This document shows, one piece after another, positions 1 through 64,000 of a stretch of DNA of 64,000 bases. The notes beneath the pieces are model-generated. The model did no database searches. It worked only from the letters and a program-made list of their open reading frames with translations, and had not been told where the DNA came from. The stretch is taken from the NCBI GenBank assembly GCA_046335555.1, contig JBKDHA010000169.1:9048-73047 (forward strand), given 5' to 3'. The position numbers were made by a program, and so were the translations under genes. Every line of letters begins with the position of its first letter. Positions within the stretch are counted from its first letter, which is position 1. This DNA comes from Bacteroidota bacterium (GTDB lineage Bacteria; Bacteroidota; Bacteroidia; Palsa-965).

Positions 1-20
1 CAGCCTGCCGTTTCACCCAA

Positions 21-2186
21 TTGTCCACGTTTGTTATGATGCGGTTTTTGATATTCGCTTTATTGCTGCTTGTTTCGGGCAATGCATCGGCACAAAGCCG
101 CCGCGATTGGTTAGAGTTTGGCGATAAAGCTTTCGATAAAAAAGACTTCAAACTTGCACTTACCTGCTATCAGCATGTAGTCACATTCATGCCCGGCAGC
201 GACCGCGATCTGGTAACGCCTTACGAGTGCCGGCCGTATGTTCCTCCACGCAAAACGGTTGATTCTGTAGCCTTGCAAAAAGCTACTCAGAAAGCAGATT
301 CGTCGCAAAAGCAATTGCCGCCCGTGCAGGGGAATGATCCGCGCACACGCTATGTAACACACCGCATTGCCGAGTGTTATCGCCAGTTGCACGATTACGA
401 CAATGCAGAACTCTGGTATGCGCTGGCAGCTCAACTTCCTGATAATCGTTTCCCGGAAGTAAAGTATTGGTATGGCATTGCGCTGATGAACAATGCAAAG
501 TACGATGATGCTTCGAAACAGTTTGAAGCCTACCTCGCTACCTTGCAAAGCGGCGATCCGCGCATCGAAAAAACAACACGCAATATCAATGGCTGTATTT
601 TTGCACAAGATACCGCTCACGTAAAAAAAGCTGTAATCACATCGCTGCTCGATTCAGTTATCAATACCGGAACCACAGCATTTTCGGCAAGCTACTATGC
701 CAATTCCGATCAGATTTTATTCACCTCCGGCCGTCCCGGCAATGTGAGTTCGGAAACACAAAAACAGCTTGGTTTCGATGCTTATACAACCGATGTATAT
801 CTGGCAACGAAACTAAACGGAGTCTGGCAGCAACCGGTTCCGATGAAAACCAACCTCGGTGTGCTCAATACACCTGCCAACGAAGGCGCTGCAACAGTTT
901 CGTTTGGATTGCAGCATTTGTTTTTTACGCGCTGGAGCGATGACGGACAAGAGTGCGCAATATTTCTCAGTCGCAGTGTTGGCGAAGAATGGCTGGCACC
1001 GCTTAAACTGAACAGCGCAGTTAATGTGCCGGGTTCAAAAGCCATGCACCCTTGTTTCTCGAACGACGGAACAACTCTTTATTTTTCGTCTGATCGTCCC
1101 GGCGGACAAGGTGGTTTTGATATTTGGTCAGTTCAGATTGATGAAGACGGTAATGCCACCAATGCTGTAAATATGGGGCCGCTGATCAACACAGCCGATG
1201 ATGAGGTGACTCCGTTTTTTCACTTTACATCGAATACACTTTTCTACAGTTCAAACGGAATGGGTGGTTTCGGCGGACTGGATATTGTGAAAACAGCATT
1301 CAATACAGAAGACTCGACCTGGAGCCAGCCGCGCAATTTAGATGCACCGTTTAACTCATCGCGCGATGATGCTTACTTTGTGCTCGACCGTTTGCAGCAG
1401 GAAGGATATTATTCCTCCGACCGCGAAAAATGTGCCACCTGCGGCCCGGCCGGAAACGGGTATTGCTATCGTGCATATCAATATCAGAACGAGCCGCTTG
1501 TGTTCAGTCTCAAAGGGCATGTGTATAATGTTGAAACCAACGAACCAATTGGTAATGCGCTGCTCACATTTAAAGACATCCGCGGCGATCAGGAAACTTT
1601 TTACATCATCACTGATTCGGCTGGTTATTACGAAACTGCACTTACACTTAATCAGGAATTGTATATCAAAGCACAGAAGAATAAATTCTTTGGTGATGCA
1701 ACAAGCATTTCAACGGTTGGACTTACCGACAGCAAAGCGTTTGAGCATGATTTCTTCCTGACACCAATTCCGGCCGGTGAAATTGTGATTCCGGGTATTG
1801 AATACGATTTCGACAGAGCAACACTTCGCCCTGAATCGAAAAAAATCCTCGACGATCTTGTTACTTTTCTTGAGTTGAATGATAATATCAGTGTGGAAAT
1901 CAGTTCACATACCGATGCGCGCGGAAGCGATAAGTACAATGAAAAACTTTCGCAGGAACGAGCTAAAAGTTGTGTTGATTACTTGATTTCAAAAGGCATT
2001 TCGGCCGACAGGCTTGTAGCAAAAGGCTACGGAGAAAAACAGCCACTTATTGCCGAGGCTGACATTAATAAAATGACAATTGAAGAGGAACGCGAAGCCG
2101 CGCATCAGCGCAACCGCCGCACTGCTTTCCGCCCGATTCGTGAGGGTATGATTATGGATAAATGGGAAGGAAACATTCCGAAGTAA
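21..2186 (+). CDS. OmpA family outer-membrane protein with N-terminal TPR-like region and TolB/WD40-like beta-propeller repeats
   Basis: Signal peptide (LLLLVSGNASAQ). Repeated 'DG..LYFSS.R.GG.GG.DIW' TolB-like blades. C-terminal OmpA peptidoglycan-binding domain (IEYDFDRATLRP...SHTDARGSDKYNEKLSQERAKSCVDYL). Confidence 0.85.
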   Translation: MSTFVMMRFLIFALLLLVSGNASAQSRRDWLEFGDKAFDKKDFKLALTCYQHVVTFMPGSDRDLVTPYECRPYVPPRKTVDSVALQKATQKADSSQKQLPPVQGNDPRTRYVTHRIAECYRQLHDYDNAELWYALAAQLPDNRFPEVKYWYGIALMNNAKYDDASKQFEAYLATLQSGDPRIEKTTRNINGCIFAQDTAHVKKAVITSLLDSVINTGTTAFSASYYANSDQILFTSGRPGNVSSETQKQLGFDAYTTDVYLATKLNGVWQQPVPMKTNLGVLNTPANEGAATVSFGLQHLFFTRWSDDGQECAIFLSRSVGEEWLAPLKLNSAVNVPGSKAMHPCFSNDGTTLYFSSDRPGGQGGFDIWSVQIDEDGNATNAVNMGPLINTADDEVTPFFHFTSNTLFYSSNGMGGFGGLDIVKTAFNTEDSTWSQPRNLDAPFNSSRDDAYFVLDRLQQEGYYSSDREKCATCGPAGNGYCYRAYQYQNEPLVFSLKGHVYNVETNEPIGNALLTFKDIRGDQETFYIITDSAGYYETALTLNQELYIKAQKNKFFGDATSISTVGLTDSKAFEHDFFLTPIPAGEIVIPGIEYDFDRATLRPESKKILDDLVTFLELNDNISVEISSHTDARGSDKYNEKLSQERAKSCVDYLISKGISADRLVAKGYGEKQPLIAEADINKMTIEEEREAAHQRNRRTAFRPIREGMIMDKWEGNIPK

Positions 2187-2223
2187 TCGTTGTTCAGCAG
2201 TAAATTTAATGAAACATCAGCAA

Positions 2224-3927
2224 TTAAGCTTTCGCTTTTGCTGCCGTTTTCTTTTTGGGAGAAACTGCTTTTTGTTCGCGATACAACGTGCTTATCATTC
2301 GTTTATCGCGATCATAAATATCATTGAATAAAATAATATCTCCCTCGCTGTTGGGTACGCAAGTGAAATAGCGAACATGTATAGGAATAGGTTTACGAAC
2401 AGGCATTGTGCGCTGCCGTCCAGATTTCATATATATATCAAATGTATCTCTTGGCATTTTTACACTGTCTTCCCGAATGAGATAATAAGCAAGCTGCATA
2501 TAATTTTCGAGACGCATACAGCCGTGACTCAGTGCGCGGGTTTCGCGGTTAAAGTAGCCTTTGCTGTTGGTATCGTGCATATAAACACCATGCTTGTTGT
2601 TGAAATTGAATTTCAGAATACCGAGTGCATTGTCATCGCCGGTTTTCTGACGGAATTTATACGGCAGATTTCGTTCACCGTATTTCTTCCAGTCAACAGA
2701 ATTTGGATCTACAATATTTCCCGAGCGATCAATTACTTCGTAGCGGTTGCGGCGCAGGTAAGTGCTGTCGCGTTTTGCGTGCGGGAGAATTTCTTTTCCG
2801 GCAATGCTGTAAGGTACATGCCAGTAGGGGAAAAGAATCATCTGATTGATTCGGCTGTCGAGTGCGGGTGTTTGTGTTTTTGGGGCACCAACCACAACGC
2901 GCGATTCCATAATCATTGAATCGCCATCCATAACGTGCATGCGGAATTCGGGAATGTTAACCCAAACATAGCGGTCTTCGCGTTTGGGTTCAATCCGCCA
3001 GCGTTCTAATGTAGCGGCCATTTGACGGATGCGCTCTGGGTATGTAACATTGAGTGCGCGCACGGTGTTGCGTCCTGCTTTTCCGTCGGGCTCAAGACCA
3101 ACACGAATCTGAAATGATTTTAATGCTTCGGCCACTGCCAGCGAATCGGTTCCGCTGCGGGCGGTATCAAGATCGTGACCAGAAATTAAGCGCGTTACTA
3201 ATGCTTTGCGAAAAGCGATGGTATCGTCTTCAATTTTTGGAAGCACTTCCCATTGTGTTTTTTCAAACTCGCGGCGGAAGCCGGGAATGAATGCCCGCAG
3301 AGCTTTGTACTCTGCCATTTGTGGCTCAAGTGCTGCAAATGTTGCGCCCGACGATTTTTGTTTCAGCGCACTTTCAAGAACAGCCGCCAGATTCGTATCA
3401 AGAACATCAGCACGCCAAACCCGCGTTTCGGCTGAGTCGTTTTCCATGCGTCCAACTGAAACATGCACAGCGAAATTGAAAAACGCATCACTCAGCAAAA
3501 GTTCGCTGTGTGAAAGCTTGTTCACATTGTAGTCTTCGGTTTTTGCATCAAGCGCCATGCGCGAAAGACTGTCTATTAAAGCCGCATGATAATCAGACGG
3601 AATAAGTCCCCAGTTTTCGGCATTCAGCAAAATACTCCGCATCGAATCACCGGCCGGGGTAAGCTTTCCTGCTTTTGTCCATACCGGCTCGTAACCACGA
3701 TTACTATAAAACGCTTTAATTAATCCGGGCGTTGTTATTGTATCGCCGTCGAGCGGAACAGTTCCGTTATCCGAAAACTTTGAGACGTGTGTGCTGAGGT
3801 ATTCTTTTACCAATTCAGTAACACGCTCAGGATCATCTTCGATAACCTGTTGCTCATTGTTTGAAATAGGGTCAGAACTGCATGATTGTAAAATCAGAAG
3901 CAGTGCAAGGGGGAATATAGTTTTCAT
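2224..3927 (-). CDS. L,D-transpeptidase family lipoprotein (YkuD/YcbB-like)
   Basis: Lipoprotein signal (LILQSCSS). C-terminal YkuD catalytic motif (HGCMRLEN) with H/C active site. Roughly 560 aa, typical of murein L,D-transpeptidases. Confidence 0.8.
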   Translation of the reverse strand: MKTIFPLALLLILQSCSSDPISNNEQQVIEDDPERVTELVKEYLSTHVSKFSDNGTVPLDGDTITTPGLIKAFYSNRGYEPVWTKAGKLTPAGDSMRSILLNAENWGLIPSDYHAALIDSLSRMALDAKTEDYNVNKLSHSELLLSDAFFNFAVHVSVGRMENDSAETRVWRADVLDTNLAAVLESALKQKSSGATFAALEPQMAEYKALRAFIPGFRREFEKTQWEVLPKIEDDTIAFRKALVTRLISGHDLDTARSGTDSLAVAEALKSFQIRVGLEPDGKAGRNTVRALNVTYPERIRQMAATLERWRIEPKREDRYVWVNIPEFRMHVMDGDSMIMESRVVVGAPKTQTPALDSRINQMILFPYWHVPYSIAGKEILPHAKRDSTYLRRNRYEVIDRSGNIVDPNSVDWKKYGERNLPYKFRQKTGDDNALGILKFNFNNKHGVYMHDTNSKGYFNRETRALSHGCMRLENYMQLAYYLIREDSVKMPRDTFDIYMKSGRQRTMPVRKPIPIHVRYFTCVPNSEGDIILFNDIYDRDKRMISTLYREQKAVSPKKKTAAKAKA

Positions 3928-4138
3928 GTAGTATGTGCCGGTACAAAAGTAGGTAAAAACGTTGCCCGGTTAACTACCAATTTATGCGCCAGTTTTAGAT
4001 GTCTGTTTTCGTATCTGAACGTATAATTTTATCAGTAACAATGATTTAGGTGTAAAGAGGTGGTAGTTAAGTAGTTGTTTATTAGGTAATTACTTCTGTA
4101 TTGGTAATATATCCCCGATTCTGAGGATCGGTATTGGT

Positions 4139-4186
4139 ACAAAAAAAGACTGCCTCAATGTTATGAGACAGTCTCTTTTAAGGATA
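4139..4186 (-). terminator. Rho-independent terminator downstream of the 4202..5203 gene
   Basis: On the minus strand, a hairpin (agagactgtctc...gaggcagtct) followed by T7 (plus-strand aaaaaaa at about 4141-4147). Confidence 0.55.
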
Positions 4187-4201
4187 TACAGTTAGAAAAG
4201 G

Positions 4202-5203
4202 TTAGTGGCTGACGTTGAATTTACCGCGGTTCAGCACTTCTTTTTCTTCGTTAAGAATGGTGTAGTTGTAAACACCTGCAGCAAAATTCCAGGCAGCTGC
4301 ATTTACTTCGCCATTCTCAAAGGTGTAGCGGGCTACTTCGCGGCCAGTCATGTCGTAAACAACAGCCTGACGCGCTGCAGGGTTGTTTGTGCGGATGGTA
4401 GTGAATTCTGAGGCAGGATTCGGGAACACGCTTACGCCGTTCATCGCCATAGGTTCGTTAACACCAACCCAGCCGGTGATTGAAATATCATCCACAAACA
4501 TTGAGCTGTTTACATGCGGGAACACATCATCGGTTGCAGAGCATGCAATTACAAACGAGTCGGGCTGTACACTAGCAAAAGCCGGATCATAAATAAACGG
4601 CATATTGTAAAGTGTCCAGTTGGTTACTGTGGTGGCAATAATGTTACCGGCAACGCCAATGGTATCACGGCTTGTTCCATTCCAGCGGGTAAGTGCTGCA
4701 TAGAAAAAGCAGGAATCGCCGAGCGGTGATGGGGTATAACGCATGTAAGCAGAAATGCTGGCCGGACGCGCTGTGTAGGCAAAGCCGGGGAAAATGCCGG
4801 TATTGGGGAAAATTGAAATGGTACCGGTTAGTGCAATACCAATAGTATCCGGAATATCCGCCGGTGCAGGATTGCTGGTGAGTGCTGTACTGGTAATACG
4901 CATACAGTACATGCCACCATGCGGATTTGTTGATTCGCGGAAAACCGTTACCGGATTACCGCCAAACAAAGAATTTGATAAAATATTTACCGTAGCCCAG
5001 CCCTGAGGGTCATTATAGCCAGACTGGCTGCTCCACGATTCGAAATCCATTGTAGGCATTTGAGCCATAGCTGCTGTGCCAACTAACGAGGCAGCAAGAA
5101 GAGAAAGTAATTTATGTTTCATTGTCAGAAAAATAGGTCTTTGTTTAAATTGACTAAAGCAAATATAAGCATTAAGACGGCGGAGCATTACTAAAAAATA
5201 CAC
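4202..5203 (-). CDS. Secreted protein with T9SS (Por) C-terminal sorting domain
   Basis: N-terminal signal peptide. C-terminus VFPNPASEFTTI...GREV....AGVY...L..G matches the type IX secretion CTD consensus. Confidence 0.75.
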   Translation of the reverse strand: MYFLVMLRRLNAYICFSQFKQRPIFLTMKHKLLSLLAASLVGTAAMAQMPTMDFESWSSQSGYNDPQGWATVNILSNSLFGGNPVTVFRESTNPHGGMYCMRITSTALTSNPAPADIPDTIGIALTGTISIFPNTGIFPGFAYTARPASISAYMRYTPSPLGDSCFFYAALTRWNGTSRDTIGVAGNIIATTVTNWTLYNMPFIYDPAFASVQPDSFVIACSATDDVFPHVNSSMFVDDISITGWVGVNEPMAMNGVSVFPNPASEFTTIRTNNPAARQAVVYDMTGREVARYTFENGEVNAAAWNFAAGVYNYTILNEEKEVLNRGKFNVSH

Positions 5204-5230
5204 CGGTTCTTACGTTTTCATCAGCCCTGA

Positions 5231-7099
5231 TTATACAAATGCCTGCATATCATAGAGCTTGCGGTAGGCTCCCTTTTTCTCTAATAAAGCCTGGTGACTT
5301 CCGCGTTCAATAATTTCGCCGTGTTGCATCACTACAATCTCATCGGCATGCTGAATTGTGCTCAAACGGTGAGCAATGATAAGGGATGTGCGGTTGCGCA
5401 TGAGGTTATTGAGGGCATCCTGCACCAACCGCTCCGAACTTGTGTCGAGTGCTGATGTGGCTTCGTCGAGAATGAGCAGCGGCGGGTTTTTGAGCACAGC
5501 TCTGGCAATGGCAATACGCTGCCGCTGGCCGCCCGACATCTTACCTCCGCGGTCGCCGATATTGGTTTGATAGCCGTCGGGCATGGCGGTGATAAAGTCG
5601 TGGGCATTGGCTACTCGGGCTGCTGCTTCAACTTCTTCCTGTGTTGCTCCGTCAACGCCGAAAGCAATGTTGTTGAACACAGTATCGTTGAACAAAATTG
5701 ATTCCTGCGATACAATGCCCATCTGCGCACGCAAATCGTGCAGGCGGAAATTTCGAATGTTTACACCGTCTATCAGTACTTCGCCTTCGGTTACATCGTA
5801 GAAACGCGGAAGTAAATCGGCCAGCGTAGTTTTGCCGGAGCCCGACTGTCCGACAAGCGCAATTGTTTTGCCTTTCTGCACTGTAAGATTAATATTGCGC
5901 AGGGCATAACCATCATCGCCGCGGGTGTATGCAAACGAAACATTTTTGTATTCAATGGCATTGCTGAAACTCGTTAGCGGCGCTGGTTGCGGTGCATCCG
6001 AAATTGTTTCTTCGGCATCAAGCACAGCATTAATGCGGTCGGCAGAAGCAAGACCTTTCTGCACATTGTTGTAAGCTTGTGAAAACTGACGAACAGGTGT
6101 AATGAGTTGCGAAAAAACAACCACGTAGCCAAAGAATTGTGCAGCAGGCAGTGTGCCATCGCCATACAACACCAGACGACCTCCGTAGTACATGATTACT
6201 GTCATTACAATCACAATCAGGAACTCGCTCATGGGAGAAGCCAGATCTACACGGCGGTAATTGCGCACCATAATGCGGGTATATTCTTCGTTTTCTTTCC
6301 GGAAGCGGTCGCTCACTTTTTTGCCGGCATTAAAGCCTTTGATGATGCGCAAACCGCCAAGCATTTCATCCATAAGCGAAAGCAGCAGTCCTAGTTTGGC
6401 TTTGGCTTTATGCGAAGTTTTGCGAAGACTTTTAGAAACTATAGCCAGTAAACCGCCAACCACAGGCGTTGCAGCAAGCACAAACAGTGTAAGTTCCGGA
6501 CTTGCCAAAATCAGATAAATCAGAAAGCCGAGAATGGTTACCGGTTCGCGAAAAATCATTTCAAGCGAACTCATGATACTCCATTCAATTTCCTGCACAT
6601 CGGCAGTCATACGGCTTATCAGATCGCCTTTGCGTTCGTTGCTGTAATAACTCAGCGGCAAACGCAGGGCTTTGTCGTACATTTTATTTCGCAGATCGCG
6701 CACAACACCGTTGCGAATTGTAGCCAGCGAATACATGGCCAAGTAACGAAATACGCTTTTGAAAAAGATGAAAATTACAGCCGCAATACATATAAAAATG
6801 AGTGCCTGCATTTTGGCTGCACTCATATCAGGGGCCGATGTAATGTAATCGGCAAGCTCATAGTTGATGCGGGCTACAAGGCTTTTAGGTGAGGTTACTT
6901 CTACAACTCCCGCTGCGGCAACTTCACGCAAACGCTCATCGCCACCCTGAAACAAAAGATCCAGCAGCGGCATTACTGTTAACAGCGAAAGCAGGTTGAA
7001 TATTACTGAAAGTATATTGAAGAAAATATTCATACCGGCATTGCGCCAGTAGCCATCAACATATTTCAGTACTCCGAAAAATTTTCTCATTGAGGGCAA
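5231..7099 (-). CDS. ABC transporter ATP-binding/permease fusion (MsbA-like exporter)
   Basis: Six predicted TM helices in the N-terminal half. Walker A (GQSGSGKTT), ABC signature (LSGGQRQRIAIARA), Walker B (LILDEATSALD). Confidence 0.9.
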   Translation of the reverse strand: MPSMRKFFGVLKYVDGYWRNAGMNIFFNILSVIFNLLSLLTVMPLLDLLFQGGDERLREVAAAGVVEVTSPKSLVARINYELADYITSAPDMSAAKMQALIFICIAAVIFIFFKSVFRYLAMYSLATIRNGVVRDLRNKMYDKALRLPLSYYSNERKGDLISRMTADVQEIEWSIMSSLEMIFREPVTILGFLIYLILASPELTLFVLAATPVVGGLLAIVSKSLRKTSHKAKAKLGLLLSLMDEMLGGLRIIKGFNAGKKVSDRFRKENEEYTRIMVRNYRRVDLASPMSEFLIVIVMTVIMYYGGRLVLYGDGTLPAAQFFGYVVVFSQLITPVRQFSQAYNNVQKGLASADRINAVLDAEETISDAPQPAPLTSFSNAIEYKNVSFAYTRGDDGYALRNINLTVQKGKTIALVGQSGSGKTTLADLLPRFYDVTEGEVLIDGVNIRNFRLHDLRAQMGIVSQESILFNDTVFNNIAFGVDGATQEEVEAAARVANAHDFITAMPDGYQTNIGDRGGKMSGGQRQRIAIARAVLKNPPLLILDEATSALDTSSERLVQDALNNLMRNRTSLIIAHRLSTIQHADEIVVMQHGEIIERGSHQALLEKKGAYRKLYDMQAFV

Positions 7100-7116
7100 A
7101 GATAATCGGAATGCAT

Positions 7117-7351
7117 GTGGCTTCGACAGGCTCAGCCACCTGCGAGATTTTTGTTTTTATCCACCTGCGAGATTTTTGTTTTTATCCACCTGCGAGATTT
7201 TTGTTTTTATCCACCTGCGAGATTTTTGTTTTTATCCACCCTGGAGATTTTAGTTTTTATTCACCCTGGAGATTTTTTTTATCCACCCTGGAGATGTTTA
7301 TTTATCTAGCTTCCAGAACGCATATCGGTGGCTGAGCCTGTCGAAGCCACC
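7117..7351. repeat. Inverted-repeat-bounded tandem array: 24-bp perfect TIRs (7117-7140 and 7327-7350) around about 7 copies of a 25-bp unit (ccacctgcgagatttttgtttttat; 4 perfect copies plus 3 degenerate, 7136-7305)
   Basis: Read directly from the sequence. The left TIR gtggcttcgacaggctcagccacc equals the reverse complement of 7327-7350. The periodic ORFs here (7090..7335 and 7115..7309) are repeat artefacts. Confidence 0.9.
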
Positions 7352-7541
7352 GATACGCACACAAAATCTACTTCTTCTGCTGATCAGATGCCGGCACTTG
7401 TTTTGTGTCAGTTTAAATAGAATTAGAATGAATCTTTTTAAGCCAGAAAGTGGCTGATCTGTTTATTTTATGTGTTGTTAGTCAGTGTTTTATTTGTTCT
7501 AAGTGGCGTTTTTTTAGTTTGTTGGGTATATTCGAAATAAA

Positions 7542-8642
7542 TTGAAAGAAATCAAAGTGATTTATATGAATAGGAAAATCTATAGAAGTATTATCTTTAG
7601 TAAATCACAACTCAAAACGCAATTAAAATTTGGTGATTATTTCCAGATTTATCCTTGTGATTTTAAAAAAGCTCCAGCTTCTCCATACTGTAGTGATTTT
7701 CCATTGGTGATTGAATATTATGTTGATGAAGTGCCTGAAGTGAAACTTCCTGATGAGTTACAAGAATTATCGACATGGGTTCATGAAAGTACTCAAAAAA
7801 TTAATCAGTTAAATCGACTATTGCGATTATTGTCGGTATTGACAAATCATAGATTTTTTATCATCGAAGAAAGTGGATATAAATGGGGTAAGGCTTTACC
7901 TGATCTTAAATTAAACGAAAATGAGAAAGAAGCCTTTAATAGTTCATCAAGTCAGACATTTTCACCTGGGTTTTACTATCCGAGTATTGCGGATGATTTA
8001 TGCATTACCGATTTTTCAGAGCAAAAATTTCCGGTTGCTGTGTTGATTGAGCATACTAAATATTATCGACGTGTTCCAAGTGATGATAGAGACATAGATA
8101 TAAATTTCCCGAACACAATTTATCAATCCGTTGACAAGTATTTTAGTTTAGATAATAATCGAAAAAAAGTTGCAAATTCTGTCAATCATCTTATTTGTAA
8201 TGGCATAGAAATTAAAGACAAGATGAAGAGTTTGTCGTTCCTATCCTTTGTTTCGGCTATTGAAACAATCGTGAATTATGAATTTAAAAAGAAAAATGAT
8301 GTAATAGAGTTTGAGTGTAATGACTGTCAAACAATAAAAACATCACAATTCACTTGTCCCAAATGTCAAAGACCAATTTGGGGAGTTAAAACGAAATTCA
8401 AAGAGTTTTTGAAAACTTACGTTTCAGGCACACCTAAATCAATAGAAAAGTATAATAAAATCTATAACCTTAGGTCAAAAATTGTTCATGCAGGTGTGTT
8501 GCTTTTAGGAGATGAGGAAATTGACTGGGGAGAATCATTAAATACGAATGAGCAATACACAACTTATTATGAGTCAATGCAACTTGCAAGGGAAAGTTTA
8601 TCTAATTGGTTACTTAAAGGAGCAAATAATATATCGGTTTGA
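7542..8642 (+). CDS. Hypothetical zinc-ribbon protein with C-terminal HEPN-like (Rx4H) motif; candidate abortive-infection/defence nuclease
   Basis: Very AT-rich ORF. C-x2-C-x9-C-x2-C zinc ribbon (CNDCQTIKTSQFTCPKC). Downstream helical segment LRSKIVHAG fits the HEPN Rx4-6H catalytic motif. The true start may be M10 (7569). Confidence 0.55.
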   Translation: MKEIKVIYMNRKIYRSIIFSKSQLKTQLKFGDYFQIYPCDFKKAPASPYCSDFPLVIEYYVDEVPEVKLPDELQELSTWVHESTQKINQLNRLLRLLSVLTNHRFFIIEESGYKWGKALPDLKLNENEKEAFNSSSSQTFSPGFYYPSIADDLCITDFSEQKFPVAVLIEHTKYYRRVPSDDRDIDINFPNTIYQSVDKYFSLDNNRKKVANSVNHLICNGIEIKDKMKSLSFLSFVSAIETIVNYEFKKKNDVIEFECNDCQTIKTSQFTCPKCQRPIWGVKTKFKEFLKTYVSGTPKSIEKYNKIYNLRSKIVHAGVLLLGDEEIDWGESLNTNEQYTTYYESMQLARESLSNWLLKGANNISV

Positions 8643-8711
8643 ACAGCTTTTGAGTTATATGACACCAAAGCTTTTCATTTACTGATAGAGTTTGACTTAA
8701 AAAGAAAAAGT

Positions 8712-9548
8712 ATGAATGCGATTAAATTATTTGAAAGCAAACAAATCAGAACAGTTTGGAACGAATCAGACCAGAAATGGTATTTCGTGGTTGCTGATGT
8801 TGTGAGTGTTCTAACCGATACACCTAATCCGGTGGATTACATTAAAAAAATGCGCAAAAGAGACGAGCAGCTTTCTCAAGGGTGGGGACAACTTGTCACC
8901 CCCCTTTCTGTAAGTACTGCCGGTGGTAAACAGAAACTGAATTGTGCTCATGCTCAAGGTCTTTTAAGAATCATTCAATCTATTCCGTCACCCAAAGCAG
9001 AGCCATTTAAACTTTGGCTGGCACAAGTTGGTGCTGACCGGTTAGATGAAATTGAGAACCCGGAACTGGCTACGCAACGAACCAGAGAATTATATAAACT
9101 TAAAGGCTATTCCGATGCCTGGATAGAAAAACGAATGCGGAGTATAGCCATTCGTGAAGAACTGACAGAAGAATGGAAAAACAGGGGAGTTAAAGAACAA
9201 ATAGAATATGCAATACTGACCGCTGAAATTTCGAAAGCAACATTTGGTTTGACTCCTTCTGAGTATAAGAAAGTAAAAGGATTGAAGGCTGAAAATCTCC
9301 GAGATCACATGAATGATCTTGAACTGATTTTTTCAATGTTGGGTGAAGCCTCTACAACCGCTATTGTTAAAACAAGAAATCCCAAAGGATTTACCGAAAA
9401 TCGAATAGCTGCCAAGCAAGGCGGATCGGTTGCCGGAAAAGCAAGGCGAGATCTTGAAATAAAAACTGGGCAAAAAGTGATAACCACCGAAAATTACCTG
9501 CCCGAACCAAAGCAGAAAAAAGCCATTAAAAAAGGCAAGAAGAAATAA
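8712..9548 (+). CDS. Bro-N (KilA-N) domain protein, DinD / phage-antirepressor-like
   Basis: N-terminus 'IKLFESKQIRTVWNESDQKWYFVVADVVSVL' fits the Bro-N consensus (F..IR......W..a.DV...L). Lysine-rich C-terminal tail. Confidence 0.7.
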   Translation: MNAIKLFESKQIRTVWNESDQKWYFVVADVVSVLTDTPNPVDYIKKMRKRDEQLSQGWGQLVTPLSVSTAGGKQKLNCAHAQGLLRIIQSIPSPKAEPFKLWLAQVGADRLDEIENPELATQRTRELYKLKGYSDAWIEKRMRSIAIREELTEEWKNRGVKEQIEYAILTAEISKATFGLTPSEYKKVKGLKAENLRDHMNDLELIFSMLGEASTTAIVKTRNPKGFTENRIAAKQGGSVAGKARRDLEIKTGQKVITTENYLPEPKQKKAIKKGKKK

Positions 9549-9585
9549 TCAGTTCAAAGTAAACTAGTGCAGGCAGCTCCCCAAC

Positions 9586-10107
9586 TCATTTCTTCTGCTG
9601 ATCGGATGCCGGAACTTGTTCCTGCTTCAGTTCAACCGGAATGGTTTTTCTCAGCCCCAGTGTTCCGGCCTTAATCCAGCCTTTCACTTCAACATTTGTC
9701 TGTTTCTGTGCTATAACCTTAATAAGCGCCGGAATGCCGCGAATGACATCAGCTAATTTGGCATTCACTTTTACGCGGTAAACATCTTCTGTTTTGCGTT
9801 TGATTTTTACTTTTTCGTTTACCGAAACTTTGCCCAGCGGAACTCCGCCAATTTTGATGTCGAGTTCTGAGCCGAATAGTGTAAACGCAATGCCGTTCGG
9901 ATTGTCGATTTTCATACCGAGGTCGAGCACTACAATGCCCTGAATCGGATCAAGCTTTAAAAACTTGATGTCTTCAATGCCTTTCGGAATAATTGGTTTC
10001 AAACCACATCCGCTGAGGATGAATACGAGCGGAAACGCAAGCAAAAGTGAAAACCGACGGAGGTTGTGCATGAGCTGAAGTTTATTAATGCGCATCTCTA
10101 AAAACAA
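9586..10107 (-). CDS. Hypothetical lipoprotein (LEA_2-like small beta protein); its 3' end is the right-hand att-like repeat
   Basis: Signal peptide plus lipobox (ILSGCG). 173 aa. The last 10 codons are duplicated at 7373-7403. Confidence 0.6.
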   Translation of the reverse strand: MFLEMRINKLQLMHNLRRFSLLLAFPLVFILSGCGLKPIIPKGIEDIKFLKLDPIQGIVVLDLGMKIDNPNGIAFTLFGSELDIKIGGVPLGKVSVNEKVKIKRKTEDVYRVKVNAKLADVIRGIPALIKVIAQKQTNVEVKGWIKAGTLGLRKTIPVELKQEQVPASDQQKK

Positions 10108-10191
10108 TTTTTATGTTTCCAGAGATGCAGTAAAACGAAAACCGACGCAAGATAGTACCTGCGCCGGTTTTCTAAATGTTAATGATTGCAA

Positions 10192-11586
10192 TTACTTCGG
10201 GTTGTTTACATAATTTTTGTAAAACAGCGGAATGGTTTCAATGCCTTTCAGGTAATTGAAAACACCATAATGCTCGTTGGGCGAGTGCAGCGCATCCGAA
10301 TCAAGGCCAAATCCAAACAAAATTGAATCGAGTCCGAGCACGCTTTTGAAAAGTGCCACAATCGGAATACTGCCGCCGCCGCGGGTTGGAATTGGTTTCT
10401 TGCCGTAAGCTTCTTCCATAGCAGCACTTGCAGCACGGTAAGCAGCCGAATTAGTAGAAACCACAACCGGTTCTCCGCCGTGATGATGCGAAACTTTTAC
10501 TTTAACGCCGGCCGGAGCAATTGCTTTGAAATGCTCGGCAAACTTGTTTGAAATCTCTTCCGAAGTCTGGTTCGGCACAAGACGCATCGAAATTTTCGCA
10601 TAAGCTTTCGACGGAAGAACAGTTTTTGCTCCTTCGCCGGTGTAGCCACCCCAGATGCCGTTTACATCGAGCGTCGGACGTGTGCCGGTGCGCTCAATGG
10701 TGGTGTAGCCTTTTTCGCCTTGAATATCGGCAATGTCGAGATCGCGTTTGTACTCTTCGAGATCAAACGGTGCACGGTTCAGTTCGGCACGGTCTTCGGC
10801 TGAAAGATCGGTTACATTATCGTAAAAACCGGGAATGGTGATGTGGTTATTTTCATCGTGCAGCGAAGCAATCATTTTGCAAAGCACATTCACCGGATTG
10901 GCAACAGCACCGCCGTAAACACCTGAGTGCAGGTCGCGGTTGGGGCCGGTTACTTCCACTTCCATGTATGCAAGACCACGCAGGCCAACATCAATAGAAG
11001 GTGTATCGTTGGCAATGATGGAGGTGTCTGAAATCAGAATCACATCGGCTTTGAGTTTCTCTTTGTGTGCACGCAGAAAATCGCCGAGGTTGGCCGATCC
11101 AACTTCTTCTTCACCTTCAATCATAAACTTCACGTTGCAGGGCAGGGTGTTGGTTTTCAGCATCACCTCAAGCGCCTTAACGTGCATGTACATCTGTCCT
11201 TTATCATCGCACGAGCCGCGGGCGAAAATAGCACCGTCAGGATGCTTATCGGTTTTGCGGATAACCGGCTCAAACGGCGGCGTAGTCCACAATTCCAGCG
11301 GATCCGGGGGCTGCACATCGTAGTGACCGTAAACGAGCACGGTAGGCAGGTGATCGCCCATGCGCTTTTCACCATATACAATCGGATGGCCGGGAGTAGG
11401 AATGATTTCGGCACTGTCGGCACCGGCAGCGAGCAGACTGGCTTTAACAGCATCAGCAGTGCGCTGCACATCGGGCGCATATTTCGGATCAGCACTCACA
11501 GAAGGAATGCGGAGAAGCTCAAACAGTTCGTTCAGGAAACGATCTTTGTTTTGCTGGATATAATCGCTTTGCGTTGACATAGGCAC
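10192..11586 (-). CDS. M20/M25/M40 family metallopeptidase (dipeptidase-like)
   Basis: HYDVQP metal-binding motif, GSCDDKG, and catalytic E (IEGEEE). 464 aa, as in PepV/Sapep-type dipeptidases. Confidence 0.85.
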   Translation of the reverse strand: MPMSTQSDYIQQNKDRFLNELFELLRIPSVSADPKYAPDVQRTADAVKASLLAAGADSAEIIPTPGHPIVYGEKRMGDHLPTVLVYGHYDVQPPDPLELWTTPPFEPVIRKTDKHPDGAIFARGSCDDKGQMYMHVKALEVMLKTNTLPCNVKFMIEGEEEVGSANLGDFLRAHKEKLKADVILISDTSIIANDTPSIDVGLRGLAYMEVEVTGPNRDLHSGVYGGAVANPVNVLCKMIASLHDENNHITIPGFYDNVTDLSAEDRAELNRAPFDLEEYKRDLDIADIQGEKGYTTIERTGTRPTLDVNGIWGGYTGEGAKTVLPSKAYAKISMRLVPNQTSEEISNKFAEHFKAIAPAGVKVKVSHHHGGEPVVVSTNSAAYRAASAAMEEAYGKKPIPTRGGGSIPIVALFKSVLGLDSILFGFGLDSDALHSPNEHYGVFNYLKGIETIPLFYKNYVNNPK

Positions 11587-11767
11587 AAAGATAAGCCGCT
11601 GCGCGGAATTATTAATGTAAAGTGATGAGTGTTGAATGATTGCCGGGCTTCGCCCGGGAGTGTTAAGTGAAAAGTGTAAAGTGGAAAGCGATTTTATGAT
11701 TCGCCTTTGGCGAATAGTTGTTCTTCGCTGCGCTCAGTTCTGCATGTTTTTTCGCTGCGCTCAGTGT

Positions 11768-14266
11768 TTAATAAATCGTTAGTTTTTTTACGCTGCGCGT
11801 TCCGTTTTCGGTGATGCTTACGAAGTAAACACCTTTGGCGAAACCGGAAACATCAATGGTGATGCGTTGTGTGTTGGTTTCGCGTGATGTGTAAACGGCT
11901 GCGCCCTGGAGGTTGGTGATTTCTACAATTATGGGTGTGCCGGGTTGTGCGGTGGTGTTTATGGTTACCTCTGCGTTTGCCGGATTGGGGAACAGCGTGA
12001 AATCATTTTGTGCTGCTGGTGTTTGTGTTGTGCCAAGCGGAGTAGCAAGGTCAATTTCCCAAATGCCGCGGCCATAAGTGCCTGCACGGAGTTTTTGTGT
12101 GGGATAATATATTTCGAGATCCGTTACCGATGTTTTGGGTAAACCGGTTCCCCAACTTTGCCAGGTGTTCGTAAGCGTATCACGCATAAATACACCTGCA
12201 TCTGTTCCCGCATAAACAACTCCTCCGGAACCTTGCTGATAAATAAGTGTATTTACCGGAACATTCGGAAGACCGGTTGTCCAGTTCTGCCAGGTTGTTC
12301 CTCCGTTTATGCTGTGAAATACTTTTGATGTGCTGACATATCCGCCGCGTGTAATCCATACTTCCTGCGTATTTGCGGGGTGAATGGTAATCGAGGTTAT
12401 TGATGCTGTGCCGGGTACAGAAACGGTTGACCAGCTTGCTCCGCGGTTGGTTGTTTTGTATAAATCATTACCCGATGAAACAAATATTGTATTCGGATCT
12501 GATGTTGAAATCATCAGGCATTCCAATGTATTTCCGCCTGCAATATTGCTGCTGATAGCTGTCCATGAATTTCCCTGATTGTTGGTCATCCACACATCAT
12601 CATAACCGGCAATCAACGTCATACGGTCTGAAGGATCAAGCATGTAGGGCGCAACCCAATTGCCGTTTGGTGTTCCGCCCGGAATGTTTGCGCTGATTTC
12701 GTTGTATGTATCATTCTGCCACGCATCGTATGAACGGTAAAGTATGCCGTTTACATAAGTGGTGTAAATGGTGTTGTTGTCAACCGGATCAATAGCTACT
12801 TCCATCGCATCGCCTCCGTTTGTGGCGCGCCACTGATTATTGTTTTCGCGTAAACGACCGCCGTTATCTTGCGTGCCGCCAATCATCATTATCGGATCAG
12901 TTTGCGAAATGGCAATCTTGTAAAATTGAGTAATGATGAGCCCGTCTGAATGATCGGTCCACGTTTCGCTGTTTTCCGCGAAACTGTAAACTCCTCCGTC
13001 GTTGCAGAAAAACAGCATATCAGGATTCATCGGATGAAAAGCTGCATTGCGCTGGTCGGCATGCACTTCGGGAAGCGGCGGATTATTGTACCAGAATGTT
13101 TTCATGGTCCAGTTGGCGCCGCCGTCGGTAGATTGATAGACATGCATGAATCCGCAGTAAATGATGTTTGCATTTACCGGTGAAATGAAGAGAATATCAT
13201 CTTCCGGGCAATCTGAAACATAAGTAAGATTATTGCCGTAGCTGGTAGAAATGTAAAGCGGATTGTTTCCGGTTGATAATTGTACCGCAAGTTTGGCGGG
13301 ATCGGCAGGCGTTACCGCAATGCGTATCCAATTGTAGTTTTGCGCAAACGTGCTGAGCTGTGTCCACGTTGTGCCGCCGTCGGTGCTGCGGAATACTTCG
13401 CTTGAGCCCCAGTAGTCGTGCAGTGCTGCATAAACGTTTGATGTGCCGGGTTCAAATTCAACATCAGAATAGTAACCGGCACGAACAACAGCCCATGAAG
13501 TGCCGCCGTTGGTGGTTTTGTAAAGTCCGGCTGAAGTGGCTGCGTAAATAATTTGCGAATTAGCTGCATCCATGACCATGCCCGAAATGGCACGCCCCTG
13601 CGAAAGCTGCCACGAGAGGCCGGTTGGTGCCCAAGTTGCTCCGCCGTCGGTGCTTTTGTAAATACCAAGACTGTTGTTCCACCAGCCGATATGATCGCCA
13701 ACAGAAATGTAAATTGTATTCGGATTGGTTGGATCAACAAGGCAACTGCCTACGCTTACATACGGCAAAGCATCGGTAAGCGGTGTCCAGGTTTGGCCGG
13801 CATCAGTGGTTTTCCAGAGTCCGCCGATAGGCGCACCTACAAACCATGTATTGGCATTGGTAGGATGAAAAGCAATGCAGGTGGTACGACCCATTCCGTT
13901 GTAGCCGCCATCGGCAACGGTTTGCGAAATGCTGGTCCAACTTGCAGAAACTGCACTGCGCTGATTGCTGCGCATTGCATCTGCTTCGGCCTGAGCTGCG
14001 ACAATATCCGGGAAGTTGCCGTTTTCGTCAACGCGGGTGTGCCAGTACCATTTCCAGCGCTGATAAGCATGATATTCATTGTCTGAAAACGGCGGCGCAT
14101 TTCGCTGCACAGCAACCGGGCCGGGTGTGCTCCAAACGGCATCCGCTTTTTCGCATATCGTGTAGAAATTGTCTGTTGGTGTAACGCCAATACGCTGGCG
14201 GAAATCCTGTGCAGTGGTGTTGAGCGTAACGATACAGCAAAGGAGGAGTGCAACTAGTTTATTCAT
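11768..14266 (-). CDS. BNR/Asp-box repeat glycoside-hydrolase-like beta-propeller protein with T9SS C-terminal sorting domain
   Basis: Signal peptide. Many S-x-D-x-G-x-T-W Asp-box motifs (STDGGATW, TTNGGTSW, STDGGTTW, STDGGANW, SINGGTTW). C-terminal LFPNPANAEVTI...KGVYFVSI...KKLTIY T9SS CTD. Confidence 0.8.
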   Translation of the reverse strand: MNKLVALLLCCIVTLNTTAQDFRQRIGVTPTDNFYTICEKADAVWSTPGPVAVQRNAPPFSDNEYHAYQRWKWYWHTRVDENGNFPDIVAAQAEADAMRSNQRSAVSASWTSISQTVADGGYNGMGRTTCIAFHPTNANTWFVGAPIGGLWKTTDAGQTWTPLTDALPYVSVGSCLVDPTNPNTIYISVGDHIGWWNNSLGIYKSTDGGATWAPTGLSWQLSQGRAISGMVMDAANSQIIYAATSAGLYKTTNGGTSWAVVRAGYYSDVEFEPGTSNVYAALHDYWGSSEVFRSTDGGTTWTQLSTFAQNYNWIRIAVTPADPAKLAVQLSTGNNPLYISTSYGNNLTYVSDCPEDDILFISPVNANIIYCGFMHVYQSTDGGANWTMKTFWYNNPPLPEVHADQRNAAFHPMNPDMLFFCNDGGVYSFAENSETWTDHSDGLIITQFYKIAISQTDPIMMIGGTQDNGGRLRENNNQWRATNGGDAMEVAIDPVDNNTIYTTYVNGILYRSYDAWQNDTYNEISANIPGGTPNGNWVAPYMLDPSDRMTLIAGYDDVWMTNNQGNSWTAISSNIAGGNTLECLMISTSDPNTIFVSSGNDLYKTTNRGASWSTVSVPGTASITSITIHPANTQEVWITRGGYVSTSKVFHSINGGTTWQNWTTGLPNVPVNTLIYQQGSGGVVYAGTDAGVFMRDTLTNTWQSWGTGLPKTSVTDLEIYYPTQKLRAGTYGRGIWEIDLATPLGTTQTPAAQNDFTLFPNPANAEVTINTTAQPGTPIIVEITNLQGAAVYTSRETNTQRITIDVSGFAKGVYFVSITENGTRSVKKLTIY

Positions 14267-14427
14267 ACTGCTAAAGATAATGTAAACAGTATAAATTAGG
14301 TGGAAAACCAGATTAAGAATTTAAAACTGGTCAGGATTTACAAATGAGCGGGTAATATTTGCAATGCCAGAAGATTTGGGAAAAGAAATTGATTTGGTTA
14401 AATTGGCATAGCATCAATTCGTTAATA

Positions 14428-14997
14428 ATGAAATCAAAACTCATTTATGTTGAGGATAAGTCAACTGGTTTAACTGGTGAGGCATGGATCGGGCGTGGGT
14501 TTTACTCGCGTACAGGACAAACTGTTTATTTTAACGGACAAGTATTTCAACGTGTAAAAGGATACAAATACAATCATATTGATATTGAAACAGGTGATGC
14601 CTATTGGATTTCAGGAGTAAAAAAAGATGGCTCAGACCGTTTGTACAACGAACGGGTGCCGATAACAATGGATGAAAGTGTGGTGGGTGAATATCTTGAG
14701 TTTACCGGTTTGAGTACGTTACCTAAAAATAAATTTGTGTTGGAAAAACTCAACAACGTACCTGCAAAGTCGGTTTCAGATGAAGTGTTTAATTCACCAT
14801 ACGAGCCAAGTGCAGAAGCATTGAGTTATATGCCGTTAAATAAATTGTCCGAAGGGGAACTCAAAAAACTTGCCCTGCATTATGAACAGGTAATTGCCGA
14901 TGTGCATAAAAAGGCCAGAAAAAACTGGATCCGTTATTACAACGAAATAATGCAGGAGCTTGAAAAGAGAGAAAAGAGATCTTTACCTGAAGACTAA
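14428..14997 (+). CDS. Hypothetical protein
   Basis: ORF with no recognisable motif. Start moved to MKSKLIYV inside ORF 14359..14997. Confidence 0.4.
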   Translation: MKSKLIYVEDKSTGLTGEAWIGRGFYSRTGQTVYFNGQVFQRVKGYKYNHIDIETGDAYWISGVKKDGSDRLYNERVPITMDESVVGEYLEFTGLSTLPKNKFVLEKLNNVPAKSVSDEVFNSPYEPSAEALSYMPLNKLSEGELKKLALHYEQVIADVHKKARKNWIRYYNEIMQELEKREKRSLPED

Positions 14998-15695
14998 GCT
15001 GCAATTGCACCTGCGGTTTTCCGGCGTGTCCGCAGCCGCTCAAAAATCCACGTCACACCCAGCAGCATAATCAAATTATACATTAAATCATCGGCCGGAA
15101 TTGTCCACATTCTGATGCCCAGATTCTCAGCATCATTGTACCAAACCACAGGCTTTGAAGTAAGAATGCCATTGCAGATAAAAAACGGAATCAGTACAAC
15201 AAGATAACTGAGCCAAAAGCGACTCATCCATTTTGCTTTTTCCACAAAAAGCAAATACCCCATCAACACACCCGAAATCAATCCCGTCCACGAAGTGTAG
15301 TAACGGTCGAAATATACAAGGCCGAGTGTGAAGGCAATGAGCATTACCGTTCCGGTAATCCAACGGTGTACATTGGCAAAATAATCACGCTTGATATACG
15401 CTTCAAGACAGGCGTAAATAAAAATGCAGCAATAGGGAATGGTAATGAAGAAAAGTACTTCTTCGAGCGGGAGATTTACCAGATAATAACCCAACACATA
15501 CTCTGGCGTAAAGCCCCATACGCCCAGTTTGGTGAAGTAAATATCCCAAACCACAAATAAAGCAGCTACAATAATAATAGCAGGGAACAAAAATTTCCAG
15601 CTTCGCCAGAACGCAACTTTTTTATCGAAACTGAGCAGGAACGGAAACGTAAACGCTCCAACATGCAGCATGATATAGGTGAGTTCTGGACGCAT
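14994..15695 (-). CDS. Lycopene cyclase domain-containing protein (CrtY c/d-type)
   Basis: 233-aa polytopic membrane protein with paired PLEE/PxEE-type motifs (NLPLEEVLFF). Lies in a carotenoid cluster. Confidence 0.75.
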   Translation of the reverse strand: MRPELTYIMLHVGAFTFPFLLSFDKKVAFWRSWKFLFPAIIIVAALFVVWDIYFTKLGVWGFTPEYVLGYYLVNLPLEEVLFFITIPYCCIFIYACLEAYIKRDYFANVHRWITGTVMLIAFTLGLVYFDRYYTSWTGLISGVLMGYLLFVEKAKWMSRFWLSYLVVLIPFFICNGILTSKPVVWYNDAENLGIRMWTIPADDLMYNLIMLLGVTWIFERLRTRRKTAGAIAA

Positions 15696-16156
15696 CAGGC
15701 CGATTCTTTGTAACCCTGACGGAAGAAACGCATCGGAACAATGAGCATCCCGAAATTCTCGCCGTCTTCTTTGCCAAGATATTTGTGGTGAATTTTGTGC
15801 GCGCGGCGAATGCCCAGCACATAACGACTATTCCATTTCCGCCAAATTTTGAAGCGCTGATGAATAATTATATCGTGAACAAGAAAATAACACAGTCCGT
15901 AAAGCGCAATACCGATTCCGATAAACAATCTGAAATCGCTGTACATAATTCCTGTCATGAAGCAATAGGCACTGGGAACGGCAAAAATGAGGAAGAACGA
16001 ATCGTTTTTCTCGAACCAGCCTTCTTTACCCTGATGATGATCGCGGTGCAGATACCAGAGGAAGCCGTGCATCACAAATTTATGTGTGAACCACGCCATA
16101 AATTCCATGAAGAAAAATGTGGCGATAACGATGCCGGTATTGATAAGGATGTTCAT
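15695..16156 (-). CDS. crtZ: Beta-carotene hydroxylase (CrtZ; fatty-acid hydroxylase superfamily)
   Basis: 153 aa with histidine boxes HRDHH, HDIIIHQR, HKIHHKY, typical of CrtZ. Confidence 0.8.
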   Translation of the reverse strand: MNILINTGIVIATFFFMEFMAWFTHKFVMHGFLWYLHRDHHQGKEGWFEKNDSFFLIFAVPSAYCFMTGIMYSDFRLFIGIGIALYGLCYFLVHDIIIHQRFKIWRKWNSRYVLGIRRAHKIHHKYLGKEDGENFGMLIVPMRFFRQGYKESA

Positions 16157-16197
16157 TGCAACTACAAATTTGCAGAATTTACGATGGAAAACAGTTT

Positions 16198-16950
16198 TCA
16201 GTTGAAAAAGTTCACAAGATTAAGCACAATAAACAGAAGTGCCTGAAGTACAAAAACGGTAATTGCCAATTTGTTCTCAGGTTTTACACCAAGTGTTATT
16301 CCCATGAGCTGCAGGAAAAAGCCCATAACAAACCACGCAATGTAGTTGCGCACCGGGGCAATGCCGCCATCGAAATACCAGAAGTTGAGTTGTGTTGCCA
16401 GCGGCTCAATCAGCGCATCAAGAAAGGTCATGAGTGCCGCGCCGGCTAATGAGCGCAGCCAAATGTTTTGCGTTATTCCGGCTGCAATTGCGAAACCGCA
16501 AACGGCTGTCATCCACCAGTTCACGGCAATCATAAGCGGCACGCCGCCCGCTGCAATGCCCAAACTTGGGCCGTAGGTGTATTGCCCGAAAATAACACCT
16601 GTGCGAACGCCCATGAGTTCAATGCCGAATCCGGCGGCAGCGCAAAGAATGCTCCAGCGTAAATAAGTGGCATCGGCACCGGGCAGCACGGCTATGAGCA
16701 GCGCGGCATTGAGCAATAAGTTGAGCGGAGTAAGCCGCGGAAACCAATCGGGAAAAAGCAGCATGCCGCCAATGCCCACTGCGGTGAAAATAATGAGCAC
16801 AATGCGGGCATACAGCAAAAAACGGTCGGGGAGAAGCGGGAAATTCAGTTTCACGATGCTGGATAATGTTCTTTGATAAGGCCGGCAGTTATTTTGCCCG
16901 AAAGCAGGCAAAGCGGAATGCCGCCGCCCGGATGTACGCTGCCGCCGCAA
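16198..16950 (-). CDS. Carotenoid biosynthesis membrane protein (PF04240/CruF-like; putative carotenoid 1,2-hydratase family)
   Basis: About 7-TM hydrophobic protein between crtD-like and crtZ. The annotated ORF overlaps the upstream gene by about 100 bp, so the real start is probably internal or non-ATG. Confidence 0.5.
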   Translation of the reverse strand: MRRQRTSGRRHSALPAFGQNNCRPYQRTLSSIVKLNFPLLPDRFLLYARIVLIIFTAVGIGGMLLFPDWFPRLTPLNLLLNAALLIAVLPGADATYLRWSILCAAAGFGIELMGVRTGVIFGQYTYGPSLGIAAGGVPLMIAVNWWMTAVCGFAIAAGITQNIWLRSLAGAALMTFLDALIEPLATQLNFWYFDGGIAPVRNYIAWFVMGFFLQLMGITLGVKPENKLAITVFVLQALLFIVLNLVNFFN

Positions 16951-18320
16951 AAGTACAGACCCTTTACCGAATCCGAAAAATTGCGGTGCCTGAGAAATGC
17001 GGCCATTTTTGAATTGGAGGCATTACCATAAAGCGAACCGCGAAACGATGAGGTCATTTCTTCGATGCCCTGCGGTGTCCACACGGTTTCCTGCTCAATA
17101 AGCGGCGCAATATCGGTACCGAGCAGATGGTTAAGTTTCTGTAAAATATTTTTTCGTGCTTCGGCAATGCGTGCTTCCCAGTTGCCGCCATCGTGGTTGG
17201 GCACATTTACCATTACAAACCAGTTTTCGCAACCTTCGGGCGCATCGTCTGGTTTTTCTTTTGAGGTGATGTTGATGTACACTGTTGGATCGCTGAACAG
17301 AGTGCGCGCTTCGAAAAGTGTTTTGAACTCGGCGCGGTAATCGGCTGCGAAAAAAATATTGTGCAGATGCAATTCAGGAAAGCTGTGTTTGATGCCCCAG
17401 TAAAAAATAAGTGCCGATGATGATTTTTCCTGTTTCAGTAATTTCTCCGGCGCTTTTAAATCGGGCAGGAGTTTGCGGTAAGTCGGCGTCATATCCATAT
17501 TACTCACCACAAGGTCTGCATCAATAATTCCGTCTGCAGTGCGTACGCCGCAAGCTTTTCCGTTCTTCACAATAATTTCTTCGGCGCGTGTGTTGAAACT
17601 GAACTGCACATTTTGCCGCAAGGCCAGTTCATAAATGCTGCGCGTAATATCGAACATGCCGCGCAGCGGAAAGAATGCTCCGATACCATGTTCGATATGC
17701 GGAATAATGTGCAGCATAGCCGGTGCGCGGTACGGATCGGAGCCGTTGTAGGTGGCAAAACGGTTAAAGTATTGCACCAACCGCGAATCGCTGAGTTTGC
17801 TGGTGTTGAGCTGATGCAGTGTGCTGCCGAGTTTGTAGAACGGCAAACGCAGCAGGGCTTTGAATGTGTCGCGGTCGAGAAAGTTGCGGAGTTCCAGGCT
17901 GCGCTCCATAAACAGCCGGCCGGTAAGCTCGTATAATTTTTCGCTGCGGTCGAGATGCGCAAACAATGCAGCCGGATCTGTATTCAGTTTCTGGCTGATT
18001 TCTTTTGCAAACTCTTCACGCGAGGCGCGGGCATGAAAGCGGGTGCCATCTTCGTAAAAGTAGGCGCAGTTGACAGTAAGTTTTTTGTAGAGAAACTGCG
18101 CCGGATCTTCGCCGCAAAGTTCAAACAGCTCGGTCACATACTGCGGCATGGTAAACAGCGATGGCCCGCGATCGAACCGGTAAGCACCAAGCCGGAACTC
18201 ACTGAGTTTTCCGCCCGGCCCTGCGGCGGCTTCAAGCACGGTAACTTCATGCCCGGCCACGGCCAGCCGCACTGCTGCCGATAGCCCTGCAATTCCGCTG
18301 CCGATGATGATTGCTTTCAT
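16851..18320 (-). CDS. Phytoene desaturase family FAD oxidoreductase (CrtI/CrtD-like carotenoid desaturase)
   Basis: N-terminal FAD-binding motif (IIGSGIAGLSAAVRLAVAGHEVTVLEA). 489 aa. C-terminal CrtI-family motif (YFCGGSVHPGGGIP). Confidence 0.85.
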   Translation of the reverse strand: MKAIIIGSGIAGLSAAVRLAVAGHEVTVLEAAAGPGGKLSEFRLGAYRFDRGPSLFTMPQYVTELFELCGEDPAQFLYKKLTVNCAYFYEDGTRFHARASREEFAKEISQKLNTDPAALFAHLDRSEKLYELTGRLFMERSLELRNFLDRDTFKALLRLPFYKLGSTLHQLNTSKLSDSRLVQYFNRFATYNGSDPYRAPAMLHIIPHIEHGIGAFFPLRGMFDITRSIYELALRQNVQFSFNTRAEEIIVKNGKACGVRTADGIIDADLVVSNMDMTPTYRKLLPDLKAPEKLLKQEKSSSALIFYWGIKHSFPELHLHNIFFAADYRAEFKTLFEARTLFSDPTVYINITSKEKPDDAPEGCENWFVMVNVPNHDGGNWEARIAEARKNILQKLNHLLGTDIAPLIEQETVWTPQGIEEMTSSFRGSLYGNASNSKMAAFLRHRNFSDSVKGLYFCGGSVHPGGGIPLCLLSGKITAGLIKEHYPAS

Positions 18321-18699
18321 ACTGCGATGTTACACAAAACCGCAGGAGGAACAGTTGAAAGCAGGAAATGTTTTTTGATGCCCCAAGCACAATGCTTTTG
18401 CGTGAGGGATGGAGGCGGCAGCTTTTGGGCGGGCTTCGTCGCGCTGCTTTCCCCACGCCCCGGCGGCGCGCCGAAGCCCGCAGAAAACTATAGCCGACAG
18501 CCCGCCCCTGCTGCAAATTCGATGTCCGGCGAAGCCGTTTGCAAATGCAGCAGGGGCACGCCCCAAAGAGAGCTATTGATTTGTCTGCTCTTTTTTCAAT
18601 GTTATTAATAGCAATGTACTTCAGCTATGAGATGTGTGAAAGGAAACTCGGTATTCGCTCTCCACTTTCCATTCAACACTCAACATTAATAATTCAACA

Positions 18700-19128
18700 T
18701 TACTTCTTCGTCTGTTCCTGCGTTTGCTTTGCACTCAACTCCTCAATCACTTTTTCATAAATCTTGTCTAAAACCTCTGGCTGAGCAGCATACCATTGCA
18801 TACTGCTTTCGTATTGTTGCAGCGTAACGCCGTGCTTTTTGAAAATATCGTAATACGGCATTGGCTTGGTGCCAATATTTTCGGGAACGGTTGGCATGGG
18901 CTGTCCGGTTTGCGGATTCATGCCCGGGCGTTTGGGACGCGCCTGACTGTAAAGCGGGCTGCGCATGCCCAGCGCGGCTTCCATGAGATGCACATCGGCC
19001 AAAACCTGCACCATTTTTTCTTCGGCAATAAGGTTTTCGGGCTCGGGCGGAAGTTTCGGGCCTTCGGGTTCTGAACAGCCGAAGGCCAGCAGCAGCGCAA
19101 GAAATAAACAGACTGTGCGTAAACTCAT
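18700..19128 (-). CDS. Hypothetical lipoprotein
   Basis: Signal peptide plus lipobox (LLLAFGCSE). 142 aa. Confidence 0.5.
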   Translation of the reverse strand: MSLRTVCLFLALLLAFGCSEPEGPKLPPEPENLIAEEKMVQVLADVHLMEAALGMRSPLYSQARPKRPGMNPQTGQPMPTVPENIGTKPMPYYDIFKKHGVTLQQYESSMQWYAAQPEVLDKIYEKVIEELSAKQTQEQTKK

Positions 19129-19319
19129 GTTACAAAGGTAAGAAGCTGTCAGGGAATTTTCTTACTTAATGATTTCATGTCTTTTTAGCCCGCTTTTCGT
19201 TACTTTTCTCAACAAGACCTTTCAGGTATTCTTTCAAAAAGTGCCTCAATCGGTCTAAAAATACATTGAAATCAAAGCGCAACAAAATTCCCTGACAGCC
19301 TCTGAGGAAATCAATATCT

Positions 19320-20768
19320 TTGAAAACACCAACCAACCACACCTGCATGAAACGTGTTCTGCTTTTTGGACTTTGTTTGCTCAGCGGCAACTTACTCAAT
19401 GCACAAATAGATCTTGGCGTACCCTCGGCAACCGGAAAGGGCGGGGTTTCTACTGCTCTGCTGCAAAACTGGGAAGTCATTGGTATAAATCCTGCCAATC
19501 TGGGCTGGGGAACCAACTACAAATTCTCGGTTGGTGTGATGAACTTCGGTTTTACCGCACAGTCGCGGGCGCTCGATTTTCCTTCGCTGCGCAAAGCATT
19601 TACAAAGCCTTCGGCGCAGTTTACACCGCAGCAGAAACAGGAATTTGCCAATCTGTTTTCGACATCCGACGGACTCAATATGCAAATGCATGTGAACTGG
19701 ATTGCGGCTTCAATTGCATTTCCAAAGTTCGGCGGACTTGCTGTTAACCTTCGCGACCGCGCTTTTGCGCATGTTGGTCTGAGCAAGAACGGCGCAGATA
19801 TTTTATTCAACGGCGTAAACTCAGCACCTTATCAGGACAGCAGCATTCTCAGTCAAAACATATCATCGGTGCTCGACGGAACCAATGCCAGCCTTTTGCA
19901 TTACCGCGAACTCAATCTGGCTTACGGCCGACGCATCCTGAAAATGGGCACCGAAGATGCCGACGGTGTGCCCGCTGTACAATTGTTTGCCGGTGCCGGA
20001 GTAAAATATATTTGGGGACTCGGCAATATGGATGTAAATGTGAAAGACGGAAAGCTTGATGGTCATGCCTCGTTTGTGGAGAGCTACAATGTGAATTACG
20101 GCAATCTTCAAAACTTCACACCGCAATCGACACCGCTGCTGTTTGATGCAGTTGGTTCCGGCATTGGTGTTGATGCAGGCGCATCGCTGATTCTGAACAA
20201 CCGTTTCCGCTTCGGTGTTTCGGTTACCGACATCGGTTCGATAACCTGGGGCAATAATGTTTTGCTCACAAGCGATACACTGATGCCCGCACTTGATTCA
20301 ACAAGCACCGGGTTGAACTCGTGGCAACTCGGCAGCCAGAGCGGAAATTTGTTCGGACAAAACGGAATTCTCAATGTTGCTCCGGGCCCCGATTATACAA
20401 CAGCTTTGCCTGCGCGCTTGCGTTTTGGTTACAGCATGCGCATTGGTAAACGCATTGATCTTGGCGCCGATTTGGTTGTGCCGCTAAATAAAGAGCTGTA
20501 TAATCTCGGACAGCCTTATCTGGCTGTTGGCGGCGAAATTAATTTGTTCGGAACTGCAAAACTTAGCCTTGGCTTTTCGGGCAACAACGAACTGGGCTGG
20601 TCGGTGCCGGTTGGTTTCACCATTGGCACATTCGGAATTTTTGAAGTGTATGTAGCCACCGGCGATGTGCTTTCGTACTTCACCAAAACCGATAATCCGC
20701 ACCTTTCGGTTGCAGTTGGCGTGCTGCGTTTCAATCTCAAGAATCCATTAGATAACAACAATAAGTAA
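19320..20768 (+). CDS. Hypothetical outer-membrane beta-barrel protein
   Basis: Signal peptide. Alternating amphipathic beta strands, G/S/N-rich. C-terminal F (GVLRFNLKNP...). Confidence 0.55.
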   Translation: MKTPTNHTCMKRVLLFGLCLLSGNLLNAQIDLGVPSATGKGGVSTALLQNWEVIGINPANLGWGTNYKFSVGVMNFGFTAQSRALDFPSLRKAFTKPSAQFTPQQKQEFANLFSTSDGLNMQMHVNWIAASIAFPKFGGLAVNLRDRAFAHVGLSKNGADILFNGVNSAPYQDSSILSQNISSVLDGTNASLLHYRELNLAYGRRILKMGTEDADGVPAVQLFAGAGVKYIWGLGNMDVNVKDGKLDGHASFVESYNVNYGNLQNFTPQSTPLLFDAVGSGIGVDAGASLILNNRFRFGVSVTDIGSITWGNNVLLTSDTLMPALDSTSTGLNSWQLGSQSGNLFGQNGILNVAPGPDYTTALPARLRFGYSMRIGKRIDLGADLVVPLNKELYNLGQPYLAVGGEINLFGTAKLSLGFSGNNELGWSVPVGFTIGTFGIFEVYVATGDVLSYFTKTDNPHLSVAVGVLRFNLKNPLDNNNK

Positions 20769-20792
20769 AAAGCCTCTGCTTACTTTCGCGGC

Positions 20793-21587
20793 ATGAATTA
20801 CAACGGCAAAGTAGTTTGGATTACCGGCGCATCATCTGGCATTGGTGAGGCGCTTGCAGTTGAGTTTGCCCGCGAAGGCGCGAAGCTTGTACTCTCGTCG
20901 CGCCGGCGCGATGAACTGGAGCGTGTGCAGAAAGCCTGCGGACTTGATGCTTCGCGCTGTTTAATTCTTCCGCTCGATCTTGCCGATACAACTGCCGTTG
21001 ATGCGTTAACGCAACAGGTTGTTGCAACTTTCGGCAGTATTGATGTGCTGGTGAACAATGGCGGAATCAGTCAGCGTGCACTTGCCAAAGATGCTCCGCT
21101 CGACATTGACCGTCGCATTATGGAAGTGAATTTTTTCGGACAGATAGCACTTACAAAAAATGTACTTCCGGTAATGCTGAAACAGCAAAGCGGACACATT
21201 GTAGTGATGAGCAGCATTGCCGGTAAATTCGGATTCTGGTACCGCACAGCTTATTCTGCTTCAAAACACGCACTGCACGGCTTCTTCGAATCGCTGCGGA
21301 TGGAAGTAGAAGGCGAAGGTTTGCAAGTGCTTATTGCTTGTCCGGGAAAAATCAGAACAGCCATTTCAATGCATGCACTGAAACCCGACGGCACCGCGCA
21401 CAATGTAATGGACAAGAGCCAGGAAGACGGAATGCCCGCCGATGAATGCGCCCGGCAGATTATTGCTGCTATGAAAAAAGGGAAGGAAGAAATCCTGATT
21501 GGCGGCCGCGAAATTAAAGCGGTTTGGATAAAGCGTCACTTCCCGGGCTTGTTTGGAAAGATTATCCGCAAGCAGGAAAAGGAATAA
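20793..21587 (+). CDS. SDR family oxidoreductase (short-chain dehydrogenase)
   Basis: TGASSGIG Rossmann motif, NNGG, catalytic YSASK. Confidence 0.9.
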   Translation: MNYNGKVVWITGASSGIGEALAVEFAREGAKLVLSSRRRDELERVQKACGLDASRCLILPLDLADTTAVDALTQQVVATFGSIDVLVNNGGISQRALAKDAPLDIDRRIMEVNFFGQIALTKNVLPVMLKQQSGHIVVMSSIAGKFGFWYRTAYSASKHALHGFFESLRMEVEGEGLQVLIACPGKIRTAISMHALKPDGTAHNVMDKSQEDGMPADECARQIIAAMKKGKEEILIGGREIKAVWIKRHFPGLFGKIIRKQEKE

Positions 21588-21594
21588 ATGAATT

Positions 21595-21619
21595 GGTGGT
21601 TTCGACAGGCTCAACCACC
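21595..21619. repeat. Hairpin repeat copy (ggtggtttcgacaggctcaaccacc) immediately after the SDR stop codon; left TIR of a 1.4-kb AT-rich block
   Basis: Same core (TTCGACAGGCTCA) as 7117-7140. 24 of 25 match to the reverse complement of 23036-23060. Confidence 0.85.
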
Positions 21620-21897
21620 ACAGCTTTTAGTCAAAAGCTCAACTGTCAACAGCTGTATTAATTGTTGTGGAAAGCATTTCTGGAAAATTTAGTTCAATTA
21701 AAATTTTTGATCGTCAAACTTTATATAGAATCTGATTTTACAACACCAAAAACGGCAACAGAATTTTTCACAACTTCTTTGACGATGCGTCCAAGAAGTA
21801 AATGTGGGAGATCGTCAAATCGAGATGATAAACTGTTTTGCCAATGCGAAGTATCGATTTTCCCTATCATAACTTATATTTATTGAGGTTAGTTGAA

Positions 21898-22233
21898 TTA
21901 TATCATAAATATGATTCGCAGGATAACAAACCAGTACACGAGTGCCATAGCTGCCAATACCCCCTGAACGGAGAGAATGATTTTATCCTTTGTGCTGAAT
22001 TTGATTTTATGGCGTTGATTCAACATGAGAAAAAATAGAATAATCGCCAGCGGGGAGGAAACGAACCGCATGAATGTAAGCCATTTCATTTCCCATAAAT
22101 AAATTAAGATAACGTTATCGACATAAAAAAAATAGTTTATTCCAGGAAGGAAATACAGAAAGAAATAGATTACAACTGGGGCAATAATGCCCCAAATACT
22201 TACTCGGAAGTAAACATCAATCTTTCGTTTCAT
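21898..22233 (-). CDS. Hypothetical small membrane protein
   Basis: 111 aa, three predicted TM helices, very AT-rich codon usage. Confidence 0.4.
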   Translation of the reverse strand: MKRKIDVYFRVSIWGIIAPVVIYFFLYFLPGINYFFYVDNVILIYLWEMKWLTFMRFVSSPLAIILFFLMLNQRHKIKFSTKDKIILSVQGVLAAMALVYWFVILRIIFMI

Positions 22234-22244
22234 TTCATCTATTA

Positions 22245-22847
22245 TTATTCATCGAAAAGCCCAAAGTATTCGTCATTTCTATTACCTATCGATGTGAATC
22301 TCATCCACTGATCAGAGATTCTTCTATATTGCTCAACGGGATAATACCTCGGAGACATCAAGCTATTGGCAAGTTCTATCATTTGTTGGTCGGTGTATTT
22401 TTGAGATGAAAAAATATATCCATCTGTTTGTTCCGCTCTACCATTTTTTTCATAAGGGAAAATAATCATGACTTTTTTATTTTCTGACAGCAGAATCAAT
22501 CTTGAATTTGTATAGTTGATGTATTTATTTAATCTAGTGTATGCTACATCTGATAGTATATCTTCCGTATTGTAATCCAAGCCATGGTCATATCCTAAGC
22601 CACTACACCATATTGTTTGGGTATCATTAAGAGAAGGGAATGACATATATGCAATCCCTCCCGGAACATCTTTCAATGAATCTAAAGGTGATGTATTAAT
22701 TACTTGCTCATTATCGTGAATACAAGAGGAAAAACAAAAAAGCAATAATACAGCAGTAAAAAAACTGTAATACAAGTTTATATATGGCTTAATTTTGAAA
22801 GCAAAAACTCGCATAAATATAATGTTTAATACTAAGGATAATCGCAT
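22245..22847 (-). CDS. Hypothetical lipoprotein
   Basis: Signal peptide/lipobox (LLLFCFSSC). 200 aa. AT-rich. Confidence 0.45.
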   Translation of the reverse strand: MRLSLVLNIIFMRVFAFKIKPYINLYYSFFTAVLLLFCFSSCIHDNEQVINTSPLDSLKDVPGGIAYMSFPSLNDTQTIWCSGLGYDHGLDYNTEDILSDVAYTRLNKYINYTNSRLILLSENKKVMIIFPYEKNGRAEQTDGYIFSSQKYTDQQMIELANSLMSPRYYPVEQYRRISDQWMRFTSIGNRNDEYFGLFDE

Positions 22848-23035
22848 TGAATAACTTTAGAATCCTACAAAAGAATGATTCAGTATTAGCACTGAACTAT
22901 TTTCGTTATAGGAAACGGCGTTATTCATATTTGCTAATATAGTGTACCGTAACTTTGAATTCAAGTTTCGTAACCAATTTTACATTATTTACAGTTAAAA
23001 GCTTATCGGTTTAGGTAATTGAGCTTGTCGATTTA

Positions 23036-23060
23036 GGTGGTTGAGCCTGTCGAAATCACC
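23036..23060. repeat. Hairpin repeat copy (ggtggttgagcctgtcgaaatcacc) inside an extended 9-bp stem (atttaggtg/cacctaaat) overlapping the GNAT stop; right TIR
   Basis: Read directly from the sequence. A partial tandem duplication (gagcttgtcgatttaggt) lies just upstream. Confidence 0.85.
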
Positions 23061-23623
23061 TAAATTGATTTCATAAAGCGAATTAAATATCCCTCGCGCA
23101 CAAGCCACGTATCAAAAACTGCAAAGCCGCGTTTCTCGTAAAACGGAATGTTTTTATCGACAGAAGTTTCGAGGTAAACCTCTTTCCCTTCTTTTGCCGC
23201 AGTTTGCAATAACGTATCAAGCAATTGACTGCCCGAACCTTTGCCGTGGTGCTGCGGATCTGTTCCGATAAGCATTAAGTAATAATGTGGATACGCAGGG
23301 CGGCGCGATGAAATTGCTTTATCTTTTTTAAGCATATAAAACAGGCGATTCCAGCCGATCACCTTGTACACGAGTTTGAGTTGAGCAAGTGTTTCGGTGA
23401 GGAACGATGTTTTCTGTGTAGGGTCGAAAAATACCGCTACCGAATGCCCGTCGTTACTGAAGTGTAATCCGTTGTTTCGGATTCCTAATTCAATAGAGTA
23501 ATTCATTAATGCTGTAATACGCGCTTCTCGTCTTTCGTCATGTTTGATGGTATCGTTTACACTCAGATTTTTATCGAATGCAGCGGCGAGAATTTGGACG
23601 GCGTTATTTGATCTCAATTCCAT
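23060..23623 (-). CDS. GNAT family N-acetyltransferase
   Basis: Acetyl-CoA-binding motif (HGKGSGSQLL), 187 aa. Confidence 0.8.
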   Translation of the reverse strand: MELRSNNAVQILAAAFDKNLSVNDTIKHDERREARITALMNYSIELGIRNNGLHFSNDGHSVAVFFDPTQKTSFLTETLAQLKLVYKVIGWNRLFYMLKKDKAISSRRPAYPHYYLMLIGTDPQHHGKGSGSQLLDTLLQTAAKEGKEVYLETSVDKNIPFYEKRGFAVFDTWLVREGYLIRFMKSI

Positions 23624-23624
23624 A

Positions 23625-24125
23625 TCAACTATAAACTAGTTCAGCATCAAAATACTTTATTAAGTCTTTTTTAGCTTTTCTTATTTCGTAATAAGTAGTA
23701 ATTGTAATAACTGCAATAAATATAACTGACACAATCCAAGGCATGATATTTAAGAGCAGATCATCCTTAGGTCTATTTGGTGTAAAGAAAAACATCATTA
23801 GAATAATCAAAATGAATGGCAATGCTATTTTAGTCAAAAGATTCGGAGCCATTTTTACTGTAATTGTTGACCGGCTTCCATTTTGAACAATATTGCCAGT
23901 GATTACAGGGAGAAAGCTGTTTCTGTAATTTATAATGCGCTTTATTTTAAAATCCTCCTCATCATACCATCCTTCATAGGTTTGATAGGGTGTTTTAGTG
24001 CCGGAGCTTGTGAAAAAATTATCTCTTTTATATACGTAATGATTAAGCCGGGCTAGAATTTCCTGCGGAGTAAGCGGCGTTGATAACGTAAACGTTTCTG
24101 AAAGCAGTACATTCATGTTTGTCAC
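23625..24125 (-). CDS. Hypothetical membrane protein
   Basis: 166 aa. Two C-terminal TM helices. Abuts the GNAT gene with a 1-bp gap. Confidence 0.45.
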   Translation of the reverse strand: MTNMNVLLSETFTLSTPLTPQEILARLNHYVYKRDNFFTSSGTKTPYQTYEGWYDEEDFKIKRIINYRNSFLPVITGNIVQNGSRSTITVKMAPNLLTKIALPFILIILMMFFFTPNRPKDDLLLNIMPWIVSVIFIAVITITTYYEIRKAKKDLIKYFDAELVYS

Positions 24126-24130
24126 AATTA

Positions 24131-25549
24131 TTATTTAACCAAAATTCTTGCTTCCAGCATATCACGAATGGCATAAGCAACGCCCTCGCGGCCAAGTCCC
24201 GAATCTTTTACACCGCCGTAAGGCATGTGATCGACGCGGAATGTGGGTACATCGTTGAGAATAATTCCACCGGCTTCGATATTGGCGAAAGCATAATCCA
24301 TTTCGCGTACATCGTTGGTAAACACACCGGCTTGTAATCCGAAACGGCTGTTGTTGATCTGACTAACCGCATCTTCAAACGTATCGTAAGGCTCAACAAT
24401 AACTACCGGGCCGAAAACTTCTTCGCACACTACTTTCATGCTAGTGTTTGTATTCGTAAGCACGGTGGGTGCGTAGTATGCGCCTTCGCGTGTGCCGCCG
24501 CAAAGTAACTCAGCTCCGGCTGCAACAGCTTCATTCACCCAGTTTTCAACACGCACAGCATTGGCTTCGTCGATCATGACTGAAACATCAACGCCGTCAA
24601 TCTCAGGATCGCCGCTGCGAAGGTTTTTGGCACGATCAGTAAACGCGGTTACGAAATCGCTGAACATGCTTTTTTGCACAAAAATGCGCTGTGCATGAAT
24701 GCAGATTTGTCCGGAATACGCAAATCCGCCGCCGATACATTTTGCAACAGCTTGTGTGAGATCGGCGGTGGGCGCAACAATAACGCCGGCATTTCCGCCA
24801 AGTTCGAGTACTGTTTTTTTCTTGCCGGCCTGCGCTTTCATGGCCCAGCCCACTTCGGGCGAGCCGGTGAAACTGAGCATTGCAAAACGCTCATCGGTAA
24901 CCAGCTGATTGCCCGCTGCGCGATTCATTGGCAAAATAGAAATCGCGCCTTTGGGCAGTTCGGTTTCGTCAATAATTTTGGCCAATTCAAGTGTAGAAAG
25001 CGGAGTAGAAGATGCCGGCTTCAAAATGATAGGACATCCTGCCGCAATGGCCGGAGCAATTTTATGAACCGCCAGGTTGAGCGGGAAGTTAAACGGTGCA
25101 ATGCCTGCAACAAGGCCAACCGGGAAGTATTTAACCCAGCCTTCGCGCTTCTCACCTGCGGGCGTGCGGTCGAGGCTGATGTACTCGCCGGGCAGGCGTT
25201 TGGCTTCTTCGGCGGCATCGAGAAAGGTTTGTGCCGCACGTAAAATTTCGGCACGCGCATAACGCATCGGCTTCCCTGATTCGCGGCAAAGCAACTGCGC
25301 CAGACGATCCTGCTTTTTGAGAATGGTATCTGAAATCTGGCGCAGGATACTAAACTTCTTCCAGCCCGGAAGCTGCCGCATTTCTTCGCGAACCGCCTGC
25401 GCCGCAACAATGGCTTGCTCCAGCTCTGCCGCACCTGCCAGCGATGTGGTGGCAATAACCTGCGAAGTGTAAGGGTTTACAACTTCAAGCAGCGAAGCCG
25501 TGTCGGCAAATTGCCCGCCAACATAAATGGAATAATGCGGTGCTGCCAT
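24131..25549 (-). CDS. NAD(P)-dependent aldehyde dehydrogenase
   Basis: ALDH glutamate site (LELGGNAG) and catalytic Cys region (GQICIHAQR). 472 aa. Confidence 0.9.
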   Translation of the reverse strand: MAAPHYSIYVGGQFADTASLLEVVNPYTSQVIATTSLAGAAELEQAIVAAQAVREEMRQLPGWKKFSILRQISDTILKKQDRLAQLLCRESGKPMRYARAEILRAAQTFLDAAEEAKRLPGEYISLDRTPAGEKREGWVKYFPVGLVAGIAPFNFPLNLAVHKIAPAIAAGCPIILKPASSTPLSTLELAKIIDETELPKGAISILPMNRAAGNQLVTDERFAMLSFTGSPEVGWAMKAQAGKKKTVLELGGNAGVIVAPTADLTQAVAKCIGGGFAYSGQICIHAQRIFVQKSMFSDFVTAFTDRAKNLRSGDPEIDGVDVSVMIDEANAVRVENWVNEAVAAGAELLCGGTREGAYYAPTVLTNTNTSMKVVCEEVFGPVVIVEPYDTFEDAVSQINNSRFGLQAGVFTNDVREMDYAFANIEAGGIILNDVPTFRVDHMPYGGVKDSGLGREGVAYAIRDMLEARILVK

Positions 25550-25552
25550 GCT

Positions 25553-25768
25553 TTAGTTAGCCTGATAAACGTGCGTTTCGTTGATGGCGGCTTTCACAGC
25601 ATCTTCGCTGAGCTGCGCGCTGTCGATATCAAGCTGCGCGCTGCCGGTTTTATGATCTACTTTTATGTTGGAGGCTCCCGGCAGTTCAGCCAAAATATTT
25701 TTTACAAAGTTTTCGCAGTGCCCGCAAGTCATGCCCGTTATGCTGAGTGAAAGGTGTTTTGTTTCCAT
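25553..25768 (-). CDS. Heavy-metal-associated (HMA) domain protein, CopZ-like metallochaperone
   Basis: GMTCGHCE metal-binding motif, 71 aa. Confidence 0.8.
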   Translation of the reverse strand: METKHLSLSITGMTCGHCENFVKNILAELPGASNIKVDHKTGSAQLDIDSAQLSEDAVKAAINETHVYQAN

Positions 25769-25787
25769 AGTACAAAGTTAAACCTCT

Positions 25788-25887
25788 GTAGCGACTTCCG
25801 GCGGGAAGTCGCTACAAAAGGTCAAACAACAAAGCAAAACACCAAACTCCACAAAAGGTCAAACAACAAAGCAAAACACCAAACTCC
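25788..25887. promoter_or_regulatory. Perfect 28-nt hairpin (gtagcgacttccggcgggaagtcgctac, 25788-25815) followed by a perfect 37-bp tandem duplication (25814-25850 and 25851-25887) in a divergent intergenic region
   Basis: Read directly from the sequence. The hairpin lies about 20 nt upstream of the HMA start codon on the minus strand. The repeats lie just upstream of the EamA gene. Confidence 0.6.
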
Positions 25888-25902
25888 AAAGTAACTGTAT
25901 CT

Positions 25903-26802
25903 TTGCCGCTTCAAACACCAGCCATGCAACAACGCACCGCACTTCAGTGGATCATTTTTGTAGCACTGGCCCTTACCTGGGGCAGTTCGTTTATACTGAT
26001 GAAGCGCGGCATGGATGTGTTTACACCCGATCAGGTAGCGGCACTGCGCATTGGTATTGCATTTTTGTTTTTGCTGCCGCTGGCATTCCGTTTTTTCAAG
26101 CGTATAAATCCGAAACCCTGGGGTGCACTTGCGGGCATGGGAATTACCGGAAATCTGATTCCTGCATTTCTGTTTACGCGTTCTGAAACCATGATCAGCA
26201 GCACGCTTGCCGGTATGCTGAATTCACTGACTCCGCTTTTTACTTTGCTTGTAGGAATCACGCTTTTTAAACGCAAAACCAACCGCTGGCAGGTTGCGGG
26301 AACCTTGATCGGATTGGCCGGTGCAATTGCGTTAATTGCAACAGGCAAACAAGACGAGCATCCCGGAAATGTATGGATAGGAAGCTTGCTTGTAATTATT
26401 GCAACGTTTTTTTACGGCATCAGCGTAAACATTATTAAAGCAAAACTCGACGGAATAAATGCAGTAGGTGCAACGGTTCTTGCACTGTGTATTATTGGCC
26501 CGGTTGCGCTCGGCTATTTGTTTACAACCGATTTTTTGCATCGTCTCGCAACGCATCCGCTGGCTTGGCAGTCGCTGGGCTTTGTGAGCATACTTGCGGT
26601 GTTTGGCACAGCGCTGAGTGTTATTGTTTACAATATGCTGATCCGCGATGCAGGCCCGCTGTTTGCTTCTTCAGTAGCATATCTGATTCCGGCAGTGGCT
26701 ATTCTCTGGGGCGTTGCCGATAATGAGGCTTTCGGACTAATTCAGCTTTTGCTGATTGGTATTATTCTTACCGGAGTGTGGATGGTGAACCGGAAGAAGT
26801 AG
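25903..26802 (+). CDS. EamA/DMT family transporter
   Basis: Ten TM helices. Duplicated EamA domains. Confidence 0.85.
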   Translation: MPLQTPAMQQRTALQWIIFVALALTWGSSFILMKRGMDVFTPDQVAALRIGIAFLFLLPLAFRFFKRINPKPWGALAGMGITGNLIPAFLFTRSETMISSTLAGMLNSLTPLFTLLVGITLFKRKTNRWQVAGTLIGLAGAIALIATGKQDEHPGNVWIGSLLVIIATFFYGISVNIIKAKLDGINAVGATVLALCIIGPVALGYLFTTDFLHRLATHPLAWQSLGFVSILAVFGTALSVIVYNMLIRDAGPLFASSVAYLIPAVAILWGVADNEAFGLIQLLLIGIILTGVWMVNRKK

Positions 26803-26829
26803 AGCTTGATAATTTGTTATTTTTGAGTA

Positions 26830-27549
26830 ATGAAAAATCAAGACAAATGGAAACCACGTCGTTTTCTGCGAGACAAGAAAGGGCGAATTATCGGAACCTA
26901 CAATCATAAAATTATCGGAAATGCGTATGAACCGGTAATCAGAAAGTATTCGAAAGGTAAGCTGGGCGATGTTGGGTGTGGTGATGTTCCATATTATCTC
27001 TTTTATAAAGATAGTGTTAGTGAAACCATTTGTATTGATTGGGGAAATAGCGGCCATAATATCTCTCATCTGGATTATGAAGCTGATTTGAATGAAGGCT
27101 TAGGTTTTATTGATACGAATACATTTGATACAGTGATTTGCTCGGATGTATTAGAACATATCCGAAAACCAGAATTTTTGTTTGCTGAGATGATCCGTGT
27201 ACTTAAACCGGGCGGACACCTGATTTTAACTGTTCCGTTTTTGTATTGGCTGCATGAGATTCCGCATGACCATCATCGCTACACTGAATTTAAATTGCGT
27301 GATTTTTGCTCGTCGAACAATGCGGAAGTAACCGAATTGTTTGCATACGGAGGATGGCCGGAAGTTGTTTTTGATATGATTTCAAAAGGTTACCGGTACA
27401 GTAACTTCCCGATGCAAAAAATGTTTTTCTTCTTCTGGAATGGCATGGGTAAATTTCTTTCACGCCGCAGCTTTGTTAAGCGTATTTCTGCCAATACCCG
27501 TAAAACATTTCCGCTGGGCTATGTTTTGGTTGCCCGAAAACTGAGTTAA
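26830..27549 (+). CDS. Class I SAM-dependent methyltransferase
   Basis: Motif I (VGCGDVPY) and motif post-I/II (VLKPGGHLILTVP). Confidence 0.75.
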   Translation: MKNQDKWKPRRFLRDKKGRIIGTYNHKIIGNAYEPVIRKYSKGKLGDVGCGDVPYYLFYKDSVSETICIDWGNSGHNISHLDYEADLNEGLGFIDTNTFDTVICSDVLEHIRKPEFLFAEMIRVLKPGGHLILTVPFLYWLHEIPHDHHRYTEFKLRDFCSSNNAEVTELFAYGGWPEVVFDMISKGYRYSNFPMQKMFFFFWNGMGKFLSRRSFVKRISANTRKTFPLGYVLVARKLS

Positions 27550-27659
27550 TTTTTATCGCGGGTAAAATAATCTATTAAAACACCGGAGAATTACAGCAGT
27601 AAATCATGATGATCGCCTGCAGTATATAAATGGACTGAAAATATCAGTTGAAGAAGCGA

Positions 27660-28721
27660 TTATTGTTTTGCGGTGTTTGCAACTGATAAAACAATAGCTC
27701 CAACAAGACAATAAATGGGTAGCAAGAGGCTGCGCATTGGTGCTAAATCGGAAAGTAAAAAGCAACTTACAAAAATATTGAGAGTGCCGATTGTAAGTAA
27801 GCTTACGATCAGCATTCGTTTTGCATTACCCTTCAGTACAATGCGATGATTTTTATTCATTCGGCCAATAGTGAAGATGACAGGCAGTAAAATAAGAACT
27901 TTAAAATGGGTTGCTTTCAGTAAATCCCAGTAGGTATGAATGGTGTTTTTTATGGCCTGAAGATATGTAAAATCAGGAAGTTGATTCAACCGTACTTTTA
28001 TTCCCGGCGATAAAACATTGATGAGAAGTGCTGTGCTTAAACCTAATAATGCCGCCGTAAGTATAAACGAGAAAGATTTTTCAATAAAGAATGAGCGCAA
28101 CCATATCACTGTAACAATTGCAAGCATTGTAATTAAGTTGGACTCCGAAAAACTTCCCGCAATCAGCAGAAGGAAGAAACCGAACAGACTATGCTTTAGT
28201 TGATGCGAGTACTGATGCTTCAACAACCAGGCTGCCGATAAAATCATCAGAATAAAAGAAAATGTATGCACGGATGTTCCTGCTGTCCAGTGCCACATAT
28301 CTGTGTTGACCGGCAGAATGCTTAAATAGCAGATGGCAATAAATAAAAATGAAAAAAGTAATTGTTCATGTTTCGCAAAACTCCTTTCTGCAATCCTTTG
28401 TGAAAGTGTGCGGAAGAAGAAGTTGAGCGAAAACAGCATGAAAAGTAAAAGGACGAATTGCCAGAGGATAAATATTCCTGACCATTTACTGCCAATGTAA
28501 AACAGCACACAACAGAGGATATGTGCACCCAGCCTGCCGTTTTGTTCGTTGTAGAAAAACTCGATTGCTCCTGATAAACCTTTGCTGATGGTTACTTCTG
28601 TGAAGAAAATATCATCGGCAGAAAAACGATAATGAATGGACTGTAAGGAGAACGCAATTAGAAAGAGAACAATGAATAATGCACTGAGCAGGTACGTCCA
28701 GCCATTGAAAATATTTTTCAC
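27660..28721 (-). CDS. Hypothetical polytopic membrane protein
   Basis: About 10 TM helices, no soluble domain. Confidence 0.5.
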   Translation of the reverse strand: MKNIFNGWTYLLSALFIVLFLIAFSLQSIHYRFSADDIFFTEVTISKGLSGAIEFFYNEQNGRLGAHILCCVLFYIGSKWSGIFILWQFVLLLFMLFSLNFFFRTLSQRIAERSFAKHEQLLFSFLFIAICYLSILPVNTDMWHWTAGTSVHTFSFILMILSAAWLLKHQYSHQLKHSLFGFFLLLIAGSFSESNLITMLAIVTVIWLRSFFIEKSFSFILTAALLGLSTALLINVLSPGIKVRLNQLPDFTYLQAIKNTIHTYWDLLKATHFKVLILLPVIFTIGRMNKNHRIVLKGNAKRMLIVSLLTIGTLNIFVSCFLLSDLAPMRSLLLPIYCLVGAIVLSVANTAKQ

Positions 28722-28744
28722 GGCATTAAAATACGAAAACCCGA

Positions 28745-29737
28745 TTAACTCTTACAGAACTCATTCTTTGCCTCTGCATATTCACTCATCATATTACTGA
28801 TGATAGTTTCGCAGGGTAATATATCGTGAATGAGTTCGGCCGATTTCCCTGCGCACCAGAGGCGTTTGTAGTTATTGGGCAGTACCGAATCTTCGAGCCG
28901 TTTCATGCCGCGCACATGCACAATTGTTTTAAACCACTTTTTGGTGCGCGGGTTATTACTCATAAATCGCTCGAACCAGTTTTGGTTATACCCCATGCTT
29001 TTTGCTTCGGGCGTGTCGATAATTGTGCAGGGAGTGCCGGAAAGTTTTTCTGTCATTACAATATCATCCATGCCGGCGTTTACAATGGCTTGCTTGTATT
29101 CGTCATTTACACCGGCTTCGGTGCAGGCGATAAAACGTGTGCCAACCGAAACAGCATCGGCACCGAGTGCCTGAACCGACAGGATACCGCGACCATCGGC
29201 TATACCACCGGCGGCTATGGTGATGATGTTTGGAAATTCTTTTTTTAGTGCCGGCACAAGTATTTGCAGCGGATGCGGTCCGGCATGTCCGCCAGCACCC
29301 TGACCAACGGCAATAAATCCGTCGCAGCCGAGTGAGGCACACTTGCGGGCATGTGTGAGGTTGGTAACATCGCAAAACACTTTTGCTCCGTAACCATGTG
29401 CGGCTTCTATTACTTCTTTCGGGCTGCCGAGCGAGGTAATATAAACCGGCACTTTGGCCGCCACGCAAATTGCAAGGTGCTTTTTATAGAGCGGGTTCGA
29501 TTGCTGTGTGATCAGATTTATAGCGTAGCTGCCGCCCGGGTGCGCTTCCTTATATGTATTGAGTTGTGCAAGTAAAGTTTCGAGTTCGCCCTCTTTGCGG
29601 TAATTGAGCGAAGGAAAAGCCGCCAAAACACCGCTGCGCATTCCGGCTTCGAGCATGGCACGGTTGCTTACCAGAAACATGGGCGCCATTATTATAGGGT
29701 GAGTTACCCCGGTCATTGCTGAGAATTTTCCGTTCAT
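28745..29737 (-). CDS. Nitronate monooxygenase / NAD(P)H-dependent flavin oxidoreductase (2-nitropropane dioxygenase family)
   Basis: FMN-binding TIM-barrel motifs (IIMAPM, GQGAGGHAG, AAGGIADGRG). Start moved to MNGKFS. Confidence 0.85.
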   Translation of the reverse strand: MNGKFSAMTGVTHPIIMAPMFLVSNRAMLEAGMRSGVLAAFPSLNYRKEGELETLLAQLNTYKEAHPGGSYAINLITQQSNPLYKKHLAICVAAKVPVYITSLGSPKEVIEAAHGYGAKVFCDVTNLTHARKCASLGCDGFIAVGQGAGGHAGPHPLQILVPALKKEFPNIITIAAGGIADGRGILSVQALGADAVSVGTRFIACTEAGVNDEYKQAIVNAGMDDIVMTEKLSGTPCTIIDTPEAKSMGYNQNWFERFMSNNPRTKKWFKTIVHVRGMKRLEDSVLPNNYKRLWCAGKSAELIHDILPCETIISNMMSEYAEAKNEFCKS

Positions 29738-29811
29738 GGGAATAAATTTAAGTAAACTTACGTTAATTTTATGCACGCATAATATTTTTTTGCTTATACT
29801 TGTTCTAACCA

Positions 29812-30273
29812 ATGACTAAAAAGCACACCGAAACCGTTGATTCGAAGCTCAAAACCACTTGGCAGGTAGTGAGCCGGATGTACAATGCCGAAGCGGCTTT
29901 GTACGATGCAACCATTGCTATGGCGCACTTTCTGCTGAATGTTGACAGCCACGATGGCTCTTACGCATCAGATATTGCTCCGCAGCTTGGAATGGAAAGC
30001 ACTTCGCTTTCGCGCATTATCCGTTCGCTCGAAGAAAAGGAGTTCATTGTTCGTAAAACCGACAAAGACGACCGCCGCCGCACATTAATAAAGCTCACCG
30101 AAAAAGGAAAGGCGCAAAAAGAACTGGCAAAAAACAGCGTGCGCCGCTTCAATAAAGAGCTTGAAGAGAAGCTGGGACAACGTAAAATGCAGGCGTTTCT
30201 CAAAACAATAGATGAAATAATGCAGCTCGCAGAAGAGCGCAACAGAATATTTAACACTAACAGAATTAAGTGA
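29812..30273 (+). CDS. MarR family transcriptional regulator
   Basis: Winged helix (STSLSRIIRSLEEKEFIVRKTDKDDRRRTLIKLTEKG). Translationally coupled to the downstream 3-hydroxyacyl-CoA dehydrogenase/enoyl-CoA hydratase gene. Confidence 0.85.
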   Translation: MTKKHTETVDSKLKTTWQVVSRMYNAEAALYDATIAMAHFLLNVDSHDGSYASDIAPQLGMESTSLSRIIRSLEEKEFIVRKTDKDDRRRTLIKLTEKGKAQKELAKNSVRRFNKELEEKLGQRKMQAFLKTIDEIMQLAEERNRIFNTNRIK

Positions 30274-32675
30274 TGAAGCGAAATATCCATAAAGTAGCCG
30301 TTCTCGGATCGGGCGTAATGGGATCGCGCATCGCCTGTCATTTCGCCAATATCGGGTGCGAAGTTCTTTTGCTCGATATTGTTCCGAAAGAGCCAAACGA
30401 TGCCGAAAAAGCAAAAGGTCTCACACGCGAAAGCAAACCGGTTCGTAACCGAATTGTTAATGATGCGCTGCAGTTTGCGCTGAAATCAAATCCTTCGCCG
30501 ATTTATCACAAGTCGTTTGCATCTCGCATTGCAACCGGAAATTTTGAAGACGATATGTCTAAAATTTCAGCTTGCGATTGGGTAATTGAAGTGGTGGTCG
30601 AAAATCTTGAAATCAAGAAATCGGTTTTTACGGAAGTAGAAAAACACCGGAAGCCGGGAACACTCATCACTTCCAATACATCAGGCATTCCGATTGGAAT
30701 GATGGCCGAAGGACGCAGCGAAGATTTTAAAGCCCATTTCTGCGGGACACACTTCTTCAACCCGCCGCGCTACCTGCGCCTGCTCGAAATTATTCCGACC
30801 AAATACACCAGTGCAGAAGTTGTAGATTTCCTGATGCACTACGGCGAACAGTTTCTCGGAAAAACAACTGTACTCTGCAAAGACACACCAGCTTTTATTG
30901 CCAACCGCGTTGGTGTATTTGGCATGATGGCTACGCTGCACATTGCGCAGCAAATGAAACTTACGGTTGAAGAAATCGATAAACTTACCGGCCCTGTACT
31001 TGGCCGCCCCAAATCAGCCACATTCCGCACGGCTGATGTAGTTGGCCTTGATACCTTGGTGATGGTGGCCAACGGACTCACACAAAACTGTCCGAACGAC
31101 GAAGCCCGTGAGCTTTTTGTGTTACCCGGCTTCCTGCAAAAAATGCTGGAGCAAAAATGGCTTGGCGATAAAACCGGACAAGGCTTTTACAAAAAAGTAA
31201 AAACCGGAGGCAAATCAGAAATTCAGGCGCTTGATCTTGAAACACTCGAATACAAGCCTTCGCAGAAAGTTAAATTTGCCACATTAGAACTCACCAAACC
31301 TATTGATAACCTCCGTGAGCGTATCAAAGTATTGGTGAGCGGAAAAGATAAAGCCGGTGAATTTTATCGTGCCACATTTGCCGGATTATTCCAATACGTC
31401 TCCAACCGAATTCCTGAAATTGCCGACGAACTTTACAAAATAGACGATGCCCTGAAAGCCGGATTCGGATGGGAATTGGGACCGTTTGAGTATTGGGATG
31501 CTATCGGCGTTCAGCAAGCAACTGAACTCATGAAAAATGCCGGTCATGCTCCTGCTGTTTGGATTGATGAAATGCTGGCTGCCGGACATTCTGCCTTTTA
31601 CAAAGTAGAAGATGGTGTACGTAAGTATTACGATATACCTTCTAAATCATACAAAACTATTCCGGGAACTGAAAATTTCATTTCGCTTGAAACCATTCGC
31701 GGAACGCGCACAGTTTGGAAAAACAGTGGTGTTACACTTACCGATCTTGGCGACGGAATTCTCAACGCCGAGTTTCATACCAAGATGAACACCATTGGCG
31801 GCGAAGTGCTTTCGGGACTCAACAAAGCTATTGATCTTGCAGAGAAAGAATACCGCGGACTTGTTATCAGCAACGAAGGTGCAAACTTCTCGGCCGGTGC
31901 AAATGTGGGTATGATTTTCATGCTTGCCGCAGAGCAGGAGTGGGATGAACTGAATATGGCTGTACGCATGTTTCAGAACACTACGATGCGTTTGCGCTAC
32001 TCATCTATTCCGGTTGTGGTTGCACCGCATAATCTTACACTCGGCGGTGGCTGCGAAATTTGTATGCATTCCGATGCCGTGGTTGCACATGCTGAAACAT
32101 ACATCGGACTTGTTGAGTTTGGCGTGGGCGTTATTCCGGGCGGCGGCGGTACAAAAGAGTTTGCCGTTCGTCTCAGCGATTCGCTGCGCGAAGGTGATGT
32201 TGAACTGAATGCATTCCGCGACAGGTTCCTTACTATTGGTCAGGCCAAAGTAGCTACTTCTGCTTACGAAGCATTTGATCTCGGTATCTTCCGCAAAGGC
32301 ATCGACCGCGTTGTAGTTTCGCGCAGTCGTCAGCTTACCGAAGCCAAAGCCGAATGTTTGCGTCTGGCCGATGAAGGCTACACCATGCCCGCCCGCCGCA
32401 AAGATATTCGCGTACTTGGTCAGCAGGCGCTGGGCATTGTTTACGTAGGTGCAAACTCCATGCGCAGCGGCAACTATATCAGCGATCACGATCAGAAAAT
32501 TTCGGAGCGGCTTGGGTATGTGCTGGCCGGCGGAAATCTCTCGCAACCCACATTGGTTTCGGAACAATATCTCCTCGATCTGGAACGCGAAACATTTGTA
32601 AAACTGTGTACCGAACGCAAAACACTTGAGCGGTTGCACAGCATTGTTAACGGCGGCAAAGTGCTCCGCAATTAA
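30270..32675 (+). CDS. 3-hydroxyacyl-CoA dehydrogenase / enoyl-CoA hydratase bifunctional protein (FadB-like)
   Basis: N-terminal NAD-binding motif (VAVLGSGVMGSRIA), followed by a 3HCDH C-terminal domain and a C-terminal crotonase-fold domain. 801 aa. Confidence 0.9.
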   Translation: MMKRNIHKVAVLGSGVMGSRIACHFANIGCEVLLLDIVPKEPNDAEKAKGLTRESKPVRNRIVNDALQFALKSNPSPIYHKSFASRIATGNFEDDMSKISACDWVIEVVVENLEIKKSVFTEVEKHRKPGTLITSNTSGIPIGMMAEGRSEDFKAHFCGTHFFNPPRYLRLLEIIPTKYTSAEVVDFLMHYGEQFLGKTTVLCKDTPAFIANRVGVFGMMATLHIAQQMKLTVEEIDKLTGPVLGRPKSATFRTADVVGLDTLVMVANGLTQNCPNDEARELFVLPGFLQKMLEQKWLGDKTGQGFYKKVKTGGKSEIQALDLETLEYKPSQKVKFATLELTKPIDNLRERIKVLVSGKDKAGEFYRATFAGLFQYVSNRIPEIADELYKIDDALKAGFGWELGPFEYWDAIGVQQATELMKNAGHAPAVWIDEMLAAGHSAFYKVEDGVRKYYDIPSKSYKTIPGTENFISLETIRGTRTVWKNSGVTLTDLGDGILNAEFHTKMNTIGGEVLSGLNKAIDLAEKEYRGLVISNEGANFSAGANVGMIFMLAAEQEWDELNMAVRMFQNTTMRLRYSSIPVVVAPHNLTLGGGCEICMHSDAVVAHAETYIGLVEFGVGVIPGGGGTKEFAVRLSDSLREGDVELNAFRDRFLTIGQAKVATSAYEAFDLGIFRKGIDRVVVSRSRQLTEAKAECLRLADEGYTMPARRKDIRVLGQQALGIVYVGANSMRSGNYISDHDQKISERLGYVLAGGNLSQPTLVSEQYLLDLERETFVKLCTERKTLERLHSIVNGGKVLRN

Positions 32676-32696
32676 TTTATTAAACACGACGAAACG

Positions 32697-33872
32697 ATGA
32701 ATGCATATATAGTTGCCGGGTTCAGAACTGCAGTGGGCAAAGCTCCGCGAGGCATGTTCCGTTTTTATCGTCCTGATGATCTTGCTGCCGATGTGATCCG
32801 CCATCTGGTTGGATCAATTCCGGGCTTTGATAATAACCTGATTGAAGATGTAATTGTGGGTAATGCCATGCCCGAAGCCGAACACGGTTTAAATGTTGGC
32901 CGCCTGATCTCGCTGCTGGCATTAGATACCGATAAAGTTCCGGGGCAAACCGTAAACCGTTATTGCGCATCCGGCCTTGAAACAATTGCTATTGCCAGTG
33001 CAAAAATTCATGCCGGAATGGCCGACTGTATTATTGCAGGTGGTGTTGAAAGCATGAGTTTGATTCCGATGGGCGGCTGGCGTGTAATTCCGAATCCGCA
33101 AATTGCACAGCAGCATGCCGACTGGTATTGGGGCATGGGATTAACTGCTGAAGCTGTTGCGAAAGAATATAATGTTTCGCGCGAGGATCAGGATGCGTTT
33201 GCGTTTAACTCCCATAAAAAAGCAATTGCGGCAATTTCATCCGGTAAGTTTAAAGATGAAATTGTGCCGATAAAAATTACAGAAACCTTCCTCGGTGAAA
33301 ACGAGAAGCGCCAAACGCGCGAGTTTATTGTTGACACAGACGAAGGTCCGCGTGCCGATACCTCACTTGAAGCATTGGCAAAACTCAAACCCGTGTTTGC
33401 CGCCGACGGAACTGTTACAGCCGGAAACTCATCGCAAACCAGCGACGGCGCTGCATTTGTAATGGTGGTTAGCGAACGTTTTCTGAAACAACACAACCTG
33501 AAGCCAATTGCCCGCATGGTCTCTCATGCGCTGGCTGGTGTGCCTCCGCGCATCATGGGAATTGGTCCGCTGTATGCAATTCCGAAAGCATTGGAAAAAG
33601 CCGGGCTGAAAGCTTCTGACATTGATTTGTTTGAGCTGAATGAGGCTTTTGCATCGCAATCGTTGGCCGTAATTCGCGGTCTTGAACTCGATCCTTCGCG
33701 AATTAACGTAAACGGAGGTGCAGTAGCACTCGGGCATCCGCTAGGATGCAGCGGTGCTAAACTTTCGGTTCAGCTTTTTAACGAGTTGCGCCGGCAGAAT
33801 AAAAAATACGGAGTCGTAACTATGTGCGTGGGCACCGGTCAAGGTGCTGCGGGTGTATTTGAACTTCTCTGA
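32697..33872 (+). CDS. Acetyl-CoA C-acyltransferase (3-ketoacyl-CoA thiolase)
   Basis: Thiolase active-site Cys (NRYCASGL) and C-terminal motifs (NVNGGAVALGHPLGCSGA). Confidence 0.9.
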   Translation: MNAYIVAGFRTAVGKAPRGMFRFYRPDDLAADVIRHLVGSIPGFDNNLIEDVIVGNAMPEAEHGLNVGRLISLLALDTDKVPGQTVNRYCASGLETIAIASAKIHAGMADCIIAGGVESMSLIPMGGWRVIPNPQIAQQHADWYWGMGLTAEAVAKEYNVSREDQDAFAFNSHKKAIAAISSGKFKDEIVPIKITETFLGENEKRQTREFIVDTDEGPRADTSLEALAKLKPVFAADGTVTAGNSSQTSDGAAFVMVVSERFLKQHNLKPIARMVSHALAGVPPRIMGIGPLYAIPKALEKAGLKASDIDLFELNEAFASQSLAVIRGLELDPSRINVNGGAVALGHPLGCSGAKLSVQLFNELRRQNKKYGVVTMCVGTGQGAAGVFELL

Positions 33873-33906
33873 AATTAATTTATTGATAACCGAAATTAGT
33901 ATTGTT

Positions 33907-35688
33907 ATGGCAACCAACACAACCAAAGGCGGAGAGTTTCTTATCAAAGAAACAGCTGCACAAGATATTTTCATTCCCGAACAATGGAATGAAGAACAAC
34001 TGATGATGAAAAAAACCTGTGAGGATTTCATCAGTCAGGAAGTAACACCGTATCTCAATCAGATCGACAATCAGGAAGAAGGTCTTGTGCCTTCAATTCT
34101 TGATAAAGCCGGCGAGCTTGGTATTCTGGGCATTTCTGTTCCCGAAGAATACGGCGGAATGGGGGCAGATTTTGTGACTTCAATGCTCACAACAGAAGTT
34201 ATCGGTACCGGGCATTCGATAGCCGTTTCAATTGCTGCGCATACAGGCATCGGCATTCTTCCTGTATTGTATTATGGCAATGAAGAGCAGAAGAAAAAGT
34301 ATGTTCCGAAAATGGCTTCGGGCGAGTGGAAGGCTTGCTATTGCCTCACTGAGCCGGGAAGCGGTTCGGATGCCAACAGCGGAAAAACATCTGCAAAACT
34401 TTCGGCCGACGGGAAGCATTATATCCTGAATGGTCAGAAGATGTGGATCACCAATGGTGGTTTTGCGGAGATTTTTACTGTGTTTGCAAAGATTGATGAT
34501 GATGAAAATCTTTCGGCGTTCATCGTGGAAAAATCTTTCGGCGGAATTACATTGAATCCTGAAGAACACAAAATGGGTATCAAGGGAAGTTCGACCCGTC
34601 AGGTGTTTTTTAACGATTGCATGGTTCCGGTTGAGAACCTTCTTTCAGAGCGCGGCAATGGTTTTAAGATTGCTGTAAATATCCTGAACATCGGTCGTAT
34701 TAAGCTTGCCGGTGCATCGCTTGGCGGTTGTAAAGCTGTTGTTACACATGGTGTGCAATATGCCAACGAACGTCAGCAGTTTGGCCGCCCGATTTCTAAA
34801 TACGGTGCAATACGTTTCAAACTGGCAGAGCAAGCTATCCGTACATTTGCCTCTGAAAGTGCAACGTATCGTGCTTCGCAAAATATGGAAGATGCAATTG
34901 CAGCACTCAAGGCTTCGGGCATGGATGATGCAAAAGCAAAACTGAAAGGCATTGAGCAGTTTGCTGTTGAAGCGGCGCTGCTGAAAGTACATGCTTCGGA
35001 AGTGCTCGACTATGTAGTGGATGAAGGTGTGCAGATATACGGCGGCATGGGCTACAGTGCCGAAGCACCGATGGATCGTGCTTACCGCGATTCACGCATC
35101 AATCGAATTTTTGAAGGGACAAATGAAATCAATCGCCTGCTGATTGTGGATATGCTGCTCAAGCGCGCTATGAAAGGAGAGCTTGATTTGATGGGCCCAG
35201 CGCAAAAAGTTGCCGCCGAGTTAATGAGCATTCCTGATTTCAGTGAGCCTGATGAAACCTTGTTTGCTGCTGAAAAAGCAATGATTGCCAATTTCAAGAA
35301 GGCGGTGCTTATGGTTGCCGGTGCAGCTGTGCAAAAGCTGATGATGAACTTGAGCAAGGAGCAGGAAATTCTCATGAACATTGCTGATATGGGCATTGAA
35401 ACGTATGTGGCTGAATCTACAATGCTGCGCGTTGAAAAGTTGGTAAGCATGCGCGGCGAAGCTGCCTGTGCCGAGCATTTGGCTATGATGCGTGTTTACA
35501 TCAGCCGCGCTGCCGATGTTATTTCACTGGCCGGACGTGATGCACTCAACAGTTTTGCCGAAGGTGATGAACTGCGCATGATGCTTATGGGACTGCGCCG
35601 TTTTACAAAGCAGCAGCCGTTCAACGTGAAAGAAGCACGACAGCTTGTAGCTCAAAAAATTATTGCTGAAAACCGTTACTGCTTCTAA
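33907..35688 (+). CDS. Acyl-CoA dehydrogenase (long type with C-terminal extension)
   Basis: ACAD N/M/C domains (CYCLTEPGSGSD; YGGMGY). Start moved to MATNTTKGG. Confidence 0.9.
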   Translation: MATNTTKGGEFLIKETAAQDIFIPEQWNEEQLMMKKTCEDFISQEVTPYLNQIDNQEEGLVPSILDKAGELGILGISVPEEYGGMGADFVTSMLTTEVIGTGHSIAVSIAAHTGIGILPVLYYGNEEQKKKYVPKMASGEWKACYCLTEPGSGSDANSGKTSAKLSADGKHYILNGQKMWITNGGFAEIFTVFAKIDDDENLSAFIVEKSFGGITLNPEEHKMGIKGSSTRQVFFNDCMVPVENLLSERGNGFKIAVNILNIGRIKLAGASLGGCKAVVTHGVQYANERQQFGRPISKYGAIRFKLAEQAIRTFASESATYRASQNMEDAIAALKASGMDDAKAKLKGIEQFAVEAALLKVHASEVLDYVVDEGVQIYGGMGYSAEAPMDRAYRDSRINRIFEGTNEINRLLIVDMLLKRAMKGELDLMGPAQKVAAELMSIPDFSEPDETLFAAEKAMIANFKKAVLMVAGAAVQKLMMNLSKEQEILMNIADMGIETYVAESTMLRVEKLVSMRGEAACAEHLAMMRVYISRAADVISLAGRDALNSFAEGDELRMMLMGLRRFTKQQPFNVKEARQLVAQKIIAENRYCF

Positions 35689-35691
35689 GTT

Positions 35692-36135
35692 ATGGAGCCG
35701 AACAATGTGTTTTTTGAAACGAAAATTCTCTGGTCGCAGATTGATTCGAACCAGCACCTGAGGCATTCTGCTTATGCCGACCTCGGTGCACAGGCGCGTA
35801 TCGAAATTTTGAATGCGTCGGGAATTACTGCCGATGTTTTCAAGAAACATCATATTGGTCCGATTTTATTTCGCGAAGAATTAATTTACTTCCGTGAAAT
35901 ACATGCCGACGATTCGGTGAAAGTAACCTGCGAACTTGTGCGCTGTCGCCCCGACGGATCGCGCTGGTCATTCCGGCAGGAAATATACCGAAGCGATGGA
36001 GTGAAAGCAGCGCAGATCAATACCGACGGAGCCTGGTTAGATACAAAGCAGCGAAAACTTGCTCCGCCGCCGGCTGAAATTGCATCGGGTTTCGGATCAA
36101 TACCACGCAGTCAAGATTTTACAGATCAGATTTGA
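35692..36135 (+). CDS. Acyl-CoA thioesterase (hotdog fold, YbgC/4HBT-like)
   Basis: 147-aa hotdog pattern (DSNQHLRHSAY). Lies in the beta-oxidation operon. Confidence 0.7.
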   Translation: MEPNNVFFETKILWSQIDSNQHLRHSAYADLGAQARIEILNASGITADVFKKHHIGPILFREELIYFREIHADDSVKVTCELVRCRPDGSRWSFRQEIYRSDGVKAAQINTDGAWLDTKQRKLAPPPAEIASGFGSIPRSQDFTDQI

Positions 36136-36136
36136 T

Positions 36137-36649
36137 ATGAATACACAAACAATTCTCCGCAAAGCCCAGTCATCGGATTTTTACCGGTATATTTTGAATT
36201 TGGCGTTGTGGAGAGTTGTTCCGTTTAACAAACCACATCGTTTGCGCATCACAGCAATAACAGATGATGAGGTGCAGATTGAATTGCCTTATATCCGAAA
36301 AAACCTGAATCATGTTGGCGGAATACATGCGTGTGCGCTTGCAACACTTTGCGAATATGCAAGTGGTCTTTGTTTGCTGAAGCATCTCCCGCCGACAGAG
36401 TATCGTATTGTGATGAAAGGACTGAACATGACTTATCATTATCAGGCCAAAACAACAGTACGGGTTAAGTTTCGTGTTACAAAAGAGGAATTGAATTACG
36501 ATATATTGATACCGCTTCGTGATACGGAGTCTGTTTTCAAAGACTATCAGGTTGATGTTTTTGATGAAACAGAAAATCATATTTGTACAGGAATAATCAA
36601 CTGGCAAATTAAACCGTGGAGCAAAGTGCGGACAAAGGTTAAACAATAG
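36137..36649 (+). CDS. PaaI/DUF4442-like hotdog-fold thioesterase
   Basis: HVGGIHACALATL motif typical of PaaI-type thioesterases. Start moved to MNTQTIL. Confidence 0.6.
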   Translation: MNTQTILRKAQSSDFYRYILNLALWRVVPFNKPHRLRITAITDDEVQIELPYIRKNLNHVGGIHACALATLCEYASGLCLLKHLPPTEYRIVMKGLNMTYHYQAKTTVRVKFRVTKEELNYDILIPLRDTESVFKDYQVDVFDETENHICTGIINWQIKPWSKVRTKVKQ

Positions 36650-36748
36650 TGAAAATTAAATTATCAAATTTCGTTATTGTTTAAAAGATTCAATATATTG
36701 TACTGGAAATAGAATCCTCCTAAAACACATACTTAAAACGCAGATTCA

Positions 36749-37975
36749 ATGAAAAAACAATTCAGAGCATTAGCGCTTCTGATGAGTGTTGGTTTTCCTG
36801 CTCTTGTTTCAGCACAAGGCTTTCAGGTTAACCTACAAGGTCAAAAGCAACAAGGAATGGGTAGTGCCGGAACGGCTTTGCCGCAGGATGCTGCCGCTGT
36901 TTTCTTTAATCCGGGAAGTGTTTCTTTTCTGGAAAAGAACAGTATTACTGCTGGTGCAAACGGTACCATCAGCAATACCATATTTCAGGATGCAAATACA
37001 TTTGCGCAGTACCGTACCAACTCTCCGGTAAGTACTCCGTTTGCTGCGTATGCTGTTTACGGAATGGCTGAAAGCAAACTCAAGTTTGGACTGGGTGTGT
37101 ACACACCTTTTGGCAGTACCGTAAAATGGGAAGATAACTGGACAGGCCGTTTTGCAATTACTCAGCTTCAGTTGCAGACAATATTTATTCAGCCTACAGT
37201 AAGCTACAAAATCACGGATAAAATTGGTTTTGGAGCTGGCTTTATTTATGCACCCGGCAAAGTAAATCTTCAGCGTGATCTTCCGATTTTCGACGGAACA
37301 AACTATGCTCACGCTGAACTCGATGGCAAAGCAACCGGCTACGGATTCAATGCCGGCTTATATTTTGCAGCAACAGAAAAACTTTCATTCGGTTTAACGT
37401 ATCGTTCAAAAGTGAATATGAAAGTTACCGATGGAACAGCAACGTTTACAGTGCCAACAGCGCTTGATCCTAATTTCCCGGATGGCAATTTTACAGCTTC
37501 ATTAGCATTGCCGCAGATCATTACATTAGGTATTGGCTTCAAAGCATCTGACAATCTTCAGTTAGCTTTTGATTTCAACTTTGGTGATTGGAGCGGTTAT
37601 GATACACTGGCTTTTGATTACGAAACAAACACATCATCGCTCGAAGACACAAAATCGCCGCGCATGTATGAAAACTCGTATGCTTTCCGTTTGGGCGCGC
37701 AGTACAAACTCATGAGCGAGCTTGATTTGCGCGCAGGTGTTGGTTATTCAATTTCGCCAATTCAGGATGGTTATGTTACACCCGAAAGCCCTGATGCGAA
37801 TCGTCTGAATCTCACAGCCGGCTTGGGTTATCGCATCGGCGAACATTTTGCAGTTGATGCGTCTTACACATTCGCGCAGCTTAAACGTACCGATAAAAAT
37901 TTAGAGACCAATCTCGACGGTACCTTCAAAACGTATGTTTCAATTCCGGGTCTCTCACTTTCTTATCACTTCTAA
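36749..37975 (+). CDS. Outer-membrane transport protein of the OMPP1/FadL/TodX family (long-chain fatty-acid transporter)
   Basis: Signal peptide. N-terminal FQVNLQGQKQQGMGSAGTA hatch region. C-terminal aromatic residue. 408 aa. Confidence 0.75.
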   Translation: MKKQFRALALLMSVGFPALVSAQGFQVNLQGQKQQGMGSAGTALPQDAAAVFFNPGSVSFLEKNSITAGANGTISNTIFQDANTFAQYRTNSPVSTPFAAYAVYGMAESKLKFGLGVYTPFGSTVKWEDNWTGRFAITQLQLQTIFIQPTVSYKITDKIGFGAGFIYAPGKVNLQRDLPIFDGTNYAHAELDGKATGYGFNAGLYFAATEKLSFGLTYRSKVNMKVTDGTATFTVPTALDPNFPDGNFTASLALPQIITLGIGFKASDNLQLAFDFNFGDWSGYDTLAFDYETNTSSLEDTKSPRMYENSYAFRLGAQYKLMSELDLRAGVGYSISPIQDGYVTPESPDANRLNLTAGLGYRIGEHFAVDASYTFAQLKRTDKNLETNLDGTFKTYVSIPGLSLSYHF

Positions 37976-39336
37976 TGCAAACCAACATGAAACAGTTAAG
38001 AAATCTTTCAATTCTGATGGTGAGCAGTGCATTGCTGATGCAGTCGTGCAAACCTGAAATTGATGCAGTAACTCCCGATAAAGGGAGCATGAATCCAACC
38101 AAGTTTGTAGCTATCGGCAATTCAATTACAGCTGGTTATGCCGACAATGCGTTGTATTATGAAGGACAAAAATCATCGTATGCAAACTTGCTTGCCGAGC
38201 AATTGAAAACCGTTGGCGGCGGCGAATTTAAAATGCCTTTTGTACCCGAAAGCTCTGTAGGTATTGGCTCAGCGCTAAATTCCCGCCTCGTACTTGGTTA
38301 TGATACCGACTGCCGCAACGTTACCGGTTTGGCACCTGTGCCGCTGGCTGCTTCAGGCGATATCAGCATTTTCCTGACCAGCGTTGCGGGTTCAGGTCCG
38401 TTCAATTGCATTGGTGTTCCGGGTGCTAAAGCGGTGAACGTTGTTTTTCCCGGCTACGGCAATCCAGCCAACGGTCCCGGACTTTACAATCCTTACTTTA
38501 CCCGTATGACCACAAATCCGGCTACAGCATCAATGCTTTCGGATGCAGCAGCACAGAATCCTACATTCTTCTCGCTGTTCATTGGCAATAATGATGTGCT
38601 GGGTTATGCGCTTTCAGGCGGAACATCGGGTGCGGTAACACCTTCGGCCGGCCCTGCAGGTATTGGCTTTGATGCCAGTATTGATGCCATAGTAACAACA
38701 ATGACAGCAGGCGGAGCAAAAGGTGTAATCGGCAATGTGCCCGACATTACCTCAATTCCGTATTTCACTACTGTTCCCTGGAATGGTCTGACGCTGGATG
38801 CTACATCAGCAGCACAGCTAACTGCGGCTTATGCGCCACTTGGTATTTCATTTGCCGCAGGAGCAAACGGTTTCATTATTGAAGATGCGGCTGCACCGGG
38901 CGGAAAACGCCAGATTCAGCAAGGCGAACTCGTATTACTTACTGTGCCGCAAGACTCAATCAAATGTGCCGGCTGGGGTTCTATGAAAGCAATTCCTGAT
39001 GCGTATGTGTTGGATGCAGGAGAAGTTGCTACCATCAACACAGCCGTTGCCGCCTATAATGTAAAACTCAGAAACGTAGCTGACGCCAATGGTCTTGCCT
39101 ATGTTGATGTAAATGCTTTCCTTGCCAATGCCCGCACAGGCATTGCCTACAACGGAATTGATGTAACCACAGTATTTGTTTCAGGCGGAGGCTTCTCGCT
39201 CGATGGTGTGCATCTTACACCGCTCGGAAATGCAATGCTCTGCAACGAATTTATTAAAGCCATTAACCTGAAATACAGTGCAACAATTCCGCAGGTTGAT
39301 GCTACAAAATACAAAGGCGTAGTTTTCCCGAACTAA
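37975..39336 (+). CDS. SGNH/GDSL hydrolase family lipoprotein (lipase/esterase)
   Basis: Lipobox (LLMQSCK). SGNH block I (AIGNSITAGY). C-terminal DGVH catalytic block. Confidence 0.75.
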   Translation: MQTNMKQLRNLSILMVSSALLMQSCKPEIDAVTPDKGSMNPTKFVAIGNSITAGYADNALYYEGQKSSYANLLAEQLKTVGGGEFKMPFVPESSVGIGSALNSRLVLGYDTDCRNVTGLAPVPLAASGDISIFLTSVAGSGPFNCIGVPGAKAVNVVFPGYGNPANGPGLYNPYFTRMTTNPATASMLSDAAAQNPTFFSLFIGNNDVLGYALSGGTSGAVTPSAGPAGIGFDASIDAIVTTMTAGGAKGVIGNVPDITSIPYFTTVPWNGLTLDATSAAQLTAAYAPLGISFAAGANGFIIEDAAAPGGKRQIQQGELVLLTVPQDSIKCAGWGSMKAIPDAYVLDAGEVATINTAVAAYNVKLRNVADANGLAYVDVNAFLANARTGIAYNGIDVTTVFVSGGGFSLDGVHLTPLGNAMLCNEFIKAINLKYSATIPQVDATKYKGVVFPN

Positions 39337-39507
39337 AGCCTGATTGAATTTGCAGCGCGGCTGTCTGTTCTGAAAATCCGGAACAGGCAGCCGTGTTGTT
39401 TTATGGCTTATGCAATACTGTGCAGCCATACGCCGTTAACGGTTTTAATGTTACTCTGCAGCGATTTGACTGCTGTAATGTATCTTTAGGCGATAAAAAA
39501 AAGCATC

Positions 39508-40743
39508 GTGCGGTTACTGATTTTCTTTTGCGTTTTTGTTATGTGTACCGGTTCTGCAAACGGGCAGCGGGTGCAGGAGCATTATTTTACGTTTGGTGTT
39601 AATGCCGGAATTTTGGGCTGGGCACCTTCGCCGCAAACCAAGATCAGCGGAAACCGCCATTACAGCAGAACGACAAACAGTATTCTAGGCAGTGTGGTTG
39701 ACGATCAGGGGCGTGCCAGATATTCGCTTTTAACAAATACTACATTTGGTTTAACGGGCAGTTATATGTTCCGCAATGGAAAAAACCGAAGCTACACGGC
39801 ATTCTTTGCAGAAGTACAAGCCAACCGTATTTGCTATTCGTTTGAACCGCCGTTTTACTTCTCGGTACAAGGCGATACGTTTGGCGGATGGATTCAAACC
39901 GACCGTTACGTGAAATACGGAATTGGTGTGGAGCAAACCTGGTATCGCGGATCAACAACGACCAACGACGGAGAGCAGTTTTTCTATACACGGTTAGCAT
40001 TCAGTCAAACCAATTTTCACCGCAATTTCGACCGCAAAATAACGCTGGGTTATACCGAAGACTGGCGACAAAACGGTCGCGGAATGGTTTCGCGTATCAC
40101 AGCCTTTAACCCGAAAAGTTTTATGCTGAGCGGCGAATTCGGCATCCGGAATTTTACTTATGACCGAAGCCGGATGCTTGATTTCGGAGTAGCGCTGCAC
40201 GTTCCGTTCAAACATACATATACAGAGGAATACGAGTTTTACGAAAATAATATATCAACCGGCAAGGGCGAACTTAAATACCTCGGGGCTATAATGCAGT
40301 TTACACTTCGATACTCATTCGACTTCCAGTTGCCCGAACCCAAGCCCAAACCAGAGAAACCGGAGGAAAACGATTCAACTTATCTTGCGACAAGTGTTGA
40401 TACAGCCGGGATGATGCTTGATGTTCAGGGACGAATGAAAAGCGGACAGGAAGAAATTGAAATTGTGGTTTGGGATAAAAACGAAATCGACGGCGACCGC
40501 ATTACGCTTATTGTAAACGGACAAGTTGTGCTTTCGGATTACACACTAAAGCGACGGAAAAAAGTATTAAAAGTAAAATTGCAACCCGGCAAAAACTACA
40601 TTGTTATGCGTGCCGAAAATCTGGGAACCAAACCACCCAATACAGCAGCTGTAGAAATAAGAACCAAGGATAAAACCCGAAATGTTACGTTAGTTTCGGA
40701 TAAAGAAAAAAGCGGAGCGATAGAAGTAACTTATAATCCATAG
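39508..40743 (+). CDS. Hypothetical secreted protein
   Basis: Signal peptide. PEPKPKPEKPEE linker. No recognised domain. Confidence 0.5.
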   Translation: MRLLIFFCVFVMCTGSANGQRVQEHYFTFGVNAGILGWAPSPQTKISGNRHYSRTTNSILGSVVDDQGRARYSLLTNTTFGLTGSYMFRNGKNRSYTAFFAEVQANRICYSFEPPFYFSVQGDTFGGWIQTDRYVKYGIGVEQTWYRGSTTTNDGEQFFYTRLAFSQTNFHRNFDRKITLGYTEDWRQNGRGMVSRITAFNPKSFMLSGEFGIRNFTYDRSRMLDFGVALHVPFKHTYTEEYEFYENNISTGKGELKYLGAIMQFTLRYSFDFQLPEPKPKPEKPEENDSTYLATSVDTAGMMLDVQGRMKSGQEEIEIVVWDKNEIDGDRITLIVNGQVVLSDYTLKRRKKVLKVKLQPGKNYIVMRAENLGTKPPNTAAVEIRTKDKTRNVTLVSDKEKSGAIEVTYNP

Positions 40744-40765
40744 ACGAAAGCCAAATATATATTAA

Positions 40766-40798
40766 GCAGAAACTATAATTGGTTTCTGCTTTTTTATT
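40766..40798 (+). terminator. Rho-independent terminator after 39508..40743
   Basis: Hairpin agcagaaac...gtttctgct followed by tttttatt. Confidence 0.7.
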
Positions 40799-40823
40799 AT
40801 CAGCTCTAACCGGAGATTTTTAA

Positions 40824-41056
40824 GTTTTAGAAATCCACAACAGAATACCTAACACTTCCAAAGTTTAGGCAGCCGAAAAACCATAAGCTGTACTCGCAAT
40901 AATGCGGGTACGGTAAATGAGGATTTTTGTGACGAGTTGAAGTTTTTTGAGATCCACAGCAGAACATTTAAAACTTCAAAAGATTGAGGCAGACGAAGGA
41001 ACAAAAACCGGAGTTTACTAATGTAAATGAGGATTTTTGTGACGAGTTGAAGTTTT
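40824..41056. repeat. Imperfect tandem repeat of about 115 bp, about 2.3 copies, containing a perfect 33-bp block (taaatgaggatttttgtgacgagttgaagtttt at 40914-40946 and 41024-41056)
   Basis: Read directly from the sequence. Lies between two intrinsic terminators. Confidence 0.85.
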
Positions 41057-41075
41057 ATATGTTCTGTAGGAAATG

Positions 41076-41148
41076 AAAAAGCGCGTCTAACCCCTTAAAC
41101 GCGCTTTTTCGATAGAATGGCCGATGTACCTAACCCCTTAAATACATC
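41076..41148. terminator. Bidirectional terminator-like hairpin (41076-41109: A5-gcgcg-loop-cgcgc-T5) plus a second hairpin (41123-41148) sharing the identical 13-nt loop ctaaccccttaaa
   Basis: Read directly from the sequence. The stems differ (gcgcg/cgcgc versus gatgta/tacatc) while the loop is conserved. Confidence 0.6.
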
Positions 41149-41451
41149 GAACCTTGTATTGATTACCGGGCGGTAATCGATACAAAAGTACGCATAAAAC
41201 AATACTGAAAACAAGTTTTCCGCTATTTTCCTCCCTGTTAAAGGAAAACAAGTAAATGCACTCACAAAAACTTGATGAGTTTGCGTTTTTAGTGACTATT
41301 CTGAACCCTTGATTTTCCGGGCTTTCAATGATTAAAGTGTTTACATTATATTCAATTGTTAACAACTTGATCTGTTGAAAACTTGTTATGGTTTTTATAT
41401 GTTTACATTATCCAGAACGTAATTTTCAGTACAAAATCTATAAAAAAATCA

Positions 41452-41654
41452 TGAAAAAACACCTGATTTATGCCCCTGCCGGGCTCGTTTTAATTGGTGC
41501 CGGGTTAAGCATGGCCATTGATGCCGGTTTTGCGCGAGCTTCAGGCGATGACTGGGTGATTTACGGTACTTCTGCATTAATCGTGTTTAACAGCGGTATA
41601 TGCATTTTCGGCAGGGCCGTGGTTGAGCAGATCAGAGAAATGAAAAACGGCTGA
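41452..41654 (+). CDS. Possible small 2-TM membrane protein upstream of era
   Basis: 67-aa ORF (MKKHLIYAPAGLVLIGAGL...). Non-overlapping, ends 27 nt before era. Weak support only. Confidence 0.3.
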
Positions 41655-41681
41655 ACTATAAACCTTTGTTACCTTTGTACA

Positions 41682-42563
41682 ATGCACAAAGCCGGATTTG
41701 TTAATATTGTTGGAAACCCGAATGCGGGAAAAAGTACACTCATGAATATTCTGGTGGGTGAACGGCTTTCCATTATTACTCCGAAAGCACAAACTACCCG
41801 TCACCGTATTCTCGGCATTGTAAATGCCGATGATTACCAGATTGTATATTCCGATACTCCGGGAATGCTTCGTCCGCGCTACAAAATGCACGAAGGCATG
41901 ATGCAGTTTGTAGGAACAGCCCTTGCCGATGCTGATGTGCTGCTGTTTATGGTTGATCTTACCGATGATGAACCGCTGCCGGAGGAATACTACAAGCGCA
42001 TTGTAAATGCAAAAGTTCCCCTGCTGCTGTTGCTCAATAAAACTGATGCCGTAAAGCAGGAAAAAATAGATGCAGCCGCGGCACATTGGAAAACAGAATT
42101 GCCCAGAGCTGAGATTTTCTCCCTTTCGGCGCTCAAAAAGACAAATGTGGAGCCAATTCTGGCCCGGATTCTTGAACTTTTGCCCGAACATCCTGCATAT
42201 TACCCTAAAGATGAGCTTACCGATAAGCCCGAACGCTTTTTTGTTTCAGAAATAATTCGCGGAAAAGCGCTTGAACTTTACGATAAAGAAATTCCGTATT
42301 CACTAGAAGTTGTAGTCGAAGAATTCAAAGAAACGGAGCAAATTATTCGCATCCGGGCGCAGCTTTTTACCATGCGCGAAACCCAGAAAGCCATTATTCT
42401 CGGGCATCAGGGCAAGGCCATTAAGCAATTAGGTACCCTGTCGCGTTTGGCAATGGAAGAGTTTCTGCAGAAAAAGGTTTTCCTTGAAATGCATGTAAAA
42501 GTTGACAAAGACTGGCGCGACAGCGAACGCAGGCTGAAGGCCTACGGTTATCTTCCGCGGTAA
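41682..42563 (+). CDS. era: GTPase Era
   Basis: G1 (GNPNAGKST), G3 (DTPG), G4 (NKTD), and a C-terminal KH domain. 293 aa. Confidence 0.95.
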   Translation: MHKAGFVNIVGNPNAGKSTLMNILVGERLSIITPKAQTTRHRILGIVNADDYQIVYSDTPGMLRPRYKMHEGMMQFVGTALADADVLLFMVDLTDDEPLPEEYYKRIVNAKVPLLLLLNKTDAVKQEKIDAAAAHWKTELPRAEIFSLSALKKTNVEPILARILELLPEHPAYYPKDELTDKPERFFVSEIIRGKALELYDKEIPYSLEVVVEEFKETEQIIRIRAQLFTMRETQKAIILGHQGKAIKQLGTLSRLAMEEFLQKKVFLEMHVKVDKDWRDSERRLKAYGYLPR

Positions 42564-42595
42564 GTCATTCGCAGTTTTAAGCTACCTTTGCGGCC

Positions 42596-43900
42596 ATGTC
42601 AAACCTTGTGGCCATTGTGGGCCGCCCCAATGTGGGCAAGTCAACCATCTTTAACCGCCTCACCGGCACGCGCGAAGCCATTGTAGATCCTACATCCGGT
42701 GTTACCCGCGACCGCCATTATGGCCATGCCGAGTGGAATGGCCGCCGCTTTTCGCTGGTGGACACAGGCGGGTATGTGCAAGGCTCTGACGATGTGTTTG
42801 AAGACGAGATCCGCAGGCAGGTTAAAATTGCCATTGAAGAGGCTGTAATTCTGCTTTTTGTGGTGGATGTTGTAGAGGGCATTACCCCGCTCGACGAAGC
42901 CGTTGCCGATCTTATCCGCCGCAGCAAAAAGCCAACATTACTCGTTACCAATAAAGTTGATACTCCTGCCCGCGATCCGATGGCTGCCGAATTTTACAGC
43001 CTTGGTCTCGGCGATCCGTTCAGCGTTTCGGGTGTAAATGGTTCCGGAACCGGTGAGCTTCTTGATGAACTTGTTAATCGTCTCGGCCCCGAAGAAGAAC
43101 AGGTGCCGGATGATCTGCCCCGTCTGGCTATTGTTGGCCGCCCCAATGTTGGTAAATCATCGTTCGTGAATGCGCTGCTTGGCGAGAACAAAAACATAGT
43201 TACAGACATTGCAGGAACCACCCGCGATTCGATTGATACACATTTCAATGGTTTCGGATTTGATGTGCGGCTGATTGATACTGCCGGTCTGCGCAAGAAA
43301 AGCAAAGTTCACGAAGACATCGAATTCTATTCCGTAATGCGCACACTTCGCGCTGTGGAAGATTGTGATATATGCCTGCTGATGATAGATGCTGTTCAGG
43401 GTATCGAATCGCAGGATATGAATATCATTCACCTTGCTATCCGCAATAATAAAGGGTTGGTAATTCTTGTCAACAAATGGGATTTGGTGGAGAAAGACAC
43501 CAAGACTTCAAAAACATTTGAGGAAAACATTCGTCAGAAGATTGCGCCTTTTAAAGATGTGCCCATTGTATTTATTTCGGCAACCACCAAACAGCGTGTT
43601 CTCAAGGCTATTGAGGCGGGTATGATGGTTTATGAAAACCGCCGCCGCCGTATTCCTACGGCCAAACTGAACGAGCTGCTGCTGCCGATTATTGAAGCAA
43701 TGCCGCCGCCGTCGCTCAAAGGAAAGTATGTGAAGATTAAGTATGTTACACAACTGCCTACAAAAACGCCGATGTTTGCGTTTTTCTGTAACCTTCCGCA
43801 GTATGTGAAAGAACCATACAAACGCTTCCTTGAGAATAAACTTCGCGAGAAATTTGATTTCAGCGGCGTTCCGATTGCAATTCTGATGCGCAAAAAGTAA
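42596..43900 (+). CDS. der: Ribosome biogenesis GTPase Der (EngA)
   Basis: Two tandem GTPase domains (GRPNVGKST twice; DTGG/DTAG; NKVD/NKWD) plus a KH-like C-terminus. Confidence 0.95.
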
Positions 43901-43918
43901 GCGCAGCTAACTGTTTTT

Positions 43919-44629
43919 TTACTTTATCTGCAATTCGGCAAGAAGTTCGGCAACTTCTTCATCATTGAGTTTTCGCCATTGTCCGGGTTCGAGTTCGTCG
44001 AGTTGCAGTTGCATAATGCGTGTGCGTATCAATTGCGTTACATTGTAGCCAAGCTTCGTACACATTCGCCTGATTTGCCTGTTGAGTCCTTGTGTGAGAA
44101 TTATGCGAAACGCATTCGGGTTTTCACTCACTGCAAATGTTTGTGCTTTGCGTGTTCGTTTTCCCATGATCTCAACTCCCGATGCCATTTGTTCCAAAAA
44201 ATCGGAAGTAACAGGAGCATTCACTTTTACCAAATATTCTTTCTCCTTATTCATTTCGCTCAGCGCAATGCGCTTGAACACCCTGCCATTGTTGGTAAGC
44301 AGCAGCAAACCTTCGGAATCTTTGTCTAGCCGTCCAACAGGATACAGCCGTTCAGGAAAACTAAAGGCCGAAAAAAGATTATCGGAAACAGCTTCGTTCA
44401 GCGTGCATTCAATACCGCGCGGTTTATGAAACAGCACATATATAAATGCTGTTTCATCACGAAGAACTTTTCTGTCGAGCGTGACCTGCTGCCAATTCCC
44501 AACTTTCGCCGAAGGCGGTAAAGCCAATCCATCAACCCGAACGCGGCCTTCTCCGATAATCAAATCAGCTTCATCTTTGGTTATACCAAGACTTCGTGAA
44601 ATGATGGTTCGGAGGCGGAGTACAGACAA
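43919..44629 (-). CDS. rRNA pseudouridine synthase (RsuA/RluB family) with S4 domain
   Basis: Catalytic motif PVGRLDKDSEGLLLLTNNG. N-terminal S4-like segment. Confidence 0.85.
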   Translation of the reverse strand: MSVLRLRTIISRSLGITKDEADLIIGEGRVRVDGLALPPSAKVGNWQQVTLDRKVLRDETAFIYVLFHKPRGIECTLNEAVSDNLFSAFSFPERLYPVGRLDKDSEGLLLLTNNGRVFKRIALSEMNKEKEYLVKVNAPVTSDFLEQMASGVEIMGKRTRKAQTFAVSENPNAFRIILTQGLNRQIRRMCTKLGYNVTQLIRTRIMQLQLDELEPGQWRKLNDEEVAELLAELQIK

Positions 44630-44656
44630 GTTCTGAATGTTGAATTGTGAATGTAT

Positions 44657-44686
44657 AATGATGAATGCAATTATTCATTCATCATT
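44657..44686. repeat. Perfect 11-bp-stem palindrome (aatgatgaatg...cattcatcatt) within a (cattcat)n-like low-complexity spacer between two minus-strand genes
   Basis: Read directly from the sequence. No flanking T-run, so it is not a canonical intrinsic terminator. Confidence 0.6.
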
Positions 44687-44701
44687 CACCATTCATCATT
44701 A

Positions 44702-45943
44702 TTAAAAGGAAAGGTTATTCGGACGACTATACAGCAATTGCAGCACGTTGATGTTTCGCATTTTGAATGCTGCTTCGCAGTAGCAGAGATAGTAATTCCA
44801 TTTACGTGCAAAGTGATCATCGAAACCGAGCGGTTTGATTTCGTTTTGAGCTGTGTTGAAATTAGTGCGCCAGTGTGATAATGTTTTGGCGTAATGCTGT
44901 CCGAGATCTTTTACATTGAGCAAAGTCAGGTCACCGGTTCGGTTAATAGCTGTATTCATTGCGCCGAGCGAGGGCAGGAGAGAGCCGGGGAAAATGTGTT
45001 TCTGGATCCAGTCAACACCTTTGCGGAGTTCTTCAAATCGAGAATCGGGACAGGTGATTACTTGCAGGGCAAGCAGTCCGTCGGGCTTCAGTAATTTATG
45101 GCATTGTGCGAAGTACGGTTCAAAGAATTCGGCACCAACAGCTTCAAGCATTTCGATACTTACAATGCGGTCGAAACTGCCGCTGATGTTACGGTAATCT
45201 TCAAGCACAATTTCTATCCGATCTTCGAGGCCGGCAGCTTTTATGCGTTGCTGCGCAAATTTTTGCTGCTCTTTTGAAATTGTAATGCTGGTTACTTTGC
45301 AGCCGAAATTGGTAGCCATAAAAATGGCATTTCCGCCCCAGCCGCTTCCGATTTCGAGGACATGATGCTCGGGGCGGAGATGCAGCATTGTGCAGAGCCG
45401 GCGGTATTTTGCCTGCTGTGCTTCTTCCAGCGACATATTTTCATTCTCGAAAAAAGCACTTGAGTAGGTCATCGACGGATCGAGCCACGCTGCAAAAAAC
45501 GCATTGCTGAGATCGTAGTGTTCGCTGATGTTTCGCTGTGATCCGCTTCGGCTGTTTGCACGGCGGCGATGTGTAATGAGATTCCAGAATCGGAGTACAT
45601 TCAGGATTGTGCCTTTTGCACTGCTGCCCGAAACAGTGGGCGCATTGTCGATATTAAGCAACATCCATGAAATGACAGCAGTAATGTCGGGCGTATTCCA
45701 AAGCCCGTCAACATAAGCCTCGCCGAAACCAATATCGCCATACAGCAAACAACGGCGAAAGAAATCCGGATCAGTTATTTCGGCGCGCGCATGAATGCCA
45801 CCTGTTCCATCGCCAATCGTAATATCTTCTCCATCGGGCATAATTAGCTCAAGCCGTCCGCGTTTCATACGCATCAGTAAATCAAGCACCGTGCGCTCAT
45901 AAAACGAACGGTTAACAGCAGAGAGTGTAGCAGTCTGTGACAT
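44702..45943 (-). CDS. cfa: Cyclopropane-fatty-acyl-phospholipid synthase family SAM-dependent methyltransferase
   Basis: CMAS-family SAM motif (VLEIGSGWGG). Sits in the conserved amine-oxidase/DUF1365/cfa arrangement. Confidence 0.8.
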   Translation of the reverse strand: MSQTATLSAVNRSFYERTVLDLLMRMKRGRLELIMPDGEDITIGDGTGGIHARAEITDPDFFRRCLLYGDIGFGEAYVDGLWNTPDITAVISWMLLNIDNAPTVSGSSAKGTILNVLRFWNLITHRRRANSRSGSQRNISEHYDLSNAFFAAWLDPSMTYSSAFFENENMSLEEAQQAKYRRLCTMLHLRPEHHVLEIGSGWGGNAIFMATNFGCKVTSITISKEQQKFAQQRIKAAGLEDRIEIVLEDYRNISGSFDRIVSIEMLEAVGAEFFEPYFAQCHKLLKPDGLLALQVITCPDSRFEELRKGVDWIQKHIFPGSLLPSLGAMNTAINRTGDLTLLNVKDLGQHYAKTLSHWRTNFNTAQNEIKPLGFDDHFARKWNYYLCYCEAAFKMRNINVLQLLYSRPNNLSF

Positions 45944-46017
45944 AAATTAGCAAAGTGAAATATACGGCAGGATGTTTTATTTGGTTTTAACAGTGAACAA
46001 GCAAACAAGTTCACATT

Positions 46018-47358
46018 TTACAAATCAATGTCCCAAATAATGTTGCCAGTCGATAAATCAATTGCACACATCTGCAACTGACTTATCATAATTAATTTTC
46101 CGTCGTGTATATCAAACCAGCGGTATCTGAATTCCGGATTCCCGTCAGACATAACTGTTTCAAATGCGCCTAAAGCATCAGCTTTGTCAGGATTGAAGTA
46201 ATAGCGGTTAAGCATCACACTCCAGTTCTGGCGAGCATTATTACCGGCAAAAAGCGACAAGGATGAAATCATACAGCGGCTGGTATCTGTAACATCTTTG
46301 CAATGAAAAATCAGCGCAGTATTATTTCCGGTAATTGATTTATTACTTACCGATCTTAGTCCGCTACTTGAAATCGAGCGAATATCGTAGTTGCATTCAG
46401 CTGTATCGCGTTTTAAATCTGAAATTTTATTATAAGCTTTTCGTTCATTATCATTGAAGCCAGAAGACCAGCCATCGTTTTGAGCCAGAACAGGAAATTG
46501 TTGTTGGAGTTCTTTAATGATTCTGGTCAGCGAATCTTTTGTATTTATAATTTGTTGAATTTGCTCGTTTTGCAATGCTGCAAGTTTTTGCAAATCGCTT
46601 GTAACAATAAATTCGCCTTTGAGGTAGGAGCCGTCAAATTTTCCGGGTTTGTAATCGAACTCCAGCATTCGGCGCGGCTCGCCGCGGAGGTTCACCGAAC
46701 TGTCGCTGCTGATTGATATTGAACTGTTCAGCGGAGATGATGTGGATGTCCAGTTATCGCAACTGATAATGTCTTCGGTAGTTTTGGTGAGTGTTTGAGC
46801 CGCCGGGTTATAGTTGTAGCGAAAGCCCGAGAGATCGGTTACAATAATCGTTTGATGCGCTGCATCCATACCGTAAAACTGTCCGATCAGCGGCCAGTCG
46901 GGAACTGCAAACTTGAAGTTGCTGAACGGGGCAGCAGCAATGAGTTGCGGCTGTGTTTTTTCTGTTTCTAATGTTCTCGGATTTCTGTAATGAAAACCTA
47001 ATTCCGGATTCATGCTGAACATCCAGAGTTTGCCATTAACAAGACCAATAATCCGGCATTCGCCATCCTTCTGTCCTTCGCCAAGTTCTACCCGCGCCAA
47101 AAGTTTTCCGGTTGCAAAGTCATAAGCTGATAAACGATATTCGGCATAACCGCTGATGCGTGTCATACCACCGCCAGATGACTTACTGGTAGCCTGAAAA
47201 ATTTCTTCGCGGTTGATGATTACTGTTCCCGATTTATCGGTATATAACAGTGTACACATAATATCATCTGCACGGTCTGTCATCACATCTTTATGAAAAC
47301 AGGACTGCAGCGAGATTGCAAAGAAGCTGAGAAGAATAAGGGAGAACAGGTTACGCAT
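46018..47358 (-). CDS. Hypothetical secreted protein (possible PQQ-like beta-propeller)
   Basis: Signal peptide. C-terminal 'GKLIMIS...LSTGNIIWDIDL' resembles PQQ-repeat blades. Confidence 0.5.
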   Translation of the reverse strand: MRNLFSLILLSFFAISLQSCFHKDVMTDRADDIMCTLLYTDKSGTVIINREEIFQATSKSSGGGMTRISGYAEYRLSAYDFATGKLLARVELGEGQKDGECRIIGLVNGKLWMFSMNPELGFHYRNPRTLETEKTQPQLIAAAPFSNFKFAVPDWPLIGQFYGMDAAHQTIIVTDLSGFRYNYNPAAQTLTKTTEDIISCDNWTSTSSPLNSSISISSDSSVNLRGEPRRMLEFDYKPGKFDGSYLKGEFIVTSDLQKLAALQNEQIQQIINTKDSLTRIIKELQQQFPVLAQNDGWSSGFNDNERKAYNKISDLKRDTAECNYDIRSISSSGLRSVSNKSITGNNTALIFHCKDVTDTSRCMISSLSLFAGNNARQNWSVMLNRYYFNPDKADALGAFETVMSDGNPEFRYRWFDIHDGKLIMISQLQMCAIDLSTGNIIWDIDL

Positions 47359-47411
47359 GTCCGAAAATAGTAAAACCTGCGAAATGCTGCAATCCTGATT
47401 TAAGGCACTGT

Positions 47412-48209
47412 TTATTCACTGCTTTTCTTATCGTAAGGCCGAAGTACATCTCGCTGAAGTTCGGAGTATTCGGCTTTGCGGAAGAAACGCAGCTTTTTGA
47501 ACCAAAGCCTGAACGCATGCCAATGAATCAAGCCAATAATTTGAAGCGTAATAAACGGGAAGCGCAGCCCAAATCCGAGCAAACGCCCTGTAGTTATTGG
47601 TTTTCGTTTACCGGTGAGCGTGCTCAGGAAGAAACGTCGCCCTTCTTTATAATCATCAATTCTGATATTCAGCGTTTCTCCGGGCGGATGTAATCTGAAA
47701 TCAAACTCAGCATCGTGCTCAATAAACGGCGAAACATAAAAGTATTTAGGCTGTCGCTTATGAAACAACTTACCATCGAAATGCGACTGATCGAGCAGGT
47801 AAAGCTTCATTTCGTGATAGGTATTGCGTACTTCGGCAATTACATATAACGGTTTCCCGGCTTCATCAAAACAATAATAAAATGAAACCGGATTAAACAC
47901 ATAGCCAAGTACCCGCAAATGTGTAAGCAGCATAATAGTTGCCGGCAATTCTGAAATGCCCTGTTCGTTCAGCCATGTGTTTATTGAATCACGCAGCGGA
48001 ATCGGCTTTTTCAGATCAGTCTGAAGATGATCGCGATCGTAAAAACCAAAAAGATTGAAGCGATTGCGGCTCACAATTGGCAAGCGTTTCAGATCAGCTT
48101 CAATTGTATCAAGATTCAGGTAAAAGAAAAAAAGACCGTAATGAAACCGATGCTTTTTCGGTTCCAGACGGTTGTGCATTACGGTTGCGCGGTAGAGACA
48201 CGATTGCAT
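47412..48209 (-). CDS. DUF1365 domain protein
   Basis: N-terminal YRATVMHNRLEPKKHRFHYGLFFFYLNLD is the DUF1365 signature. Typical partner of cfa and amine-oxidase genes. Confidence 0.8.
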   Translation of the reverse strand: MQSCLYRATVMHNRLEPKKHRFHYGLFFFYLNLDTIEADLKRLPIVSRNRFNLFGFYDRDHLQTDLKKPIPLRDSINTWLNEQGISELPATIMLLTHLRVLGYVFNPVSFYYCFDEAGKPLYVIAEVRNTYHEMKLYLLDQSHFDGKLFHKRQPKYFYVSPFIEHDAEFDFRLHPPGETLNIRIDDYKEGRRFFLSTLTGKRKPITTGRLLGFGLRFPFITLQIIGLIHWHAFRLWFKKLRFFRKAEYSELQRDVLRPYDKKSSE

Positions 48210-48301
48210 TACTGTGAAGATACGGTTCTGATTGATGTACAGATTGCCGCGAAAAAAGAATGTTTATGCTCACTTTGCATGATTCATTTACATTCACCTA
48301 A

Positions 48302-49564
48302 TCAATTCGCCTTTAATATGTCTTTCTTTGATAAGCTCCTGCACAGCTCAACAGCCGACATTAAAGCATCTTCATGAAATCCATACCTGAAATAACTTCC
48401 GCAGAAGTAAACAGAATCTTTCTCGTTTAGTGTCTGTAATTCGGTTTGTGCTTTGCGGGCTTTTACATCAAAAAGCGGATGCTCGTAATCGATTTCCCGA
48501 ATAATTTTTTTCGGATCAATTGCATCAGCACCATTGATGGAAACAAAGTAGTTCCGCTTTTCTGAAACGCCTTGCAAGCTGTTCATCCAATAAATCGTAC
48601 TCGGTAAATTATCGCTGCCGATGCGGTAGTTCCATGATGACCAGGCGCGTTTTGTTTTTGGCATCAGGGTTTCATCAGTATGCACAATTGCTCTGTTGGG
48701 TTGATAGCTGAAACAACTCAACAGACGCTGTTCGTTATCGGTAGGTTGTTGCAGAATGCGCAATGCCTGATCGGCGTGACAAGCGAAAATTACTTTGTCG
48801 AATATTTGTGTGTGTCCGCTGCGCGTGCGTACTTCAACGCGTCCATCGCTGAGCCGATTTACTTTTGCAGCACCATCATTAAGCCTGATGCGGTTGGCAA
48901 ACGGCGCAATAATTTTATCGCGATACATGCGACTGCCGTCGGTTACGGTGTACCATTGATGCTGAGTGTGTAAGCCAAGAAAGCCGTGATTGTGGAAAAA
49001 GCGAATAAGTGTAAGTGCCGGAAAATCGAGCATTTTATCGGGTGGTGTTGACCACACAGCTCCGCTCATCGGGATCAGGTATTTTTGCAGAAAGTCATCA
49101 CCGAGACTCAGCGCTCTGCAAAAATCTCGCACACTCCAGCTTTCAATTGTGGGGTTGTTCAGCAGCTTTATACTCTCGCGGTTAAAGCGGGAAATCTGCA
49201 TCAGCATTCGAACAAACCTTGGATTAGCAATGTTTTTTCGTTGTGCAAATAAGCCGTTTAAGCCGGAGCCGCAATATTCTAGGCCGCTTGGCAAATGCTG
49301 AACACCAAACGACATACTTGTTGGCTTGGTATCAACCTGAAGTTCAGCAAAAAGCTTGGTCAGTAATGGATAAGTTACATGGTTAAACACCATGAAGCCG
49401 GTATCAAAGTAAACGTGCTTATTATCTTCTTCAACAGCAATTGTATTGGTATGTCCGCCCGCATAACTATCCTGTTCAAAAACAGTAATGTCATATTCGC
49501 GATGCAGAAAATGTCCGCAACTCATACCGGCTATTCCGGTTCCAATTATTGCGAGAGTTTGCAA
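48302..49564 (-). CDS. NAD(P)/FAD-dependent oxidoreductase (amine-oxidase-like)
   Basis: Dinucleotide-binding motif (IIGTGIAGMSCGHFL...VFEQDSYAGGH). 420 aa. Confidence 0.85.
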   Translation of the reverse strand: MQTLAIIGTGIAGMSCGHFLHREYDITVFEQDSYAGGHTNTIAVEEDNKHVYFDTGFMVFNHVTYPLLTKLFAELQVDTKPTSMSFGVQHLPSGLEYCGSGLNGLFAQRKNIANPRFVRMLMQISRFNRESIKLLNNPTIESWSVRDFCRALSLGDDFLQKYLIPMSGAVWSTPPDKMLDFPALTLIRFFHNHGFLGLHTQHQWYTVTDGSRMYRDKIIAPFANRIRLNDGAAKVNRLSDGRVEVRTRSGHTQIFDKVIFACHADQALRILQQPTDNEQRLLSCFSYQPNRAIVHTDETLMPKTKRAWSSWNYRIGSDNLPSTIYWMNSLQGVSEKRNYFVSINGADAIDPKKIIREIDYEHPLFDVKARKAQTELQTLNEKDSVYFCGSYFRYGFHEDALMSAVELCRSLSKKDILKAN

Positions 49565-49567
49565 AGT

Positions 49568-50020
49568 CTATTCTTTATTTTGTGAATCAATTACAATTGT
49601 TACTGGCCCATCGTTGAGTAATTCAACTTTCATGTCAGCTCCGAAAACGCCTGCCGCAACCGGTTTTCCTAATTCAACCGACATTTTATCCAGAAAGCTT
49701 TCGTAGAGCGGAATTGCAACCGGAGGTTTTGCAGCGCGGATATACGAAGGCCGGTTTCCTTTTTTGGTTGAGGCATGCAATGTGAACTGACTGACCACCA
49801 AAATTTCGCCACCGATGTCTCTGACTGAAAGATTCATCAGTCCGGCATCATCACCAAAAATGCGGAGAGCCGCAATTTTCTGACTCATCCAATTAATGTC
49901 TTCTGATGTGTCGGCATCTTCAAAGCCGGCCAGTACCAGCAAGCCATTGTTAATTTGGCTGTGCAGATTGCCGTCAATTGAAACGGAGGCTCGGGTAACA
50001 CGTTGTATAACGCAGCGCAT
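49568..50020 (-). CDS. dtd: D-aminoacyl-tRNA deacylase
   Basis: MRCVIQRV...SQFTL...NDGPVT motifs. Start moved to MRCV (about 150 aa). Confidence 0.9.
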   Translation of the reverse strand: MRCVIQRVTRASVSIDGNLHSQINNGLLVLAGFEDADTSEDINWMSQKIAALRIFGDDAGLMNLSVRDIGGEILVVSQFTLHASTKKGNRPSYIRAAKPPVAIPLYESFLDKMSVELGKPVAAGVFGADMKVELLNDGPVTIVIDSQNKE

Positions 50021-50417
50021 AGTTCTGCGAATGTACGAATACATGGTCGTTGCGGATGTTTGTTGCAACGAGTTATTTTGATCTCCAGAAATGAAATGAA
50101 AAGTAAACTGAGCCCTTAAAATTATTTGATTGATAATCAGCATAAAAAAAATAATGCAATGTTTTAATGTACCTAAGTATGTGACATTAGATTTTTAGTT
50201 TCGTTATTGGTGTTTAAATAGATGATTCTTGTTTTTCCGAATATTTACCCATCAAATCTAATGTCTGAATTAACATAATTTAAAAACACCATTTTCGTTA
50301 ATACACGTCTAACCCATAGAAGAGTTAACCCCACGGCTTTCTATCTCAACTTTTATCCGCTTACATTTTATTAAAAAAGCATCTCCGAATCCATATTATC
50401 AATCAAATTACAGGCAA

Positions 50418-51173
50418 ATGACAAAACGCATTAATGCAGTGCTGGTAGATGATGAGCCGTTTCTGATAAATGTACTTACTAATTTACTGGAACGACATTG
50501 CCCGCATATACATATAATCGCCACATTTAATTCGCCTGAAGAGGCGATAGAGGCAATTCCAGATTTATATTTTGAGTTGCTTTTTTTAGATGTTGAAATG
50601 TCGGTAATGACAGGTTTTGAAATGCTTGAAAGACTTGGTGTTCATTCGTTTCGTGTAATTTTTGTAACGGCCCATGATACCTACGCAATAAAAGCATTTC
50701 GTAATAATGCACTCGATTATTTACTGAAGCCGGTAGATGCTGATGAATTAAAAGCGGTAGTAAAAAAATTCGGAAAAGAAGTATTAAGTGAGGCTTTGGA
50801 GTCGGCAGAGAGTAAACAGTTGATGCCCCCGTATGAAAACGAGCAGATGCAGCGGTTGCCGATAGCTTCGTCTGATGGAATACATATAGTTGATGTCGAA
50901 AATATTATTTATATGGAAGCATCATCAAATTATACAACATTTTATTTCCGGCAGGGTAAATCAATTACAGCATCACGCAATCTTGCTTTTTTTGAAGACC
51001 AGCTTCCCAAGTCCAAATTTTTCAGAGCGCATAATAGTTTTCTGATACAGTTGCGTTACATCACTCGTTACATCCGCGGAGAAGGCGGATTTGTGGAGAT
51101 GGTGGATGGCCGTCAATTAGAAGTTTCAAGAAGACGCAAGGCTGATTTGTTGCGCACATTGAATATTAGTTGA
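50418..51173 (+). CDS. LytTR family two-component response regulator (no cognate kinase adjacent)
   Basis: Receiver domain (VLVDDEP...FLDVEM) and C-terminal LytTR DNA-binding domain. Confidence 0.9.
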   Translation: MTKRINAVLVDDEPFLINVLTNLLERHCPHIHIIATFNSPEEAIEAIPDLYFELLFLDVEMSVMTGFEMLERLGVHSFRVIFVTAHDTYAIKAFRNNALDYLLKPVDADELKAVVKKFGKEVLSEALESAESKQLMPPYENEQMQRLPIASSDGIHIVDVENIIYMEASSNYTTFYFRQGKSITASRNLAFFEDQLPKSKFFRAHNSFLIQLRYITRYIRGEGGFVEMVDGRQLEVSRRRKADLLRTLNIS

Positions 51174-51237
51174 GAAAAAGCAACAGTTCCCAAGACTATT
51201 TCGGGAACTGTTGCTTTTATAACGATTCGGTTCAGAA

Positions 51238-53259
51238 CTATCGGTTAATGATAAGACGATCCTGTTTTACCACTTTGTTATTTACAGTAAGCTGATAGAT
51301 ATAGATTCCATCTGCAAGCTCATCAAATGTAAGTTGTTGCCCCGAAGTTGTAAGACTACGCGAAGCTACACTGCGTCCGCTCATATCTAGAATCTGCACC
51401 TGTACGGCATCAGTTTCTTCGGCTTGGTAGTTGAATGTGAATGTTCCGTTGCCCGGATTCGGGAATACACTGGCTTGCTGTTGGCTCACACTGTTATCAG
51501 CAGTTCCAGCTTTGCGGCATCCGAATGGTGTAAAGAACAATACATCCGTAGTTGTTTCTCCACAACGATTAGTCATTGTAAGTGTAACTGTGTAAGTTAC
51601 AAATCCGCTTCCGCCTGTTGTGAATGGCTGTGCTACAGTTGTACTGCTCAGTGTGAGTCCGGCCGGAGATGAAGTCCATACATATGTAGCGCCAGCAATA
51701 GCAGGAGTTCCTATCGGATCGCCAATACAACCACCGTCGGGACCTGCATTTGCCACTTCATTTACGCAGGGAGCTTCAAAACAGTTGATTTGTGATTTGG
51801 GAAAAGGAAACGATTCTATTTCTAATATAGCAGGAACTGTAAGTGTTCCGTTTGCAACTGTGGCTGCTGTTTGCGTTGTAATGTTATTCGACTCAAGTGT
51901 AAGCAATACATCCAGATAACTGCATGGAGGTTCTTCGGACGAACCCGAGCTTCTGATCAGTTCAAGACGTATATCTGAATTATACTCTCTGCGATAACCG
52001 AAATAATAATTTTCACTATTGCGGCGAGAAATCAACATTTCAGGTGTAAAAATATCAGGCATACTGGTTGAATTTCCTAATGTCATAAACGGTGTGCCAA
52101 AGCCATTTAAGCCTCCACACGGAATTTCGTTATAGCGGTCAAAATTTACTGCACCATTGGTAAGATTCAAATCGGCAATAAACGGAACTTTACTTAAAAC
52201 CGTATTCCCAAGAGCATCAGTAACATTTACTCCAGCCTTCATTCCGGCAACTGTCAGTACGTTTATATTTGAATTGTCTATTTTAATAGAATAACCATAA
52301 GCATCAATAGCTGAAGGATCAATATACCCATATCTGCGATTTGTAGCAGGGGTGGACACTGTGGTACTGGTAAGAGTAAACTCTGTAACTACAAAACCAC
52401 GTGAACTTGAGTTGTTGGAAAGTACGAATAGTTTATTGGCTATTGCATCATAAGCAGCCGAAGCCCCTACTTCATTTGCAGTCGATGTTGAGGTTTTATA
52501 TGATCTGTTGAAGGAAATTGCTCCTGTTGTTTTATTTAACCAGATTGCTAAAACTGATTTTACACCCCCGGTAGAATTACTTTGATTACGTGTACCTGTA
52601 ATAAAATATCCCAATGAGGTTTCAATCCCGAAATCACACATATCCCAATCGTTTGAAGCTGTTGATGTGGTGTTGATAAACTTCCGCCAAACAACATTCA
52701 GGCTTTGATTTATTTTTATAGCAATGCCTTGTTTGGAGCTGCTGTTCAGTGTTCCGGCATAATAAAAACCAGTTACAAAGAAATTTCCATCCTGTGTTTG
52801 AAATGCGTGTAAAGCATTGCCTGCAAGTGTTCCGCTGGTATAATATCTGTGATTCAGTAAATTGCCGAATCTGTCAATGATCCAAACGTGCGGACGAAGA
52901 ATGCCTCCTTCTACCGATGCACCGGAGATAATATAACCGTTGTTTGCTCCTCCGAAATTGTAGCTATTTACATTATAACAATATTCGTTAGTCCCACCGT
53001 TTATTCTTACCGACCAACCTACTTTTCCAAAACGATCGTATTCCAATACTTCAATGTCTGCAGTATCTGAAGGTGAATTTGTACTTGTAACTAATGTGCC
53101 TGCGGCAACAACTCCAAACGGATCAATAGGATTGCCGACCATTGAATAGCCGAGCATTTTTTTTCCTGTAGTATAAGTAGAAGTTTGACTGTCTGCGCTG
53201 GCGTATGTGGCTACACACATTAGCGCAGAAGTGATTAAAGTTTTCATAATTGTTTTCAT
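51238..53259 (-). CDS. Large secreted protein with T9SS C-terminal sorting domain
   Basis: Signal peptide. C-terminus VFPNPGNGTFTF...DMSGRSV...DGIYIYQL...LIINR matches the T9SS CTD. Confidence 0.75.
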   Translation of the reverse strand: MKTIMKTLITSALMCVATYASADSQTSTYTTGKKMLGYSMVGNPIDPFGVVAAGTLVTSTNSPSDTADIEVLEYDRFGKVGWSVRINGGTNEYCYNVNSYNFGGANNGYIISGASVEGGILRPHVWIIDRFGNLLNHRYYTSGTLAGNALHAFQTQDGNFFVTGFYYAGTLNSSSKQGIAIKINQSLNVVWRKFINTTSTASNDWDMCDFGIETSLGYFITGTRNQSNSTGGVKSVLAIWLNKTTGAISFNRSYKTSTSTANEVGASAAYDAIANKLFVLSNNSSSRGFVVTEFTLTSTTVSTPATNRRYGYIDPSAIDAYGYSIKIDNSNINVLTVAGMKAGVNVTDALGNTVLSKVPFIADLNLTNGAVNFDRYNEIPCGGLNGFGTPFMTLGNSTSMPDIFTPEMLISRRNSENYYFGYRREYNSDIRLELIRSSGSSEEPPCSYLDVLLTLESNNITTQTAATVANGTLTVPAILEIESFPFPKSQINCFEAPCVNEVANAGPDGGCIGDPIGTPAIAGATYVWTSSPAGLTLSSTTVAQPFTTGGSGFVTYTVTLTMTNRCGETTTDVLFFTPFGCRKAGTADNSVSQQQASVFPNPGNGTFTFNYQAEETDAVQVQILDMSGRSVASRSLTTSGQQLTFDELADGIYIYQLTVNNKVVKQDRLIINR

Positions 53260-53458
53260 AGCCGTATATTTTGGTTTCGGCTAAAAGTATTCTTTGGAAT
53301 TGCCCTTCCGCAATCACCAATGAGCAAATTGCGGGATCAATTGTACAAATGGCGGTATTCGATAATCATGGTTATCACATTCAATAAATACTGCAAATAA
53401 TTTAACGATAACTAGATCTGTTGATAACCACATTCTGTTTAACAATGCGATACTATTT

Positions 53459-54982
53459 CTACAAATTCGCAAACACATCGCGCAATGATTTTCCGGTTGA
53501 ACGGCTGATGAGCCAGAGTCCGGTTTCGTCAATGAGCAAGTCTCGTGCGCCGCTGTTTGCTAATTCTTTGTGTTCTTCCAATGCTGTGGCAAAGACTTGT
53601 TTTTTATCACGTTCACCTGTAGTTTCCTGCAGGTTTCTGAGTGTTCGGAAAAGCCATTGTTCAAACTTCCCGAAGAGGTTATGTTCGCGCAGGTGACGTT
53701 GTGTGCTTCGCATGAGTGTTTCCAGAAAATCATCGTTGCGGCCGAGTTCGAAATGCAGTATGAGCTGGAAAAGCCGCGCCGCGTGCTGTATATCTCTTCG
53801 CACATCGGGGTGTTCGCGGCGGCGCAAAAGATTAAGCGCCCGCAATGCATCGCTGAATCGTTCGTGCAGAAAATACAGCACAACCACATTGTAAGTAAAA
53901 CTCAGCATACGCGCCACCGGAAGTTTTCGCTCAAACATGCGAAGTCCGTTTTCGATTTCAGGAAGCAATTGCAGGCCTTCATCTAATCGCCGCATGTTCA
54001 TGAGATACAGCAGTTCGAGAAAAGCACCGTTTCTGAACACCTGATAGCGTACTTCGCGTGATGTGTTCTCAAGTGCCTTCATTTTCTGAATTACGGCCGA
54101 AAACTCGTCAAACATCCGCAACTGAAAACAGCTTGTGAGATAGTTGTTGAGCACATTGATATAACGCAGTACTTCATCGCGCAACTGATGCGGCTGCGCT
54201 TCGTAGTGATTCATAAGCCGCTGCAAATGACTGCGCGATTTTTTATGATCGCCGGCCAGCACTGCCAGATCAGAGAGCGTATTGAGGCGCAAGACTTCGG
54301 CGCTGAACGTATGTGTTGGCGAGCGTTTCCGGAGCAGGGCATTGCGCAAAAACTCACTCACAATTTCGGCCCGGGCTGCTGCAGGTTGCTGGCGCGCACT
54401 GCGAATATGCAGGTGCAGCCGGTCGTAAAGCCGCCGGAGTTCAAGCTCGGTCTGAAGCTGCGCCATTGCCAGATTCTCATCAGCCTCCAGCTGATTGAGC
54501 AGTGTTTCGGTATGACGGGTTTGCTGGAGGCGGACAATTTTTCGTTCTGTGGCGAGCAGTTCGAGCAGAAGTTGCGGCTTTTCGTAAAACGCAGCCATTT
54601 TTCGCGATTTTCGGAGCACGGCCATGGCCTTATTCACCAACCCCTTTTCGAGCAAAAAATGAATATCGTGAAGCCGTGCTTCAAGCTGCCGCGTAGTATT
54701 GGCTTCATCGGCAAACTGCCGCATACTTCGTAAAATGAGCGCTGAAAGATAGCTCTTGGCCGCCCGCAATGCCGGTTTGCGCCCGGCCGCTTTCAGTTTT
54801 TCAAGCACAGCCTGTTCTTCATACACATCGCCTTGTGATGCCTGATCGTCAATTGCATCGAAAATCAATACATAGTCGTTTGTATCGCCAACAACATGGC
54901 GCTGGGCAAACAACTTGAAATATCGCTTTTCGGTTGGCGAAAGGCTGGAAATGAGTTGAAAAAGGCCTTTATCTTCCTGCAT
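53459..54982 (-). CDS. Hypothetical all-helical (TPR-like) protein
   Basis: 507 aa, arginine- and leucine-rich helical repeats. No catalytic motif recognised. Confidence 0.45.
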   Translation of the reverse strand: MQEDKGLFQLISSLSPTEKRYFKLFAQRHVVGDTNDYVLIFDAIDDQASQGDVYEEQAVLEKLKAAGRKPALRAAKSYLSALILRSMRQFADEANTTRQLEARLHDIHFLLEKGLVNKAMAVLRKSRKMAAFYEKPQLLLELLATERKIVRLQQTRHTETLLNQLEADENLAMAQLQTELELRRLYDRLHLHIRSARQQPAAARAEIVSEFLRNALLRKRSPTHTFSAEVLRLNTLSDLAVLAGDHKKSRSHLQRLMNHYEAQPHQLRDEVLRYINVLNNYLTSCFQLRMFDEFSAVIQKMKALENTSREVRYQVFRNGAFLELLYLMNMRRLDEGLQLLPEIENGLRMFERKLPVARMLSFTYNVVVLYFLHERFSDALRALNLLRRREHPDVRRDIQHAARLFQLILHFELGRNDDFLETLMRSTQRHLREHNLFGKFEQWLFRTLRNLQETTGERDKKQVFATALEEHKELANSGARDLLIDETGLWLISRSTGKSLRDVFANL

Positions 54983-55140
54983 GATGTCTGATTTATAATA
55001 GCAATAAATCAGTCAAATATATTATTTAAACATAAGTAATTAAAGAGTATTCAAGTTTTAGATATCTGATTTAAAATAAAGATTGGTTTCTCTGCTTATA
55101 AAGGTCAATCTACTTTCGTTTCAGATAACAGCAAAAGCCC

Positions 55141-55290
55141 ATGAAAACCGCCTCATTTCCAGTCATTAAACCTTCAAAACCGGCATCAAAGCCGGGACAG
55201 AATTCCAAATGTCGTTTGCGCAAGCGCCGCAACGATATGTCGGGTTCCGTTGTTACCGTTGAGTTTATGTTATTGAAAGGCTTCGCTTAG
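55141..55290 (+). CDS. Possible small basic protein (49 aa)
   Basis: ORF MKTASFPVIKPSKPASKPGQNSKCRLRKRRNDMSGSVVTVEFMLLKGFA. Not in the ORF track, which starts at 60 aa. Intergenic position. Speculative. Confidence 0.2.
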   Translation: MKTASFPVIKPSKPASKPGQNSKCRLRKRRNDMSGSVVTVEFMLLKGFA

Positions 55291-55365
55291 TACTTCTTTT
55301 GTTGCTGCTCAAACCCTTAATATTGCCCCCGAAAACCAGTCAAACCCAATAACAAACCAGAATCT

Positions 55366-55725
55366 ATGAAAAACATCTTTAAAACTTTTGCAGCCGCTCT
55401 GCTGCTCACAGTCGGACTTTATTCCTGCTCAACCGATAAAGAAGCGGTGGTGTATGAAATCATCGGCACAACTGATATTTCAGATGTCATTATTGTACAT
55501 CACGAACCTGAACCTTGCGATACAATTATTTCGCACAGCGATAAAGTTGGAGGTTCAGTTGCTCAGTTCCGTTTCAAGAAAGATCAGTACACCATGTCTT
55601 TCGGATGTAATGCCATCAATTTTACACCTTCTTCCGGAGGAGCCGCCCCGACACAAATTCAGATCAACAACGGGGTGAAAGTCTGGACAGACGGGAATGA
55701 CTGGGCCGTTTGCCGGATACCCTGA
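55366..55725 (+). CDS. Hypothetical lipoprotein
   Basis: Lipobox (LTVGLYSCS). 119 aa. Confidence 0.45.
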   Translation: MKNIFKTFAAALLLTVGLYSCSTDKEAVVYEIIGTTDISDVIIVHHEPEPCDTIISHSDKVGGSVAQFRFKKDQYTMSFGCNAINFTPSSGGAAPTQIQINNGVKVWTDGNDWAVCRIP

Positions 55726-55777
55726 TGCGTGACCGGCCGGGTGAGCACCGGCCGGCTCTTTTCTTTTCGTTCTTTGA

Positions 55778-56716
55778 CTATTCGTAAGCTTTGTCTAATT
55801 CATCACCATTAATAATGGCGAGGTAGCAATGGTAGCGGGTAAGCGCAATTTCACCTTTTTCAATTGCTTCCTGTATTGCACAACCGGGTTCATTGAGATG
55901 CAGGCAATTGTTGAAGCGGCATTGTCCGAATCGTTCACGCATTTCAGGAAAAAAATGTGAAAGTTCGGCACGTTCCAGATCTACAATGCCAAATTCTTTG
56001 ATGCCCGGCGTATCAATAATCCAACCATTGTCCAGCGGGTGCATTTCGGCAAAAGTTGTGGTGTGCATGCCTTTATTGTGAGCTTCCGAAAGTTTTCCGG
56101 TACGCAAACTCAATTCAGGACAAAGAGCATTAATCAATGTGCTTTTCCCAACGCCCGAATGGCCGGCAATCAGACTCACCTGATTGTTCATTTCATTTCG
56201 GAGCTCGTTCACCGCAGCTTCATCATTGGCCGAAATGAAATGGCATCCGTAGCCGAGACTGGTGTATAAACCCATCAGCTGTTCAACATAATCGCAAAGC
56301 TCTTCATCGAGCAAATCGCGTTTGTTGAAAATAATGGAAGCCGGAATGGAATACGCCTCGGCAGTGACTAAAAACCGATCAATAAAACCGGTTGAAGTAC
56401 GCGGCTCAATGAGTGTAGCCATTACATAGGCCCGGTCGATGTTGGCGGCAATGATGTGCGTTTGTTTCGAGAGATTGGTAGAACGCCTGATAATATAATT
56501 GCGGCGCTCATGCAGTTTGCTGATTGTATTATCGCCATTGGCTTCGCGCAGCACATCTACACGATCACCAACAGCAAGCGGATTGGTATTCTTGGTGTTC
56601 AGTCCGCGAATACGGAACTGTCCTTTGATACGGCATTCAATATATTCAGCTGTATCAAGATGAACCACATACCAGCTCCCGGTCGATTTTACCACTATTC
56701 CGGATAACGCACTCAT
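55778..56716 (-). CDS. rsgA: Ribosome small-subunit-dependent GTPase A (RsgA/YjeQ)
   Basis: Circularly permuted GTPase (NKRDL...GHSGVGKSTLINAL). C-terminal zinc finger (CRFNNCLHLNEPGCA). Start moved to MSALSG. Confidence 0.9.
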   Translation of the reverse strand: MSALSGIVVKSTGSWYVVHLDTAEYIECRIKGQFRIRGLNTKNTNPLAVGDRVDVLREANGDNTISKLHERRNYIIRRSTNLSKQTHIIAANIDRAYVMATLIEPRTSTGFIDRFLVTAEAYSIPASIIFNKRDLLDEELCDYVEQLMGLYTSLGYGCHFISANDEAAVNELRNEMNNQVSLIAGHSGVGKSTLINALCPELSLRTGKLSEAHNKGMHTTTFAEMHPLDNGWIIDTPGIKEFGIVDLERAELSHFFPEMRERFGQCRFNNCLHLNEPGCAIQEAIEKGEIALTRYHCYLAIINGDELDKAYE

Positions 56717-56780
56717 AGCTTGAAATATCTGCACGAAGCTACGCAATAACTTACAGCATATACCCTTACACAACCTACCC

Positions 56781-57254
56781 ATGATTTCCGCCGAACGCCA
56801 TCTGGCCGCCTTTCTTCGCAAGAAACGCTTTGCCGAACCTGTTGATCTTGTGCTTGATAATCAGCTCCCGCAGGGCTTATTATCAGTAACTCCCGATGCC
56901 GCAGATTTCAGTCTCGAATATCTGCTGTTTGTATGCAAGACCGAGCGACTGAAAGGTCTTGAGCAAATAGTTTCACATCTTATCAGCAATGCTTCTGTAG
57001 CCGAAAAACTTCAGTTTGCCTACGGCGGCTACGAATTTATGGTGCCGCTTCCGGCCGATGAAATGGAGCAGTGCGGTAATTTATTTTACCGAAAACTCAG
57101 CTTCCCGGTCGAAATCTGGCAATACCGTCAACTGCTTACCGGCAACACCCAAACCGGAGAGCCACAGTACCGCAAAATTGTTGTGAAAACCCGCAAACTC
57201 CTTACTTATTACCAGTGCGAACACCGCACACCTGAGTACGCTGCCGTTAGTTAA
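56781..57254 (+). CDS. Hypothetical protein
   Basis: 157-aa ORF without recognisable motifs. Confidence 0.4.
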   Translation: MISAERHLAAFLRKKRFAEPVDLVLDNQLPQGLLSVTPDAADFSLEYLLFVCKTERLKGLEQIVSHLISNASVAEKLQFAYGGYEFMVPLPADEMEQCGNLFYRKLSFPVEIWQYRQLLTGNTQTGEPQYRKIVVKTRKLLTYYQCEHRTPEYAAVS

Positions 57255-57378
57255 GAATTGTCGTTTCCTTCCCTCCGAATGCCGGATGTAATCGTTCACT
57301 GCGATTACACCGGCATTCATACTTTTTCACACTCGCCAGCGTTTTGTTACTTTTGAGACTTAATCATATCTAAGTACT

Positions 57379-58296
57379 GTGTCAATAAAGGTCGAATACA
57401 TCTCGAAAATTTACGGCAAGCAGCGTGCGCTTGATAATGTGTCGTTTGAAGTAAACAGTGGTGAAATCGTTGGTTTTCTCGGGCCAAACGGTGCGGGCAA
57501 ATCTACCATTATGAAAATTCTCACCTGCTTTATTCCGCAGGATGCAGGAACCGCTTCAGTAAATGGTTTTGATGTGGCATCGCAGTCGCTTGATGTGCGC
57601 CGCAGCGTGGGTTATCTGCCCGAACATAATCCGCTGTATCTGGATATGTATGTGAAAGAATACCTCGAATTCATTGCAGGTATTCACAAAATAGCCAATA
57701 AAAAACAGCGTGTTGATGAAATGGTGCAGCTCACCGGTTTGGAAATCGAGCAGCACAAACGCATCGGTATGCTTTCTAAAGGTTACCGCCAGCGAGTTGG
57801 ACTTGCACAGGCGCTTATTCATGATCCGAGTGTGCTTATTCTCGACGAGCCAACCACAGGTCTCGATCCGAACCAGCTTGCCGAAATCCGCGAACTCATT
57901 AAGCGTATCGGTCAGAAAAAAACGGTAATGCTTTCAACGCACATCATGCAGGAAGTTGAAGCACTGTGCAGCCGCGTTATCATTATCAATCAGGGACGCA
58001 TTGTAGCCAATGATGATACTGCAACGCTTCAGCAGGGCACTCAAAACCGTATGGTGGTTGTAGTGGAGTTTGATAAAGAACCCAACCGTCATGATATGAA
58101 ACGCCTGCCCGGTGTTGAAGATGTGCAGCCGGTGCGCGCCAATACGTGGCAAATTATTACCGCTGCCGATAAAGATATTCGCCCTGATATTTTCCGCTTT
58201 GCAGTTGAGAACAAACTCACCGTACTCGAAATGCAGCGCGAAGAGCGGCGCATTGAAGATGTGTTTAAGGAATTGACCGGAAAAAAGAAATCCTGA
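57379..58296 (+). CDS. ABC transporter ATP-binding protein (ABC-2/GldA-like)
   Basis: Walker A (GPNGAGKST), signature (LSKGYRQRVGLA), Walker B (LILDEPTTGLD). 305 aa with a C-terminal extension. Confidence 0.85.
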   Translation: MSIKVEYISKIYGKQRALDNVSFEVNSGEIVGFLGPNGAGKSTIMKILTCFIPQDAGTASVNGFDVASQSLDVRRSVGYLPEHNPLYLDMYVKEYLEFIAGIHKIANKKQRVDEMVQLTGLEIEQHKRIGMLSKGYRQRVGLAQALIHDPSVLILDEPTTGLDPNQLAEIRELIKRIGQKKTVMLSTHIMQEVEALCSRVIIINQGRIVANDDTATLQQGTQNRMVVVVEFDKEPNRHDMKRLPGVEDVQPVRANTWQIITAADKDIRPDIFRFAVENKLTVLEMQREERRIEDVFKELTGKKKS

Positions 58297-58302
58297 TCTG
58301 CT

Positions 58303-59100
58303 TTATATTTTCCTGATCCGCAAACAGCGATACCGTTTCAATTCGGTATTTGCAGCATAACCATCTGCAACTTCACGAAACACTTCATCGCCCGTATGCC
58401 AGGGAATTCCGGTGAGAATGTATTGTTTGCCGACTACAAAAAAATCTTTCCCGTAAGCATTCACACAAGGCACAGCAAACAGCATTTCGCGATATTTTGT
58501 GCCTTTGTCGAAGTAGCGTTCGCTGAATTTCAGCATCACATACATTTCTTTGTGTGCACTGTCGCAACCGGGCAGTAAAGCCGGTAATTCAACCAATGTT
58601 GCAATTACAATTAATGAATCGCCGTGGTTGTTTTTCTCAGGATCATCAAACCTAACCGGAATACTGTCGGGCGGATTGGTAATGTAAAACCCGGCATTGT
58701 TCATCGGCGGCAAAATATTCCGCAGTTTGATGTAATAATGAACCGAATCGCCTTTCACACTGCGCCAGCTGAAAAAGCCCTTTCCGCCTTTGCGCAGCAG
58801 TTTTATAGCATTGCGGAAACCGGCATCAATTTGCTTTTCGTTCAGCTCAAGCAAATAGCCTCCGCGAAATTGTTTCAGGCTGCTTTCTGTAATTTGTTTC
58901 CGGCTGTTGTCGTAGCGCACATAGTCAATTACCGCACGGTTACTGTCGGTTGGCAATTCGCCTTTTCCGGGTTTTACAAGCGAGTAAACAATCCCGGTAG
59001 CTGAAGTTTGTGGCGCATTCATTTTCCAGCGCGGCGGTTTGGCAGCACTTACAGCGCAAGGAATCATCAAAATCAAAAACAACAGAATCGGTCTGCTCAT
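58303..59100 (-). CDS. Secreted protein with possible FKBP-type PPIase-like N-terminal domain
   Basis: Signal peptide. 'SGIVYSLVKPGKGELPTDSNRAVIDY' resembles the FKBP N-terminal strand pattern. Weak support. Confidence 0.4.
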   Translation of the reverse strand: MSRPILLFLILMIPCAVSAAKPPRWKMNAPQTSATGIVYSLVKPGKGELPTDSNRAVIDYVRYDNSRKQITESSLKQFRGGYLLELNEKQIDAGFRNAIKLLRKGGKGFFSWRSVKGDSVHYYIKLRNILPPMNNAGFYITNPPDSIPVRFDDPEKNNHGDSLIVIATLVELPALLPGCDSAHKEMYVMLKFSERYFDKGTKYREMLFAVPCVNAYGKDFFVVGKQYILTGIPWHTGDEVFREVADGYAANTELKRYRCLRIRKI

Positions 59101-59227
59101 GGCGTAAAAATGCTTATTTCAAACGGTTTCCGCAATTATTGCGAGTAATGTAATGCGAAGTTTAAGGAGATGTTGTGAACGCCAAAAAATCGTACTTTAG
59201 CGCTCCAATTCAAATCCGTACCTATCA

Positions 59228-60469
59228 ATGTCTTATCTCTTCACTTCCGAGTCAGTTTCGGAAGGTCACCCCGATAAGGTGGCCGATCAGATTTCAGATG
59301 CGATTATCGACGCATTTCTGACCTACGATCCCAACGCTAAAGTAGCTTGCGAGACCTTTGTAACGACAGGTCTTGTAGTGATCGGCGGCGAAATCAAAAC
59401 CACTCCCGAAGCAAAAGGTAAAGTGGATGTGCAAGAAATTGCACGCGATGTGATTCGCCGCATCGGCTATACCAAATCTGAATACCAGTTTGACGCAATT
59501 TCATGCGGCATTCTGAATGCGCTGCACGAGCAGTCGTCAGACATCAACCAGGGTGTTGACCGCGGCAAAGAAGCCGAGCAGGGTGCTGGCGACCAGGGAA
59601 TGATGTTTGGTTTTGCCTGTCGCGAAACCGACAACCTGATGCCGCTGCCGCTCGAACTTTCGCACATGCTCCTGCGCGAACTCGCAGCAATCCGCCGCGA
59701 AGGAAAAACAATGAAATATCTGCGTCCTGATGCAAAATCGCAAGTTACAATTGAGTATGATGACAATGGTTCACCCCTGCGCATCGACACAATTGTTGTG
59801 AGCACACAGCACGATGATTTTGCTGCTGATAAAAAGATGCTCGATCAGATTCGCAAAGACATTATCAATATTCTTGTTCCCCGCGTTAAAAAACTGCTTC
59901 CTGCACGTGTGCAGAAACTGTTTGGCAAAGACATCAAGTATCACATCAATCCTACCGGCAAGTTTGTAATTGGTGGTCCGCACGGCGATACCGGTTTGAC
60001 CGGCCGCAAAATTATTGTGGATACCTACGGCGGACGCGGAGCACACGGTGGCGGAGCTTTCTCAGGAAAAGACAGCTCTAAAGTTGACCGTTCTGCAGCT
60101 TATGCAACACGCCACATTGCTAAAAACTTAGTAGCTGCCGGCATTGCTGATGAGTGTCTCGTTCAGGTGGCTTATGCTATTGGTGTTGCCGAGCCGGTTG
60201 GCCTGTATGTGAATACTTACGGCACATCAAAAGTGAAAATCAGCGATGGCGAAATTGCTGCAAAAGTTGCCAAGCTGGTAGATATGAAACCCGCTGCAAT
60301 TGTAAAGCGTTTCGGTCTCAAAAATCCGATTTACGGTGAAACCGCAGCTTACGGCCACATGGGTCGCAAGCCGGGTATCAAAACCGTTAACGGTAAGAAA
60401 TACGAAACTTTTGGCTGGGAAAAGCTTGAGCTGGTTCCGGCATTTAAAAAGGCTTTTGGAATCAAGTAA
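59228..60469 (+). CDS. metK: S-adenosylmethionine synthetase
   Basis: N-terminal [25 protein letters not shown]-type motif. [10 protein letters not shown]-loop. Confidence 0.95.
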
Positions 60470-60487
60470 TTTTTATTGCTTAGATGT

Positions 60488-60518
60488 AAAAAAACCGCAG
60501 ATTTTCTGCGGTTTTTTT
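60488..60518 (+). terminator. Rho-independent terminator after metK
   Basis: aaaaaaccgcagattttctgcggttttttt: perfect 8-bp stem plus T7. Confidence 0.8.
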
Positions 60519-60859
60519 GTTGTATATAGCTTGTTGTATTCGATATAAGACGCTGTTTTTCAGATTTTAAGATTGGATGTTATGTGGGTTTTCCCTATAT
60601 TTAGGAATATGGAAATTATGGGAATAAAAGAAGCAGTTACTAAGAGGCCCGCAATGTATTTTGGCAATGTAACAGAATGGTTTTACAATCTTCTTAATTT
60701 CTTTTTTCGAAACAAGACTGATTTATCGATTAACATTTATCATCAGAAGAACAAATTACAGTTGTATTGTTCTCAGGAATTGGAATTAATACGGACAGGT
60801 AATTTCCTTATATAAAACTTAATGATAATAAAGAAGTTAATGAGCGCGACAACGATGGT

Positions 60860-61576
60860 TTGTTTTTGCTTCTTGTATCGGAACAGCCAGTAATTCATTG
60901 TGTAATTGAGGGGCATGGTAAAGTCTCTTTGAAATTTGATAACGATGAACTTGTTATGAATGAGCTTGAGTACGAGGGCTTTTTTATCGAATTAAACTTT
61001 AACGAATACTTTATCCAGTTTCTTAAACTGACGCATTCCCGACTAAGGAATGATTTATTGCACTGGCTTACGTTTCATTCTTCGCTGCGCGTTAATTATT
61101 ATTCGCATGAAACTGATAAACGGGAGTTGCTTTGTCAGCCACGAGGTACAGAAGTATTGTTTGATGAGCTTTTAAAGTCTGTTTCATTGTGTAAAGCCCC
61201 GTTTCGCGGTGAGGCTGTATCGGGTAATGTAAGTGTAAAACTAATTGTCGGGTTTCACGATAAACAAGAAAGGCTGGTGAAAAGTTACGTAAACGGGATG
61301 TATCAGCTGAATGATGAAGGAATACAGATTTCTGTACTTCATCAAGTATTATTTAAGTCGTTTGAGAAGTTAAGAGTGACCTTAAACGGAAACTATATAG
61401 CGATTATTCTGATTGACTTACCGGAAAGTGAAATTGAATGGCATTCGCCCATCAGGAACTACAGATTTGCGAATGTAACTGTGTTTCGGCTTATTGATGA
61501 AATAATTTCCGAAAATCTGATTAACTATGTATTAGCAGATGAAAAACCATTTCTACCCAATAAACGAGGAGATTGA
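60860..61576 (+). CDS. Hypothetical protein (AT-rich)
   Basis: 238-aa ORF in an AT-rich segment. No motif recognised. Confidence 0.4.
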   Translation: MFLLLVSEQPVIHCVIEGHGKVSLKFDNDELVMNELEYEGFFIELNFNEYFIQFLKLTHSRLRNDLLHWLTFHSSLRVNYYSHETDKRELLCQPRGTEVLFDELLKSVSLCKAPFRGEAVSGNVSVKLIVGFHDKQERLVKSYVNGMYQLNDEGIQISVLHQVLFKSFEKLRVTLNGNYIAIILIDLPESEIEWHSPIRNYRFANVTVFRLIDEIISENLINYVLADEKPFLPNKRGD

Positions 61577-61611
61577 TTTTTAACTGTTGTTTATATTTTT
61601 AAGAACCAGCC

Positions 61612-61941
61612 ATGCCAACCATCCACGATTTCGAACAGCTTGATATACGCATCGGAACAGTCATTCATGCCGAAGCATTTCCGGAGGCGCGGAAACCGGC
61701 GATTAAGCTGCAGATTGATTTTGGTGAATTGGGGATAAAGAAATCATCGGCACAGCTTACTGTTTCCTATACACCCGAAAAGCTGATCGGAACGCAGGTT
61801 ACAGCAGTTGTGAATTTTCCGCCGCGACAAATTGGTTCCTATATTTCAGAAGTACTTGTGCTGGGTGTTTTGGGCGATAGCGGCGATGTGATTTTACTGC
61901 GGCCTGATCGTGTTGTTCCTGATGGCGGAAAAATAGCCTGA
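61612..61941 (+). CDS. tRNA-binding protein (CsaA/Myf domain)
   Basis: DIRIGTVIHAE...LIGTQV.AVVNFPPRQIG is the EMAP/Myf tRNA-binding OB-fold signature. Confidence 0.8.
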   Translation: MPTIHDFEQLDIRIGTVIHAEAFPEARKPAIKLQIDFGELGIKKSSAQLTVSYTPEKLIGTQVTAVVNFPPRQIGSYISEVLVLGVLGDSGDVILLRPDRVVPDGGKIA

Positions 61942-62805
61942 TTACTTGCTGATTAGTTGTATGCTCTCAGCTGCATCTTTTAGCACGATGCCGAGTTTTT
62001 TCAAATCATCAGCAGAATTGATGTGCCGCATGGTTTGTAATCCGGCAAGATTATCGCTGCTCACTGGTAAGCTAATGCGAAGCCACGATGCAATGCGCAG
62101 CAGGAATTTTACCGGCGTAAATGGAAGATTGATAAAGTTTGCCGTTTTGCCGCAATGTTCAGCAATCAGCTCGAAAAAGCGGCGATAGGGAATAGGTTCC
62201 TGCACTGCAATTGTATAGGCTCCGCTGCGGTTTTCGGCGGCAATTTTTTCGAATGCAAGCAGAAGATCGCCGATGAAAACTGTTTGCAGCGGCTGTGTTC
62301 CTTTGCCGAAAATAGGAATGCGCTTGCCGGCAGCAATATGTTTTTGCATAGCAGCAAACAAGCCGCCGCGACCAATAACTAAGCCCGGCCGAACTACACA
62401 ACCTCCGTTTTGCAGCACAAGATTTTCGCAGGCAAATTTTTGCTTTCCGTAAACAGATATTGCATCGGGCAAAGCAGAGAGGCTGGAAAGAAAAATGAAT
62501 TGTTTTACATCTGCTTTTTTCGCAGCATCAAGTAATAATCTCGTTGCGTTCAGATTCAGCTCAAACGCATTTTTGTTTTGCTGCAAAGTGAGGTAAGCTG
62601 CGTGCAAAATAATTTGTGTGTTGTGTGGTAATTTTATTCCGTCAGGATATTCATCTGTAAGATCAAAATGGATATTTTCAAAATTATTCAGCTTTTTTCG
62701 TCCGGCTGTAATTACTGTAAAGCCTTTAGCCGAAAAGTGCGCCGCTGCTGCAGCGCCAATGAAACCGGTAGCTCCGGTGATTACAATTACCGGAGCATCA
62801 CTCAT
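61942..62805 (-). CDS. NAD-dependent epimerase/dehydratase family protein (extended SDR)
   Basis: N-terminal ITGATGFIGAAAAAH Rossmann motif. 287 aa. Confidence 0.8.
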   Translation of the reverse strand: MSDAPVIVITGATGFIGAAAAAHFSAKGFTVITAGRKKLNNFENIHFDLTDEYPDGIKLPHNTQIILHAAYLTLQQNKNAFELNLNATRLLLDAAKKADVKQFIFLSSLSALPDAISVYGKQKFACENLVLQNGGCVVRPGLVIGRGGLFAAMQKHIAAGKRIPIFGKGTQPLQTVFIGDLLLAFEKIAAENRSGAYTIAVQEPIPYRRFFELIAEHCGKTANFINLPFTPVKFLLRIASWLRISLPVSSDNLAGLQTMRHINSADDLKKLGIVLKDAAESIQLISK

Positions 62806-64000
62806 TATTACTTACATTTTGTGCAACGCGGTGAGCATTTGCCATGAGTGAAAGTGTAAGTCCTTTGGCCGGAAGAAAACGAAAGCCTGAGCCATCAGCA
62901 ACATAAACATTGCTTGTGCCATGCAGTCGTCCTGAAGCGTGAAGCGTAAACGGTTTTTCAGTTTCCGAAAACGGCAAACACCCGGCATAATGAATACTGG
63001 AGCCATTTCCGGGATGAACAGTTTTCAGTTTCCAGGCTCCGATGCTTCGCAGTGCTTTTACGTAAATCTGTTCGCGTTCCTGCACACGTTTTTCTTTTTC
63101 GGTGCTGCGCATGTAATTTGCTTCAAGCAAATCGCCGGTTGGTGTTGATGAAGATGCGGCGAGTTTTACCCATTGTTCACTTCCGTTTGTTTCGGGATGA
63201 TGAATGCCGGCAATAAGCAGAGCAGGTAAAAGATACTGCTGCAAAATTCTTGCATCGCGGAAATTGAGCGGTGTTTCGCGCAGCAGGCGGAAAAGCAGCA
63301 GCGAACGATATGTATAAAGTGAAGCCATGGCAACATCGCGTTGCATGCCGTCGGCATCATGAAATAATGATAACTGCGCATACGAAATATTCCGCGCATT
63401 CATATTTCTTCCCAGCATAGATGGAACAATGCAGGGCATGTAGGTGTACGGATTACAGAGCAGTGGGAGTTTGGTTGTTTCTCCGCCGGGCATCGAACGC
63501 AGCACAATGCGTGCAGTTCCCAGAACGCCCGGCGAAAGCACGAGACGTTTTGCGGAAAATATTTTTGTTTCTCCGCTGCTGATGTTTATGGCTTCTGTAT
63601 TTACTCCTTCTGCATTTTGCGTAAAACGTGTCGCCATCCAACCGCTTTCGATGCTGATATTGGGATGTTTGCGCAATGTTTCCAGCTCAACCTGCGGCCG
63701 CCATGCAGAACCGCCGGAGTTGTCGTAAAACTCCATATCGCGCAGTTGAGTTGCGCTGCGGTGGTCTTTGTCTTGTGTGAGCATTGCAAGAGCCGGACGA
63801 CCTAGTGCAAAGCCTTTTTGCTTTAAAGCACTGCGTTTGCTTTGGTATTTTCTCAGCAAAACGGAAGCAAGCGCATCAGGCGGAGTTGCTGGCTGAATGT
63901 TTTTGAGGTGCGCGAAGGTAAACGCTGAAGCATCATCGTTGTTTCCGCTTATTCCGATGCGGTTGGCAACAGTTTGACAAGCCTGCTGCATTTCGGTTGC
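62798..64000 (-). CDS. GMC family oxidoreductase, C-terminal part (5' end beyond the window)
   Basis: C-terminal GMC motif (NVYVADGSGFRFLPAKGLTLSLMANAHRVAQNV). The ORF runs open to the window edge. Confidence 0.65.
   Translation of the reverse strand, partial: ATEMQQACQTVANRIGISGNNDDASAFTFAHLKNIQPATPPDALASVLLRKYQSKRSALKQKGFALGRPALAMLTQDKDHRSATQLRDMEFYDNSGGSAWRPQVELETLRKHPNISIESGWMATRFTQNAEGVNTEAINISSGETKIFSAKRLVLSPGVLGTARIVLRSMPGGETTKLPLLCNPYTYMPCIVPSMLGRNMNARNISYAQLSLFHDADGMQRDVAMASLYTYRSLLLFRLLRETPLNFRDARILQQYLLPALLIAGIHHPETNGSEQWVKLAASSSTPTGDLLEANYMRSTEKEKRVQEREQIYVKALRSIGAWKLKTVHPGNGSSIHYAGCLPFSETEKPFTLHASGRLHGTSNVYVADGSGFRFLPAKGLTLSLMANAHRVAQNVSNNE

Follow-up and report, generated by a model that had tools for sequence, protein, structure and literature searches.

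What is the element that separates the MsbA-like ABC exporter gene of this Bacteroidota member from the genes upstream of it? Within the stretch of DNA analysed here (64 kb, referred to below as the window), two inverted copies of a 24-nt sequence (GTGGCTTCGACAGGCTCAGCCACC) enclose a tandem array of 25-bp units immediately upstream of the gene. Such an arrangement could be read as a small transposon with its cargo, as an invertible or otherwise regulatory segment, as the template of a structured RNA, or as a cluster of repetitive palindromes. The features discussed below are listed in Table 1.

Table 1. Features of the element, of its neighbourhood, and of the other hairpin sites in the window (positions are those of the window).
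Feature	Position	Strand	Remarks
MsbA-like ABC exporter gene	5231..7090	-	619 aa; downstream neighbour of the element
Predicted -7 promoter box of the ABC exporter	7097..7104	-	TATCTTTG, Bacteroidota-type; 6 nt upstream of ATG 7090
Left arm	7117..7140	+	GTGGC-TTCGACAGGCTCA-GCCAC(C); loop in + orientation; overlaps the -33 region of the ABC promoter
Four identical 25-bp units	7136..7235		CCACCTGCGAGATTTTTGTTTTTAT; adjoin the left arm
Three degenerate units	7236..7305		CCACCCTGGAGATTTTAGTTTTTAT, TCACCCTGGAGATTTTTTTTAT and CCACCCTGGAGATGTTTATTTAT (25, 22 and 23 nt); older
Right arm	7320..7358 (core 7327-7350)	-	Same hairpin; loop in - orientation; extended 14-bp stem
AT-rich islet	7372..9620	+	2.2 kb; 366-aa ORF without assigned family and a Bro-N/Ant-like gene
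Third hairpin copy	21596..21619	+	GGTGGT-TTCGACAGGCTCA-ACCACC; 8 nt past the stop codon of an SDR gene; E = 9e-8
Fourth hairpin copy	23036-23059 (region 23000..23059)	-	Directly past the stop codon of a GNAT gene; E = 9e-6

The two arms are complementary at 24 of 24 nt (100%), with 186 nt between them, and the arm pattern had no match in 100 dinucleotide shuffles of the window, so that the perfect 24-bp inverted repeats described in the first-pass annotation are borne out. The seven-copy array described there was also recovered, as four identical and three degenerate units; TRF places it at 7136–7303, with 6.8 copies and 91% matches. Each arm is a palindrome in itself, GGTGGC-TTCGACAGGCTCA-GCCACC, with a GTGGC/GCCAC stem. 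The left arm has a DNA folding energy of -7.4 kcal/mol and gives a covariance-model match at 7113–7143 (37.5 bits, E = 1e-7), and the right arm folds at -13.4 kcal/mol (z = -5.65) and is matched at 7324–7354 (39.3 bits, E = 3e-8). The model finds exactly four copies in the 64 kb (E = 3e-8 to 9e-6), at two intergenic sites, and the window copies fold singly as DNA at -6.5 to -13.4 kcal/mol. At the second site the third and fourth copies bracket a 1.4-kb islet of 33% GC between the convergent SDR and GNAT genes, and the fourth copy lies within a 22-bp tandem duplication (2.5 copies) of the hairpin region. The arms are not transposon ends but a pair of inverted copies of one dispersed hairpin, which folds on itself and is REP-like. 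The first reading had held that it would fail if no related copies of the arms existed elsewhere; related copies proved to be abundant, as described below.

The relation of the element to the exporter gene depends on where that gene begins. The start is most likely ATG 7090 rather than TTG 7099, because the 619-aa product equals the NCBI-called protein P0001 (100% identity and coverage, and its only exact match). The left arm therefore lies 26 nt from the start codon, and not 18 bp upstream of a start at 7099 as initially annotated. The -7 promoter consensus of Bacteroidetes is TAnnTTTG. The TATCTTTG box is kept in two related loci, L122 and L124, despite different upstream DNA, and the same octamer directly precedes other start codons in the window; no TAnnTTTG occurs on either strand within 7141–7326. 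The hairpin covering the -33 region has the array on its upstream side; a phase-variable repeat that switches expression through its copy number would be expected in an ORF or between -33 and -7, although a contingency function may exist. With the predicted -7 box on the ATG side of the left arm, the array is not the 5′ UTR of the ABC gene, and the ABC transcript would be expected, from the sequence, to start downstream of the left arm. An earlier suggestion of a mobile promoter or UTR element is not supported, given this conserved box and the lack of a TAnnTTTG inside the element, which appears to sit beside, not inside, the predicted core of the ABC promoter and to be neither a 5′ UTR nor an obvious mobile or invertible promoter. 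We infer that it has no selected regulatory role and is at most a passive spacer or insulator upstream of this promoter. Locally, the feature is ordinary, variable intergenic DNA.

On its other side the element faces the AT-rich islet, the edges of which are 31-bp direct repeats (7372–7402 and 9590–9620) that duplicate the 3′ end of a minus-strand LEA_2-like gene. The left repeat begins 21 nt past the right arm, so the two do not directly abut, as had been claimed. Before the islet was inserted, the ancestral LEA_2-like stop codon was followed, after about 11 nt, by the right arm, and the whole element filled the spacer between two co-directional genes, the LEA_2-like gene and the ABC exporter. 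T9SS sorting domains in neighbouring proteins assign the window to the Bacteroidota.

The array itself is closely tied to the left arm. Its first unit begins within the 3′ half-stem of that arm (CCACC), every unit keeps CCACC, and the unit length of 25 nt is the length of the hairpin unit. Identical units are next to the left arm and degenerate ones farther off, and the four identical units are the youngest part of the minisatellite. The 25-bp unit has no second copy in the rest of the 64-kb window and no match in IMG/VR, and its one match in the JGI metagenomes (L246), a single copy outside any array, is read as a chance occurrence. Only ATCTCCAGGGTGG, which weakly resembles the L122 flank ATCATCC...CCAGTGG, hints at where the unit came from; the AT-rich 19–20 nt of the unit have no clear ancestor in L122.

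Orthologous loci separate the hairpins from the array. L122 and L123, with an ABC protein of 91% identity, have homologous outer flanks and, between these, three hairpins but no 25-bp array; a G·T pair in the stem of the middle hairpin of one is A-T in the other. L124, with an ABC protein 96% identical, has no hairpin at the locus. Judged from these sequences, the hairpins appear to predate the array, and would have been present here in the common ancestor with the relative carrying the 91% identical ABC protein. The orthologous arms in L122 show 4–5 differences, in contrast to the 24/24 identity between the arms of the window, which implies a recent homogenisation or replacement that slippage alone does not explain.

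Arrays of this kind were found to be enriched at such hairpins. The hairpin-bearing loci (2.0 Mb) contain 268 tandem arrays, 45 of them in contact with a hairpin; with only 0.9% of bases within 20 nt of one, this is an enrichment of about 19-fold. The hairpin-linked arrays have units of 17–25 nt and restart from the 3′ half of the hairpin, as in L005, L067 and L099, which carry repeats of GGCTCAGCCCGAACGG plus 5–6 nt. Smaller changes are seen within this lineage: strain L249, otherwise 100% identical over the 1.4-kb islet, has a 31-nt indel at a hairpin foot, consisting of 20 AT-rich nt and an 11-nt duplication of the half-stem, and L252 is without the 22-nt duplication seen at 23000–23053. 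Since arrays restarting from the hairpin 3′ half are enriched in other genomes, the 25-bp minisatellite most likely arose locally, as a slippage by-product of the hairpin.

A plausible route is slipped-strand duplication that is promoted by the hairpin and uses the CCACC microhomology, each new unit being added beside the arm. The nascent hairpin would fold during replication, and the 3′ end could then realign on CCACC, which occurs in the 3′ half-stem of the arm and again 25 nt downstream. Such a realignment would duplicate a segment of one hairpin length. Repeated slippage beside the arm may have produced the three now-degenerate units first and the four identical ones recently. Taken as a whole, the feature is probably a BIME/REPIN-like cluster plus a minisatellite rather than a transposon with cargo, the array having formed by slippage at the hairpin.

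To see how far the hairpin extends beyond this lineage, species-representative genomes (one genome per species, 596 Gb) were scanned with the 15-base pattern G-NN-TTCGACAGGCTCA-NN-C. At least 120 loci in at least five phyla matched. Isolates among the matches listed belong to the Actinomycetota (Microbacterium, Arthrobacter, Gordonia and Propioniciclava), Alphaproteobacteria (Sphingomonas, Novosphingobium, Sphingobium and Altererythrobacter), Betaproteobacteria (Acidovorax, Pseudacidovorax and Paraburkholderia), Bacteroidota (Pedobacter) and Chloroflexota (Oscillochloris), and the MAGs listed include Treponema, cyanobacteria and other groups. The same pattern matches at least 120 contigs of IMG/VR, some of them between phage tail and portal genes. 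By our estimate, about a thousand matches to a 15-base pattern are expected by chance in 596 Gb, and the match count alone proves nothing. The reality of the family follows instead from the behaviour of the unconstrained NN positions, which pair in 128/139 and 126/139 sequences, using C-G, T-A, G-C and A-T pairs, and which covary: the covariation score is 0.283, compared with 0.131 ± 0.010 for shuffled sequences (none of 500 as high) and at most 0.136 with slid partners.

Members of the family are built from a stem of 5–14 bp and an invariant 13-nt loop, TTCGACAGGCTCA, to which the present lineage adds a GTGG...CCAC "double foot". The 3′ tails differ between clades. Among the matches listed, CGAACGG or TGAGCGG is found in Proteobacteria, ACCGG in Actinomycetota, Bacteroidales and Treponema, and TGACA in Chitinophagaceae, Flavobacteriaceae and Pedobacter. 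The 5′ foot GT[AG]G is present in the copies of the window, Actinomycetota, Bacteroidales and Treponema (GTGG...CCAC), and absent from the proteobacterial and TGACA-tail members. The proteobacterial consensus GGCTCAG-NN-CGAACG recalls the 5′ end of 16S rRNA and part of the Tn3 inverted repeat, which we take to be a probable coincidence. The commonest arrangement is an inverted doublet, TGAGCCTGTCGAA...TTCGACAGGCTCA ("-+"; 48 cases, median spacer 28 nt); the "+-" arrangement of the window occurs elsewhere in 13 cases, with wider spacers, and tandem clusters of hairpins are also frequent in other genomes.

At the lower-GC loci, 29 intergenic copies are between co-directional genes, 8 between convergent and 3 between divergent genes. 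Relative to the nearest 3′ gene end, 15 copies are in sense and 22 in antisense orientation, showing no bias, and no strand bias with respect to GC skew was seen in a small sample. Orthologous sites may carry the hairpin in opposite orientations (L057 compared with L069, and L187 compared with L228 and L235). Twenty-one copies are in-frame deep inside ORFs of at least 250 aa, some of which are viral-contig ORFs; from the motifs that surround the copies, three other hosts are putatively a glycoside hydrolase, an HsdR-like helicase and, in two genomes of Treponema, methionine synthase (MetH). The loop is open in five of its six reading frames, and the family repeatedly gives rise to spurious ORFs and to peptides inserted in-frame (STGS, EPVE, LRQAQ, FDRL). 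The in-frame copies, the use of either orientation and the absence of a sense bias argue against a terminator or a sense-specific RNA signal, and we favour the view that the family behaves as a DNA-level, REP-like or RPE-like selfish or structural element.

Searches of existing collections for this hairpin yielded no relevant record. The Rfam 15 covariance models gave no relevant match at E ≤ 10 in 6800–7800, nothing relevant on 18 other hairpin-bearing loci and nothing in L053 at E ≤ 10. The motif was not found in the text or supplements of two REP catalogues, a full-text literature search with the 13-mers and the encoded peptides gave nothing relevant, and Pfam assigned no family to ORFs read through the repeats. 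A regular expression for RAYT/Y1-HUH proteins (HUH...Y) had no match, either in the window or across some 2 Mb of hairpin-bearing loci, a small sample for RAYTs, which are single-copy. No transposase was found between spaced hairpin pairs in eight cases, the genes there being ordinary or phage structural, which speaks against an IS origin of the family. One tentative reading, which we consider rather doubtful, places the arms in a family of structure-selected hairpins that crosses phyla and is missing from the catalogues, with an invariant loop, covarying stems, clade-specific tails and minisatellites of 17–25 nt.

The closest known kind is that of the REP, BIME and REPIN sequences, which are repetitive extragenic palindromes mobilised by RAYT Y1-HUH transposases. 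The likeness lies in short imperfect palindromes, mainly downstream of genes, that occur as singles, inverted doublets and clusters. The hairpin of the window lineage also shares its GTGG...CCAC "double foot" with REPs of RAYT subclass 2.4, in which a GTGG foot is accompanied by CCAC at the 3′ end and which are known from Bacteroidetes and from scattered phyla (Quentin et al. 2018, PMC6006769); REPs, too, can insert in-frame into genes (PMC6006769). The differences are that the loop of the present hairpins is 11–13 nt long and invariant across phyla with variable stems, whereas REPs are lineage-specific, with short loops and conserved stems; that proteobacterial members, unlike REPs, lack GT[AG]G and end in CGAACGG or TGAGCGG; and that REPs have a RAYT, while none was found for this hairpin in the window and about 2 Mb of loci. 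The arms at the present site also differ from the dominant doublet of their own family, being 186 nt apart and in the minority orientation. Rickettsia palindromic elements (RPEs) and other palindromes that enter genes in-frame resemble the family in that its members are found in-frame in linkers or loops of proteins. RPEs are 100–150 bp long and genus-restricted, unlike the hairpins described here, which are about 20–30 nt and span phyla.

In anatomy the nearest analogue is BrickBuilt of Porphyromonas gingivalis (Klein et al. 2015, PMC4596501), which is present in 19 copies per genome, consists of a leader, a tail and IS5-type terminal inverted repeats (GAGACCTTTGCA) around its array, and has promoter activity that was measured. 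Both have inverted ends around spacer-less tandem units of 23–25 nt, and both are intergenic, near a downstream promoter, and in Bacteroidota. The ends here are self-folding hairpins of another family, the composite was seen once in the 64-kb window, although further copies may exist elsewhere in the genome, and there is no promoter consensus inside it. The likeness has some bearing on the idea of a BrickBuilt-like non-autonomous transposon (MITE), in which the arms would be terminal inverted repeats for a transposase acting in trans and the minisatellite trapped mobile cargo. The small inverted ends, the tandem array (23-nt in BrickBuilt), the intergenic position in a Bacteroidota member, the perfect match of the arms and the fact that arm-like copies also bracket the 1.4-kb islet, which is missing at an empty site in L250, would all suit such an element. 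Yet there is no target-site duplication, since the sequences on the outer sides (...GGAATGCAT and CGATACGCA...) have no direct repeat in common; the unit is not repeated as an array in the rest of the window, in the JGI metagenomes or in IMG/VR; and the orthologous locus (L122, L123) has the hairpins without the array. The dominant doublet elsewhere has the opposite relative orientation (48 against 13), stems that covary around an invariant loop are the reverse of what conservation of terminal repeats would give, spaced pairs elsewhere enclose no transposase (eight cases), and GAGACCTTTGCA differs in sequence from the arms. A MITE is very unlikely, and of the first description of the element as MITE-like or BIME-like, the BIME part largely holds, with dispersed, self-folding, REP-like arms, and the part with terminal repeats plus cargo is not supported. 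The arms also recall Bacteroidales invertons, in which inverted repeats of about 20–30 bp flank a segment of about 200 bp just upstream of a gene, and a recombinase could be imagined to flip the 186-bp segment and so alter expression of the exporter. Perfect 24-bp repeats around about 190 bp immediately upstream of a gene of a Bacteroidota member, and + strand units that carry TTTG and a near -7 motif (GATTTTTG) directed away from the ABC gene, are consistent with this. We consider it still less probable than a MITE, given that no TAnnTTTG lies inside the segment on either strand, that the conserved -7 box of the ABC gene is outside the repeats, that the arms belong to a dispersed repeat found also in other phyla and in phage contigs, that no recombinase turned up among the nine neighbouring proteins tested, and that the sole other assembly of the left junction (L001) has the same orientation.

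The remaining alternatives give the array or the arms a function in expression. As a selected cis-regulatory module, the array would provide phased protein sites or AT-rich, UP-like or curved DNA, with copy number serving as a rheostat of the ABC promoter. Its place immediately upstream of the core promoter would fit, the four identical units point to recent expansion, and TTATCCACC, which agrees with the DnaA box at 8 of 9 positions, occurs five times at 25-bp spacing. Against this, TTATCCACC is simply where AT-rich filler meets the half-stem CCACC, nothing in the window matches the DnaA box perfectly or points to a replication origin, close relatives keep this promoter although the DNA upstream of it is entirely different, and similar arrays accompany these hairpins in unrelated contexts. 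Such a module is unlikely, although of these alternatives it is the one to which we give most weight. The idea of DnaA boxes or an origin was itself rejected, the five TTATCCACC sites being a junction artefact and the site having no skew minimum. A structured RNA was considered in two forms, a stem of 24–28 bp closing a repeat-filled loop, or hairpins acting as terminators or stabilisers of the LEA_2-like mRNA. The fold is strong (-89.7 kcal/mol, z = -7.5), and three of the four copies in the window are just past a stop codon in sense orientation. However, the arms have no U-tract, Rfam gave no match, members of the family occur in-frame in long genes, in both orientations and without preference for the sense one, and the islet now parts the LEA_2-like gene from the element; a scan for sigma-70 promoters and intrinsic terminators, which was not designed for Bacteroidota, found nothing at the arms. 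The arm-to-arm stem (z = -7.5 as RNA and -5.6 as DNA) is explained by the fact that an inverted repeat pairs trivially when single-stranded. The very long stem proposed at the outset would form in a single-stranded state, but nothing suggests a dedicated RNA, and we regard this as the least probable of the explanations considered.

The interest of the element extends beyond the locus. A 13-nt loop that is identical in Actinomycetota, Proteobacteria, Bacteroidota, Chloroflexota, spirochaetes and phages while the stems covary is of wider significance: known REP families are lineage-specific, so that a cross-phylum loop calls for a conserved reader or very efficient horizontal spread, and its invariance would imply a shared trans-acting factor that reads the loop. 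Were the tentative cross-phylum family real, a candidate reader would be an HUH-type single-strand nuclease nicking in or near the loop, which could also explain why the arrays restart inside the loop, and the hairpins would form a system distinct from the known REP-RAYT pairs. Because its minisatellites appear to be spawned at a defined position, the family offers a tractable natural system for hairpin-driven tandem duplication.

The element also explains why short-read assemblies break at this locus. In one Logan assembly the break falls within the array; one contig from JGI seems to begin at the left arm, and the coordinates of the genes in one JGI contig would fit an array of the same length.

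The convergent SDR and GNAT genes carry the second inverted hairpin pair immediately 3′ of their stop codons, and the islet that it brackets contains two unknown ORFs, one of 200 aa and one of 111 aa. The corresponding locus of a relative (L250) is an empty site, with GNAT and SDR separated by 21 nt and lacking both the hairpins and the 1.4-kb islet. A same-species strain (L249) shows 100% identity to the window throughout the islet and over most of the flanking DNA, but carries an insertion of 31 nt at the foot of the hairpin (L249 2860–2925 vs. window 21596–21650). The insertion consists of 20 AT-rich nt and an 11-nt duplication of TGGTGGTTGAG. The window contains no source for its AT-rich filler; in composition this filler is similar to the filler of the 25-bp minisatellite unit (7136–7303). 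The two strains also differ in a 300-bp patch of the GNAT gene (window 23290–23590), where identity falls to only 76–89%, and which looks like a recombination mosaic.

AT-rich islets adjoin both of the window's hairpin sites. The one beside the main element encodes an unknown 366-aa ORF and a Bro-N/Ant-like protein (top match phrog_15286); no integrase was detected. The islet is also found in L122, a relative with a 91% identical ABC protein.

Features of the window and of phage contigs
Feature	Location	Remarks
AT-rich islet	window 7372–9620	integrated into 3′ end of LEA_2-like gene; 31-bp direct repeats
Islet bracketed by second inverted hairpin pair	window 21596–23059	1.4 kb, 33% GC
-7-type box TATCTTTG	window 7097–7104, 11586–11593, 19315–19322, 25898–25905	few nt 5′ of start codons
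Perfect tandem duplication, 37 bp × 2.0, ACAAAAGGTCAAACAACAAAGCAAAACACCAAACTCC	window 25814–25888	directly upstream of TATCTTTG promoter box 25898–25905
Phage-gene hairpin unit	L187 ~1270–1300 vs. L228 ~2605–2630 and L235 ~2600	

Hairpins also occur in frame within genes. In orthologous phage genes on IMG/VR contigs, the same unit of about 21 nt lies at the same codon position but is inverted, encoding ASTGSAT in L187 and AEPVEA in L228 and L235. This implies either inversion in situ or a single target that has received the unit repeatedly, in either orientation. Two Treponema MAGs have a long ORF with an in-frame hairpin insert (L057 1929–1975, a doublet, and L069 1432–1444), and its orientation is opposite between the two species (VEPVET...FDKLN vs. 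VSTGSTT). Sequence motifs point to methionine synthase (MetH), the insert apparently occupying an inter-domain linker. In a termite-gut Bacteroidales MAG (L026 ~5250–5420), the hairpin and a different hairpin repeat, CATTGCGAGGGCGAAAGCCCGAAGCAATCC, share an in-frame block within a 1297-aa ORF that is putatively PurL-like, as judged by one motif. The second repeat has a GAAA tetraloop and is probably likewise widespread.

The closeness of the -7-type box to the start codons of several genes suggests that the window's organism has leaderless or near-leaderless mRNAs. A Flavo-1 RNA (RF01705, 53.7 bits) was found at 6895–6976 of L085, a Bacteroidota MAG locus, about 120 nt 3′ of a hairpin doublet, a proximity that is probably coincidental.

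Follow-up and report, generated by a model that had tools for sequence, protein, structure and literature searches.

The locus examined here raises the question of whether a short, AT-rich gene in the 64,000-nucleotide stretch of DNA that was analysed (the window) encodes an RNase of anti-phage defence, and whether such a protein would act alone or with a partner. The initial annotation had described a zinc-ribbon protein with a C-terminal HEPN-like motif and had proposed an abortive-infection role. According to our analysis, the gene probably encodes a stand-alone, two-domain HEPN ribonuclease, which belongs to a large, unannotated and mainly Bacteroidota family and would act as a single-protein anti-phage suicide RNase. 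The fold, the family and the locus are described below, before this reading is weighed against its alternatives.

The open reading frame annotated at 7542-8642 on the plus strand exists and starts with TTG, giving 366 aa, the form held in the NCBI record MFN8713974.1. Since the start of every homologue aligns with the ATG at 7566, and P0001 (358 aa) is 100% identical to the window protein, the coding sequence is likely 7566-8642 (+), i.e. 358 aa plus stop; all residue numbers refer to this shorter form. The gene has a GC content of 0.317 and a GC3 of 0.251, against 0.44-0.50 and 0.43-0.51 in the flanking genes, in agreement with the AT-richness described initially. The gene downstream, encoding a Bro-N protein, has a GC content of 0.405 and a GC3 of 0.326.

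Searches of Pfam, NCBIfam, PADLOC and PHROG with the window protein returned no significant match, which is consistent with the absence of a housekeeping signature noted before. The profile HMM search suggested in the initial annotation thus leaves the protein outside Apea, Abi_2 and every other named HEPN family. Among solved chains, profiles of the full-length protein and of the HEPN domain retrieved no HEPN chain, but only zinc-ribbon ribosomal and polymerase proteins with E > 0.1. The profile of the HEPN domain, compared with 5.8 billion proteins, retrieved only family members devoid of Pfam labels and no Pfam-labelled HEPN protein. A Pfam scan of 63 divergent members gave three matches to the HEPN clan, all below threshold (HEPN_Apea in 2 of 63, E 0.036; HEPN_Cthe2314 in 1 of 63, E 0.034). 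The family comprises at least 1,128 cluster representatives at 50% identity. Its identified hosts are almost all Bacteroidota, with a patchy distribution and presence or absence among close relatives. No homologues were found in phage and plasmid collections (tblastn) or in IMG/VR, and our literature search yielded no paper naming the family. As sequence-level links to named HEPN families and solved chains were not found, the HEPN assignment rests on the predicted structure together with the motif.

In the predicted structure, residues 196-351 (8151-8618, +) form a four-helix up-down bundle of two alpha-hairpins, the topology of HEPN domains, with helix 1 at 197-215, helix 2 at 221-239, helix 3 at 290-309 and helix 4 at 325-351. 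HEPN domains are defined by an Rx4-6H motif at the end of helix 3, entering the loop between helices 3 and 4, and by a conserved acid in helix 2, often in the form Ex3[K/R] (Anantharaman et al. 2013, PMC3710099). The window protein carries R303-S-K-I-V-H308 (8472-8489, +), within the LRSKIVHAG block named in the initial annotation, with the R303 codon at 8472-8474 and the H308 codon at 8487-8489. The motif lies at the C-terminal end of modelled helix 3, directly before the loop 310-324, and is the only Rx4-6H of the protein. The acid of helix 2 is E233 (8262-8264, +), part of a SAIE block and present as E in 236 of 237 homologues, in a local context of E-x3-N instead of Ex3[K/R]. A further agreement with the HEPN definition is the insert between helices 2 and 3 (residues 243-285).

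Taken in isolation an Rx4H is statistically meaningless, because a lone copy arises in 15% of protein shuffles; its weight comes from conservation and from the context of the fold. R303 is retained in 231/231 homologues, H308 in 230/231 and Y300, just upstream of R303, likewise in 230/231. Even in homologues with as little as 21% identity, arginine and histidine are essentially invariant (about 230 homologues in total), while all columns other than R303, H308, E233 and Y300 drift, with a mean column identity of 22%. The initial annotation had named two observations as fatal to its proposal, a C-terminal region without a predicted HEPN fold and homologues without conserved R and H, and on both points the results turned out the opposite way. 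The residue following R303 is S in 195/231 and C in 34/231, small and polar but not the N, D or H that mostly occupy this polar position in HEPN domains (PMC3710099). Structural matches include HEPN toxins along with non-nuclease HEPN domains of the sacsin, GlnE and DrrA types. Model and motif together support the HEPN reading of the C-terminal region, and the topology suggests that R303, H308 and E233 lie close together and are equivalent to known HEPN sites.

The C-x2-C-x9-C-x2-C ribbon reported initially is present as CNDC-x9-CPKC at residues 251-267 (C251, C254, C264 and C267; 8316-8366, +), a pattern that occurs in 0.06% of protein shuffles. Instead of standing before the HEPN domain as a domain of its own, it forms part of the insert between HEPN helices 2 and 3, which the model resolves into zinc knuckle hairpins (beta-hairpins at 248-259) and a short helix. 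R303 follows 35 residues after the last cysteine, not about 40. Pfam zinc-ribbon matches to the window protein are weak and below threshold. The second knuckle is conserved (C264 in 226/227, C267 in 226/226), the first is missing in many family members, and across the family the CxxC knuckles number two, one or none, in inserts of variable length.

About half of the protein, not mentioned in the initial annotation, consists of an N-terminal alpha+beta domain (aa 1-195; 7566-8150, +). It is modelled with beta-sheet strands within residues 3-54, a long helix at 63-92 and a mixed region. A structural search with these 195 residues found no recognisable fold relatives. We propose that it is a sensor or regulatory domain.

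The gene resides in a low-GC insert of 2.19 kb (7403-9589), which carries only the HEPN and the Bro-N genes and has a GC content of 0.34 (0.32-0.40), against about 0.46 in the surroundings. The insert is bordered by two copies of a 31-nt direct repeat, 94% identical and 2218 nt apart. The right copy (9590-9620) belongs to an intact LEA_2 gene (9586-10107, minus strand) and lies within its 3' end, a piece of which is duplicated in the left copy (7372-7402). In three empty sites (L034, L035 and L036) LEA_2 directly adjoins the ABC transporter gene, and L034 and L036 each possess one copy of the repeat. The locus is therefore accessory, an inserted cassette absent from close relatives. Mobility is evident only as this presence/absence insertion, and a recombinase gene is lacking. 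The co-inserted Bro-N gene (8712-9548, +) encodes 278 aa and matches Pfam Bro-N (2.3e-13), the PADLOC model PDC-S13 (2.7e-118) and phrog_15286; the name "PDC-S13" was found in no paper. Counts of sigma-70 promoters and terminators are at or below the shuffle expectation, for a consensus ill-suited to Bacteroidota. The Rfam scan of 7000-9700 detected no RNA.

The initial annotation left it undecided whether the protein acts alone or together with Bro-N, and this bears on an alternative in which the HEPN protein is the toxin and Bro-N the antitoxin or regulator of a two-gene toxin-antitoxin or addiction module that stabilises the cassette and plays no part in phage defence. HEPN toxins are classic toxins of such modules (PMC3710099), and some are among the structural matches. 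Both genes arrived in one insertion, and a second species has also retained them as a pair; 69 bp separate them, on the same strand, and this gap contains no terminator-like site. However, Bro-N accompanies a family member only at this syntenic locus (L001/L002) and in at most one of 24 other genomic loci, so that Bro-N as an obligate partner is rejected, and alone it matches a single-gene defence candidate, PDC-S13. No other neighbour is conserved: among 130 neighbour ORFs at 24 loci, no family recurs in more than four loci by Pfam and PADLOC or in more than three by all-vs-all BLAST. As stated initially, a gene of the MNT type is missing from the window; none was seen among the recurrent families or the top-25 match lists at the 24 other loci either. 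A small unannotated antitoxin was also considered and rejected, given the lack of a recurrent family in the all-vs-all clustering and of an Rfam RNA in 7000-9700. Moreover, the two genes evolve differently. The dN of the HEPN gene is 0.22, i.e. 2.4-5× the values of Bro-N and its other neighbours (0.04-0.09), while the dS values of all five genes, near saturation under the crude NG86 estimator, are similar in magnitude (0.93-2.04). The resulting omega, with dS near saturation under NG86, is about 0.22 for the HEPN gene and about 0.05 for the others, Bro-N thus evolving at a housekeeping rate and the HEPN gene not, although 0.22 still denotes purifying selection. Divergence of the HEPN protein is highest in the N-terminal domain. 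Allele replacement behind the 66% identity is unlikely, as the flanking genes have dS values of similar magnitude. Overall, the observations support a HEPN protein acting stand-alone, without a conserved partner, and we regard a toxin-antitoxin module as improbable.

A non-immune function, as an accessory RNA-processing or stress RNase (e.g. in tRNA or rRNA turnover under stress) that lies in variable regions by chance, is somewhat less improbable than such a module, yet still unlikely. HEPN RNases do take part in RNA processing, e.g. Las1, Ire1 and the RNase L-type KEN domains (PMC3710099), the overall omega indicates purifying selection, and some loci (L006) have purely housekeeping neighbours. 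The patchy distribution with presence or absence among close relatives, the strongly atypical GC content, the elevated dN, the PDC-S13 gene inserted alongside and the recurring defence and mobile-element neighbours speak against it. The latter comprise AbiJ_NTD3/AAA_21, a MksE/DUF3584 set, AAA_15, SLFN_AlbA_2, Fic, PtuA- and AriA-like proteins, mad2/3, type II/IIG restriction-modification, Mrr, RhuM and integrases, besides DUF1848 (a DRT-associated PADLOC model); this evidence is qualitative and has no background control. An inactive HEPN domain, serving as a nucleic-acid- or nucleotide-binding module like those of kanamycin-nucleotidyltransferase C-terminal domains and sacsin, with the zinc ribbon pointing to a DNA- or RNA-binding regulator, would agree with the non-nuclease structural matches and with the atypical S or C after R303. 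Families that lose activity typically lose the Rx4-6H (PMC3710099), though, and here no residues of the protein are better conserved than R, H and the acid of helix 2; furthermore, the zinc element cannot be the core function, because some family members do without it. We consider this reading quite improbable. Least probable of all, to a degree that makes it nearly negligible, is a component of interbacterial conflict, i.e. a protein without anti-phage role that belongs to a polymorphic toxin system as its toxin or immunity protein. One homologue (L003) is indeed encoded a short way downstream of an RHS / DUF6443 / Tox-MPTase2 polymorphic-toxin locus, with small unannotated ORFs around it, but such a context occurs at this locus only, the other contexts being intracellular defence and mobile-element genes, and inspection of the alignment revealed no N-terminal trafficking domain.

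From the genomic context we infer that the stand-alone HEPN protein has a role in defence by abortive infection. The effector would be the C-terminal HEPN domain, with H308, R303 and E233 as the putative site of a metal-independent RNase. [quoted passage not shown] The zinc knuckle or ribbon in the loop between helices 2 and 3 might brace this loop or mediate contacts to RNA or protein, and the N-terminal domain of about 195 aa could silence the nuclease until a cue of infection is sensed. Cleavage of cellular RNA (tRNA, rRNA or mRNA) would then stop translation and abort phage replication.

If the protein is active in this manner, a sizeable and wholly unannotated family would join the catalogue of prokaryotic defences, in a host phylum whose immune systems are under-sampled by E. 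coli-centred screens. The system is compact, of a single gene and tractable by mutation, with E233, R303, H308 and C264/C267 as candidate positions for substitution. Family members with two, one or no zinc knuckles constitute a natural series for dissecting the role of the insert, and the putative sensor domain is of unrecognised fold. The locus also makes a clean case of a cassette with two genes, mapped junctions and empty sites, where the rate of evolution of one gene is several times that of its surroundings.

Several known HEPN systems share parts of this architecture. HepT toxins consist of one domain (about 130 aa), invariably come with an MNT antitoxin and are regulated by AMPylation. 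The window protein differs from HepT (PDB 8xdj, 7ae2, 5yep) in having an additional N-terminal domain and a zinc insert, in lacking an MNT partner and in showing no sequence similarity. Csm6/Csx1 proteins are linked to type III CRISPR and sense cyclic oligoadenylate with a CARF domain, whereas the N-terminal domain described here has no CARF-like structural match and the loci examined showed no CRISPR association. The intradomain decoration is of the same kind as in the CXorf38-type HEPN of the Abi2/Swt1 assemblage, described as a "Zn ribbon inserted into HEPN" (PMC3710099). CXorf38 proteins, however, are found in eukaryotes (animals), where they are fused to further domains; our searches detected no relationship in sequence, and the Pfam models Abi_2 and Swt1 HEPN did not match. 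Like the window protein, ApeA (PF18739) is stand-alone and ends in a HEPN domain with intact Rx4-6H; in both, the N-terminal domain is specific to the family and has many conserved aromatic residues. ApeA occurs in defence contexts (PMC3710099). ApeA-NTD1, in contrast, is about 300 aa long and mostly beta, against about 195 aa of alpha+beta here, and the HEPN_Apea and PADLOC ApeA profiles did not match the window protein.

Single-protein defences combining HEPN and zinc fingers do exist, namely RAZR/PD-T7-4 (PMC13017515) and HEC-08 (bioRxiv 10.1101/2024.01.29.577857), and mutation of R or H abolishes their function. HEC-08 (Hma-embedded candidate 8) is an experimentally active single-gene defence with HEPN and zinc-finger-like domains, in which mutation of the Rx4-6H histidine abolishes defence (bioRxiv 10.1101/2024.01.29.577857). 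Its order is the reverse, an N-terminal DUF3644 HEPN followed by C-terminal zinc fingers that are not an intradomain insert, and neither PADLOC nor Pfam gave a significant match to the window protein. RAZR, the ring-activated zinc-finger RNase, is activated by assembly around phage ring proteins (portal, Gp77) (PMC13017515). Loosely as in RAZR, the N-terminal domain could, as a tentative and rather doubtful extension of our reading, be an undescribed pattern-recognition module whose direct contact with a phage protein sets the HEPN nuclease free or brings about its assembly, while the variable zinc knuckle, possibly paired across subunits in one-knuckle forms, would mediate activation-dependent oligomerisation. 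If true, single-protein immune sensors would thereby gain a new family, confined for the most part to Bacteroidota and comprising at least 1,100 sequence clusters. Neither the Pfam model DUF4145 nor the PADLOC models, including PD-T7-4, matched the window protein. The two architectures differ: RAZR/PD-T7-4 consists of a separate N-terminal Cys4 ribbon, a linker and a DUF4145 domain with R-x7-H in about 230 aa (PMC13017515), while the window protein has its ribbon inside the HEPN domain, an R-x4-H motif and an additional N-terminal domain of 195 aa.

The gene occupies a confirmed open reading frame at 7542-8642 on the forward strand. The homologues all start at the residue matching the ATG at 7566, and a 100% identical database protein (P0001) has 358 aa, so residues are numbered from this ATG; NCBI record MFN8713974.1 ("hypothetical protein", Bacteroidota MAG) is the 366-aa form. 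The gene is as AT-rich as the initial annotation had it (GC 0.317, GC3 0.251, versus 0.44-0.50 in flanking genes), and its lack of a housekeeping signature is borne out by Pfam, NCBIfam, PADLOC and PHROG searches, all without a family match. Both motifs named there are found in the sequence, a C-x2-C-x9-C-x2-C pattern (aa 251-267, nt 8316-8366) and LRSKIVHAG, which contains the sole Rx4-6H of the protein (R303 at nt 8472, H308 at nt 8487). Shuffling the protein yields the C4 pattern rarely (0.06%) but Rx4H often (15%), and the latter is therefore no evidence by itself.

A word-indexed search yields 99 homologues, each named only "hypothetical" and none with a Pfam domain. When 1.84 billion cluster representatives are searched exhaustively with an HMM, 1,128 score E <= 1e-3, including 669 at <= 1e-10. 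The 24 loci recovered from reference genomes belong nearly all to Bacteroidota (Chitinophagales, Cytophagales, Flavobacteriales and Bacteroidales, including Prevotella), one being from Rhodanobacter. The phage, plasmid and viral-contig collections searched contain no homologue. Among members 21-42% identical to the query, E233, C264, C267, Y300, R303 and H308 form invariant columns. Counted over every fetched member, R303 is kept in 231/231, H308 and Y300 in 230/231 each, E233 in 236/237, C264 in 226/227 and C267 in 226/226; the position after R303 is S in 195/231 and C in 34/231. Two homologues are broken into overlapping ORFs (94 + 258 aa at L027:9998-11055, 208 + 129 aa at L032:1581-2584). 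Either pseudogenisation by frameshift or an assembly error may explain them, and such splits would hint at occasional inactivation of the gene.

The AlphaFold2 model built with the family alignment is confident (pLDDT 90.7, pTM 0.89). Its C-terminal half comprises helices 197-215, 221-239, 274-285, 290-309 and 325-351; beta-hairpins lie at 248-259. In the 2013 HEPN census (PMC3710099) the fold is an up-down bundle of four helices that often carries an insert between the second and third, with a conserved acid on helix 2 and an Rx4-6H motif closing helix 3. In the model, E233 lies within helix 2, R303...H308 end helix 3, and the insert between these helices consists of the zinc element and a short helix; the predicted topology fits the census definition exactly. 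Judged from this topology, R303, H308 and E233 are probably close together and equivalent, residue by residue, to HEPN sites. Neither a missing HEPN fold nor homologues lacking R and H, the findings named beforehand as speaking against a HEPN-like candidate defence RNase, is thus encountered, and that interpretation is supported and sharpened. Profile and sequence searches provide no bridge at sequence level to any named HEPN family.

The annotated zinc ribbon is present, located inside the HEPN domain and not forming a separate one. Among 229 members covering the insert, a sample biased to close relatives of the query, 124 possess two CxxC knuckles, 93 only the second (CxxCGQPxY) and 12 none, which refines the ribbon to a variable insert between helices 2 and 3. 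By this position and variability it is an accessory decoration of the insert, with E...R...H as the constant core. Intradomain insertion has a precedent, since the animal CXorf38 group is listed in the 2013 census with a "Zn ribbon inserted into HEPN" (PMC3710099).

Two direct-repeat copies of 31 nt (7372-7402 and 9590-9620, 94% identical), a duplication from the LEA_2 gene, enclose 2.19 kb in which HEPN and Bro-N are the only genes; the copy on the right is LEA_2's own 3' end. In close relatives, with LEA_2 89% and 82% identical, a single copy is present and LEA_2 directly adjoins the ABC transporter; such clean empty sites include L034:6380-6760 and L036:6380-6800. The cassette encodes no recombinase, integrase or transposase. 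In the syntenic relative L001 the left copy has already decayed, which dates the insertion to before that species split. The Bro-N gene (8712-9548) matches PADLOC PDC-S13 over nearly its full length (E 2.7e-118); PDC models are candidate phage defences, nominated through guilt-by-embedding in loci of BREX, DISARM and type I R-M (bioRxiv 10.1101/2024.01.29.577857). Bro-N also matches phrog_15286 and is named DNA-damage-inducible protein D by one source.

Between the ABC gene and the cassette, the divergent intergenic region (7111-7350) contains a tandem array of some 6-7 units of 25 bp, CCACCTGCGAGATTTTTGTTTTTAT, that decays rightwards. A perfect inverted repeat of 24 nt (7117-7140 / 7327-7350) surrounds the array, and each arm of this repeat is a REP-like element able to form a hairpin, GTGGCTTCGACAGGCTCAGCCAC. 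In L001, L034 and L036 the same region instead has arrays of this hairpin element in both orientations. The same hairpin element, of 23 nt, is found again at 21596-21618 (plus strand) and, inverted, at 23037-23059 (minus strand). Between the two lies a low-GC patch of 1.4 kb (GC 0.32 at 22-23 kb), where the minus strand has two small ORFs: one encodes a hydrophobic protein of 111 aa for which several membrane-spanning stretches are predicted, the other a 200-aa protein with a hydrophobic N-terminus. The element may mark an insertion hotspot here, or the patch may itself represent a second small cassette. Low-GC patches at 27001-28000 (0.38), 50001-51000 (0.35) and 52001-53000 (0.39; window mean 0.448) may be other inserted cassettes.

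Compared gene by gene with L001, the HEPN gene has 66% aa identity (dN 0.221, dS 1.02), Bro-N 91% (0.061, 1.25), ABC 91% (0.065, 1.27), M20 93.5% (0.044, 0.93), LEA_2 84% (0.093, 2.04) and YkuD 82%; the NG86 estimates are crude and, with dS near saturation, indicative only. dS is comparable in magnitude across the five genes with values, which argues against allele replacement and for faster amino-acid change in the HEPN gene, indicatively 2.4- to 5-fold above its neighbours and strongest at aa 91-210. Bro-N, unlike the HEPN gene beside it, evolves at a housekeeping rate (omega about 0.05).

Three ORFs per side were scanned at the 24 loci. These 130 neighbours include PADLOC matches to PDC-M01A, type IIG R-M, type II R-M, mad2/mad3, DUF1848 (a DRT-associated model), PtuA, AriA, HEC-04 and NsnB, each at most twice, and Pfam matches to integrase (4), AAA_15 (4), AAA_21 (3), SLFN_AlbA_2 (2), Eco57I, N6_Mtase and Mrr_cat (2 each) and RhuM (1). 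Homologues adjoin AbiJ_NTD3/AAA_21 and AAA_15 genes (L003), follow an MksE/DUF3584 set and AAA_15/AAA_21 genes (L004), or lie beside SLFN_AlbA_2 with Fic nearby (L008). L003:1-9599 is a dense island of conflict systems. An RHS-repeat / DUF6443 / Tox-MPTase2 polymorphic-toxin locus, accompanied by several small ORFs that lack annotation, immediately precedes the homologue; downstream of the homologue come the AbiJ_NTD3-AAA_21 gene and a further ATPase, AAA_15/SMC-like.

All-vs-all BLAST of the neighbours finds no family in more than 3 of the 24 loci. The HEPN protein is therefore a stand-alone module, often but not always in defence or mobile-element neighbourhoods, as judged qualitatively from raw counts. 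Of the annotated alternatives, action alone or with Bro-N, the former stands; beyond this locus Bro-N is next to the HEPN gene only in the syntenic L001/L002, and a toxin-antitoxin pair of these co-inserted genes is the less likely reading. One homologue (L006) sits amid housekeeping genes, and an accessory RNase with a non-immune role is likewise less probable than a defence effector. The residue after R303 (S/C) and the acid context E-x3-N are atypical. An inactive binding domain is among the less likely readings, as is an interbacterial toxin or immunity protein. The best support is for a HEPN RNase effector that works as a single protein, uses its N-terminal domain for sensing or regulation, and would act in abortive-infection-type defence or as a toxin.

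One more HEPN defence candidate will hardly surprise specialists; the value lies in a large unannotated family with a Bacteroidota focus, its N-terminal domain of unrecognised fold, the intradomain zinc-knuckle series and a clean insertion with rate asymmetry. Nearest in function are RAZR/PD-T7-4 (zinc ribbon and DUF4145 HEPN domain), HEC-08 (DUF3644 HEPN domain and zinc fingers) and ApeA (NTD and HEPN). Membership tests place the protein outside each of these, and outside HepT/MNT and Csm6; it therefore represents a family of its own in the HEPN fold class, separate from every named one.

Follow-up and report, generated by a model that had tools for sequence, protein, structure and literature searches.

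Two inverted copies of a 25-nt repeat stand between a dehydrogenase gene and an acetyltransferase gene in a Bacteroidota genome, and between the two copies lies an AT-rich block with two small genes. Are the repeats the ends of the block, so that the whole moves as a unit, or did the block enter a place where such repeats already stood? An earlier note on this DNA saw two possibilities: a non-autonomous mobile cassette bounded by terminal inverted repeats (TIRs), or DNA acquired horizontally that has a REP-like terminator hairpin on either side by chance.

Freshwater metagenome contigs and an NCBI 'Bacteroidota bacterium' MAG have sequence identical to the window (the whole stretch of DNA that was analysed, 64,000 nt in length). 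The order of genes at the locus is DUF5723, SDR (+), hairpin, p111 and p200 (-), hairpin, GNAT (-), p166 (-) and aldehyde dehydrogenase (-). Since SDR lies on the plus strand and GNAT follows on the minus strand, the two are convergent. The features that matter to the argument are these:

20793-21587, plus strand: SDR (short-chain dehydrogenase), the left core gene (Pfam adh_short, E 6.6e-53)
21588-23067, no strand: the strain-variable interval, consisting of 7 nt, the left hairpin, the AT-rich block, the right hairpin structure and 7 nt
21595-21619, plus strand: left hairpin, with an 8-bp stem (21594-21601 / 21613-21620) and the 11-nt loop TCGACAGGCTC
21620-21655, plus strand: echo zone, where the 3' arm recurs in degenerate form (GCTCAAC, 21637-21643) and where a small AT hairpin lies (21622-21639)
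21898-22233, minus strand: p111 (111-aa ORF), second in the module and coding for a small protein with roughly three TM segments
22245-22847, minus strand: p200 (200-aa ORF), first in the module and coding for a predicted lipoprotein
23007-23068, minus strand: right composite hairpin structure, made of a degenerate inner unit, the canonical unit at 23036-23060 and a long stem
23060-23623, minus strand: GNAT acetyltransferase (Pfam Acetyltransf_1), convergent with SDR
23625-24125, minus strand: p166 (166-aa ORF), next after GNAT, GC 0.31-0.35
7116-7351: second hairpin pair in the window, 7116-7140 (plus) and 7327-7351 (minus), between divergent genes

The pair of repeats is real. The left copy, GGTGGTTTCGACAGGCTCAACCACC at 21595-21619 (+), and the right copy, GGTGATTTCGACAGGCTCAACCACC at 23036-23060 (-), match in inverted orientation with one mismatch (24 of 25 positions), just as the earlier note had described them, and when the window was shuffled 100 times with its dinucleotides preserved, no match to the repeat appeared, even with up to 3 mismatches allowed. 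The 64 kb contain 4-5 copies of the family, and each copy is predicted to fold into a stem of 7-8 bp and a loop of 11 nt. The hairpin pair that the earlier note placed near 7117-7351 is indeed made of the same repeat; it brackets 27-nt tandem repeats, each beginning with the 3' arm CCACC.

A stop codon directly precedes each hairpin. The left hairpin begins 7 nt past the SDR stop, and on the right the distance is 0 nt, the GNAT stop codon (23060-23062) lying inside the stem of the composite hairpin. To the right of the left hairpin, the echo zone is a tandem zone that varies in copy number: a second strain, represented by assemblies L003 and L193, carries at 21622 an extra 31-nt unit (...CTCAACCACCACAG). 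The right composite contains an inner degenerate unit, whose loop is at 23021-23031, and 15-nt arms at 23028-23042 and 23054-23068. A third allele, seen in L066 and L067, has only one unit there, with a perfect 14-bp stem, and so the right hairpin of the window has a 22-nt internal duplication.

Several things that might have been found at these repeats were not. Inverted similarity does not extend past the hairpin unit (local alignment of the inner flanks scores 16, as against a mean of 17 for shuffled sequence). A target-site duplication (TSD), which the earlier note suggested looking for just outside the repeats, does not abut them: the flanks are ATGAATT (21588-21594) and TAAATTG (23061-23067). 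A scan for intrinsic terminators came up empty at both hairpins and no T-run follows either stem, the sequences 3' of the two being ACAGCTTTTAG and TAAATCGACA; on these grounds a Rho-independent terminator is rejected. Rfam 15 gave no match at E <= 1 in 20500-24500 and none at the gathering score across the whole window. Finally, there is no recombinase, integrase or transposase gene in the region 19.3-25.5 kb.

The enclosed segment is AT-rich, as had been claimed, with a GC fraction of 0.30-0.36 over 21600-23100, against 0.48-0.53 in the SDR gene and 0.39-0.44 in GNAT. The low-GC zone is not bounded by the right hairpin, however: GNAT is intermediate and p166 is low again. Elsewhere in the window a second strain-specific gene (methyltransferase-like, 26803-27660) likewise has convergent neighbours, and there are no hairpins around it.

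What does the block encode? Both minus-strand ORFs named in the earlier note are there, the 111-aa protein with its roughly three TM segments and the 200-aa lipoprotein. Other assemblies call the start of p200 at Met12, giving 189 aa, and p200 is probably this 189-aa protein, beginning with the Met at 22814. The cysteine of its lipobox is invariant across all five homologues. Its relatives are few. An exhaustive HMMER search of 1.84 billion representative proteins turned up only 6, and p200 and p111 are represented among 5.8 billion clusters just by the same organism and one 75% allele. Three of the p200 homologues are distant (L188, L190 and L191), with 24-26% identity in a MAFFT alignment and 26-29% by HMMER. 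Behind each of the three comes a p111-like gene, about 110 aa long, so p200 and p111 constitute a genuine conserved two-gene module. In L188, for example, the p200 homologue shares 29% identity with p200, and the 110-aa ORF behind it 40% with p111. The TTCGACAGGCTCA hairpin was not found beside the module in any of these three genomes (GC 37-38%). Neither protein has a match in Pfam, NCBIfam or PADLOC, and Foldseek found no fold in the PDB matching the AF2 model of p200 (pLDDT 74) at E <= 0.001.

Closer to home, the module varies. The L066/L067 allele is only 60-80% identical to the window in the centre of p200 (22337-22686) and 96-100% identical in the flanks of that centre, and p111 is disrupted in L003 and L193 by a 1-nt indel in a run of eight Ts. 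Every contig with p200 or p111 at 75% identity or more and with visible flanks (metagenome contigs only) has them in the SDR/GNAT context.

Orthologous loci, all of them in metagenome assemblies, were gathered by a scan with the SDR protein, one genome per species, and by look-ups of GNAT variants. In the close relatives L004 and L194/L195, whose flanks are 87-93% identical in nucleotide sequence to those of the window, there is neither block nor hairpins, and SDR and GNAT are about 20-40 nt apart. By blastn, homology between these genomes and the window ends at 21587 and restarts at 23068. The SDR stop is thus the left border of the variable interval, with the alignments of L004, L194 and L195 all stopping at 21587. 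What these genomes have in its stead is 41 nt unrelated to either flank of the window, encoding a longer C-terminus of GNAT (..FMKWSPHNQ* in L004, ..FMKSI* in the window); 191-aa variants of GNAT go along with the empty site. Neither a clean flank-to-flank junction nor a single hairpin scar was found in L004 or L194/L195.

In more distant relatives (L199, L005 and L196/L197, at about 78% nucleotide identity) there are hairpins at the same site with no genes between them. The SDR stop of L199 is followed by 8 nt, a hairpin (+), a 113-nt spacer, four tandem hairpins (-) with a 42-nt period and then GNAT, the whole interval amounting to 303 nt; the spacer has no similarity to the AT-rich block of the window. 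In L005 a hairpin (+) likewise begins 8 nt after the SDR stop; beyond it come three units of 37 nt in direct orientation, and a Flavo-1 RNA. L196/L197 have a single hairpin in the same place and with the same flanks as in L199, except that the loop is reverse-complemented. Among the relatives found, no genome has the block without hairpins at the SDR-GNAT locus. Three contigs end at a hairpin (L002, L066 and L067), and because contigs often break there, some junctions are invisible.

There is a strain that has the block and both hairpins and nonetheless differs from the window in an instructive way. It is known from two independent assemblies, L003 from JGI and L193 from ENA, which differ from each other at 9 positions in 3126 nt. 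Compared with the window, this strain diverges by 6.0-6.8% in DUF5723 and SDR (6.0% in SDR), up to 21588; by about 0.2% from 21589 to 23287; by 17.6% in a patch of GNAT, 23288-23623; and by about 0.1% in p166 and the 3' end of ALDH. The same pattern appears in both assemblies, which rules out an assembly chimera as its source. The mosaic divergence therefore means that the block was recently exchanged between diverged backgrounds, and one crossover is located at the left hairpin. The near-identical tract begins at that hairpin and overruns the right one by about 230 nt. Excision or insertion at the two repeats does not fit a tract that overruns one of them. The L066/L067 allele also has near-identical flanks.

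The hairpins at this locus belong to a large family. Its element has a variable but covarying stem of 7-9 bp; the loop of 11-13 nt (TTCGACAGGCTCA) is conserved, and the 3' arm (..CTCAACCACC) strongly so. At least 120 public metagenome contigs contain GTGRYTTCGACAGGCTCARCCAC, with GC from 0.32 to 0.72 among the matches listed, and one viral contig matches it as well. In the loci examined, the same loop is found within 27 distinct complementary stems. A C follows ..CCAC in 99% of the copies, and a G precedes GTGG.. in only 73%; the tags GTAG and CGTC occur in only 6 and 5 of the 158 copies, respectively. An echo of the 3' arm lies downstream in 20 of the 158. A copy may stand alone, be paired with another 40-50 nt away (in either orientation) or belong to a direct array, and there is no enrichment of head-to-head or inverted pairs more than 500 nt apart (4/21).

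There is no fixed rule of orientation. Within 40 nt of a stop codon 8 copies are sense and 18 antisense, by which count a sense-orientation rule relative to the upstream gene does not hold in general. On contigs with less than 55% GC, 80 of the 119 copies are outside long ORFs and the other 39, about a third, are inside. Of the copies within ORFs at least three are true in-frame insertions, as judged against solved homologues: 10 residues in aspS (aspartyl-tRNA synthetase), 8 in an ABC ATPase and 6 in a ketoacyl synthase (KAS). Five of the six reading frames through the hairpin are open. L095 and L155 are homologous exactly as far as a hairpin, whose loop is reversed in one relative to the other. 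When 1.8 Mb of loci with the hairpin were scanned by motif, one RAYT-like ORF came to light (in L170), which is not flanked by hairpins; these loci reveal no association with RAYT. In the literature searched, no relevant paper contains the sequence of the loop or of its complement, or the peptides typically encoded, and searches by concept led only to general work on REP, REPIN and RAYT.

I propose, with a probability of about 0.7, that the interval is a REP/BIME-like cluster of hairpins in a convergent spacer, in which a recently acquired and recombining accessory islet is embedded. The cluster would have resided for a long time between the convergent SDR and GNAT genes of this Bacteroidota lineage. 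Within it, in one shallow clade, was presumably placed an AT-rich, horizontally acquired module of a lipoprotein and a small membrane protein. That the module sits within the cluster would be why hairpins are found on both sides of it; they are not the TIRs of the module. The interval would then behave as a presence/absence polymorphism, spread among strains by homologous recombination and lost or replaced in sister lineages. The block appears to have entered a cluster that was already there, rather than the cluster having grown around the block, and the hairpins may favour breakage and recombination or may serve as portable homology. The direction of events, whether gain of the block or loss of it, would be given by parsimony and base composition only. 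Little should be read into the inverted orientation of the two copies, since a loop can flip where it stands.

Three observations count against this proposal. No genome with the block at this locus was seen to lack the hairpins. On both sides the edge of the indel, as defined by L004 and L194/L195, comes to within 7 nt of the outer end of the hairpin, and the near-identical tract has its left edge at the left hairpin. Edges that coincide with hairpins are just what would be predicted by a mechanism of insertion or excision specific to hairpins.

Such a mechanism can be imagined: a trans-acting enzyme, an HUH/Y1 protein or a tyrosine recombinase that works on folded single strands, would integrate or remove the block at the hairpins, by analogy with integron attC sites or with insertion sequences that target REPs. 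Both edges of the indel would be explained in this way, as would the breakpoint that both independent assemblies place at the left hairpin and the homology between L095 and L155 that ends at a hairpin with its loop reversed. Something, moreover, puts hairpins into aspS, the ABC ATPase and KAS as small in-frame insertions. The loop even contains GCTCAAC, which might be taken to fit the RYYYAAC consensus of integrons, a weak match to a degenerate motif. But where is the enzyme? The neighbourhood (19.3-25.5 kb) encodes no candidate, and the one RAYT-like ORF in 1.8 Mb has no hairpin flanking it. The near-identical tract does not stop at the right hairpin, the empty sites hold 41 unrelated nt rather than a single hairpin scar, and the islet at 26803-27660 manages without hairpins altogether. 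Capture directed by hairpins is on balance unlikely.

It is harder still to believe in the cassette, in which the hairpins would be the TIRs of a non-autonomous element that contains p111 and p200 and transposes as a unit. An inverted repeat with 24 matches in 25 at both ends, an AT-rich cargo and relatives that lack block and hairpins together (L004 and L194/L195) all suit a transposon. A TSD is absent, however, the repeat is nothing but the hairpin unit, the family shows no excess of head-to-head pairs at kilobase spacing, and the block is found at one locus only. The earlier note itself named two arrangements that would speak against a cassette, and both occur: repeats stand at this site with nothing between them in L199, L005 and L196/L197, and the two ORFs are found without flanking repeats in L188, L190 and L191, which are other genomes with the module elsewhere. 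I consider the cassette barely credible. Might the hairpins, then, have nothing to do with the gain, loss or exchange of the islet, each being a stabiliser of the 3' end or a terminator that belongs to SDR or to GNAT? They do lie just behind stop codons, at 7 nt and at 0 nt, each oriented in the sense of its own gene, and the position of the SDR-proximal hairpin is conserved in L005 and L199. A terminator should have a T-run, though, and the scan found no terminator at either; the same hairpin is flipped in L196; the family as a whole has 8 sense and 18 antisense copies near stops, and a third of its copies on low-GC contigs inside ORFs; and the other pair in the window lies between divergent genes. 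Coincidence also leaves the breakpoint at the left hairpin unexplained, and I judge it improbable. Of the note's two possibilities the second is supported, that REP-like hairpins flank acquired DNA; the hairpins are not canonical terminators.

If the locus is best read as an islet in a resident hairpin cluster, what of the hairpin itself? The family may multiply by means of a trans-acting enzyme that acts on single-stranded DNA, or by template switching at the hairpin. A bolder thought, which I put forward tentatively and which may well be wrong, is that (c)GGTGGTT-TCGACAGGCTC-AACCACC(g) is a palindromic element of about 25-33 nt, not yet described, that propagates itself and is nearly constant across bacteria of 32-72% GC. 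Such an element would insert itself into intergenic DNA and, in frame, into essential genes. It would seed tandem echoes of its 3' arm, flip its own loop in place and mark the breakpoints for gain, loss and exchange of accessory islets.

For the locus, the outcome is a clarification: a supposed transposon-like cassette becomes an accessory islet within a cluster of REP-like hairpins. The flagged locus is in itself an ordinary situation, repeats and an islet. An inverted pair of these hairpins should not be annotated as the termini of an element, the more so as the loop can flip. The wider interest is in the hairpin family, which is found on many unrelated contigs (at least 120), in housekeeping genes and at breakpoints of homology. 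Its constancy across lineages, if true, would imply either a conserved trans-acting partner or repeated horizontal spread. Should the hairpin turn out to be a mobile or recombinogenic element in its own right, served by a conserved partner protein, it would make a useful marker of genome plasticity. As a distinct element it would also be a source of breaks in metagenome assemblies, three contigs ending there.

How does the hairpin compare with systems already known? It is not an integron attC site, which was rejected for want of an integrase in 19.3-25.5 kb and of a second box, each hairpin having one RYYYAAC-like heptamer. It resembles the Rickettsia palindromic elements (RPE) in that in-frame insertion into coding genes is tolerated, here in aspS, the ABC ATPase and KAS. 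RPEs, however, are 100-150 nt in length and restricted to Rickettsia, whereas the present hairpin is about 25-33 nt and extends across very different genomes. With MITEs and other TIR-bounded transposons the locus shares inverted repeats at both ends of a segment missing from relatives. It differs from them in that its repeat is a self-contained hairpin also found alone, in that there is no TSD, and in that the cargo is at one locus only while hairpins remain at the site without it.

The flip-flop of loops between short inverted repeats is well known from non-coding DNA of plastids. The same relationship is evident between L199 and L196, which share flanks and stems and have loops that are reverse complements of each other, and likewise between L155 and L095. 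The difference is that here it is seen in bacterial repeats.

The nearest kin are REP, BIME and REPIN sequences, short imperfect palindromes in many copies that are hot spots of recombination and insertion (PMC3116915, PMC3733652, PMC6006769). The hairpin is like them in being an imperfect palindrome of 25-35 nt, present in many copies as singles, as head-to-head or tail-to-tail doublets and as intergenic clusters, and in persisting at orthologous sites with local turnover, as the clusters of L005 and L199 attest. Nonetheless the family differs from the tagged REP super-families and from REPIN/RAYT, and is set apart from their descriptions, by its large conserved loop, its presence in genomes of varied GC and its in-frame insertion. 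Unlike the REP super-families (PMC3733652), it generally does without a GTAG or CGTC tag (6 and 5 of 158), and what is conserved in it is not the stem but the large loop of 11-13 nt and the 3' arm. REPs are usually specific to a lineage, and REPIN/RAYT systems are restricted in the same way (PMC3116915, PMC6006769); the hairpin occurs in genomes of very different composition, with an identical 23-mer in contigs of 32-72% GC among the matches listed. A third of its copies on low-GC contigs, again unlike REPs, are inside ORFs.

The islet, for its part, is much like other small islets between convergent core genes, with AT-rich orphan genes, presence in some strains and absence from others, mosaic flanks and no genes for mobility. 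It is unlike them in two respects: it lies inside a cluster of hairpins, and one crossover falls at a hairpin.

The convergent SDR and GNAT genes enclose an AT-rich islet, bounded by two copies of the hairpin, a REP-like palindrome of about 25 nt:

20793-21587, +, SDR gene
21595-21619, +, left hairpin copy
21898-22233, -, p111, a small membrane protein
22245-22847, -, p200, a predicted lipoprotein
23036-23060, -, right hairpin copy
23060-23623, -, GNAT gene

The orthologous SDR-GNAT spacers of two related species (L199:2930-3200 and L196:5870-5915) have the same flanks and the same stems, while their loops are reverse complements of each other. The hairpin loop flips in place, which makes the orientation of the copies labile. 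The hairpin is widely distributed: its 23-nt core occurs, identical, in at least 120 metagenome contigs ranging in GC from 32 to 72% (loci L068-L187; for example L108, L122, L155 and L095), and it is found also within genes as in-frame insertions, of 10 residues in aspS, 8 in an ABC ATPase and 6 in a ketoacyl synthase. When L095 is set against L155, the hairpin is the point at which homology stops, and the loop is reversed between the two. About seven 27-nt tandem repeats, each starting with the hairpin's 3' arm, CCACC, lie inside the window's other hairpin pair (repeats at 7136-7310). The same echo architecture appears beside the left hairpin (21620-21655) and in other contigs.

There is also a GC-rich hairpin, at 18433-18480, which shares the stem CGCGCTGC..GGCGGCGCG with L002:1-45. 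Contig L002 is identical to the window throughout the stretch that was aligned (window 19001-21600). The loop reads TTTCCCCACGCCCC in the window and TTCGACAAGCTCA in L002, and it has apparently been replaced at this one site. Just downstream (18564-18669), contig L004 carries an insertion of 2.2 kb. L004 (CALRTD020000006.1) is titled a Synechococcus MAG, and it is 88-91% identical in nucleotides to the Bacteroidota window across most of its 17 kb, with 82% identity in GNAT; the contig was probably mis-binned.

The genes of the islet vary in different ways. In the comparison with the third allele (L066/L067), the centre of p200 (22337-22686), the mature portion of the lipoprotein, is only 60-80% identical in nucleotides, and the signal peptide, C-terminus and non-coding flanks are 96-100% identical. 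Such a hypervariable core is suggestive of diversifying selection or of shuffling between alleles. In p111, a T8 run (22123-22130, minus strand) differs in length by 1 nt in one other strain, producing a frameshift present in both of its independent assemblies (L003 and L193); the gene there may be a pseudogene or subject to slippage-based switching. In one MAG, GCA_030154765.1, the lipoprotein/membrane module is present twice, as paralogues (L190 and L191); directly after each lies a common repeated sequence of about 130 nt that opens an ORF (MESNKKSLRRSAEEIECIKESWK) and may be a mobile gene.

Strain differences extend beyond the islet. The N-terminal two thirds of GNAT (23288-23623) show 17.6% strain divergence, as against about 0.1-0.2% on either side, and represent a replaced allele within an otherwise near-identical tract. 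Farther on, between convergent genes, a methyltransferase-like gene of 239 aa (26803-27660) is replaced in L004 by 7 nt. This is a second strain-specific islet, and no hairpins flank it.

No Flavo-1 RNA was found in the window. The orthologous SDR-GNAT spacer of L005, a more distant relative, contains one (RF01705, 52.6 bits, E 1.7e-10; 11037-11176), and sequence similar to that region is present at L196:5650-5800.
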